A stretch of DNA of 39,599 nt from a virus. Lineage: Duplodnaviria; Caudoviricetes. The notes beneath the pieces were generated by a model. The model ran no database searches. It was given only the letters and a program-made list of their open reading frames with translations, and was not told the DNA's origin. Made by a program: the position numbers and the translations under genes. Location of the stretch: IMG/VR virus record IMGVR_UViG_3300025723_000084, positions 1-39,599 of that record, one strand, 5' to 3'. Within the stretch, counting starts at the first letter, position 1. Each line of letters begins with the position of its first letter. Below are positions 1 to 39,599 of this stretch, one piece after another.

Positions 1-50
1 TTCCAGAAGTATGTAATCCTATTGTTGTTGTATTACCAGCACTTCTGGAA
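1..50. repeat. 10-bp perfect inverted repeat flanking a 30-bp segment
   Basis: ttccagaagt (1-10) and acttctggaa (41-50). Confidence 0.9.
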
Positions 51-3000
51 ACAGCATAACTACTGGCACACAAGTAGTAGGTGGAAGTACACCTCAAGCA
101 GGTAATGCATTAACAGTAACTGGCAATGGTTATATCAGTGGTAATGCAAATACAATAGGTACTCATACTGCAGGATTTATTACAGTAACAAATAATGCTA
201 CGATTAATGGAAATACTTTTGTATTAGGAAATCATGTTATCGGCAGTATTGGTACCACTGCACAAAGTGGATATTTATTAACAGTAAATGGTAATAGTTA
301 TACAAGTGGCACTCATAACATGGGCACAGCTACTTTTGCTAATGGTATAGTAGGTGTTGGATCAGCAACTGCAGGTAATATACTTACAATTTACGGTAAT
401 AGTTATATAACAGGAACACATACCGCAGTATCAAGTATTGTAGGTACAGGTAGTACATCATCAACTGCATTACAAGTTAATGGAATAATAAATGTAACAG
501 GTAATGCTAGTATTGGTAATATCAATGCAGTTAATAGTATGACCGGTAATATTGTTACTTTAGCAGGTGATGTATCTGGTAATTCACTTATAACTGCAGG
601 TGCAGTAAGAATTGCAACAAATCATACAGTTGGTGGAAATAGCTCATTATTACAATTTGTTTCTATAGGTGCAAACATTGCGGTAACTAGCGGAACAATT
701 AATTCACCAAGCACAGGACAAGTTACATTAACATTCACAAACCCACAACCATATCCACCGTTCTATCCAACTCAATCAATTCAATTGTCAGGTTTCACAC
801 CAAGTAGTTATAATGGGGTTGATTTCCCAGTAGTATCATGTACTACTACACAAGTTGTGTTTACTTTGGCTAGTCCTGTATCAATAACAGGCACAGGTAA
901 TGTCAGAAGTTCAGGCACATCATTGTCACTACAAGGTAGCATGACACTCGTAGGTAATCATCAAGTAAACGGAACAGTAATTGCAGCTGCATCACAGTTC
1001 AGTAATATGAATGCTGGACTAGCAAATATCACAGGCAATACTACAATTGGTGGTGTTGCTAATGTTGCTGGTAATTTAATAGTTTTAGGTAATGCTAATG
1101 TTGCCGGTAATACAATTCTTCAAGGTAACTTAACATCTTTGAATCATACTATGGCTAACTTAAATGCTTTAGGTAATGCTAGTATCACTGGAAATGTATC
1201 AGCTAATAATTTCTCAGGTAATGTATTTACTGCAACACTATTTACAGGAAATGGTTCAAGTTTAACTAATGTACCCGGCGCTAATATTACTGGTCAAGTA
1301 CCAAACGCATTGGTTTCAGGTACAGTATATGCATCAGCACAATCTAATATTACTAGTTTAGGAACGTTATCAGGTTTAACATTAAATGGAACATTGAATG
1401 GTAAAGATGCAGTATTTGCAGGCAATATTACTTCTACAGGCAACATTACTGCAGGTAATTTAATATTGACAGGTACAGTTCAAACACAAAATTATTCAGT
1501 TATCGATGTTCAAAATAGTTTAATCATTGTAGGTACTGCATCAGGTGGAGGTCCATTAGTTGCTAACTCAGGCTTTGATGTTGGTTTAGTATTGAATTAT
1601 TTTACAACACAACAAGTTTCAGCATTTGCAGGTTGGAAAGACAATGCACAAGAATTTCAGTTTGCGAGCAATTCAACTGTATTAGGACAAAACATTACTG
1701 TTAATAGCTTAGGTAACATTCGTGCAGGTAATGCTAACTTAGGTAATTTAATATCTTCAAATTTTTACACAGGTGTATTAACTACAAATATACAACCTAA
1801 TATTACTAGTGTAGGTACATTAAGTACATTGAATGTTACAGGTAATATCAGCTCGTCCGGTAATATCATTGGTATACATTATGGTGATGGAAGTCACTTA
1901 ACAGGTCTCAATACATGGAATTATACACAAAATCAAAATATCATTGCCAATGGATTTACAATTACTGGGTTGCCTTCATTGTCAGTAAGTGGAACTGTCA
2001 CAGGTACTACATTCTCTGGTTCAGGTGCTAGTTTAACAAATCTACCTGCTGGGAACATTGTAGGTAGTATTGCTTCAGCAGGAACAGTTACGGCAAGTGC
2101 TCAACCTAATATCACTAGTGTAGGTACATTAAGTAGTTTAAGTGTAACGGGCACTGTTACAGCAGGTACATTAAGTGGTAGTCATACTGGGTCAGGTGCT
2201 GGATTATCAAGTCTTACAGGCTCAAATGTTACAGGTCAAGTTAATTTTGCTGCAACTGCAAATGCAGTAGCAGGTGCAAATGTAAGTGGACAAGTTAGTA
2301 ATGCATTAGTAGCAGGCACAGTATATACTGGTGCTCAACCTAATATTACAAGTATCGGTACATTAAGTAGTTTAAGTGTAACAGGTACTGTAACAGCAGG
2401 TACATTTAGCGGTAGTCATAGTGGTTCAGGTGCTGGACTAACTAGTATTCCTGCTAGTGCAATTTCCGGTACTGTTGCAAGCGCAACAACTGCTACCACT
2501 GCTACTTCTGCAACAACTGCTACTTCTGCAACAACTGCTACCACTGCTACTAATCTAAGTGGAGGTACAGTTATCGCTACTTCAGTATCAGCTACTGGAA
2601 ACATTTCTACAAGTAATTATCTGCTTGGTAATGCTTATTACATGACAGGTATAAATTTTTCTGGTTCTATAGCTTGGTCACAAATCACAACTGGATCTCG
2701 CCCAACTACAGTTGCAGGTTATGGTATTACTGATGCAGTAAGTACTAGTATGTTAAGTGGTTATGCAACAACTTCAAGTTTGAGTGGTTATGCAACAACT
2801 TCAAGTTTAGGTAGTTATGCAACACAAAGCTATGTTACTAGTCAGGGCTATTTAACATCTGCAAGTTTAGGTAGCTATGCGACAACTTCAAGCTTAAATA
2901 ATTATTTACCACTTACAGGTGGAACTATCAGTCAAAACTTAACTATAACAGGCAATTTAACTGTCTCAGGTGCCTCAGGTATATATGCAAGTTATAATAT

Positions 3001-3313
3001 TACTGCTTATAGTGATGATAGATTAAAAACTAAATTAGGTAACATTGAAAGTGCACTAGACAAGATTGATCAATTATCTGGCTTCTATTATGAAGCAAAT
3101 GAAACTGCACAAGAAATGGGATTTAAAAAGAAACGTGAAGTAGGTCTTAGTGCACAACAAACCCAACAAGTTATGCCTGAAACAGTAGTAAATATTCCAA
3201 ATACTGATTACTTAACAATTATGTATGAAAAATTAATGCCACTGGTTATAGAAGGTATTAAAGAACTAAGACAAGAAATCAAAGAAATTAAACAACAATT
3301 AAAAGGTGAATAA
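41..3313 (+). CDS. Long tail fibre protein with C-terminal intramolecular chaperone (peptidase S74) domain; probably 5'-truncated
   Basis: The frame of the 320 ATG is open from position 17 and is fibre-like from ~41. It has G/N/T/S-rich repeats (AQPNITSVGTL) and the phage tail motif RPTTVAGYGITDA. The C-terminus has YSDDRLK...GLSAQQ...VMPE...YEKLMPLVIEGIKEL plus a coiled coil, the S74 signature. Confidence 0.88.
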   Translation, partial: TSGNSITTGTQVVGGSTPQAGNALTVTGNGYISGNANTIGTHTAGFITVTNNATINGNTFVLGNHVIGSIGTTAQSGYLLTVNGNSYTSGTHNMGTATFANGIVGVGSATAGNILTIYGNSYITGTHTAVSSIVGTGSTSSTALQVNGIINVTGNASIGNINAVNSMTGNIVTLAGDVSGNSLITAGAVRIATNHTVGGNSSLLQFVSIGANIAVTSGTINSPSTGQVTLTFTNPQPYPPFYPTQSIQLSGFTPSSYNGVDFPVVSCTTTQVVFTLASPVSITGTGNVRSSGTSLSLQGSMTLVGNHQVNGTVIAAASQFSNMNAGLANITGNTTIGGVANVAGNLIVLGNANVAGNTILQGNLTSLNHTMANLNALGNASITGNVSANNFSGNVFTATLFTGNGSSLTNVPGANITGQVPNALVSGTVYASAQSNITSLGTLSGLTLNGTLNGKDAVFAGNITSTGNITAGNLILTGTVQTQNYSVIDVQNSLIIVGTASGGGPLVANSGFDVGLVLNYFTTQQVSAFAGWKDNAQEFQFASNSTVLGQNITVNSLGNIRAGNANLGNLISSNFYTGVLTTNIQPNITSVGTLSTLNVTGNISSSGNIIGIHYGDGSHLTGLNTWNYTQNQNIIANGFTITGLPSLSVSGTVTGTTFSGSGASLTNLPAGNIVGSIASAGTVTASAQPNITSVGTLSSLSVTGTVTAGTLSGSHTGSGAGLSSLTGSNVTGQVNFAATANAVAGANVSGQVSNALVAGTVYTGAQPNITSIGTLSSLSVTGTVTAGTFSGSHSGSGAGLTSIPASAISGTVASATTATTATSATTATSATTATTATNLSGGTVIATSVSATGNISTSNYLLGNAYYMTGINFSGSIAWSQITTGSRPTTVAGYGITDAVSTSMLSGYATTSSLSGYATTSSLGSYATQSYVTSQGYLTSASLGSYATTSSLNNYLPLTGGTISQNLTITGNLTVSGASGIYASYNITAYSDDRLKTKLGNIESALDKIDQLSGFYYEANETAQEMGFKKKREVGLSAQQTQQVMPETVVNIPNTDYLTIMYEKLMPLVIEGIKELRQEIKEIKQQLKGE
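2483..2551 (+). repeat. 9-nt-period tandem repeat encoding (ATT/ATS)n
   Basis: gcaacaact gctaccact gctacttct... translates to ATTATTATSATTATSATTATTAT. Confidence 0.85.
2756..2825 (+). repeat. 27-nt tandem repeat encoding SGYATTSSL
   Basis: agtggttatgcaacaacttcaagtttR occurs twice, followed by a degenerate copy. Confidence 0.85.
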
Positions 3314-3933
3314 TGATTACAGTAGATATATTACAACAGTTGTGTCCTAAAACAAAAAAATCTGTTTTAGAGTTATATGCAACTCCAGTACATGAGGTTG
3401 CAGAATACTATGACATGTATGTAAACATGAATAGAGCAGCCGGATTTGTTGCACAAATTGCACATGAATCAGGTGGATTTAATTTTGTAAAAGAAAATTT
3501 GAACTACGGTGCAGCTGGATTGATGAATACATTTAAAAAGTATTTTCCAAATCAAGAAATTGCAAATCAATACCAAAGACAACCTGAAAAGATTGCCAAT
3601 CGTGTTTATGCCAATCGTATGGGCAATGGAGATGAAGATAGCGGTGATGGATATCGTTTCTGTGGTCGTGGACTAATTCAATTGACTGGTCGCAACAACT
3701 ATACAAAGTTTGCTAGTGATTTAGGCATTAGCGTAGAAGATACAGTTGCATACTTAGAAACACCAGCCGGAGCAGTATCTAGTGCAGGTTGGTTCTGGGA
3801 TCAAAACAATTTGAATCAATATTGTGATTCAAATGATTTTGTTACATTAACAAAACGTATCAATGGTGGTACAATTGGTTTAGAAGATAGACAACAACAT
3901 TACAAACTTGCATTGCAATTGTTACAAGGATAA
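3313..3933 (+). CDS. Glycoside hydrolase family 19 lysozyme/endolysin (chitinase-like)
   Basis: Motifs AQIAHESGGF, ENLNY, IANRVYANRMGNG, GRGLIQLTGRNNY and TKRINGG.IGLEDR; TAATG coupling to the fibre gene. Confidence 0.93.
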   Translation: MITVDILQQLCPKTKKSVLELYATPVHEVAEYYDMYVNMNRAAGFVAQIAHESGGFNFVKENLNYGAAGLMNTFKKYFPNQEIANQYQRQPEKIANRVYANRMGNGDEDSGDGYRFCGRGLIQLTGRNNYTKFASDLGISVEDTVAYLETPAGAVSSAGWFWDQNNLNQYCDSNDFVTLTKRINGGTIGLEDRQQHYKLALQLLQG

Positions 3934-3935
3934 AT

Positions 3936-6110
3936 ATGGTTAATCCTGTATGGCAAACGACCGGTGGTGATTTAGGACAATACTTTACTGATAGTCCTTT
4001 AAATATTCAATTGGTTGCCAATCCTGTATTACCTTCAACACAAGTATACTATACACTACTTAGTGGTAACTTACCAAACGGATTAATAGATAGTCCTGTC
4101 GTTCTAGATTACTACACAGGTGTTATTTCAGGTATTCCTGATAATATTATTGATGAAACTGTTTTTAGTTTTACAGTAAGAGCAACTGATGATTTCAACA
4201 ATATTAGAGATAGAACATTTAGTATTACAATTGTTGGTAGTAATAAACCGTATTTCTATACTCCTGCCGGAGAGATATTAAATGTAACTGATAGTGCATA
4301 TGTTAGATATGATATACAATTTGTTAATAACATATCAACTAATAAAATTTTTATATCTGTGACAGGTGGAATGCTGCCACCTGGATTACAAATATTACCA
4401 GAAGGTACTATCATAGGTTATCCTTTACCACCTTTGACTGTAGTTGGATCACCAACGATAATAACTTATAATTTCACATTACAATTATCTAGCCAATTAG
4501 GTAATGATACATGTAACTATAGTATCACAGTAAAAAATCAGACAATCAATCAATTACCTAAACAAAGAAAACCTGCTATACTAAATGTATATCCTTTGAT
4601 GACTCCTGTTCCATTGTCAGATCCTTATTTTGAATTTTATATAACAGATGGCAAATCATTGCCTACAGTTAACAGTGGAGATTTTTTTGCATTTAAAGTT
4701 ATAGGATATGATTTTGATAAAGAAGAATTGACATATAACTTTGTTAATCTACCGCCAGGTTTAGTTGGCGATATACATACAGGTTGGATAACTGGTGTTA
4801 TGACATTACCAACATTAGGAAAAACAAGTTACAATTTTAGTGTAACTGTACATAAAACGGTAAATATAACTTTGTCTAGTGATGTATTAGATTTGTCTGT
4901 TACTATTATAAATTCATTAACACCAAACGTATCTTGGATTTCAAATAGCAATTTAGGTACAATCAACAATGCTACAATTAGTGAATTCAGTATACAGGCA
5001 ACGTCTAGTGAAACATTAAATTATCAATTGATGTACGGAGAGTTACCGCCTAACCTAATATTATTGCCAACTGGTGAAATTGTAGGTCGTGTGGCACAGC
5101 AAGCTAGTAAAAAATATATGAATTTAGGCGACACAGTATCATATACTTTTGGTGTTATGGCTTATAGTCCAATACACCACTTGATAACTGATACCCGAGA
5201 ATTTACAATAACAGTCTATCATAGCTATCAAGAACCATTTGAAAATATATATATTAAAGCATTCCCTGACACTAGTGGAAGAGAAATATTGTACTCATTA
5301 TTAAATGATGACACATTGATACCCACAACATCACTATACAGACCTACTGATCCATATTTTGGTAAAGCAATAGATGTAACATGTGTGCATGCATATGGAA
5401 TGTTGGTTGCAGATGCAAATGCATATACTATCGCACTACAACAAAATCATTATACAAGAAAAATTATATTAGGTGAGCTACAGGTTGCAGTGGCAAGAGA
5501 TAATAACTTCAACATAATATATGAAGTTGTATATTGTAAATTAGTTGATGATTTGAGTTTGAACCAAGACACTTCATTACCACAAACAATTACATGGTCT
5601 AGAAATATTAATTTGAAAGAGAATTCAGCGTATGTAAATAATCCAAACTTAACAATCAATGATATAAGTCTTACTACTACATCAAATCCAAGTTATGTTA
5701 GATTTTTAAATCCTGCTAGTTTAATTAATATGCGAACACAAATAACAGGTGTTATAGGTAGATACTTAGACAATAGTGTGTTGCCAAGTTGGATGACTAG
5801 TCAGCAATTAAATGGTCAACCTTTAGGATTCTTAGAATCATGGGTATTGTGTTATGCACTACCCGGAAAAGGTCAAGAAATAGTTGATAATATCAATAGT
5901 AACTGGCCACATACATTAAACCAAATTGATTTCACAGTTGATAGGTATATGATTGATAAAAGTTTTAGTTATAACTACAACACAAATTTTGTCTATCCAT
6001 TCTGGAGTAACTTACCAAGTGCTAGCCCTGTACCAAATCCATTGCATGCTAATGATTTGCCTGTATTATTCCCGAGAAAAACAATTCTACCGTCTATCAA
6101 TAAAAACTAA
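3936..6110 (+). CDS. Virion structural protein with repeated putative Ig-like (He_PIG-type) domains, probably baseplate/tail
   Basis: Repeated G.LP.GL...TG.I.G.P and Y.FTV.A strands; located in the tail region. Confidence 0.7.
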   Translation: MVNPVWQTTGGDLGQYFTDSPLNIQLVANPVLPSTQVYYTLLSGNLPNGLIDSPVVLDYYTGVISGIPDNIIDETVFSFTVRATDDFNNIRDRTFSITIVGSNKPYFYTPAGEILNVTDSAYVRYDIQFVNNISTNKIFISVTGGMLPPGLQILPEGTIIGYPLPPLTVVGSPTIITYNFTLQLSSQLGNDTCNYSITVKNQTINQLPKQRKPAILNVYPLMTPVPLSDPYFEFYITDGKSLPTVNSGDFFAFKVIGYDFDKEELTYNFVNLPPGLVGDIHTGWITGVMTLPTLGKTSYNFSVTVHKTVNITLSSDVLDLSVTIINSLTPNVSWISNSNLGTINNATISEFSIQATSSETLNYQLMYGELPPNLILLPTGEIVGRVAQQASKKYMNLGDTVSYTFGVMAYSPIHHLITDTREFTITVYHSYQEPFENIYIKAFPDTSGREILYSLLNDDTLIPTTSLYRPTDPYFGKAIDVTCVHAYGMLVADANAYTIALQQNHYTRKIILGELQVAVARDNNFNIIYEVVYCKLVDDLSLNQDTSLPQTITWSRNINLKENSAYVNNPNLTINDISLTTTSNPSYVRFLNPASLINMRTQITGVIGRYLDNSVLPSWMTSQQLNGQPLGFLESWVLCYALPGKGQEIVDNINSNWPHTLNQIDFTVDRYMIDKSFSYNYNTNFVYPFWSNLPSASPVPNPLHANDLPVLFPRKTILPSINKN

Positions 6111-6113
6111 ATA
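6106..6113 (+). promoter_or_regulatory. Putative T4-like late promoter (ACTAAATA)
   Basis: TAAATA core upstream of the 6130 gene; the motif recurs before many genes. Confidence 0.45.
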
Positions 6114-6129
6114 AGTTACAGGAAGTAAT

Positions 6130-7017
6130 ATGAGTAATATAAACACAAGTACAATCAACACATCTTTCCCAGTACCGGGAACAAATAATAGTACACAAGG
6201 ATTTAGAGATAATTTCACAAGCATAAGTACCAACCTAGATACTGCAGCTTCAGAAATTAGTGATTTGCAAAACAAAGCAATACTAAAAACTGCGCTTAAT
6301 GGTACGATCATTAATAATGATATGGCAAATACTATTATTAGTAATGCACAAACAAAAGGGTTTCGTGCTAGTAGTTACAATTTGGGCAGTAGTTTGCCTG
6401 TAAACCCTAATGTTATTGTTATTGATGTTAGTAGTGCTGATGTTCATTTTGGTGTATTAGCTGGAAATACAAGCTTTATATTTGGTGGATGGAGCCCAAC
6501 TAGTACACAAAGCAAAATAGAATTGCATTTATTTGTTGATATAGCCAATACTGCTCCTGGGTCAACAATCAGTTTTCCAAATACTACATATAACTCTAGT
6601 GGTGTTGTGTTGAATGGCATGACAAAAGCTACACAATACCTTGAAAACTATAGCGCATTGTATGTTGGTACAGTAGGTGCTAACAATACTAGTGTTACAA
6701 ATGGGTCAACCGCTGTATTTGGGCCCAACAGTACAATGAATAATGTTGTGCATACGAATACAGTTACTATACCGGCAGGCGTAGTAGAACTTCAATATGA
6801 ATTTGTGAGCTTAGATTGCGGTACAACAATTGATGTTAGACCATTAAATCGTGGACATAAGGCAAGTTCAATTACAGTAAGAACACCTGGTGCTACTGGT
6901 TTACAAGGTGATGTACCCGGTACAATATGTAGTGATGGCACAAATATGTATTTGTGTGTTTTACCATATGATGGCACTACAGTTATTTGGAAAAAGATCA
7001 CACTAGCAAATATATAA
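6130..7017 (+). CDS. Putative virion structural (tail/baseplate-associated) protein
   Basis: N-terminal FPVPG.NNSTQGFRDNF..I..NL helix; beta-rich N/T/S body; C-terminal G.ICSDG..MYLC...WKK tail-type motif. Confidence 0.6.
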   Translation: MSNINTSTINTSFPVPGTNNSTQGFRDNFTSISTNLDTAASEISDLQNKAILKTALNGTIINNDMANTIISNAQTKGFRASSYNLGSSLPVNPNVIVIDVSSADVHFGVLAGNTSFIFGGWSPTSTQSKIELHLFVDIANTAPGSTISFPNTTYNSSGVVLNGMTKATQYLENYSALYVGTVGANNTSVTNGSTAVFGPNSTMNNVVHTNTVTIPAGVVELQYEFVSLDCGTTIDVRPLNRGHKASSITVRTPGATGLQGDVPGTICSDGTNMYLCVLPYDGTTVIWKKITLANI

Positions 7018-7054
7018 AATATTATGGTTAAGTTTTTGTTAATTAAATATTAAC

Positions 7055-7291
7055 ATGGAACACCCTTTTATTTCTGGTCTAAACCAACTTTCAACTGAAG
7101 AACTACAAGAAAAAATCTCAGGACTAAATGCTAAATTAACATTTAGCACTAGAATGCATAACCACAATCTAAGCGGGCAAATATTAATGGCTCTAGAAAG
7201 TTACAAGAATGAGTATGCAAGACGAATGGATGAGTTGTATAAAAAACAAAACATACAGAATAATATCCAAATTTCTAAAGATAACAAATGA
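7055..7291 (+). CDS. Hypothetical helical protein
   Basis: 78-aa ORF; ATTAAATA (7042-7049) lies 5 nt upstream; ATGA overlap with the next gene. Confidence 0.75.
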   Translation: MEHPFISGLNQLSTEELQEKISGLNAKLTFSTRMHNHNLSGQILMALESYKNEYARRMDELYKKQNIQNNIQISKDNK

Positions 7292-7905
7292 CAGCAAGAA
7301 TACAAAGAAGTTTTGACTTACTCGTAGGGGTACATTTTAATAGTAAATTTCACATCAATGTTTATGAAATTGAATTATTTTTTAATGTTGAAACCGAATC
7401 AATCAAGGAACAAAACATTGCGTTAGAAAGAATCAAATATTTTCTCAATGAGGTTTTAGAGAATTCTATTCTCTGTGAACAATCTAAAGACAAAGTAATA
7501 CATGATTATCTTAATGCAGGAATGAAAGTATGTACATTACCAGAAGAACCTTATGACCAAATCATTGGTATTATGTTACTTGTAAAATGTAATGCAATAG
7601 CAGAGGGTAGACTAGTGGTGACAGACATATCAATTAGTTCAAGAATGAGCGATGGTGTTAGTTGTTCTCATAGTTTAGATGATAATATGGGTCCTTTCTT
7701 TGACAAAGGTTGGTGGGAAGAATCATCTACCAAAATCAATAACGGTCTTATCAATAGCAAAGGTAAAAAGATTGTACGACTAACCAAACCTATACAAGAC
7801 TGGTCAGATATATTCTTAGATTGGTCTACCAAAGAGTCTAAACTAGAAGAATTTAATGCAAGTGAAGTTGTTTTTGTTGAGTTTGGGTCAAAGACCGAAA
7901 AATAA
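7288..7905 (+). CDS. Hypothetical protein, possibly a degenerate T-fold (QueD-like)
   Basis: 205-aa coupled ORF. The pattern Y.I.L.F / LERIKYFLNEVLENSIL / EEPYDQII / VVTDISIS resembles QueD topology without the catalytic His/Cys. Confidence 0.6.
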   Translation: MTARIQRSFDLLVGVHFNSKFHINVYEIELFFNVETESIKEQNIALERIKYFLNEVLENSILCEQSKDKVIHDYLNAGMKVCTLPEEPYDQIIGIMLLVKCNAIAEGRLVVTDISISSRMSDGVSCSHSLDDNMGPFFDKGWWEESSTKINNGLINSKGKKIVRLTKPIQDWSDIFLDWSTKESKLEEFNASEVVFVEFGSKTEK

Positions 7906-7908
7906 TAC

Positions 7909-7936
7909 TTGCATTTATTGAGTAATATGTTATAAT
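7909..7936 (+). promoter_or_regulatory. Sigma70-type promoter with extended -10
   Basis: TTGCAT (7909-7914), 16-bp spacer, TGnTATAAT (-10 at 7931-7936); ATG follows 6 nt later. Confidence 0.7.
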
Positions 7937-7942
7937 ATATTG

Positions 7943-8449
7943 ATGTATAATGATCAATATGGAAGACAAGTTTTAACAGAAACTGATATATGCAATGCAT
8001 ATATGGTTGATACGGACATTGTATTAAAGAATGCGTTGATTGAAAAATCTATCAAATTCGACAATTCTCTAAATATCTCAAATGTACCGACTACTATTGT
8101 TTATAAACCAGAAACAATGTCTATAAATAGTTTTGATGAATTATGTCAAAACTCTTGGTTTATGCCTGAGGAATACATCAATTTTAATATAGCACAATAT
8201 GTATTAGATTTGTGTGTAACTGAGGTAGAGTTACAAAGAGTGGGTGAAGAACTGATCATGTTCCAAGAACGTGAAATGTTTCCATTGTTGCGCTATTGTA
8301 AATATTTAGTAGACACCATGAGAAAACATAACATAGTTTGGGGAGTGGGTAGGGGAAGTAGTATAAGTAGTTATGTATTATACCTAATAGGTATACATAA
8401 AATCGACAGTATATACTATGATTTAGATATCAATGAATTTATTAAATAG
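7943..8449 (+). CDS. dnaE: DNA polymerase III alpha subunit (family C), stand-alone fragment of a split gene
   Basis: RVGEEL..F...FPLLRY..YLVD.MR..NIVWGVGRGSSISSYVLYLIGIHKID matches the DnaE GPGRGS..GSLVAY.LGIT..DP block. The ORF ends before the PDxDxD catalytic motif. Confidence 0.85.
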   Translation: MYNDQYGRQVLTETDICNAYMVDTDIVLKNALIEKSIKFDNSLNISNVPTTIVYKPETMSINSFDELCQNSWFMPEEYINFNIAQYVLDLCVTEVELQRVGEELIMFQEREMFPLLRYCKYLVDTMRKHNIVWGVGRGSSISSYVLYLIGIHKIDSIYYDLDINEFIK

Positions 8450-8458
8450 GAGATTAAA

Positions 8459-8785
8459 ATGGCAGATCAAAGAAGAACAGCATTGGGTAAGGTGGTTGAT
8501 ATGTCAATCATTTCAGCCAAACACGAAAAAACTCGTGCAGTAGGTAATATGGGTGTAAATGCAAGGGGCGACATCATCAACAGTAACAACCAAATTATCA
8601 GAGATAGAACTTCAAGAATAGAAAATCAAAATAATAAAAGTGTTAGTGGATTTGCAGATACAACCACTATACAAGCACCAAAACCACCTATGGAAGAGTT
8701 GTCAGCAAGTGAACTAGAGTTTGAACAGGATGACATTGAACTACAAGAAGAAGTTGTAAAAATTAAAAAATCAAATAAAGGATAA
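8459..8785 (+). CDS. Hypothetical protein with acidic C-terminus
   Basis: AGGAGA SD upstream; RAVGNMGVNARGD block. Confidence 0.8.
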   Translation: MADQRRTALGKVVDMSIISAKHEKTRAVGNMGVNARGDIINSNNQIIRDRTSRIENQNNKSVSGFADTTTIQAPKPPMEELSASELEFEQDDIELQEEVVKIKKSNKG

Positions 8786-8786
8786 C

Positions 8787-9158
8787 ATGAAGTTAGCATT
8801 CGAACCTCATAAAATTGAAAGAGATAAATTTTATCCAATTGGCAAGCATGTCATCGTGAGTGACATGGTGTTTGAAGAGAGAATATCTAGCGGTGGAATC
8901 ATTTTGTTAAATGATGACAAAAAGAGCGATGGTATTAGACCTCGTTGGGCACAAGTATATGCATTGGGTCCTAACTTTGAGGATGATGAAATTCAAATTG
9001 GTAAATGGATACTAATCAGTCATGGTCGTTGGACTCGCGGTATTGATGTAGAAGATGAAACGGGTAAGAAAACGTTGCGTAGAGTTGATACAAATGATAT
9101 ACTCTTAGTTAGTGATGAACCAGTAAATGACACAACAATGAGTGATAAGGTAATATAA
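8787..9158 (+). CDS. groES: GroES/Cpn10-like co-chaperonin
   Basis: YPIGKHVIV..., mobile loop SSGGIILL, VYALGP, IQIG..ILI, and ..DILLV. Confidence 0.85.
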   Translation: MKLAFEPHKIERDKFYPIGKHVIVSDMVFEERISSGGIILLNDDKKSDGIRPRWAQVYALGPNFEDDEIQIGKWILISHGRWTRGIDVEDETGKKTLRRVDTNDILLVSDEPVNDTTMSDKVI

Positions 9159-9430
9159 TGAGTTGGTTAAAAAATAAACTAAGAAATTGGTTGAATAGTG
9201 ACGAGTTGATTGAATTATCAACAGTTAAAGCTAGTAGAAGTAGAGACAGTCTACAATCTACGGGTATGAACTTTACAATTTATCAAGCAAATGGTGGTAC
9301 AATTGTTGAGACGAATCAGTATGATCATAAGACCGATAGAAATGACCGTAGCCTACACATTATCACTAATGAACAAGACTTGGGTCAAGGTATTGCACAT
9401 ATTGTAACTTTTGAAATGTTAAGACGATGA
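9158..9430 (+). CDS. Hypothetical protein
   Basis: 90-aa ORF, TAATG-coupled to groES. Confidence 0.75.
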   Translation: MSWLKNKLRNWLNSDELIELSTVKASRSRDSLQSTGMNFTIYQANGGTIVETNQYDHKTDRNDRSLHIITNEQDLGQGIAHIVTFEMLRR

Positions 9431-9464
9431 ATAATAAGCTTTGGGTCCAAAATATGTTTGTAGG

Positions 9465-9472
9465 CATAAATA
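9465..9472 (+). promoter_or_regulatory. Putative late promoter CATAAATA
   Basis: Followed by an AAGGAA SD and the ATG at 9492. Confidence 0.6.
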
Positions 9473-9491
9473 CTTTAACAAAGGAATATTT

Positions 9492-10184
9492 ATGTACACA
9501 AAACGCGGATATAAAAAGCCACAGGCTACTGAAATTATAACCAATGATTTATGTCAGTATGGATGTGACGGTCTAGCTAAATTTATCTTTACTAATGGCA
9601 AAATATGTTGCAGTAAACATCAAAATTCATGTTTAGGAAAAAGAAAACAATTTTCAGATAGAACTGATCATAAAGAGACGGCAGCAAAATCATTAGCAAC
9701 ACGATCTAGATTAGGGATAACCAAATCATCACGAATAAAAGCTCATGCCACTATGGAAGCTAATGGAACCTATCAAGTAATGCGAGAGAAAATGCAATCG
9801 CATTGGAAAAATAATCCACATCAGAACAATGTTCAGTGTCCATTAATTTCTTATAAAGGTACCGCTCTAAATTATCAAGGCAGTTATGAATATGAATTTT
9901 TAGAAAAATTAGAACAACAATATGGTATCAAATGGATTATAGCAAATGTAAAACGCGGTCCATCACTATGGTATAATGATCCTAAAGATAGAACCAAAAG
10001 ACTTTACATTAGTGATTTTTTAATAGATAATACTATTTACGAGATTAAATCTCAGTGGACATGGAACAGACACGGAGCAGATATTGAACTAGAAAATATG
10101 AACAAAGAAAAATTAAATGAATGTGTCAGGCAAGGATATAAAGTGATGTTAGTATTAAATAAACAAGAACAGGAATGGTTATGA
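9492..10184 (+). CDS. Putative free-standing homing endonuclease, PD-(D/E)XK/TnsA-like, with an N-terminal Cys-rich region
   Basis: CQYGC...CCSKHQNSC; YQGSYEYEF; YISDFLIDNTIYEIKS (D...EIK). Start revised to ATG 9492 on the basis of SD and promoter. Confidence 0.7.
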   Translation: MYTKRGYKKPQATEIITNDLCQYGCDGLAKFIFTNGKICCSKHQNSCLGKRKQFSDRTDHKETAAKSLATRSRLGITKSSRIKAHATMEANGTYQVMREKMQSHWKNNPHQNNVQCPLISYKGTALNYQGSYEYEFLEKLEQQYGIKWIIANVKRGPSLWYNDPKDRTKRLYISDFLIDNTIYEIKSQWTWNRHGADIELENMNKEKLNECVRQGYKVMLVLNKQEQEWL

Positions 10185-11107
10185 AGAATACCCTTTGGGT
10201 TGAGCGTTATCGCCCAAAATCTATTAATGATTATGTATTCGTAGATGAAAGACAAAAACAACAAGTAGAGGGTTGGATTCGTGAAGGGTCAATTCCTCAC
10301 TTGTTACTGAGCGGTGAACCTGGTACAGGTAAAACAACACTTGCAAAAGTATTAATGCATGAACTTGGTATCGAAGAATATGATATTTTAGAAATCAATG
10401 CAAGTCGTGAAAATAGTGTAGATGTTGTACGTGACAAAGTAGTTGGATTTGTACAAACTATACCATTTGGTAAGTTTAAAATCGTGTTGTTAGATGAGGC
10501 TGATTATCTATCACCACAAGGTCAAGCAGCGTTACGTAGTGATATGGAAACATATCATTCTACTGCTAGATTCATTTTAACTTGTAATTATGAACACAGA
10601 ATTATTCCAGCATTGCGTGAAAGTCGTTGCCATAAGTTTCACATTAGTAAGCCTGATCGTGTAGATTTTACTGCTAGGGCGGCTACAGTATTGGTTAGTG
10701 AAAATATAGAATTTGATTTAGAAGTATTAGATACTTATGTTGGTGCTAGCTATCCGGACTTACGCAAGTGTTTGAATCAACTTCAAGTAAATAGTAGTAG
10801 TGGTGTGTTATTAGCACCTCAAGAAGCTAATAACAGTGAAGAAGAAATGTTAGTGAATGCAACACAATTGTTTAAAGATGGCAAAACTAGTGAAGGTCGT
10901 AAACAGTTGTTACAATATTTAAGTTTGTATCCTTCACGCATCGAAGAAATTTATCGTTGGATGTATAATAACTTAGACCTTTGGGGTGATACTCAAATGA
11001 AGAAAGATGCTAGCATTATTGTGATTCGTAATGGGTTAGCAAATTTAAGTTTAGTAGGAATTCCAGAGATTAGTCTGTCTGCAACCATCATTGAACTAAC
11101 AAGTTAA
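10181..11107 (+). CDS. Clamp loader AAA+ subunit (RFC small subunit / T4 gp44-like)
   Basis: LWVERYRP, Walker A GEPGTGKT, EINAS, Walker B LLDEAD, FILTCN, SRC motif; ATGA overlap with the endonuclease stop. Confidence 0.93.
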   Translation: MKNTLWVERYRPKSINDYVFVDERQKQQVEGWIREGSIPHLLLSGEPGTGKTTLAKVLMHELGIEEYDILEINASRENSVDVVRDKVVGFVQTIPFGKFKIVLLDEADYLSPQGQAALRSDMETYHSTARFILTCNYEHRIIPALRESRCHKFHISKPDRVDFTARAATVLVSENIEFDLEVLDTYVGASYPDLRKCLNQLQVNSSSGVLLAPQEANNSEEEMLVNATQLFKDGKTSEGRKQLLQYLSLYPSRIEEIYRWMYNNLDLWGDTQMKKDASIIVIRNGLANLSLVGIPEISLSATIIELTS

Positions 11108-11117
11108 AGGTATTAAA

Positions 11118-11378
11118 ATGCGATATTTATTGGTAACTTACGTTAAAAAAGCAAATGGTCAGATTGACGAACAAGTTGGGCTTTCTAAGGTATTGAAAGA
11201 GCGTGATTTGACAATGTGTAGTATCATTGTTGATTTTAAAGATCAAGTACTAGTAAAATCTGTTGTTCAAGGTCAAACTATTCCAACAGATTTCACTAAA
11301 GTAGTTGAGTATTATGAGAGTGTCTATCCAGATTTGATTAATAATCTAAAAATGGATAATAATCATCCTATCACTTAA
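11118..11378 (+). CDS. Hypothetical protein
   Basis: 86-aa ORF with AAGGT SD; its stop overlaps the phoH stop at palindromic TTAA (11375-11378). Confidence 0.75.
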   Translation: MRYLLVTYVKKANGQIDEQVGLSKVLKERDLTMCSIIVDFKDQVLVKSVVQGQTIPTDFTKVVEYYESVYPDLINNLKMDNNHPIT

Positions 11379-12157
11379 CTATACAAGTTAAGTACATGTT
11401 CAATAATTCTATGTCTTTGAACATCTTTTAGTTCAAAGTTGCATAATTGCAGACCTGGAATCACCCCCTTCCTCAATCGATTTTGTAAATCCATTAGCCC
11501 ATTGTCGGCTGTTTTACGATCGGCTTGTTCAACGTCGCCAGTAATTACAATCTTACTGCCGATACCGATGCGAGTCATAATCATTTTGAGTTGACCAGGT
11601 GTGCAATTTTGTGCTTCATCAAGTATTACATAACTATGTTTAAAGTTTCTGCCTCGACAGAATGCTAGGGGTGCAATTTCCACTATCTGTTCTTCTAGCA
11701 TGTGGGCAATTTCTTTTACTGTGTAATACTCACGTAGTACATCTAATAACGGTCTAGTCCAGGGTTCCATTTTTTGATTGATGTCTCCAGGTAGAAATCC
11801 GTGTTTCTCATCATCAACTCCCACTGCAGGTCTTGATAATATAATGCGATCTACTTTTCGATCTTTTAATGCCTTGATTGCAGCCAACATAGCAAGGTAA
11901 GTTTTACCTGTACCGGCAGGTCCACCAACCACAACAATATCAGTACTTTCGTCTAATAATGCTAGCATGTATTTTTCTTGGTTGACTGACTTCGGTATAA
12001 GTTGAACCGGTTTACTAACCGACTTTGGCTTACTTTGATTGAAGTTGATTGTTTTAGATTCATTCATGTAAAATGTTTGGGCATCTGATTTCTTATTGTG
12101 TGAGTATCGTGTGTCTTGTTCCTGATTGCGTAAAGCACTAGTTTTTCTTTTGCTCAA
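11375..12157 (-). CDS. phoH: PhoH-like ATPase
   Basis: GPAGTGKT, RIILSRPAV, GFLPGD..KM.PW, EIAPLAF.RGR, ILDEAQN, TR.G..SK.V.TGD..Q.D; TTG start with AAGGAG SD. Confidence 0.96.
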   Translation of the reverse strand: MSKRKTSALRNQEQDTRYSHNKKSDAQTFYMNESKTINFNQSKPKSVSKPVQLIPKSVNQEKYMLALLDESTDIVVVGGPAGTGKTYLAMLAAIKALKDRKVDRIILSRPAVGVDDEKHGFLPGDINQKMEPWTRPLLDVLREYYTVKEIAHMLEEQIVEIAPLAFCRGRNFKHSYVILDEAQNCTPGQLKMIMTRIGIGSKIVITGDVEQADRKTADNGLMDLQNRLRKGVIPGLQLCNFELKDVQRHRIIEHVLNLYS

Positions 12158-12200
12158 AGTTTTCTCCTTAAAAGAGCTAAGTTCTCATAAAACTCAAGTA

Positions 12201-12318
12201 TATTTAAAGGCATTCAGATAATCAATAATGTGATGCTTATTGTGTACGAAAAAATGATAAATATTAGGCTGACCCCAGAAAAATCTTAAACTCATAATCA
12301 TTTCAATATTGATAAATA
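12201..12318. promoter_or_regulatory. Divergent promoter region with late-type TAAATA motifs
   Basis: TTTAAATA on the - strand (12201-12208) toward phoH; GATAAATA at 12256-12263 and 12311-12318 on the + strand. Confidence 0.6.
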
Positions 12319-12324
12319 CTAATT

Positions 12325-12924
12325 ATGAGTAATAATCCAGCCGACAAATTCTTTGACAACATTGATTACCCTAGTATTATTGACAATATTAAGGGAATAT
12401 ACACCAGCGATGGCTCAATGAGTACCTTGCTTGACTTTGAGCGTGTGCTTGATGAAGCAGATTTATATGCTTACAAATACTGGGAATTGGGTGAGTTAGT
12501 CAGCGGCCCAGAAATCAACAAATATACAGTTGCTTGCATGTTTATGTATCCTAGACGATTAATGCCTGATCCAAGGGGAGCAAAAAGATTATTATCAGTT
12601 GGTTGTAATATCAAGTTCAAAAAAACTATAATTGAAGTACCAATGGCAATCAAAAATGAAGGTGACTTTAAACCCGGTACACACTATCCTAAAATGGAAG
12701 AACGTGAGATTTGGTTAGTGCGTATTGAAATGCCAAAAGAATTGATGAATGATATACGTGAAGGATCAATTGACTTAGCAGGACAAACAATTGATTTTGA
12801 CGAATTAGATGATGCGTACGATGATAATTTGGACCAAGAAAGCGTTAAAGATCAGGATGATGATAATAATGTTAATATGGCTCAACCAGGAATGGGTAGT
12901 ATGCCACCCGGAGGCCCAATGTAA
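12325..12924 (+). CDS. Hypothetical phage protein with acidic/low-complexity tail
   Basis: 199-aa ORF starting 6 nt after GATAAATA. Confidence 0.8.
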   Translation: MSNNPADKFFDNIDYPSIIDNIKGIYTSDGSMSTLLDFERVLDEADLYAYKYWELGELVSGPEINKYTVACMFMYPRRLMPDPRGAKRLLSVGCNIKFKKTIIEVPMAIKNEGDFKPGTHYPKMEEREIWLVRIEMPKELMNDIREGSIDLAGQTIDFDELDDAYDDNLDQESVKDQDDDNNVNMAQPGMGSMPPGGPM

Positions 12925-13460
12925 TGAGACATCTTAAAGAAAGTTTAGATTACCATGATCTTGAAGGTCAAGTAGAACCAAAAATATCTGTAGACGAATA
13001 CAGTGCAAAAGTAGGCAGTGATGCAGATATCGTAACACTTGCTTTTATTATCAAGGGAAAACAAGCAAGCAATGATTTAGTCAGTTGGTTTGAAAGAGGT
13101 TATAATTTTATTATTGATGCTGATGTGAGTGATGGTGAAATAAAGCCTGGAAAATATGTTGTATTTGTAGAAATGAAAAGAAGAACATCAGTACCTGAAA
13201 ACATCGTAGAGATTGTAGAAGATTTAGAAACATTGACCGATTTAAATGTTAAAGATTGGACAGTAACAGTTAATGAACAAGACTATGATTGTGATGCAGA
13301 GCAGTTGAAGCAAGTAATCATACTAAGTCCACATGAATATCGCATAGAAAAAGAAACAGATTTAAATGAAATGCGTGAGTTATCCGGTGTAACTCCAACA
13401 AAAATATATGGCAAAAAAGATTCGTTACTAAAAGATTTTATATCAAAGGCAGGTTTGTAA
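12924..13460 (+). CDS. Hypothetical protein, possibly head-associated (MRHLKE N-terminus)
   Basis: TAATG-coupled; L-K-E near the N-terminus and L-N-E near the C-terminus. Confidence 0.75.
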   Translation: MRHLKESLDYHDLEGQVEPKISVDEYSAKVGSDADIVTLAFIIKGKQASNDLVSWFERGYNFIIDADVSDGEIKPGKYVVFVEMKRRTSVPENIVEIVEDLETLTDLNVKDWTVTVNEQDYDCDAEQLKQVIILSPHEYRIEKETDLNEMRELSGVTPTKIYGKKDSLLKDFISKAGL

Positions 13461-13462
13461 GA

Positions 13463-14176
13463 ATGGCAACAACATTATTAGCAAAAAAAGCAGACGGAGA
13501 AAATCCAATAGCTACTGATGACGATCACCATGCAGCATTAGCGAGTGATCCTACAATAGCACAATTTCCAGCAGGGAGTACACAAGTGGCAACAACAACA
13601 CCAGCAGCCGGCGGCTTTGGAGGAACATGCAATGCAGCAACATCAACAACAGGATCAACAAGTGGGTCTTCAGCATTTGGCGCACCGTCATCAGGAGGAT
13701 TCGGTTCCTCAGGCGGTTTTGGTTCATCAACGCCAAGTAGTGGCTTTGGAAGCAGTTCTAGCGGAAGCGGCTTTGGAAGCTCATCTGGCGGCTTCGGGTC
13801 AACCAACGTAAACAATATGGGTTCAACTGGTACTAGTAATATGAACATGAGCATGAGTAATGCTCCTGTATTAACTGGTGCAGGCGCAAATGCTGCACAA
13901 GACGGTGAAACATTAGTTGCAAATACTAACACAGATTGGGTAAACAATAAGTGGCGTCCAATGATGGGTTGGATGTACATGTTAGTATGTACAATGGACT
14001 TTGTTGTGTTCCCAGTACTATGGTCATTACTACAAGCAATGAGTCATGGACAAGTTACAAGTCAATGGCAACCGGTCACACTACAAGGTGCTGGATTATT
14101 CCATATGGCTATGGGTGCAGTATTAGGTGTAGCGGCTTACGGTAGAACAAAAGAAAAAGTAGCCGGAGCAGCGTAA
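13463..14176 (+). CDS. Holin of the GTA 3TM-type family with an N-terminal FG/Ser/Gly-rich disordered region
   Basis: C-terminal W...WRP.MGW.Y..VC..DF, hydrophobic segments and LG..AYGRT.EK. Confidence 0.8.
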   Translation: MATTLLAKKADGENPIATDDDHHAALASDPTIAQFPAGSTQVATTTPAAGGFGGTCNAATSTTGSTSGSSAFGAPSSGGFGSSGGFGSSTPSSGFGSSSSGSGFGSSSGGFGSTNVNNMGSTGTSNMNMSMSNAPVLTGAGANAAQDGETLVANTNTDWVNNKWRPMMGWMYMLVCTMDFVVFPVLWSLLQAMSHGQVTSQWQPVTLQGAGLFHMAMGAVLGVAAYGRTKEKVAGAA

Positions 14177-14182
14177 TAAATA

Positions 14183-14211
14183 TTGACATCTAACAACTAA
14201 TTTGTTATAAT
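14183..14211 (+). promoter_or_regulatory. Perfect consensus sigma70 promoter for dnaJ-clpA, with adjacent late motif
   Basis: TTGACA (14183-14188), 17 bp, TGnTATAAT (14206-14211); AATAAATA at 14175-14182; ATG 7 nt after the -10. Confidence 0.88.
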
Positions 14212-14218
14212 CAATATT

Positions 14219-15037
14219 ATGGACTACTACAATACATTGGGGGTTGATCGAAATGCTAGCCCCGACGAAATTAAAAAAGCATATCGTAAACTAGCAGCAC
14301 AACACCACCCTGATAAAGGTGGTGATACTGCTATGTTTCAAAAAATTCAAGAAGCTTATGAAACACTAAGCGATCCACAAAAGAAACAACAACATGACAA
14401 TCCAAATCCTTTTGGTGGAGGATTTTCAGGTGGTTTCCCTGGTGGTTTCCCCGGAGGACCAGGAGGATTTCATTTCAATGTCAATGGCTTTGATGTGAAT
14501 AGTATGTTTGGTCAAATGTTTGGTGGTCCTTTTGGACACCGACACCCACAAAAAGCACAGTATAAAACTACAGTTTGGGTAACTCTTGAACAGGTATATA
14601 CTGGTGATGAACAATCATTACAATTCAATCACAATGGACAGAATTTGAATGTAAAAGTACAAATTCCAAAAGGCATTGAGGATGGTGGTACACTTAGATA
14701 TGATAATCTTATACCAGAGGGTATATTGATAATTGAATATAGAATTCAAGATCATGCTAAATTCCAAAGACAAAATAGTGATTTGGTTTCTGATCAGAAA
14801 ATTTCTATACTGGATTTAATCATAGGTAAAACCTTTAAGTTTACTACTATCAGTGGTAAAACATTAGATGTTACAGTTAAACCCAAAACACAACCAAATA
14901 GTACATTGAGACTTACTGGTGAAGGTATGCCTAGAAATCAAGGCTACGGTGACCAATTGATTGTACTTAAGCCCTATATGCCTGATATAATTGATCAAAC
15001 TATCATTGATAGCATAATTGCAACACAATCAAAATAA
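14219..15037 (+). CDS. dnaJ: DnaJ-family (type II/CbpA-like) co-chaperone
   Basis: J domain (DYY..LGV, EIKKAYRKLA..HHPDK), G/F-rich linker and C-terminal domain (LR..GEGMP...GD); no Zn finger. Confidence 0.93.
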   Translation: MDYYNTLGVDRNASPDEIKKAYRKLAAQHHPDKGGDTAMFQKIQEAYETLSDPQKKQQHDNPNPFGGGFSGGFPGGFPGGPGGFHFNVNGFDVNSMFGQMFGGPFGHRHPQKAQYKTTVWVTLEQVYTGDEQSLQFNHNGQNLNVKVQIPKGIEDGGTLRYDNLIPEGILIIEYRIQDHAKFQRQNSDLVSDQKISILDLIIGKTFKFTTISGKTLDVTVKPKTQPNSTLRLTGEGMPRNQGYGDQLIVLKPYMPDIIDQTIIDSIIATQSK

Positions 15038-15046
15038 AGGAATTAA

Positions 15047-17320
15047 ATGCATTCACCCGAAATTGAAGCTATTATTGAACGAGCAGTTCATTTGGCAAAA
15101 CAACGCAATCATCAGTATTGCACAGTAGAACATTTGTTACTGAGTTTAGTCACACACCCGCCCTTCAAAACCTGTCTAGACAATTTTGGTGTAGAAACTG
15201 ATTCTATGATACATGAAATAGTATTGTATTTAGATGGGTTAAAAGGGGTACAGGTAGTTGTACAAGAAGGGGTTGAAGTACAACCCCGAAAGACAAATAG
15301 TTTAGAACGTGTGATGAATCGTTCAGTGACGCAAGTATTGTTTACTGGAAGAAAAGTTGTTACAACAGTAGATTTGTATTTGAGTATTGGTAGCGAAACC
15401 AATAGCCATGCACATTACTTTTTGTTAAAATATGGTATTACTAAAAATGAGTTTATACCCTATTGGCAAAAAAATTATAAAGGCGAGGATTCTATTAGCA
15501 AGATGACTGATAATCAAGCCGATGATGTATTGGATGAATACACAATTAATTTAACAGAACTAGCAAGAAATAAAAAGTTAGAACCAATGATTGGTCGATA
15601 TACAGAAGTTGATGATATTATTAATGTTCTTGCCAAACGATTTAAATCAAATGTATTGATGGTTGGTGACCCTGGTGTAGGTAAAACTGCTATAGCAGAA
15701 GGTCTAGCACAACAATTAGTTTCAGGTAACGTACCTGAGTTCTTACATGGTTATGAATTATATAGCTTAGAGATAGGTTCATTGCTAGCTGGTACAAAAT
15801 ATCGTGGTGATTTTGAAGAGAAAATTAAACACGTACTTGAGGCATTAAAAACTAAAAAGAATGTTATTCTTTTTATTGACGAAGCACATACAATGAAGGG
15901 TGCGGGAAGTGCGGGAAGTGGTAGTGTAGACTTTGCAAATATGATTAAGCCTGCTATTACTAAAGGTTACTTAAAAGTCATTGCAAGTACAACATGGGAT
16001 GAATACTACGAAAGCTTTGAAAAAGATCGTGCATTAATGCGTAGATTCTATCGTGTTAGTGTAGATGAACCTAACAAAGAAAACACAATCAAGATTTTAA
16101 CTGGATTGAGTCAAAGACTTAATGAATTCCACAAGGTAGAAATCACAGAAGATGCAATTGTTGCTAGTGTTGAGAATGCAATACGTTATATGCATGACCG
16201 TAAGAATCCTGACAAGAGTATTGACTTATTAGATGCCGCTTGTGCTAAACAACGTGTATTAGAAAATGTTGGTGCAGTTATCACAAAAGAAAATATTTAT
16301 GAACAAGTAGAAAGAATGACTGGAGTTACTGTTGATAAGTTAAATGATAATAAATCAGATTTAGTTGTTGGCTTAGAAGGTAATATTAAAGATAAGTTAT
16401 ATGGACAAGAAGAAACAGTTGATAAAGTACTTGAAAGACTTTATGTGAGTTTTGCAGGTATTGGTAATCCTACTAGACCAATGGCAAGTTTCTTATTCTT
16501 GGGCCCAACTGGTACAGGTAAAACTGAATTGGCAAGATTACTTAGTAAGAATTTAGAGATGCCGCTCATTAAGTATGACATGAGCGAATATGGTGAGAAG
16601 TTTACAGTAAGTGCATTGCTTGGTCCCCCTCCTGGTTATGTTGGTTTCGGTGAAGGCAATTTAGGTGGTGGACGATTGATTAACGACTTAAGTAAGAATC
16701 CACATTGTATTCTATTATTTGATGAAGTTGAAAAAGCACACCCCGATATTTTCAACATCTTCTTGCAGTTACTAGACGAGGGTAAAGTCACAGGTTCTAG
16801 TGGTAAAGAAGTCAATGCTAAAAATTGTATTGTCATTATGACAAGTAATCTAGGTTCAAGTGATAGCGAAAGAAGTAACATTGGATTTGGTAGTCAAGAA
16901 AAAACAGGTGAAGATGACAAAGCACTAAAAGAATTCTTCAAGCCAGAGTTTAGAAATCGTATTGATATGATATGCAAGTTCAATAAACTTGACACACTGG
17001 CTATTAAGAAAATTGTTATCAAATTTACTGATGATTTGAAGAAATCTCTTAAAGACACACATGATATTACTCTCACTCTAAGTGAACCAATTGTTAACTA
17101 TCTAGCCGAAAAAGGATATGACAAGAAAATGGGTGCACGACCGTTAGGTCGTAAGATTGATGAACTTATTAGAGTACCTCTGAGTAAGAAAATATTATTT
17201 GAAAAAATCAAGAATGCTACTATTAATGTTCAACTTGGATTTCATGATTTAATTGTATTTGACGTACAACCAAAACTAACAGCAACAGTAGGTGAAAATG
17301 GGATCATTCAAGTCAGTTGA
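15047..17320 (+). CDS. clpA: ATP-dependent Clp protease ATPase subunit, ClpA-like
   Basis: Clp N-domain (EHLLL); AAA1 GDPGVGKT/KYRGDFEE/FIDEAH; AAA2 GPTGTGKTE/PPGYVG/FDEVEKAHP; IGF loop; GARPL; no ClpB middle domain. Confidence 0.93.
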   Translation: MHSPEIEAIIERAVHLAKQRNHQYCTVEHLLLSLVTHPPFKTCLDNFGVETDSMIHEIVLYLDGLKGVQVVVQEGVEVQPRKTNSLERVMNRSVTQVLFTGRKVVTTVDLYLSIGSETNSHAHYFLLKYGITKNEFIPYWQKNYKGEDSISKMTDNQADDVLDEYTINLTELARNKKLEPMIGRYTEVDDIINVLAKRFKSNVLMVGDPGVGKTAIAEGLAQQLVSGNVPEFLHGYELYSLEIGSLLAGTKYRGDFEEKIKHVLEALKTKKNVILFIDEAHTMKGAGSAGSGSVDFANMIKPAITKGYLKVIASTTWDEYYESFEKDRALMRRFYRVSVDEPNKENTIKILTGLSQRLNEFHKVEITEDAIVASVENAIRYMHDRKNPDKSIDLLDAACAKQRVLENVGAVITKENIYEQVERMTGVTVDKLNDNKSDLVVGLEGNIKDKLYGQEETVDKVLERLYVSFAGIGNPTRPMASFLFLGPTGTGKTELARLLSKNLEMPLIKYDMSEYGEKFTVSALLGPPPGYVGFGEGNLGGGRLINDLSKNPHCILLFDEVEKAHPDIFNIFLQLLDEGKVTGSSGKEVNAKNCIVIMTSNLGSSDSERSNIGFGSQEKTGEDDKALKEFFKPEFRNRIDMICKFNKLDTLAIKKIVIKFTDDLKKSLKDTHDITLTLSEPIVNYLAEKGYDKKMGARPLGRKIDELIRVPLSKKILFEKIKNATINVQLGFHDLIVFDVQPKLTATVGENGIIQVS

Positions 17321-18077
17321 TAATATTCCTGATATTCAATACGTTGAATATCGTGACACTCTTTACTATAATAAGTACAAGTATCGTGCAAAATTTCATT
17401 TGTATGGGTTAAGACGAAGTACATTTCATAAATCAATTAATGATCTAATTGATAGATTAACACTTGATGAAGAAGAATTTAAGGGTAAGGGTTTTGGAAT
17501 TTCGGTATATCCTAATTCTTATTATTCTACAATTGCAATAAAAGAGTCTAGGCAAATTTACGACAATATTGCTAGCTTGTCTAAATTCATGGATTGGCAT
17601 AATATTCAAAAAAGACAGAAGGATACATTATTCAGAATTGAACATAATGATGCAAGTGTGTTTAGCAATGATCTAGAGTTGTTGAAGACACTTGCAGACA
17701 TATTTGACGGAGATATATCAAATATCTCTTTCACACAAGCAATACCTGCTGATCTGATAGGTGTAAAAACTTTCATTAAAGAACCAAAACATAAATTCCG
17801 TGTCTATATTCGTAGTAAAATTGTACCAGAAGATTTTAGAAAAACCTTTAGTAAAATTCTCAAAACCAATAAAAAAACATTGTTCCCTAGCAATAGTTTT
17901 CGTGACTGGTTAACTCAAAAACGTCCGGGATATGTTTGGAGTTATAGTAATAGATATCTGCACAGTAGTTATTATATTGACTATGATGATGAAAGTATGA
18001 TAACTTATCTAGCATTAATGTACGGTGATATTCTTGGTAAAAAGTACAGATTAGAAAAACGACCAGATACTGAATAA
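17298..18077 (+). CDS. Hypothetical protein
   Basis: About 260 aa, overlapping the clpA end (GTG 17292 is an alternative start). Confidence 0.75.
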   Translation: MGSFKSVDNIPDIQYVEYRDTLYYNKYKYRAKFHLYGLRRSTFHKSINDLIDRLTLDEEEFKGKGFGISVYPNSYYSTIAIKESRQIYDNIASLSKFMDWHNIQKRQKDTLFRIEHNDASVFSNDLELLKTLADIFDGDISNISFTQAIPADLIGVKTFIKEPKHKFRVYIRSKIVPEDFRKTFSKILKTNKKTLFPSNSFRDWLTQKRPGYVWSYSNRYLHSSYYIDYDDESMITYLALMYGDILGKKYRLEKRPDTE

Positions 18078-18081
18078 CTAT

Positions 18082-18089
18082 GATAAATA
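18082..18089 (+). promoter_or_regulatory. Putative late promoter GATAAATA
   Basis: Upstream of the 18112 operon. Confidence 0.65.
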
Positions 18090-18111
18090 CTCTATTATAT
18101 GGGGTATTTTG

Positions 18112-18282
18112 ATGGCTCAAATCTACGAAGAAGTAATTGTAATTAAACTAAGCACATTGCGAAAAAGCAATGTAATAATTAACCAAACCCCACTGGCTAG
18201 TGAAGAAATAGTTTCTAGTATAGAGCAAGTAGTACAAGAATTAGTAGGTGATGGTGTAGTTGTGGAAGTGGAGACTGCGTAA
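18112..18282 (+). CDS. Small hypothetical protein (56 aa; missing from the ORF track)
   Basis: MAQIYEEVIVIKLSTLRK...VQELVGDGVVVEVETA; GGGG SD-like element; TAATG-coupled to 18282. Confidence 0.8.
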   Translation: MAQIYEEVIVIKLSTLRKSNVIINQTPLASEEIVSSIEQVVQELVGDGVVVEVETA

Positions 18283-18623
18283 TGTCACAAGCCACAGTAG
18301 CAATATTATTACCACAAACTGCATATAACGGTGTAGATACGGTCACGGGAAATGCAATACACGCTGCATCATATTACCTAAGTTCACAGAATTTACAAAC
18401 ATTGTCTTGGTCAGTTACTAATTTTACTGGCAATATAACGATAAACGCTAGTTTAGCAGATACTCCCGGTACAAATGATTGGTTTGTTGCTTATACATTC
18501 CCAGCATATAACAACACAACAAAAGTTAATTACTATAACTTATATGGTAACTTTGTATGGTTACAAGTTAATATTAATAATTTTGTTCAAGGCCAAGTAG
18601 ATAATATCAAGGTTAGTTATTAA
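18282..18623 (+). CDS. Hypothetical beta-rich protein, possibly structural
   Basis: 113 aa, coupled on both sides; FTGNITI.ASL...DWF...GNFVWLQV. Confidence 0.75.
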   Translation: MSQATVAILLPQTAYNGVDTVTGNAIHAASYYLSSQNLQTLSWSVTNFTGNITINASLADTPGTNDWFVAYTFPAYNNTTKVNYYNLYGNFVWLQVNINNFVQGQVDNIKVSY

Positions 18624-20017
18624 TGCATATTCTAGTACTCATGTCAGGTGGATTTCACCCATTTCACCCCGGACACTTAGCATTGTATCAAAGTGCCAAA
18701 AAAGCATTTCCAAATGCTGATGTGGTTGTGGGTGCGACAAATGTACAAAAAGATCGCCCATTTAGCTTCAAAGACAAAGCAACATTAGCACAAATTGCAG
18801 GAGTTGAGCAAGGACATTTTGTAGAAGTAAAGCGTCAATTTGCAGTTAAAGGCGAACCTAATATTGAATCACGAATCAAAGACCCTGATAATACTGTATT
18901 GATATTGGTTCGTAGTATGAAAGATAGTAAAGAACAACCCCAACCATGGAGAGCTAATCCAGACGGTAGTATGCCAGTTGGTAAAAAGGGGCAACCATTG
19001 AGTAATTATCTATTACCATATGATAATACACAAGGTCATTTAGAGCCAATGACTAAACATGCATATATTGATTATCTACCTGTTCGTGAGTTTGGTGATG
19101 AAATGACAAGTGCAACACAGATTCGTAATACATGGCCTAAACTTAACAATAAACAAAAACAAGATATGGCTATGAGTTTATATCCAGCAACCAAAGGTAA
19201 TGCCAAATTACTTAAAACAGTAGTTACCATATTGAATAAAAATTTAAGCAATACTGAAGTTACTGTACCCACGAAGACTTCTGCTATGAGTAAATTAAAG
19301 AACAATCCATTAAAAGAAAACGTAGTATCACTTATAAAAAATGCTAGACCATTGATGAAAGAAGCATCATTAGAACAAAAGTTTCGTTTTATGAAATTAT
19401 TAAAAGAATCAATTAGAGAATTAGGTGATGTATCAAGTAAAGAATATCTTAATGGAAAACAAAGAGCAAATTTATTAATGAAATTATTAGATACGGGCAA
19501 GTATGATCTAAGTGAGTTAGAATTATTATCTAGTGACGAATTAGTAAATTTATATAGACAAGAGTTTACACAAGAATTAGATGAAATCAACTTCTTCCAT
19601 GCAAGTAAGCCAACTCAAACTCCATCCACTACCAACCCAACTACTCCTCCTTCTGCTGTAGATGATTATCATGCACTATTCAAAAATCCTAATAATCCAT
19701 TGAATAATATACCAAAAGAAAAGGTATACCACAGTTGGGAAGAGTTTGAAAAAGAAAAAAATAAATTAGGTGATTTAGAAGAGGCAAGAATTCATCAACC
19801 TAAATATATAGATTTGTTCTATGTACATCCTAGAGATAATAGGGTTATAAAAAAACTTGTTATAAATATGCCTTTTCATAGACTAGAAGCTTATGTACAG
19901 TTTTTAAAGGATAAAGGCCTTGATACTAACAATTTAAGATACAGAGCAGGGTCGAAAGAAGAACACCCATATGGTAGAAAAATTAGTGAAAATCCTGATT
20001 ATTTAGAAGAAAAATAA
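18623..20017 (+). CDS. HxGH (cytidylyltransferase-like) nucleotidyltransferase fused to Glu-punctuated C-terminal modules
   Basis: SGGFHPFHPGH near the N-terminus, RPFSF, SATQIR; C-terminal LKE/MKE/LDE/LEE sites. Confidence 0.8.
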   Translation: MHILVLMSGGFHPFHPGHLALYQSAKKAFPNADVVVGATNVQKDRPFSFKDKATLAQIAGVEQGHFVEVKRQFAVKGEPNIESRIKDPDNTVLILVRSMKDSKEQPQPWRANPDGSMPVGKKGQPLSNYLLPYDNTQGHLEPMTKHAYIDYLPVREFGDEMTSATQIRNTWPKLNNKQKQDMAMSLYPATKGNAKLLKTVVTILNKNLSNTEVTVPTKTSAMSKLKNNPLKENVVSLIKNARPLMKEASLEQKFRFMKLLKESIRELGDVSSKEYLNGKQRANLLMKLLDTGKYDLSELELLSSDELVNLYRQEFTQELDEINFFHASKPTQTPSTTNPTTPPSAVDDYHALFKNPNNPLNNIPKEKVYHSWEEFEKEKNKLGDLEEARIHQPKYIDLFYVHPRDNRVIKKLVINMPFHRLEAYVQFLKDKGLDTNNLRYRAGSKEEHPYGRKISENPDYLEEK

Positions 20018-20032
20018 TTCGGGGTACTCCTC

Positions 20033-20053
20033 AGATAGTAAATATTACTATCT
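20033..20053. repeat. Inverted repeat overlapping a late-type promoter motif
   Basis: agatagtaa-ata-ttactatct, containing AGTAAATA (20037-20044). Confidence 0.7.
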
Positions 20054-20068
20054 TAACAAGAGGAAACT

Positions 20069-21025
20069 ATGGCAACAAGAAAACCAAAATCAGAAGAGAA
20101 AACAGTCCCAGTTGAAAAATTGGAAGAGATTGTTGAACAAGCGCAAGCTGAAAATCAAGCATCAACTGATGCTCCCGCAGAAGAACAAAAACCACAAGCT
20201 GGTCAAGTTCAAGTTAACGTAGATTTTCTACGCACAACTAAAGTACACATCGCTATGCCTTGCTATGGTGGTATGTTGACTGAAAGTACTTTCATGTCAT
20301 TTATCAAGTGGGCTAATACTGCTCGTCAATTGAATATTGATTGGACATTGGAAACAATGGTTAATGAGTCACTAATCAGTCGTGCACGTAATACACTAAC
20401 TGCTAAATTCTTAGAGCAAGAAAGCTCAACACACTTATTCTTTGTTGATGCTGACATTGGTTGGGAACCATGGCACTTGTTAGTTCTATTGAACCGTGAT
20501 GTAGATGTTATCGGTGGACTATACCCAATGAAGACTATGCCTATCAAGTGGGTAGTTAACGGATTCGAGGGTGCTGAAGAAGGACCAGATGGATTCCAAG
20601 AAGTTAGTAAAGCTGGTACAGGATTCTTATTGATGAAACGCAATGTATTTGAGAAACTCAAATCACATCCTGCAGTCAAACAATATAAGAATGACATTGG
20701 TTTAGATCCAAAATATGACCAACACTTGAAGACATATTTTGATACTGCGGTTCGTCAGAATCGTTATTATTCAGAAGACTGGACATTCTGTGAAAATTGG
20801 CGTGACATTGGTGGTAAAGTTTATGTTGATAAACGTGTTTTACTACGTCACTCAGGTTCTTATGTATTCTGTATGGAAAATCAAAATCATTTGTTGGAGA
20901 CAATTGGACCTATGTATCTTGCTGAACTTCAAAAGAAACAACAAGAGCAACAAACTGCTAGTGCAACTACTGTACAAACAGAAGCTCCAGCAGAAGCTCC
21001 AGCGAAAAAAGCTCGTAAAAAATAA
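20069..21025 (+). CDS. GT-A fold glycosyltransferase (GT2-like)
   Basis: HIAMPCYGG, ESLISRARN, FFVDADIGW (DxD), GTGFLL..R.VFE, SEDW.FC, H.G; GAGGA SD. Confidence 0.85.
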   Translation: MATRKPKSEEKTVPVEKLEEIVEQAQAENQASTDAPAEEQKPQAGQVQVNVDFLRTTKVHIAMPCYGGMLTESTFMSFIKWANTARQLNIDWTLETMVNESLISRARNTLTAKFLEQESSTHLFFVDADIGWEPWHLLVLLNRDVDVIGGLYPMKTMPIKWVVNGFEGAEEGPDGFQEVSKAGTGFLLMKRNVFEKLKSHPAVKQYKNDIGLDPKYDQHLKTYFDTAVRQNRYYSEDWTFCENWRDIGGKVYVDKRVLLRHSGSYVFCMENQNHLLETIGPMYLAELQKKQQEQQTASATTVQTEAPAEAPAKKARKK

Positions 21026-21047
21026 GTTATATTTAGCTTAACCAATC

Positions 21048-21075
21048 AAAAGGCTGTCAATTGACAGCCTTTTTT
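21048..21075 (+). terminator. Rho-independent terminator, possibly bidirectional
   Basis: Perfect palindrome aaaaggctgtcaa/ttgacagcctttt followed by a T run. Confidence 0.85.
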
Positions 21076-21083
21076 CATAAATA
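21076..21083 (+). promoter_or_regulatory. Putative late promoter CATAAATA
   Basis: Immediately after the terminator and 5 nt before ATG 21089. Confidence 0.7.
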
Positions 21084-21088
21084 CATAT

Positions 21089-22366
21089 ATGCAACTTAAT
21101 GAATTAGATTCCTTTAACCTAAATGATGCAGTACGCTTTCACAATAAACTAAACCCTGCACTTTTTGACGGTGATAAATTAAAACAAACAGTCAGAGATC
21201 AATTATTAGTAATTGCTGAAGATTTTGTGGATCATTTAGGTATAAACAATCTAGATATAGAAGACATTACTATATCTGGAAGCAATGCTGCCTATAGCTA
21301 TACAGATTTTAGTGACATCGATTTACACATCCTAGTAGACATGAATAAGTTCAACGATGATGATGTTTACCGTGAACTTTTTGATGCTAAAAAGACTGTG
21401 TACAATGACACACATGATATCACTATCAATGGATATGAAGTAGAATTGTATGTACAAGACACGAATCAACCAGTCATTAGTTTAGGTGAGTATAGTATAT
21501 TACATAATAGTTGGATTAAACTACCAAGAAAGCGTAGAGCGCATATAGACCAAATTGCAACTAAACTCAAATATCAAAAACTTTATAAATTAGGTAACTA
21601 CGCATATAAAACTAACAATATAGACAAGATTAAAAACGTACTAAAAACAATAAAAAAATATCGTCAAGCTGGATTAGATATGAACGGTGAGTTTGGCCCT
21701 GAAAATTTAGCATTTAAGATTATGCGTAAAAAGGGTTATATTAAAAAGTTATATGACAAATTACAAGAGTTGCATGATAAAAGATTAAGTCTACCTGAAA
21801 GTGTAAATCCTAAAATTTTTAATGATATTATAAATTCACTACCTGTTTTTGGGACAAAACCTGTTCGTATAGGTGATTATATGTTTGATGCCCGTACTTT
21901 CATTGGTGGATTAGGTGATTCTAATGCTAAAGGTCTACAAATAAGAGCATATGATTCTAAAAAACCTAAGTATCAACGAATGATTGGTTCGGCAGACTTT
22001 ACTGTGAAAACTGACAAAAAGGGAAATAGTTGGTTAGAAAGTGATGACACTAAAGTTAATGATGAATATCAAGGTAAGGGTGTAGCAACAATGATGTATG
22101 CTTATGCTAAGAGTTTAGGTAATGATATTAAACCAAGTCCATATCAAAGTAATGCAGGTAAACAAATGTGGAGTAAGTGGGGCAGTGATGCTGAACACTT
22201 GATGAAAGAAGCCTCAGGATATATACCAAGTACAAAAGAAAAGAATGATCCAAGATTTAAAACTGCATTAACAGTAGATGTAACACCCTACTCTATACAA
22301 GATAATGCTAGAAAATTGGGTAGTAAAATTAGTCGTGATGGTACACCACCGTTATTAAGAGCATAA
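21089..22366 (+). CDS. Pol-beta-superfamily nucleotidyltransferase plus GNAT acetyltransferase multi-module protein
   Basis: GSNAAYSY...SDIDLH and ELYVQD (GS/DxD/D); EYQGKGVATMMY (GNAT motif A); short C-terminal module after LMKE. Confidence 0.8.
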   Translation: MQLNELDSFNLNDAVRFHNKLNPALFDGDKLKQTVRDQLLVIAEDFVDHLGINNLDIEDITISGSNAAYSYTDFSDIDLHILVDMNKFNDDDVYRELFDAKKTVYNDTHDITINGYEVELYVQDTNQPVISLGEYSILHNSWIKLPRKRRAHIDQIATKLKYQKLYKLGNYAYKTNNIDKIKNVLKTIKKYRQAGLDMNGEFGPENLAFKIMRKKGYIKKLYDKLQELHDKRLSLPESVNPKIFNDIINSLPVFGTKPVRIGDYMFDARTFIGGLGDSNAKGLQIRAYDSKKPKYQRMIGSADFTVKTDKKGNSWLESDDTKVNDEYQGKGVATMMYAYAKSLGNDIKPSPYQSNAGKQMWSKWGSDAEHLMKEASGYIPSTKEKNDPRFKTALTVDVTPYSIQDNARKLGSKISRDGTPPLLRA

Positions 22367-22386
22367 GAAGAATAAGGAAAGTACAA

Positions 22387-23901
22387 ATGGCAATAACTAC
22401 CCCTCAAATAGTAGACACCAATTTAGATCCAGCGTTACACCGTCAATCTAAATTAGGTAGCGAGGGTGTGCCTAGTCTAGATAGTATTCAATCATTTCAA
22501 ACGACTGCATCACATCCATCAACACTTAATTTTACTACCAATAATTCAAATTCATCAATAAATTCAACAACAAATAATACTTATGTATATATAGAAAATA
22601 TTATACCTCCTATAGGTTCAAATAATAGTATAGAATTTGTTTCCAATGGTGCCTTGGCTGGATCAAATTCATTTACATTTGATTCAACATCTAATACTTT
22701 ACATGTGTCAGGAAATTTAATAGTTAACGGTCATTCTAATTTAGGTGATCTGTCTTCTGTTACTATTTTAGGGGGCGGGTATAATAGCGTATTAGTTACT
22801 GATGGAAATGGTAATTTAACCTGGGGAGGTGTATCCTTTGCACAACAACCAGCAGATTGGAATGCAGTAAGTGGATCTGCTCAAATAATAAATAAACCTA
22901 TAATACCCAATAGAGTAAGTCAATTATTAAATGATAGTGGATTTGTAACTTCAGCGTCACTGACTTATGCAAACTTATCTGGTACTCCGTCGCTAACAAA
23001 TTATGCTACCAATGCTAATGTATCTAATCTAGCAAATCAGTTAGCAAACATTGCATGGGCTAATTTAGTTGGTGCACCCAATATTGCAAATTATATAACA
23101 ACTTCTAATGTATCTAATTTAATAGCAAATGTTACATGGGCTAATCTGAGTGGTAAACCCACATTATCTACCGTAGCAACTACCGGAAGTTATACAGATT
23201 TAATAAACATACCAAACACATTTGATGGTAATTATGCTAATTTAACAGATAAACCAGACTTAACTATATATGCAACATCATCTAATGTAACAAATGCTAT
23301 AGCAAATGTTACATGGGCTAATCTAAGCGGTAAACCAAGCCTAGCAACAGTAGCGACTAGCGGTAGTTATAATGACTTAACTAACCAGCCAACTATACCA
23401 ACAAGTATAGAAACATTAAGTGATACATCAATTAATCCACCCTCAAATCCTAGATATAACAATCAAGTGTTACTGTATAATGGATTTGTTTGGGTAAATT
23501 CATTTGTAAATGCTGCAAATGTAATTGGTTTAGCTACAGTAGCAACTACCGGTAAGTATAGTGATTTGTCTGGGTCTCCTACAAATTTAAGTCAATTTGT
23601 AAACGATTTACCTCATGAGCCAAAATTTGAATTCAATAATAGTGATTTTAATGCATTGAGCGGGCACCGTTATGGTATTGATACAACTACAGGAACTGTA
23701 TCTGCTACATTACCATTGACGCCTGCATTAGGCGATGCTATATTTTTTACCGATTTTGGCGGAGCCTATTCAACTAATAATTTTATCATTATTAGAAACA
23801 GTAATACTATAATGAATCAAACAAGTGATATGACAGTTAGTATAGATGGACAAAGCTTTGGTCTTGTTTGGACAGGATCAACATGGCGTGTGTACTCATA
23901 A
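22387..23901 (+). CDS. Tail fibre/tail-associated protein with phage tail repeats
   Basis: Repeats WANLSGKP and LATVAT.G.Y.DL; C-terminal DTT.GTV..TLP..PALGD...D..G...TNN..I.RN domain. Confidence 0.8.
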   Translation: MAITTPQIVDTNLDPALHRQSKLGSEGVPSLDSIQSFQTTASHPSTLNFTTNNSNSSINSTTNNTYVYIENIIPPIGSNNSIEFVSNGALAGSNSFTFDSTSNTLHVSGNLIVNGHSNLGDLSSVTILGGGYNSVLVTDGNGNLTWGGVSFAQQPADWNAVSGSAQIINKPIIPNRVSQLLNDSGFVTSASLTYANLSGTPSLTNYATNANVSNLANQLANIAWANLVGAPNIANYITTSNVSNLIANVTWANLSGKPTLSTVATTGSYTDLINIPNTFDGNYANLTDKPDLTIYATSSNVTNAIANVTWANLSGKPSLATVATSGSYNDLTNQPTIPTSIETLSDTSINPPSNPRYNNQVLLYNGFVWVNSFVNAANVIGLATVATTGKYSDLSGSPTNLSQFVNDLPHEPKFEFNNSDFNALSGHRYGIDTTTGTVSATLPLTPALGDAIFFTDFGGAYSTNNFIIIRNSNTIMNQTSDMTVSIDGQSFGLVWTGSTWRVYS

Positions 23902-23916
23902 TAGAATAAATACGAT

Positions 23917-24681
23917 ATGGATTTATCAACATTTTTACAAACTATATCAGCAAATAGTAATATTACTATTCAAGGTATAACTGTTTCAGGAACTGAAACA
24001 GTAGTAAACACCACTGATCTATTAGTAGAAAATAATAAGGTTGTATTGAATAGTACTGCAACAGGTACTCCTATACTCAATGCTAGTCTAGTAGTTAATA
24101 GAGGTTCTAGTGCTAATACTTCTATAGTATGGAATGAAAATTTACAAAAATGGCAACAAACACGTGATGGGTCTTTTTTTGTAGATTTACCATTCGATAC
24201 AAGTGAATTGCGTGAAAGTTCAACTAATTTATACTTCACAACTGCAAGAGCGAATTCGGCAATGTCTGCATTTACTGGTAATTTAAGTGCTGGAAATGCA
24301 TCTTTGGGTAATACTGTTAGTGCTAATTACTTAGTAGGAAATGTTGCATATAACAATCTTACTGGTGTACCAATACTTAAAGTACCATTCAACTACAATG
24401 ATGCAAGTCCTTCATTGGTTGGTATTATTCCAGCAAACGCAGTAGTATCTAAAATAGAAATAATAATTACTACGGCATTTAATAATAGTAGTACATTTAT
24501 AACATTAGGTACAATAACACATCCTGTAGAATTAGTTGATACTACAGACAGTAATCTTAATAGTGTAGGAATTTATACTACACTACCAGGGATAACATAC
24601 ATGTCTGATACACATGTATTATTAACATTAAACTCAAGTAGCAGTACTGCCGGTAGTGGTATGCTCAATATATATTATTAA
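23917..24681 (+). CDS. Putative tail-fibre-associated structural protein
   Basis: AATAAATA 4 nt upstream; VNRGSSAN.SIVWNE, E.STNLYFT.ARA; C-terminal IPANAVV..I.I....AFN...G....IYY beta-sandwich. Confidence 0.7.
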   Translation: MDLSTFLQTISANSNITIQGITVSGTETVVNTTDLLVENNKVVLNSTATGTPILNASLVVNRGSSANTSIVWNENLQKWQQTRDGSFFVDLPFDTSELRESSTNLYFTTARANSAMSAFTGNLSAGNASLGNTVSANYLVGNVAYNNLTGVPILKVPFNYNDASPSLVGIIPANAVVSKIEIIITTAFNNSSTFITLGTITHPVELVDTTDSNLNSVGIYTTLPGITYMSDTHVLLTLNSSSSTAGSGMLNIYY

Positions 24682-24690
24682 GGAGATAAC

Positions 24691-26637
24691 ATGAGTTCAT
24701 GGATTAAAATTAAAGGTACGCAAACCGGTTCATTTCAACTTGGGTTGACAGGTCCTGCACTAAACAACGTCAATGGTAATTTAGAAATAAAGAATAGTGG
24801 AAATACTACATATGTAGATATTACTTCAGCCAATATTACTAGTAACGGTGGTGTATTCAGTGGTAACGCTGCAGGATTAATTAACATTCCTGGGGCTAAT
24901 GTATCTGGTCAGGTAGGTAATGCAACAGTAGCTGGTACAGTTTATACCAATGCTCAACCAAATATCACTTCAGTTGGTACATTAGCTAATTTAACAGTTA
25001 CTGCTAATATTACAAGTGGAAATGCTAACTTAGGTAATTTAGTAGGTGCAAATTACTTTGCGGGTGTATTGACAACTGCAAGTCAACCGAATGTTACAAG
25101 TATTGGTACATTAGCAAATTTAGCAGTTAATGGAATGTCAAACTTAGCCAATGTTACATTTAATGGTGTAGTTACTGGTAACATCATACCCTCTGCCAAT
25201 GTTACATATAGTCTAGGTAACGCAACTAATCGTTTTAAAGATTTATGGATAAGCGGTAGTACTATTCAATTAGGTAATAGTAATATTAGTGCTAGTGGAA
25301 ATGGATTAGCATTACCTAGTGCTAATGTAACCAACGATTTAAATGTAGGCGGAAATGCAGTAATCAGTGGTAATTTGACAGTTAGCGGAACAATGACGTA
25401 TGTTAATACAACCAATACATCACTTACTGATCCTATTATTGAATTAGGCGGCGGTGCAAATGGTGCTGCGTTGACAAACAGTGATGGTTTAGATCGCGGT
25501 GCATTACTACATTATCATAATGGTAATATACCAGTAGATGCATTCATGGGTTGGAAAGCTGCTAATTCAGAATTTACATTTGCAAGCAGTGCTAATGTTT
25601 CTAACAATGTTGCCTCAATTAGTATTTTAGGTAACATTCGTGCCGGTGTTGTTATTGCTAATCTAAGCGGCAACGCAACTACATCTGGTACTGTAGTAAC
25701 TAATGCACAACCAAATATAACTTCAGTAGGTACACTAGCAAGTTTAACAGTAACTGCAAATATTACAGGCGGCAATGCTAGTTTAGGTAATCTTGTTACA
25801 AGTAATTATTTTGCAGGTGTATTGACAACAGGAGCTCAGCCTAATATTACCAGCATAGGTACTTTAGGCAATATAAGTGTAACTAGTACTGCTAATATAG
25901 GAACACTCGCAGTAACTGGTTCAGCTAATTTAGGATCAGTTGGTAATTTAATAATTACAGGTGGTTCAACAGGTCAAGTATTGACATTTGGTGCTAATGG
26001 ATTGAGCTGGACAACTATTTCTAGTACATATGGCAATAGTAATGTTGCAAGTTATTTACCTACATATAGTGGAAATATTAGTGCTAGTTATTTTATTGGT
26101 TCAGGTAATAATTTAAGTAATATACAAGGTGCTAATGTTACGGGTAATGTGGGTAATGCATTAAATGCTTACTCAGTTGCAGTTGCTAATGTAACCGGTA
26201 TTGGTAATATAGCTACTATCAATAAAGACGGAAATGCAAGCAATATTTTATACGGTAACGGTGTATTCGCAGCCGCACCCAATAGCAGTGGTGGAGTAAC
26301 TGATTATTGGAGAGCGACAACTAAATCATTTGTTTACAATAGTTCAAGTACAATTACAGTAATGACATTACCAGCCGGAGCAACAGTAGATAGAGTAACA
26401 GTCATTGTTGACTCTGCATTTAATGGTAATACTCCAAGTGCAACAGTTGGATTGTCAACTGGTACAGGATTAGAATATGTTGGCACCGGTGATATTGATC
26501 TAAAAACTGCTGATCGTTATGATTTACCATGTCAGTTGTATCCTGCTAATATAGCAAATGTTGTGATCAATTATACTGCAAGTAATTCTAGTGCAGGATC
26601 TGCTAGAGTAATTATTACATACGCAGTTACAAGTTAA
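24691..26637 (+). CDS. Tail fibre-like protein
   Basis: AQPNITSVGTL repeats, IIP.ANVTYSLG....F.DLW and DPIIELG motifs; AAGGAG SD. Confidence 0.8.
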   Translation: MSSWIKIKGTQTGSFQLGLTGPALNNVNGNLEIKNSGNTTYVDITSANITSNGGVFSGNAAGLINIPGANVSGQVGNATVAGTVYTNAQPNITSVGTLANLTVTANITSGNANLGNLVGANYFAGVLTTASQPNVTSIGTLANLAVNGMSNLANVTFNGVVTGNIIPSANVTYSLGNATNRFKDLWISGSTIQLGNSNISASGNGLALPSANVTNDLNVGGNAVISGNLTVSGTMTYVNTTNTSLTDPIIELGGGANGAALTNSDGLDRGALLHYHNGNIPVDAFMGWKAANSEFTFASSANVSNNVASISILGNIRAGVVIANLSGNATTSGTVVTNAQPNITSVGTLASLTVTANITGGNASLGNLVTSNYFAGVLTTGAQPNITSIGTLGNISVTSTANIGTLAVTGSANLGSVGNLIITGGSTGQVLTFGANGLSWTTISSTYGNSNVASYLPTYSGNISASYFIGSGNNLSNIQGANVTGNVGNALNAYSVAVANVTGIGNIATINKDGNASNILYGNGVFAAAPNSSGGVTDYWRATTKSFVYNSSSTITVMTLPAGATVDRVTVIVDSAFNGNTPSATVGLSTGTGLEYVGTGDIDLKTADRYDLPCQLYPANIANVVINYTASNSSAGSARVIITYAVTS

Positions 26638-26655
26638 TTAAATATGTAATATCGT

Positions 26656-26690
26656 GAACAGCCTATTAGCCGTAGGCTGTTTGTTCTTTT
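26656..26690 (+). terminator. Putative Rho-independent terminator
   Basis: gaacagccta, 7-nt loop, taggctgttt, followed by gttctttt. Confidence 0.7.
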
Positions 26691-26702
26691 AAGGATGCGA
26701 AC

Positions 26703-28508
26703 ATGGCAAATAGAATAAAAATTTCAGGCACAACAGCCAATAGCTTTACTGTTGGAATAAATGGCATAGGTAATTTAACTGCTAATAATATATCTATAAC
26801 CAATGCAAATATAAGTAATACAATTACTGCAACTTACTTTGTTGGTGATGGAAGTAGACTGACCGGTATTTCTGGTGGCAATGGTAATTCAACATATAGC
26901 AACACCAATGTTGTTAATTATTATGCAAATAATACATTAACTTCTGCTAATGCAAATTTAGGTAACGCTGCCACTGCGAACTTTTTTATAGGTAATGGTA
27001 GTTTATTAACAAGCATTACCGGTGCTAACATTACCGGTTGGGTACCAAATGCAAATAATGCAAATTATTTAGGTGGAGTTGCTGCTGCCAATTATTTACA
27101 AACAACTGGCACTGGCTCTTCTCTAACTGCTATCAACGGTGCTAACGTTACAGGTAATGTAGCTCATGCAACCAGTGCATATTCTGTTGCAGTTGCTAAT
27201 GTGTCTGGTATAGGTAATATTGCAACTATTAATAAAGACGGTAATAGTAGCAATATATTATATGGTAATGGTGTATTTGCCGCGGCGCCGAGCGGAGGTG
27301 GTTCATATGGTAACTCAAATGTAGCTAGTTATTACGCAAGTAATCAAATAATTGCTGCTAATGCGTCTTTAGGTAATACTGTAGTGGCTAATTATTTTGT
27401 GGGTAATGGCAATCAGTTAACTGGAATCAATGGATCGAACGTAACCAATACAGTACCAAGTGCAAATACTGCAAATATTGCAAACGTTGCATACTCTGTA
27501 TCCTCAGCAAATGTAGGTGGATTGGGTAATATTGCATCTATTAATCTTTGGAGTGTTACTAACACAGCTAATATTGTAGTATTATTTGGAAATGGTCAAT
27601 TTAGCCAAGCTCCTGGTACATATTATGGGTACAGTGGTAGTTTATATGCAAACAACGCCTTTTTAGGAAACGGGGTTTATGGTAATTATTTTTCAGGTGA
27701 TGGCGGTAATTTAAGTAACATTAATGGATCAAATGTAAGCAATACAGTACCAAATGCAAATATCGCAAATGTTGCTTACTATGTATCCTCAGCAAATGTA
27801 GGTGGATTGGGTAATATTGCATCTATTAATCTTTGGAGTAATCCTAGTACAGCCAATAACGTAGTACTATTTGGAAATGGACAATTTAGTTTAGCCCCTG
27901 CTACATATTATGGATATAGTTCAACTTTATATGCAGGTAATGTTTTCTTTGGTAATACAGTTAATGGTAATTACTTTGTAGGTAATGGCAGTCAATTAAC
28001 CAGTATTACTGGTGCAAATGTGTCTGGTCAAGTACCTAATGCAACAGTAGCTGGTACAGTTTATACCAATACTCAACCAAATATCACTTCAGTTGGTACA
28101 TTAATTAGTTTATCAGTCACTGGAAATATGTCCGGTGGCAATGCAAGTGTTACTGGTACAGTCAATGCAGGAAATGTAGTAGTAACAAATGGCATTCGTA
28201 AAGGTGCAAGAACTATTTCATCAGCTACTACATTATCTGCAACCGATGCAGGTGGATTTATTGAACTTATTTCTTATGGTAATACATATACTGTTACATT
28301 ACCAGATCCAACTGCTGGATCAGGAACTTTTTATAAGTTTTGGCAAAATACAAGTACAAGCATCACTCTTGCTACCTCAGCTGGTACTTTTGCAGGCCCT
28401 GCAGGCGGCGGCTCTACTACTAAAACGTTAGCACAAGCTACTACCCCTTACTGGGATGTATGCAGTGATGGTACTAATTGGATAGTATTTGCAATCAAAA
28501 TGGCATAA
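26703..28508 (+). CDS. Tail fibre-like protein with internal duplication
   Basis: YF.G.GS.LT.I.G.NV repeats; C-terminal TVTLP.P...G..Y.F...SDGTNW domain. Confidence 0.8.
   Translation: MANRIKISGTTANSFTVGINGIGNLTANNISITNANISNTITATYFVGDGSRLTGISGGNGNSTYSNTNVVNYYANNTLTSANANLGNAATANFFIGNGSLLTSITGANITGWVPNANNANYLGGVAAANYLQTTGTGSSLTAINGANVTGNVAHATSAYSVAVANVSGIGNIATINKDGNSSNILYGNGVFAAAPSGGGSYGNSNVASYYASNQIIAANASLGNTVVANYFVGNGNQLTGINGSNVTNTVPSANTANIANVAYSVSSANVGGLGNIASINLWSVTNTANIVVLFGNGQFSQAPGTYYGYSGSLYANNAFLGNGVYGNYFSGDGGNLSNINGSNVSNTVPNANIANVAYYVSSANVGGLGNIASINLWSNPSTANNVVLFGNGQFSLAPATYYGYSSTLYAGNVFFGNTVNGNYFVGNGSQLTSITGANVSGQVPNATVAGTVYTNTQPNITSVGTLISLSVTGNMSGGNASVTGTVNAGNVVVTNGIRKGARTISSATTLSATDAGGFIELISYGNTYTVTLPDPTAGSGTFYKFWQNTSTSITLATSAGTFAGPAGGGSTTKTLAQATTPYWDVCSDGTNWIVFAIKMA
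27497..27839 (+). repeat. Identical 58-bp direct repeat within a 285-bp duplication
   Basis: 27497-27554 is identical to 27782-27839 (VSSANVGGLGNIASINLWS). Confidence 0.9.
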
Positions 28509-28549
28509 AAACACCATATACACTGGTTATTAACAACAATCAGTTTTTA

Positions 28550-28557
28550 GATAAATA
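28550..28557 (+). promoter_or_regulatory. Putative late promoter GATAAATA
   Basis: Upstream of 28579. Confidence 0.65.
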
Positions 28558-28578
28558 TAAGATATACGGAATTTAACT

Positions 28579-31029
28579 ATGAAAATCAGTCACTTAAAAG
28601 AAGATTCAGAATACGGTCAACCAAATGCAACACAACCAGCCTTTCGTTCTGGTCGTAATCCCTATGAATTAGAGGAAACAACTACTAGTGGAGTAGTTGC
28701 ATCAGTATCGACTCCAGTAGGTACTACTATAAGTCGTAATGCAAGTGTATATCCTGGCAAATCTAAAGGCAGTATGCTCAAAGGTATCAAGACTAGCAAG
28801 AAGTATGCTAATAGTGCACATGTAAATGAAAGTTTGGATGTTCAATTAAGTAAAATTGATCCACCTGATCATGGTGAACCCGAAGGTGATTTTGTTAAGA
28901 ATCAACTACACACAATCAAACGTGTAACTAGTCACTTAGAGCGTATTGTAGGGAACAATGAAGATTTACCTGAATGGGTAGAAATGAAAATCAGTCAAGC
29001 TCAAGGCATGATGGTTGCTATCATGGGTTATATGGTAAGTTCTAAAGAACGTGAGTTAGAGCGTGAGTCTGGTAAAGAAGATATGATGGCTGAAGATGAA
29101 CAAGTTGACGGTATGGCATTAGGTGAATTAAAAGAAATTGTAAAAAATGCTAAACATATCTATCGTTCTGTAAAAAACGGTACTACACTAGATGGATGGA
29201 TGTATAGTTATGTTACTGTAAGTAATGATCATTTAAATAGTGTAGCAGAACAGATTGATAATCCTGCTATTAGAGAACCCCAAGGTGTGGCGGAGGGTCA
29301 GCGTTGGCCAGATGACCGCAACTCTTTATCTAAAAACGACCGTGACATAGAATTAATGAATCCCAAGGATGCTGACATCAATTGGAAAGATCGAAAAATT
29401 GCCACAAAAATAAAGCCAAGTATAACTAAAACCACAGTTGATAGACTTGACAAAGATACCAGTGTTCCCAACTTTTTAAAGAAAAAAGCTGGAACAGATA
29501 TTACAGAAGCTTACGATGAAGATGATGAATGTCATCACTGCCGAGGTACTGGTGAAGGTCAATATGACGGAACAAGTTGCAGTCATTGTCATGGTACTGG
29601 AGTAGCACGTCCAAATTACAATGATGATGAAAATTTTGATATTCCTGATGATTATAACAGTCTAAGAGAAGACCATATTGATGAAGATGTACTCGCTAAA
29701 AAATTAGCACAACAATTAAAATTGTTTAAGCGTGGCGTAGATAAAGAATTAGGTGCTAAACCAAAAGCAAAAGATATTAGTAATAAACCTGTTTACTCTA
29801 ATACATTAGAAAGTAAATCGAAAAATAGTTTACCCGGTGCAGTTAGTGGTATCAAAATCATGTCACCAGAAGAGTTTGTTAAAGGTGATGAAGAAGTTGA
29901 TGAAGCAACAAAGTTACCAGCACAACAACGTGAATTAGGTGGCAAAGAGTTTCAAGACTACATGAGTCGTATTAAAGGTACTGATGATATTGATAAGAAG
30001 ACTGGTAAAGTTAAGATAGATAAAAAAGGTTTACCAAAATATACAACTGGCAAAACAAAGACTGACAAGTATAAGATGCCTTATGTTCACCGTAGTAGTG
30101 CGATTGAATATTTGACACCAGATGGTAAAGCATTTAGTGAAGATGCTATTAAAAAAGCTATCATGCAAAGACCAAAGTCTTTGCTAAAACAGAATGAAAA
30201 AATGAAACATAGCAATGGAGAGTTAGAGCAATTCTTCAACGTAGGTTTTGCAGCATTGACTGGTATTGCAGTAGATGAGAGTACAGACAAGTTAATCATT
30301 GTTAACACATGCCCAGGAGCTGGTAGTTGTAAAGTAGATTGCTTTGCAATGAAGGGCGGTAAAATACAATTCAAGGCAGCATGGTTAAGTGATGCTAGAA
30401 TACTAACATACTTATTGAATGACCCAGATGGTTTCTTTAAACAATTAAGTGATGAAATTTCAAAAGAAGAAAAATTAGGTGATAAGGGTGGTTATGAAGT
30501 AACTATTCGTTGGCATGATGCTGGTGATTTCTTTAGTCCAGAGTATCAAGATTTGGCATTGAAAATGGCTGACAAGCACCCTGGTGTAAAGTTTTATGCT
30601 TATACAAAAATGGCTGATGCAGTATTAGCAAAGAAACCAGGTAACTTCATTATCAATTGGAGTGAAGGTGCAAATACAAGCCAAGAGAAAAAAGTTAAAG
30701 CAAAAGATGCATCATTGCAAACAACAAAGAATAGTCGTATTGTACCAACTAGTATGTTTGATGATTTGTTAGTTAAAGATGAAAAAGGTAACTTGAAAAA
30801 GGGTAGTAGTGGACAGTGGCAAATTCAACATGAAAAATTACCTGAATTGAAAGAACGATTAGCAAAAGCATATGGTATAAGTGCTAATAGCATTTTATCT
30901 TATCGTGAATGGGAAATTAGAGGTAAAAAGAATCCTTCAATGAAATGGAATGTTATTGTTGCTCCTGGTGAACCCGATTTAACAGCTAACGATCCAGGTG
31001 TGCTAAGTACATTATTATTAAGACATTAA
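28579..31029 (+). CDS. Multi-module (polyprotein-like) protein with a CxxCxGxG zinc finger and C-terminal Gp88-like domain
   Basis: MKISHLKE N-terminus; CHHCRGTG...CSHCHGTG; CPGAGSCKVDC, IRWHDAGDFFS and FYAYTK (phage Gp88 family motifs). Confidence 0.75.
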   Translation: MKISHLKEDSEYGQPNATQPAFRSGRNPYELEETTTSGVVASVSTPVGTTISRNASVYPGKSKGSMLKGIKTSKKYANSAHVNESLDVQLSKIDPPDHGEPEGDFVKNQLHTIKRVTSHLERIVGNNEDLPEWVEMKISQAQGMMVAIMGYMVSSKERELERESGKEDMMAEDEQVDGMALGELKEIVKNAKHIYRSVKNGTTLDGWMYSYVTVSNDHLNSVAEQIDNPAIREPQGVAEGQRWPDDRNSLSKNDRDIELMNPKDADINWKDRKIATKIKPSITKTTVDRLDKDTSVPNFLKKKAGTDITEAYDEDDECHHCRGTGEGQYDGTSCSHCHGTGVARPNYNDDENFDIPDDYNSLREDHIDEDVLAKKLAQQLKLFKRGVDKELGAKPKAKDISNKPVYSNTLESKSKNSLPGAVSGIKIMSPEEFVKGDEEVDEATKLPAQQRELGGKEFQDYMSRIKGTDDIDKKTGKVKIDKKGLPKYTTGKTKTDKYKMPYVHRSSAIEYLTPDGKAFSEDAIKKAIMQRPKSLLKQNEKMKHSNGELEQFFNVGFAALTGIAVDESTDKLIIVNTCPGAGSCKVDCFAMKGGKIQFKAAWLSDARILTYLLNDPDGFFKQLSDEISKEEKLGDKGGYEVTIRWHDAGDFFSPEYQDLALKMADKHPGVKFYAYTKMADAVLAKKPGNFIINWSEGANTSQEKKVKAKDASLQTTKNSRIVPTSMFDDLLVKDEKGNLKKGSSGQWQIQHEKLPELKERLAKAYGISANSILSYREWEIRGKKNPSMKWNVIVAPGEPDLTANDPGVLSTLLLRH

Positions 31030-31037
31030 GGAACAAA

Positions 31038-31481
31038 ATGTTAGTAGAAAACTTAAAAGTAGTTTTAGCAAGTAGCTTTACATTATATCTTAAAGCACAC
31101 AACTTTCACTGGAATATTGAGGGACCAGACTTCCCCCAGTATCATTTATTTTTAGATAATTTTAATACAGAAATATTTGAAAATGCAGTAGATAGAAGTG
31201 CAGAGTTTATTCGTGCATTGGATCATTATACTCCAGGTAGCTTAACACGATTTAAAGAATTGAGTATTATAGAAGATCAAACATTAATTCCACGTGCTGA
31301 ACTAATGATGGCTGAATTATATGAAGATAACGCAAAGTTATTAGCATACCTAAAAGAAACATTTCATGTAGCAGAGCAAGAAGATGAACAAGGTGTTGCT
31401 AACTTTATTGCTGAACGTATCGATGCACATGGTAAGCATGGATGGATGCTACGTAGTATACTTAAAAAACAACGAGCATAA
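31038..31481 (+). CDS. dps: Dps/ferritin-like DNA-protecting protein
   Basis: LYLKAHNFHWNIEGPDF.QYH, D..AE.IRAL, K..WML. Confidence 0.92.
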   Translation: MLVENLKVVLASSFTLYLKAHNFHWNIEGPDFPQYHLFLDNFNTEIFENAVDRSAEFIRALDHYTPGSLTRFKELSIIEDQTLIPRAELMMAELYEDNAKLLAYLKETFHVAEQEDEQGVANFIAERIDAHGKHGWMLRSILKKQRA

Positions 31482-31486
31482 TTCTT

Positions 31487-31993
31487 ATGAGAATTAATGA
31501 GGTATTAAACTCTATCCCAAATGAAAAAGCTAAATGGGGAGGTGTTTTTCCTGATGATGGCATGGATCAATTTGATTTCAAAACTAACAATGGGATTGGA
31601 TATGAATTACACTTCTTAGCACCTGGATTTGCTCCCGACGAAATTGATCTTTCTGATTTTGATTTTTTTAATGATATCTCAGATGAAGCATATGATAATA
31701 GTAGATTCATAGAATTTAATCAAGTACCTACAAATAGATATCAAAGAGGTGCACAAGGTATTGAAGGTACTGGATCTGCAGCAGAAGTATTTGGTATAGT
31801 AGTTAATTCTATCATTCAATATATAAAAAAACATAATACACCTTTAATTTATTTTCAAGCCGCTGAACCTAATCGCAGAAGTTTGTATATTAAGATAATT
31901 CAAAGATTGTTGGCATCTATGCCTGGTTGGAAGTATAAAAAATCTGATGATGGTGGAAAGTTTGCACTCTACAATCCTAAGGCGATAGTATAA
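31487..31993 (+). CDS. Hypothetical protein, putative internal head protein
   Basis: MRINE N-terminus; GTG.A.EVF..V...I..Y.......I.F.A.EP.R.SLY block. Confidence 0.75.
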   Translation: MRINEVLNSIPNEKAKWGGVFPDDGMDQFDFKTNNGIGYELHFLAPGFAPDEIDLSDFDFFNDISDEAYDNSRFIEFNQVPTNRYQRGAQGIEGTGSAAEVFGIVVNSIIQYIKKHNTPLIYFQAAEPNRRSLYIKIIQRLLASMPGWKYKKSDDGGKFALYNPKAIV

Positions 31994-32070
31994 TGAGAGA
32001 AAATGAATACCCAGTATATCCAGAAGACGATGGATATGATAGATACAAAAACCCATATAGCCCAGTATGA
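31993..32070 (+). CDS. 25-aa micro-protein MRENEYPVYPEDDGYDRYKNPYSPV
   Basis: Fills the gap exactly, with a TAATG overlap upstream and an ATGA overlap downstream. Confidence 0.65.
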   Translation: MRENEYPVYPEDDGYDRYKNPYSPV

Positions 32071-32555
32071 AAATAAGTGACTTTCAAATACATGACTATA
32101 AAAAACTAGACAACATACTACTTGAGTTATGTGAGATGATTATTGACGGGCAAAAGAAAGATAGTGAATACTATGGAATGGTCGCTAGTTGTGTAGTAGA
32201 CATGCACAATAATAAAGTATATGGTATAAACTACCCTAAAGATGGTAAGCGTGTACATGGTGAAAGAGCCGCGGTAGATAACTATCACAAAAAGTTTGGT
32301 GATATAGGTGAAGGTAGCATTATCATCACCACTTGTAGCCCTTGCTCAGAGGGTATGGATGAGCGATACGGTGAGAGTTGTACAGACTTAATTGATAGTT
32401 TAGGCATTCATAAAGTCTATTGTGGATATAGTGATCCATCACAAGATGATAGTAAAAATTATCAATACAAAAAGTTTCATACTGAAACAACAAAAAACAA
32501 GAAAATAGAAGAACTCTGTAAGAAGTTTGCAGATACATTTCTTAATCCAAAATAA
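32067..32555 (+). CDS. Zn-dependent cytidine-deaminase-fold protein
   Basis: HGERAA (HxE), TTCSPC...SC..LI...GI.KVY.G..DP (RibD-like spacing). Confidence 0.85.
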   Translation: MKISDFQIHDYKKLDNILLELCEMIIDGQKKDSEYYGMVASCVVDMHNNKVYGINYPKDGKRVHGERAAVDNYHKKFGDIGEGSIIITTCSPCSEGMDERYGESCTDLIDSLGIHKVYCGYSDPSQDDSKNYQYKKFHTETTKNKKIEELCKKFADTFLNPK

Positions 32556-32563
32556 GATAAATA
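32556..32563 (+). promoter_or_regulatory. Putative late promoter GATAAATA
   Basis: Directly after the deaminase stop and upstream of 32588. Confidence 0.6.
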
Positions 32564-32587
32564 CAGTATAAAGGTATAAAAATAAGT

Positions 32588-34468
32588 ATGGCTACACAAA
32601 ACTATCATGTATTAAAGAACTCAAGCGTTCTTGTTCCGGCAACTACCGCGGACTTGGGATCGGTAAGTCAACCATATGGAAATCTATATCTAGCTGGTAA
32701 CTTGACATTAGGTGGTGGAGCTGGTACAATTACTGCTACAAGTACTGTAGTCCCTAAAATATCAGGTCTTACATACCCTAATGGAGAAACTGCTGCTATT
32801 CCAACTGGTGGTGAAACCATTATTGTCAATGGTAGCGGATTTTTAAATGGTATCAATGTATATGTAAATAATCTAATTGTAGGTAGCACATCATTAATAA
32901 GCGGAACACAAATATCATTCACAAGTCCAGTACTAGCGGCAGGTAATTATCCATTAGCAGTTGTTAATAGTGACGGGGGAAGTGCAACATTTGTTGCTGG
33001 CATCACATATAGCAATGTACCTGTTTGGACAACCAGTGCAGGTAGTTTAGGTACATATCAAGAGGGAAATACTGTGTTGTCTACTCTTGCTGCAACAGAC
33101 GGTGCTTTAAGTATTACATATTCAATAACTAGCGGTAGCTTGCCAGGTGGATTGAGTTTAGGTAGTGCAAATGGTAACATTACTGGTACACTATCAAATG
33201 TAGTATCATCTAGCGTTACATATAATTTTACTGTTGGTGCCGCAGACCCAGCTAATCAAGTCGTCACACGCAATTTTAGTTATGTAATTAATGGAGATAG
33301 TATTACATGGAGTAATCCAACTAATGCATCAAGTTATAACCTTGCTAATGCATCAGCGATGTCCAATATTACATTAAGTGCTACAAGCGCATTTGGTAGA
33401 AGTGTTACATATAACGCAGTTTGTTTACCAACTGGAGTTAGTTTAAGTGGTGGAAATATTACAGGAACACCAACTGTTACCGGAACTAAAACTGCAACAA
33501 TCTATGCGAATACAAATACCAAATCAGCAAGCATAAGTGTTACATTTAAGGTAGCAGATCCAACCGTAGCTGCTACGGGTGGTACAGTTACTACAGTTGG
33601 CTGTTACAAAATTCATACGTTCATTTGCTCAGGTGCATTTACAGTTACTGCCCCCGGTAGTGTTGAAATTGTAGCAGTTGCAGGAGGTGGTGCAGGAGGT
33701 AGTGGTTATGGTGGAGGCGGAGCCGGTGGTATTATATACCACCCCTCATTAAGTGTAACATCTCAAACTTATACGATTTCTATTGGTGCAGGTGGTACAG
33801 CAGTTACAAATCGCGGACATAACGGTTCAGATACTACCGCTTTAGGGTTAACTGCTAAAGGAGGCGGTGGCGGAGGCGGAGCTGGATATTATCCTTCTCT
33901 AGCATGTGTTACCGGTGCTGACGGGGGTAGTGGCGGAGGCGGTGGAGGTGAAAGTAGATTTTGTGGTCCAGGTGGCGGAGGAAAAACTATACAAGCGTGT
34001 TATACTGTGACAGGTGCCACAACATACGGACACAAAGGTGCTGGCTATACAGGTGGTTGCTTTTTTGGAGCAGGTGGTGGTGGTGGTGCCGGCGCAGCCG
34101 GCATATTTGGAAGTTCATATGGTCACACTTATATCAGAGGTGGCGCCGGCGGTGCAGGTATAGTGAACCCGATAAGTGGTTCTACTATAGGTCAATGTGT
34201 CTCTGGTACTAGATATATCGGTGGGGGAGGCGGAAGTAATAGTGGTGTAGCTTGTAATGGCGGTCAAGAAATTGGTGCAGGTGGTATCGGGGGCGGAGGA
34301 AACTCTGGTGATCCTACTGGATGTTTAAATCGTTGCTGTTGTAAGAGACCAGGAAAACCCGGTACAGTAAATACGGGGGGCGGCGGGGGCGGTGGCGCAA
34401 AGGCAGCTTGTGCCCCAGGTGGAAGGGGCGGTTCTGGAGTAGTTATTGTAAAATACAAATACCAATAA
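32588..34468 (+). CDS. Virion adhesin-like protein: IPT/TIG + Ig-like domains + glycine-rich C-terminal domain (paralogue 1)
   Basis: GGETI.V.GSGF, GSLPGGLSL, YKIHTF, VAGGGAGG, NTGGGGGG, GGSGVVIVKY. Confidence 0.8.
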   Translation: MATQNYHVLKNSSVLVPATTADLGSVSQPYGNLYLAGNLTLGGGAGTITATSTVVPKISGLTYPNGETAAIPTGGETIIVNGSGFLNGINVYVNNLIVGSTSLISGTQISFTSPVLAAGNYPLAVVNSDGGSATFVAGITYSNVPVWTTSAGSLGTYQEGNTVLSTLAATDGALSITYSITSGSLPGGLSLGSANGNITGTLSNVVSSSVTYNFTVGAADPANQVVTRNFSYVINGDSITWSNPTNASSYNLANASAMSNITLSATSAFGRSVTYNAVCLPTGVSLSGGNITGTPTVTGTKTATIYANTNTKSASISVTFKVADPTVAATGGTVTTVGCYKIHTFICSGAFTVTAPGSVEIVAVAGGGAGGSGYGGGGAGGIIYHPSLSVTSQTYTISIGAGGTAVTNRGHNGSDTTALGLTAKGGGGGGGAGYYPSLACVTGADGGSGGGGGGESRFCGPGGGGKTIQACYTVTGATTYGHKGAGYTGGCFFGAGGGGGAGAAGIFGSSYGHTYIRGGAGGAGIVNPISGSTIGQCVSGTRYIGGGGGSNSGVACNGGQEIGAGGIGGGGNSGDPTGCLNRCCCKRPGKPGTVNTGGGGGGGAKAACAPGGRGGSGVVIVKYKYQ

Positions 34469-34492
34469 GATAAAATAAGAGATTAAAATAAA

Positions 34493-36292
34493 ATGGCAAC
34501 ACAAAATTATCATACATTAAAGAACTCAAGTGTTCTTGTACCAGCAACTAGTGCTGATTTAGGAACAAGTCAGCAGCCATATGGTAACTTATATCTAGCT
34601 GGTAACTTGACATTAGGTGGCGGAGCAGGTACGATTACTGCTACAAGTACAGTGGTTCCTAAAATATCAGGATTGACTTATCCAAATGGTGCAACTGCCG
34701 CGAATCCTACAGGTGGAGAAACAATCACTATCAATGGCAGTGGTTTCTTATCTGGTCTTAATGTATATGTAAATAATTTACAAGTAGCTAGTGCTAGTCA
34801 AGTCAGCTTAACACAAGCTACATTTGTGAGTCCTGTGAATTCAGCAGGTAACTATCCATTAGCAGTTGTTAATAGTGATGGAGGTAGTGCGACATTTGTT
34901 GCTGGAATCACATATAGCAATGTACCTGTATGGACAACTAGTGCAGGTAGCCTTGGAACGTTCCAAGAAGGAAATAGTATAGCAAACACAATTGCAGCTA
35001 CTGACGGAGCATTATCAATAACTTATTCAGTTACTAGTGGTAGCTTACCTGGTGGATTGAGTTTAGGCAGTGCAAATGGTAACATTACTGGTACATTATC
35101 AAATGTAACTGCAGGAACTAATGTAACTTATAATTTTACTGTTGGTGCTGCCGACCCAGCTAATCAAGTCGTTACACGTAATTTTAGTTATGTGGTGAGC
35201 GGTGATACAGTTACTTGGAGTAGTCCAACTAACGGAACAAACAAATCAATTGTCACAGGTGGTGCCATATCTAATATTGGTTTAAGTGCAACAAGTACAT
35301 TTGGTCGTACTGTAACATATGGTGCAACCTGTTTACCAACTGGTTTAAGTATCAGTGGTGGAAATATTGTAGGTACACCAACTGTAATAGGTACTAAAAC
35401 TGCAACTATATATGCTAATACAAATACTAAATCATCTAGTATTACAGTTAACTTTACTGTAACTAGTCCGTTCATTAGTGCTACAGGTGGTACAATAACA
35501 ACAGTAGGTAACTACAAAATTCATACATTCACTACAGGTAGTACATTCACACCCTCAGTTGGTGGAACTGTTCAATACCTAATTGTCGGCGGTGGAGGTG
35601 GCGGAGGTGGTAGCGGATATACCTTCGGTGCCGGCGGAGGTGCTGGTGGATTCGTAACCGGATGTACTACTGTAACTGCACAGGCATATACTATATGTGT
35701 TGGCGGTGGAGGAGCTGCTGGTTCGGCTGGCTGTAATTCTGTTGCATTTGGTATCACTGCATATGGCGGTGGGGTTGGTGGTACTTTAGGATCACCCGGA
35801 GGCGGCGGTGGTAGCGGAGGCGGTGGTGGTGGAGGAACTAGTTCATGTTTCCCGGGACCAGCCGGTGGGTCTGCTACGCACGGTAGCCAAGGTCACAGTG
35901 GTGGAAGAGGTAATAGATTTCCTAGTTGTGGTAGATCACCTGGCGGTGGAGGAGGCGGAGCCGGCGCAATAGGTGCATGTGGTTCTTTTTCTGGTGCAAC
36001 AGGTGGTGACGGCTTACCAAATCCAATATCTGGTTCTACAATAGGTCAATGCGTTAGCGGTACTCTTTATGTAGCCGGTGGCGGTGGCGGTGGCGGAGGT
36101 GGAAACTTCTGCGGAGGTGGAATAGGAGGTGCCGGTGGCGGTGGAAGAGGGGGAACTTATATAAACTGTAGAGGTTCATATTCCGGATACAACGCAACTG
36201 TTAACACTGGTGGCGGTGGCGGCGGCGGTGGACCTAGAGGTGCCTATCAGGGAGGCTCAGGGGTAGTAATTATTAAATATCAGTTCCAATAA
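34493..36292 (+). CDS. Virion adhesin-like protein: IPT/TIG + Ig-like domains + glycine-rich C-terminal domain (paralogue 2)
   Basis: Tandem paralogue of 32588-34468 with a near-identical N-terminal half. Confidence 0.8.
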   Translation: MATQNYHTLKNSSVLVPATSADLGTSQQPYGNLYLAGNLTLGGGAGTITATSTVVPKISGLTYPNGATAANPTGGETITINGSGFLSGLNVYVNNLQVASASQVSLTQATFVSPVNSAGNYPLAVVNSDGGSATFVAGITYSNVPVWTTSAGSLGTFQEGNSIANTIAATDGALSITYSVTSGSLPGGLSLGSANGNITGTLSNVTAGTNVTYNFTVGAADPANQVVTRNFSYVVSGDTVTWSSPTNGTNKSIVTGGAISNIGLSATSTFGRTVTYGATCLPTGLSISGGNIVGTPTVIGTKTATIYANTNTKSSSITVNFTVTSPFISATGGTITTVGNYKIHTFTTGSTFTPSVGGTVQYLIVGGGGGGGGSGYTFGAGGGAGGFVTGCTTVTAQAYTICVGGGGAAGSAGCNSVAFGITAYGGGVGGTLGSPGGGGGSGGGGGGGTSSCFPGPAGGSATHGSQGHSGGRGNRFPSCGRSPGGGGGGAGAIGACGSFSGATGGDGLPNPISGSTIGQCVSGTLYVAGGGGGGGGGNFCGGGIGGAGGGGRGGTYINCRGSYSGYNATVNTGGGGGGGGPRGAYQGGSGVVIIKYQFQ

Positions 36293-36358
36293 CCATAAAA
36301 TCACAAACCCAACAAATCACTAATAAATATTAGTATATTTTAATAAAGAGAAAATAAC

Positions 36359-37699
36359 ATGCATTTTGACAACGTAAAATTTGATAACATATCAATCGTA
36401 CCTCCACCAACAGTACCCGGAGTACCTATTATAGGTAAAGCAACAGCAATCGGAACAACAACTGTTAGTGTATCATTTACTCAACCAGTAAGCAACGGCG
36501 GTGCTACTATAACAAGTTACACAGTTACAAGTAGCCCAGGTGGATTAACTGGTACTGGAGCAGCTAGTCCAATTACTGTGTCAGGTCTGACTTCCGGCAC
36601 TCCTTATACATTTACAGTAAAAGCTACTAATGTAGTTGGTACTGGATCAGATAGCAGTAACAGTAATAGTGTTACACCTCCTCCTCCTTTCCAAGGATTT
36701 AATACCCCTGCTGCAATGAACGGTAGCGGGACTACTACAAATATGACCGCTGTAACTGTTAATAGTTCAGGGTTATTTGTTGCAGTCGGTGGTGATAGTA
36801 GCTTATATCCAATGTACGCTACTTCAAGCAACGGCAGTACTTGGACTACACCTGCTAGAATGAACGGTAGTTCGACTTATGCACGTATGCGTGGAGTAAC
36901 GGTAAATAGTGCGGGGTTATTTGTTGCAGTTGGCAATGACAGTAGCGGTGCTTCACTTTATGCAACTTCTAGTGACGGAAGCACTTGGACTACACCTGCT
37001 AGAATGAACGGTAGTGGAGTTGGTGCAACGATGTATGGAGTAACGGTCAACAGCGCAGGATTATTTGTTGCAGTTGGCGCTGGTTCTAATGGGGTATATG
37101 CCACTTCTAGTGACGGAAGTACTTGGACTACACCTGCTACAATGGGCAGTGGACTTGCAGCAACCATGTCATCGGTTACTGTCAACAGCGCAGGATTATT
37201 TGTTGCAGTTGGCTATGATAACAGTTATACTTTTCCACTCTATGCAACAAGTAGCAACGGAAGCACTTGGACTACACCTGCACAAATGAACGGTAGTTCT
37301 GTTTATGCTCAGATGAATTCAGTAACTGTTAATAGTTCGGGAGTATTTGTTGCAGTTGGAAAAGATACTAATGGTTATCCAATTTATGCAACATCTAGTA
37401 ATGGCAGTACTTGGACTACACCTACTACAATAAACGGTAGTACATCTAACATAAGGATGACTGGAGTAACTGTTAACAACATTTTAGGATTATTTGTTGC
37501 AGTTGGATATGGTTCTTATCCTAATCCGGGATATTATGCAACAAGTAGTAATGGCAGTACTTGGACTACACCTGCACTAATGAACGGTAGTGGATCTGCT
37601 GCATTGATGAATGCAGTAACTACAATCAGTACGGGATTATTTGTTGCAGTTGGCACAGGTGGTGCAGCTAGTGCTCCATACTATGCAACATCAAATTAA
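36359..37699 (+). CDS. Fibronectin type III domain + 7-repeat Asp-box (BNR-like) beta-propeller
   Basis: FN3 motifs P..NGG..ITSYTV and GLT.GT.YTFTV.ATN..G; repeats VTVNS.GLFVAVG...YATSS[ND]GSTWTTP; AATAAATA at 36322-36329. Confidence 0.85.
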   Translation: MHFDNVKFDNISIVPPPTVPGVPIIGKATAIGTTTVSVSFTQPVSNGGATITSYTVTSSPGGLTGTGAASPITVSGLTSGTPYTFTVKATNVVGTGSDSSNSNSVTPPPPFQGFNTPAAMNGSGTTTNMTAVTVNSSGLFVAVGGDSSLYPMYATSSNGSTWTTPARMNGSSTYARMRGVTVNSAGLFVAVGNDSSGASLYATSSDGSTWTTPARMNGSGVGATMYGVTVNSAGLFVAVGAGSNGVYATSSDGSTWTTPATMGSGLAATMSSVTVNSAGLFVAVGYDNSYTFPLYATSSNGSTWTTPAQMNGSSVYAQMNSVTVNSSGVFVAVGKDTNGYPIYATSSNGSTWTTPTTINGSTSNIRMTGVTVNNILGLFVAVGYGSYPNPGYYATSSNGSTWTTPALMNGSGSAALMNAVTTISTGLFVAVGTGGAASAPYYATSN

Positions 37700-37764
37700 A
37701 GATATATTAGATGGTACTATACATTCACAACTACCGAAATGTGTGCCGCTTAATAAATATAAAA

Positions 37765-38016
37765 TTATTCTGATTTAGTTGGGCTGATAATGGCGGTAGA
37801 TGTTTCACGATCTATCGTCATATAACCCTCACAACTGAAATTCCAATCGTCATTTCCCATACCATCGCCGGTAGTTTCATCGTATGTTGGAACATTGACT
37901 TTAAAGTGTTTGAATAAGAATTCTTTACCATTCTCAAATACACGCCAAACATGGTCTTTACTACCACGACCTGGCATACCTCTACTCTTGTTAAAACGAA
38001 TGTGATACTTGTTCAT
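37765..38016 (-). CDS. Hypothetical phage protein
   Basis: 83 aa, ATGA-coupled to the oxygenase; IRFNKSRG.PGRG..HVWRVFENG. Confidence 0.8.
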   Translation of the reverse strand: MNKYHIRFNKSRGMPGRGSKDHVWRVFENGKEFLFKHFKVNVPTYDETTGDGMGNDDWNFSCEGYMTIDRETSTAIISPTKSE

Positions 38017-38774
38017 ATGATTTCGGGTTGATCGCCGACATCAATATTTATCGACCCTGAGGTAGGGCTTGTTGGGTTAATCATCTCATCTACGTTAAGT
38101 GTGAAGTGAATAAGTCGTACTGGACTCTTGCTATGATTACGCCCAATACTATGAGGTGTCCAAGCGTTGATAATAAACAAATCACCTGGATTGGGCACAA
38201 AATTAACTGCATCACTGGCATAGGTTGCATTAGTGATATTAGCTTCAGGTAAGTTAACTTGTTTCTTACTAGGCCTTGGATCGTGAAATACAAGTCTAGA
38301 AGAATCTTTTGGTACATCTAAAAAGTAAAATCCTACAATCTGTGCACCTTGACCATGTATATGTTCTTCATGTGCACTATGTTGAAAATGCTCCTGTACC
38401 CACATGCTACTGAAATATACACGCTTATTTCGCATATCATATCCTTGACCCTGTAATGTATCATATGAAATATCAGCAATGTATTGTGCTAATACTGCAA
38501 TGTCCGGGTCATTGGAAATATCATGCGTTTGATACAATGGGAAGATAGGATCCATTTTAGGATTCTCTTTTTTAAATTTAGTCAATGCTCTATTAGAACA
38601 CTTTCTAGCATCAGTCAGTAGACTTGGAATTTCTATCTTGTATACAGATGTTGTAAAATAATCAAATCTGTTACCATTAAGTTCTAATGGAGCAGGTGTG
38701 TCAGTAGATTCAACGATTTCTGGTGTATCTTGTACGATAACAGAATCTTTAGTAGATGTTTTAGATTTTTTCAT
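38013..38774 (-). CDS. 2OG-Fe(II) oxygenase (TIGR02466-like putative family)
   Basis: W......H..H.H, G.YFL..P, LVFHDPRP, PGDL.I..AW..H.I, R..I.F; AATAAATA (38780-38787, - strand) 5 nt before the ATG. Confidence 0.85.
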   Translation of the reverse strand: MKKSKTSTKDSVIVQDTPEIVESTDTPAPLELNGNRFDYFTTSVYKIEIPSLLTDARKCSNRALTKFKKENPKMDPIFPLYQTHDISNDPDIAVLAQYIADISYDTLQGQGYDMRNKRVYFSSMWVQEHFQHSAHEEHIHGQGAQIVGFYFLDVPKDSSRLVFHDPRPSKKQVNLPEANITNATYASDAVNFVPNPGDLFIINAWTPHSIGRNHSKSPVRLIHFTLNVDEMINPTSPTSGSINIDVGDQPEII

Positions 38775-38830
38775 ACAGATATTTATTTTGATTTACTATA
38801 CCCGAAAAAAAGATAAATATATACATATAA

Positions 38831-38928
38831 AGAACACACCTTAGGACCGGTACTAGTTACCGTGGTGTAGCCGGCTGCTGGCTTGAGTCATCCAATTCGC
38901 TACTGGAACCTCAAAAGTGAGCCCTATC
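38831..38928 (+). ncRNA. Candidate structured non-coding RNA (unassigned family)
   Basis: GC-rich intergenic island with five short stems and possible pseudoknots, downstream of GATAAATA (38812-38819). Confidence 0.6.
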
Positions 38929-38951
38929 TACAAAAAGCATAAATACTAATT

Positions 38952-39599
38952 ATGCGTTATAACGAACTACTTATTGAATCCGCTGCTAGAGAATTAGCAG
39001 AAAAACTCCCTACCTTAAGTCATCACACTTACAATTCTATTGATAAATTGATGCAACATATCAGCGCAAAGCATAAAATAAGTGGTAAAAAATTACATGA
39101 TTTATTTGTGCACAAATATGGTCATACACCAGATATTTGGATTAAAAAACTTAAACATAAGTTAGGCGAAGAAGATGTTCAGGAAGGTTGGAGTGAAAAG
39201 TATAAGCGCAGTATTGATTGCTCACATCCAAAAGGCTTCAGTCAAAAAGCACATTGTGCAGGTAAAAAGAAACACAATGAAAGTATTGAGATGGAAATGG
39301 TTTGTCCAGACTGTGGCATGTGCGAAACACATAGTGACCATGAAAACTTAGACGAAGCATGTTGGAAAGGTTATCACAAAGAAGGTAACAAAAAGATGTT
39401 TGGTAAAACATATCCAAACTGTGTAAAGAATGAAGATGTGGTGGAAGGATGGAAAGATTTGGCAGTAGGCGGAGCAATGGCATTAGGAGCATTGGGGGCG
39501 AGCAATGCTCAAACTGCTGATTTAAGCGCATTCAATACAAATTATCTACAGTCAGTTGTAGATGGCACCGCAGGCAGAGCAATGGTCAGTGTAGATGGC
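38952..39599 (+). CDS. Polyprotein-like putative internal head protein (3'-truncated; missing from the ORF track)
   Basis: Open to the window end: MRYNELLIE-SAAR...VQE-GWSEKYKRSIDC...LDE-ACWKGY...VVE-GWKDLAVGG; CATAAATA (38938-38945) 6 nt upstream. Confidence 0.85.
   Translation, partial: MRYNELLIESAARELAEKLPTLSHHTYNSIDKLMQHISAKHKISGKKLHDLFVHKYGHTPDIWIKKLKHKLGEEDVQEGWSEKYKRSIDCSHPKGFSQKAHCAGKKKHNESIEMEMVCPDCGMCETHSDHENLDEACWKGYHKEGNKKMFGKTYPNCVKNEDVVEGWKDLAVGGAMALGALGASNAQTADLSAFNTNYLQSVVDGTAGRAMVSVDG

What the first reader, a model, noticed from the sequence alone, without database searches (positions are those of the whole stretch)
38831..38928. GC-rich, multi-stem ncRNA candidate with its own late promoter
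The pairings seen are ACACC 38836-40/GGTGT 38864-68, CGGTA 38848-52/TACCG 38858-62, AGCCG 38869-73/TGGCT 38879-83, TGAG 38884-87/CTCA 38910-13, and TCCA 38891-94/TGGA 38904-07 with loop ATTCGCTAC. Possible long-range pairings are TAGG 38842-45/CCTA 38923-26 and loop GCT 38874-76/AGC 38920-22. A GATAAATA motif lies upstream, and the next gene has its own CATAAATA, so this looks like a stand-alone transcript of about 100 nt rather than a leader. It is not a tRNA cloverleaf or a terminator, and I cannot assign it to a known family. It could be a ribozyme, a decoy RNA or a packaged RNA.
Basis: partly seen in the sequence, partly recalled or inferred. Interest (0 to 1): 0.72.

Follow-up and report, generated by a model that had tools for sequence, protein, structure and literature searches.

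The report
Phage RNA antisense to 23S rRNA
This jumbo-phage genome carries a conserved, roughly 90-base folded RNA element whose two unchanging loops are the exact complement of adjoining stretches of the bacterial large ribosomal RNA, so it likely grips the host's large ribosomal subunits and would put them out of action, something I found in no paper searched.

Summary
Real. The element at 38836-38922 (+) belongs to a large phage RNA family (about 1000 IMG/VR stretches) with no Rfam match. Its stems covary, G-U pairs fix the + strand, and a pseudoknot tucks away the 3' end. The invariant loops CTTAGGAC and TTCGCTAC are reverse complements of abutting 23S rRNA stretches 1922-1929 and 1930-1937 (helix 69-70). 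A second, terminator-type architecture keeps only these segments, and a subfamily swaps one loop for a 6-base match to 23S 1964-1969. It is mostly single-copy and usually sits just behind a stop codon of unrelated genes. It also occurs in the cultured Pseudomonas phages Paride and PA5oct. Best reading (inferred, untested): a trans-acting RNA that invades helix 69-70 of free or assembling 50S subunits and disables them. No expression or binding data. The scan found this family before on other DNA (29 notes). Not found in the papers searched.

The parts
38836..38922 (+). Folded RNA core (type I): P1/P1b with guide 1, P2 with pseudoknot loop, P3/P4 with guide 2, 3' tail
   Evidence: homologue alignment and covariation; model R1
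38812..38819 (+). T4-like late-promoter motif GATAAATA in front of this copy (function inferred)
   Evidence: T4-type late promoter recalled
38836..38868 (+). P1 (38836-40 with 38864-68) and optional inner hairpin P1b (38848-52 with 38858-62)
   Evidence: pairs present; P1 of 4 or more pairs in 102 of 118 copies under constrained folding; P1b absent in short members
38838..38849 (+). Guide 1: exact complement of 23S 1920-1931; core CTTAGGAC 38840-38847 matches 1922-1929
38854..38860 (+). Auxiliary segment TAGTTAC, complement of 23S 1910-1916 (helix 69 loop side)
   Evidence: GTT in 47 of 50 type I inserts against a shuffled mean of 9.8
38869..38883 (+). P2 hairpin; loop GGCTGCT 38873-79 pairs with the 3' tail (pseudoknot); 38872-82 is also complementary to 16S 517-527
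38884..38913 (+). P3 (38884-87/38910-13) and P4 (38891-94/38904-07)
   Evidence: two-sided changes in all 6 pairs counted
38895..38903 (+). Guide 2, loop ATTCGCTAC; 38896-38903 is the exact complement of 23S 1930-1937
38915..38922 (+). 3' tail AAGTGAGC, pseudoknot partner of the P2 loop
38939..38945 (+). Separate late-promoter motif of the next gene
38013..38774 (-). Divergent neighbour, 2OG-Fe(II) oxygenase-like gene (context only), with its own ATAAATA at 38780-86 (-)
38952..39599 (+). Downstream gene of unknown function (context only; cut by the window end); relatives of it follow the RNA in part of the family

Best explanation
The element is a conserved phage RNA fold carrying two invariant loops complementary to adjoining parts of 23S rRNA helix 69-70, and it likely acts in trans by pairing with that region of free or assembling 50S subunits, which would open the region and keep those subunits from joining 30S. 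Shown: the fold, the strand, the complementarity, the family and the genomic placement. Inferred steps: (1) It is made as the 3' part of a phage mRNA, or here from its own late promoter. (2) Its 3' end is protected by the pseudoknot (type I) or a terminator hairpin (type II). (3) Guide 1 nucleates on 1922-1929 and guide 2 on 1930-1937, and pairing spreads into helix 69 through the GTTAC segment. (4) The bound 50S cannot form its helix-69 bridge to 30S and is sidelined, possibly for breakdown. I put pairing with 23S at about 0.85 and a disabling outcome, given pairing, at about 0.7.
For: The longest 23S complement of the element (12 nt) and the 8-nt complement of the P4 loop abut on the rRNA; chance for two given 8-mers to abut within 3 nt is about 3e-5. 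G-U outnumber A-C 40 to 1 in seven stem positions of 119 distinct copies, and 51 of 56 type II copies have a T-run after the guide-2 hairpin: both point to the + strand. Type II shares only the rRNA-complementary segments with type I. In type II the 18 nt after CTTAGGAC, which were in no search pattern, pair with 23S 1900-1921 better than their shuffles in 40 of 43 sequences (-12.8 vs -7.7 kcal/mol). Type I variation is wobble-compatible: A or G opposite U1911 in 45 of 47, C or T opposite G1910 in 45 of 47, and C or T opposite G1929 in 116 of 119. A subfamily replaces guide 2 with AGTCGTGC, whose last 6 nt match 23S 1964-1969 on the other side of helix 71; there guide 1 extends over 1930-1933 in 55 of 88 against 17 of 112. 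The target 1922-1937 is identical in 21 of 21 genomes with a match, of 46 searched. The three best of 227 rRNA windows in co-folding cover this site. No contiguous self-target with up to 2 mismatches was found in 11 phage genomes, apart from one element itself. One strong copy per genome and unrelated upstream genes fit a trans-acting gene. A review reports that a PNA against helix 69 blocks E. coli translation (PMC12828698, passage).
Against: No transcript, binding or phenotype was observed. PA5oct's four RNA-seq-defined ncRNAs do not include this locus (PMC7318152 Table 1). A phage needs ribosomes, so the benefit of disabling 50S is not obvious. The target lies at the subunit interface and is probably inaccessible in 70S (own knowledge). 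Guide 1 is hardly more exposed than the RNA's average in unconstrained folding (0.50 vs 0.45), and several members, including Paride, can pair part of it internally. In type I the helix-69 extension is weak: 33 of 50 beat their shuffles and 6 of 50 rank in the top 5% of random 23S windows. The swapped loop matches only 6 contiguous bases, and that 6-mer has two other sites in 23S. Sequence counts are not phylogenetically independent. The promoter class differs (late motif here, sigma-70 type ahead of the upstream gene in Paride and PA5oct), so timing may not be conserved. 8 of 9 named jumbo-phage records lacked a match.
Confidence: 0.6

Rival explanations
1. It pairs with 23S helix 69-70 but helps the phage's translation, for example by prying apart or reactivating idle or hibernating ribosomes, or by shielding free 50S from nucleases.
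For: It has the same complementarity evidence as the best reading. It is present in Paride, which replicates in deep-dormant P. aeruginosa (PMC10761892, abstract and passages). Internal partial pairing of guide 1 could make binding reversible.
Against: Predicted duplexes are stable (guide 1 -22 kcal/mol, with extension -31), so release needs a factor. The guides stop at 1937 and leave the 1942 cleavage site uncovered. The Paride paper's main text has no occurrence of 'ribosom', so it gives no link.
Confidence: 0.15
2. It is a cis-acting 3'-UTR element that captures the 50S released at the upstream stop codon, aiding recycling or re-initiation on that mRNA.
For: In 53 of 61 distinct type I copies a same-strand frame of 70 codons or more ends within 25 nt of guide 1; type II looks similar.
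Against: It is single-copy and follows unrelated genes. The window's copy has no upstream gene on its strand and sits behind a promoter motif.
Confidence: 0.1
3. It is a bipartite guide that directs a phage enzyme, or its own core, to modify or cut 23S rRNA at the G1929/G1930 junction.
For: The two 8-nt guides abut without a gap, as the arms of bipartite guides do.
Against: The loop-swap subfamily does not keep the junction. Type II lacks the core fold. No partner gene is consistently adjacent.
Confidence: 0.07
4. It is a self-cleaving ribozyme, a protein decoy or a packaged RNA whose match to rRNA is incidental.
For: It is a compact pseudoknotted fold with many invariant bases, placed at transcript junctions.
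Against: The match probability is about 3e-5 before counting the extra segments. The fold is replaced in type II while the rRNA-matching segments stay. There is no Rfam ribozyme match.
Confidence: 0.05
5. It works as DNA (an rDNA-like integration or nuclease site) or as a minus-strand rRNA mimic.
For: The minus strand reads as pieces of 23S rRNA, and one carrier is classed as a provirus.
Against: G-U to A-C of 40 to 1 and the terminator polarity give the + strand. The pieces are split and permuted. Variation is wobble-compatible. That provirus record holds no contiguous target site.
Confidence: 0.03

Closest known systems
Loop-presenting antisense RNAs (CopA/CopT of plasmid R1, RNA I/RNA II of ColE1, OxyS-fhlA); recalled, and named in earlier scan notes
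   Same: A structured small RNA that shows short complementary seeds in loops and would extend pairing by strand invasion; two separate loops contact one target.
   Different: Those act on mRNA or primer RNA. Here the predicted target is host 23S rRNA, the seeds are invariant across distant phages, and two unrelated scaffolds carry them.
3'-UTR-derived bacterial sRNAs that pair with a target and promote RNase E cleavage a few bases downstream (recalled)
   Same: Position right after a stop codon, protected 3' end, short seed. The RNase E site that starts 23S decay (after 1942, PMC4931109) lies 5 nt beyond the predicted duplex.
   Different: rRNA target; type I ends in a pseudoknot, not a terminator; no processing or Hfq dependence was tested.
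Box C/D and H/ACA guide RNAs and U3-type rRNA chaperones of archaea and eukaryotes (recalled)
   Same: Trans pairing with rRNA through short, partly bipartite antisense segments.
   Different: No Rfam snoRNA match above chance, no fixed junction, and a bacterial virus rather than a cell. No partner protein was found.
Synthetic anti-helix-69 PNA (Kulik 2017, seen only through the review PMC12828698)
   Same: Same rRNA region; reported to block translation.
   Different: An artificial oligomer; the element would be a natural, virus-encoded counterpart.
Phage proteins that bind host ribosomes (phiKZ, as summarised in PMC13282480)
   Same: Jumbo phages acting directly on the host ribosome.
   Different: Protein-based; here RNA-RNA pairing is predicted.

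Membership tests
Any Rfam 15 family | Score at or above the gathering threshold | tested here: not met
   0 hits in the window and in 8 homologue loci; 3 sub-threshold hits with E of 2.4 or more near the element
tRNA or tmRNA | Cloverleaf or tmRNA detected by ARAGORN | tested here: not met
Intrinsic terminator | GC-rich hairpin followed by a U-tract | tested here: not met
   none at window 38600-39100; type II relatives do end in such a hairpin
Known self-cleaving ribozymes (hammerhead, HDV-like, twister, pistol, hatchet) | Family consensus and fold | tested here: not met
   no Rfam hit
Known self-cleaving ribozymes (hammerhead, HDV-like, twister, pistol, hatchet) | Self-cleavage in vitro | not testable with these tools
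   bench test
Trans-acting antisense sRNA | Conserved seed complementary to a target encoded elsewhere | tested here: met
Trans-acting antisense sRNA | Seeds exposed in the RNA's own fold | tested here: inconclusive
   guide 2 is a hairpin loop (unpaired 0.64); guide 1 unpaired 0.50 vs 0.45 overall
Trans-acting antisense sRNA | Discrete expressed RNA | tested here: inconclusive
   no reads examined; not among PA5oct's four listed ncRNAs
Trans-acting antisense sRNA | Pairing-dependent effect on the target | not testable with these tools
   bench test
Bipartite rRNA modification guide (H/ACA-like) | Fixed target junction between the two arms | tested here: not met
   loop-swap subfamily
Cis-regulatory leader or riboswitch | Consistent downstream gene class with no promoter in between | tested here: not met
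   downstream genes vary; a late-like motif follows in 57 of 117 and TTGAC/TTGCT in 37 of 117

The most novel reading that the evidence does not exclude
Jumbo phages encode an RNA that opens helix 69-70 of free 50S subunits and thereby exposes the neighbouring RNase E site at 1942, turning the host's own ribosome-disposal pathway on to harvest nucleotides and phosphate for phage DNA synthesis.
Probability: 0.2. Interest if true: 0.95.

Novelty: categorically new. Interest (0 to 1): 0.85.

Why it matters
If true, a widespread group of phages controls the bacterial ribosome by RNA-RNA pairing with one of its most conserved working parts, a mode I know of for synthetic oligomers but not for a natural bacterial or phage RNA. 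The target is the same across the phyla sampled, so one RNA could work in many hosts. Cultured carriers (Paride, PA5oct) on a laboratory host make it directly testable, and it offers a candidate handle on how such phages deal with idle ribosomes in slow-growing cells.

Tried and rejected
Rfam, ARAGORN and terminator scans: negative. Single-sequence folding: not better than shuffles. BLAST of the window element and of two divergent members against cultured phages gave only short matches. One 19-nt match (MT835492.1) has no guide-2 loop in the stretch read and was not counted. Sequencing runs: no RNA holder was listed, so no reads were laid.

The TAGG/CCTA long-range pair was rejected (4 of 118). 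The 16S 517-527 match of the P2 loop (11 nt) was ranked as probably incidental: 25 of 119 copies mismatch it at one position, and divergent members change the loop together with the tail. A minor role is not excluded. 7-nt matches of the P2 loop and tail to 23S 1070-1076 and 1099-1105 were set aside for the same reason.

Cellular genomes: 2 of 83 pattern hits were full elements, both in one metagenome-assembled genome with phage-like flanks, and probably misbinned. One search had the pseudoknot columns one position off and is superseded. Model R1 covers type I only and missed a type II carrier. The script labels 42 of 120 metagenome loci 'likely chance'; a few of those are rDNA or real members. 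Host of the window's phage: not determined.

Full report
Observation. It is a 53% GC island in a 36% GC window, between a divergent 2OG-Fe(II) oxygenase-like gene and a downstream gene of unknown function. Folded alone it is no more stable than shuffles (z -0.09). Rfam, ARAGORN and the terminator scan find nothing. The window is a 39.6-kb virus record with tail, lysis, clamp-loader, PhoH and ClpA-like genes. Two of its proteins have their cultured matches, all under 60% identity, mostly among jumbo phages such as 121Q, GAP32, Paride and Atu_ph07. The host is unknown.

Family and fold. A 16-mer from the element gave 45 viral loci, 40 of which show the same element. A three-part pattern gave 120 fetched loci of about 1000 estimated. 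Across fetched loci there were 162 matches and 119 distinct full-length copies (copies near contig ends were dropped). On 84 of these, 93.5% of cells pair, 9 of 16 pairs change on both sides, and the covariation score is 0.517 against 0.170 in shuffles (0/500), with slid controls at 47% or less. P1 was assessed by constrained folding and has 4 or more pairs in 102 of 118 copies. The P2 loop pairs with the 3' tail, and divergent members change both together. The proposed TAGG/CCTA pair is not conserved (4 of 118). In seven stem positions G-U outnumber A-C 40 to 1, so the + strand is the RNA.

The invariant loops are antisense to 23S rRNA. I recalled the resemblance and then tested it on E. coli rrnB fetched by tool. 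Window 38838-38849 is the exact complement of 23S 1920-1931, 38896-38903 of 1930-1937, and 38854-38860 of 1910-1916. The cores CTTAGGAC and TTCGCTAC cover 1922-1929 and 1930-1937 without a gap; chance for two given 8-mers is about 3e-5. In Rfam's consensus this region is the 3' strand of helix 69, a small loop and mostly unpaired bases ahead of helix 71; the helix numbers and the role of helix 69 as a subunit bridge are from my own knowledge. The stretch 1922-1937 is identical in all 21 genomes with a match, of 46 searched. In co-folding, the three best of 227 rRNA windows cover this site for the window's copy, and the two best do for the Paride copy.

Independent support from variants. A scan for copies lacking the C before guide 1 gave about 200 stretches (96 distinct cores in 120 loci, some chance). 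Most have a different architecture (type II): guide 1 followed by a helix-69-complementary stretch, then a long hairpin with ATTCGCTAC as its loop. A T-run follows in 51 of 56 such copies; 37 matches were set aside as fitting neither type. The 18 nt after guide 1 were in no pattern, yet pair with 23S 1900-1921 better than their shuffles in 40 of 43 type II sequences. The same test is weak in type I (33 of 50), where only GTT plus wobble-compatible neighbours are kept (47 of 50, shuffled mean 9.8) and the base opposite U1915 is free. U1915 is N3-methylated in mature rRNA (recalled), but that position is also a hairpin loop. A further subfamily (about 320 stretches; 104 distinct in 120 loci) keeps the type I scaffold but has the loop AGTCGTGC, whose last 6 nt match 23S 1964-1969 on the far side of helix 71. 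That 6-mer has two other sites in 23S, and I formed the idea from three sequences before scanning. In that subfamily guide 1 extends over 1930-1933 in 55 of 88 against 17 of 112 canonical copies; relatives inflate these counts. The 11-nt match of the P2 loop to 16S 517-527 is not kept in divergent members and is better explained by the pseudoknot.

Placement. In 53 of 61 distinct type I copies with enough flank, a same-strand frame of 70 or more codons ends within 25 nt of guide 1, and those genes are unrelated to each other. Model R1 found one strong copy in each of eight type I carriers of 200-370 kb, plus a weaker paralogue without guide 1 in one of them. The window's copy has no upstream gene on its strand and follows ATAAATA, a motif found before 9 of 32 ORF starts (0.46 expected); only 6 of 117 family copies have TAAATA upstream. 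Of 83 hits in prokaryote genomes, 2 were full elements, probably on misbinned phage contigs. No contiguous target site with up to 2 mismatches occurs in 11 phage genomes, apart from one element itself. Of nine named jumbo-phage records, Paride has the element right after the stop of Paride_0501 and before a terminator, and eight have no match. Eleven Pseudomonas phage records, including PA5oct, share the Paride copy.

Mechanism. Shown: fold, strand, complementarity, family, placement. Inferred: a stable RNA, 3'-protected by pseudoknot or terminator, pairs in trans with helix 69-70 of free or assembling 50S, blocks subunit joining and may hand the subunit to decay. RNase E starts 23S breakdown by a cut after 1942 (PMC4931109, passages), 5 nt beyond the predicted duplex; this is the basis of the novel case and is untested. 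Against the reading: no expression or binding data; the locus is absent from PA5oct's four listed ncRNAs; guide 1 is only modestly exposed; the promoter class differs between carriers; and the benefit of disabling ribosomes is unclear. The rivals are a helpful or protective pairing (0.15), a cis 3'-UTR element (0.10), an enzyme guide (0.07), an incidental match (0.05) and a DNA or minus-strand role (0.03).

Literature. Six searches of the held library for such an RNA or its loci showed no description in the listings. Searches located the PA5oct paper and papers mentioning Paride; two searches were background. Seen: PMC7318152 (passages, a supplement search, and one part of its spreadsheet, which lists a promoter for EST35_0189 and no terminator at this locus); PMC4931109, PMC12828698, PMC10761892 and PMC13282480 (passages); PMC10690425 (abstract start, and a search of 3 of 6 held supplements with no hit). 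The alignment archives of PMC10690425 could not be opened, so the motif may be among its unnamed candidates. Subscription journals and bioRxiv supplements were not searched.

Earlier scan notes. A look-up by sequence found none. By words, 29 notes describe this family on other DNA, one naming Paride and PA5oct. These are unchecked AI notes, seen after my own rRNA and Paride results, and are not counted as evidence.

Verdict. A real, conserved phage RNA element of an uncatalogued family, probably acting on 23S rRNA; function untested. Interest 0.85.

Noticed in passing
L849 (G003:C1:76937-77017, +): A second, weaker paralogue in one complete jumbo genome: it keeps P2, the pseudoknot tail and a guide-2 region extended to match 23S 1927-1936, but lacks guide 1.
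   Followed up: partly
L890 (metagenome contig, match at 132-218, -): A variant whose second segment is a long complement reaching into 23S helix 71.
   Followed up: no
L500, L503, L531, L592, L607: A third architecture with GTTACGGCCG after guide 1 (complement of 23S about 1905-1914) and a separate terminator-like hairpin downstream.
   Followed up: partly
L388, L475, L132, L335, L670 (Paride): These members carry an internal CCTAAGG or CTTAAGG that can pair with guide 1, a possible built-in safety catch.
   Followed up: partly
L507, L508, L513, L525, L539 and other type II loci, just upstream of guide 1: A recurrent small hairpin with loop TTTGAAGA sits between the stop codon and guide 1; unexplained.
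   Followed up: no
L595: Two TTAGGAC copies in tandem within one type II element.
   Followed up: no
window 38780-38819: Back-to-back ATAAATA motifs on opposite strands serve the divergent oxygenase-like gene and the RNA.
   Followed up: partly
window 38952-39599: The downstream protein is built of short modules separated by Glu-rich joints; earlier scan notes read such proteins as head cargo cut by the prohead protease.
   Followed up: no
window 32588-36292: Two tandem paralogous Gly/Cys-rich proteins of about 600 aa with near-identical N-termini.
   Followed up: no
many type I loci, about 75-100 nt downstream (e.g. L004, L052, L064): A sigma-70-like promoter and a conserved gene of about 87 aa follow the element, so it often marks the end of a gene block.
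   Followed up: partly
L227, L234: Two full elements on contigs of one Haliscomenobacter metagenome-assembled genome, with phage-like flanks; probably misbinned, not host evidence.
   Followed up: partly
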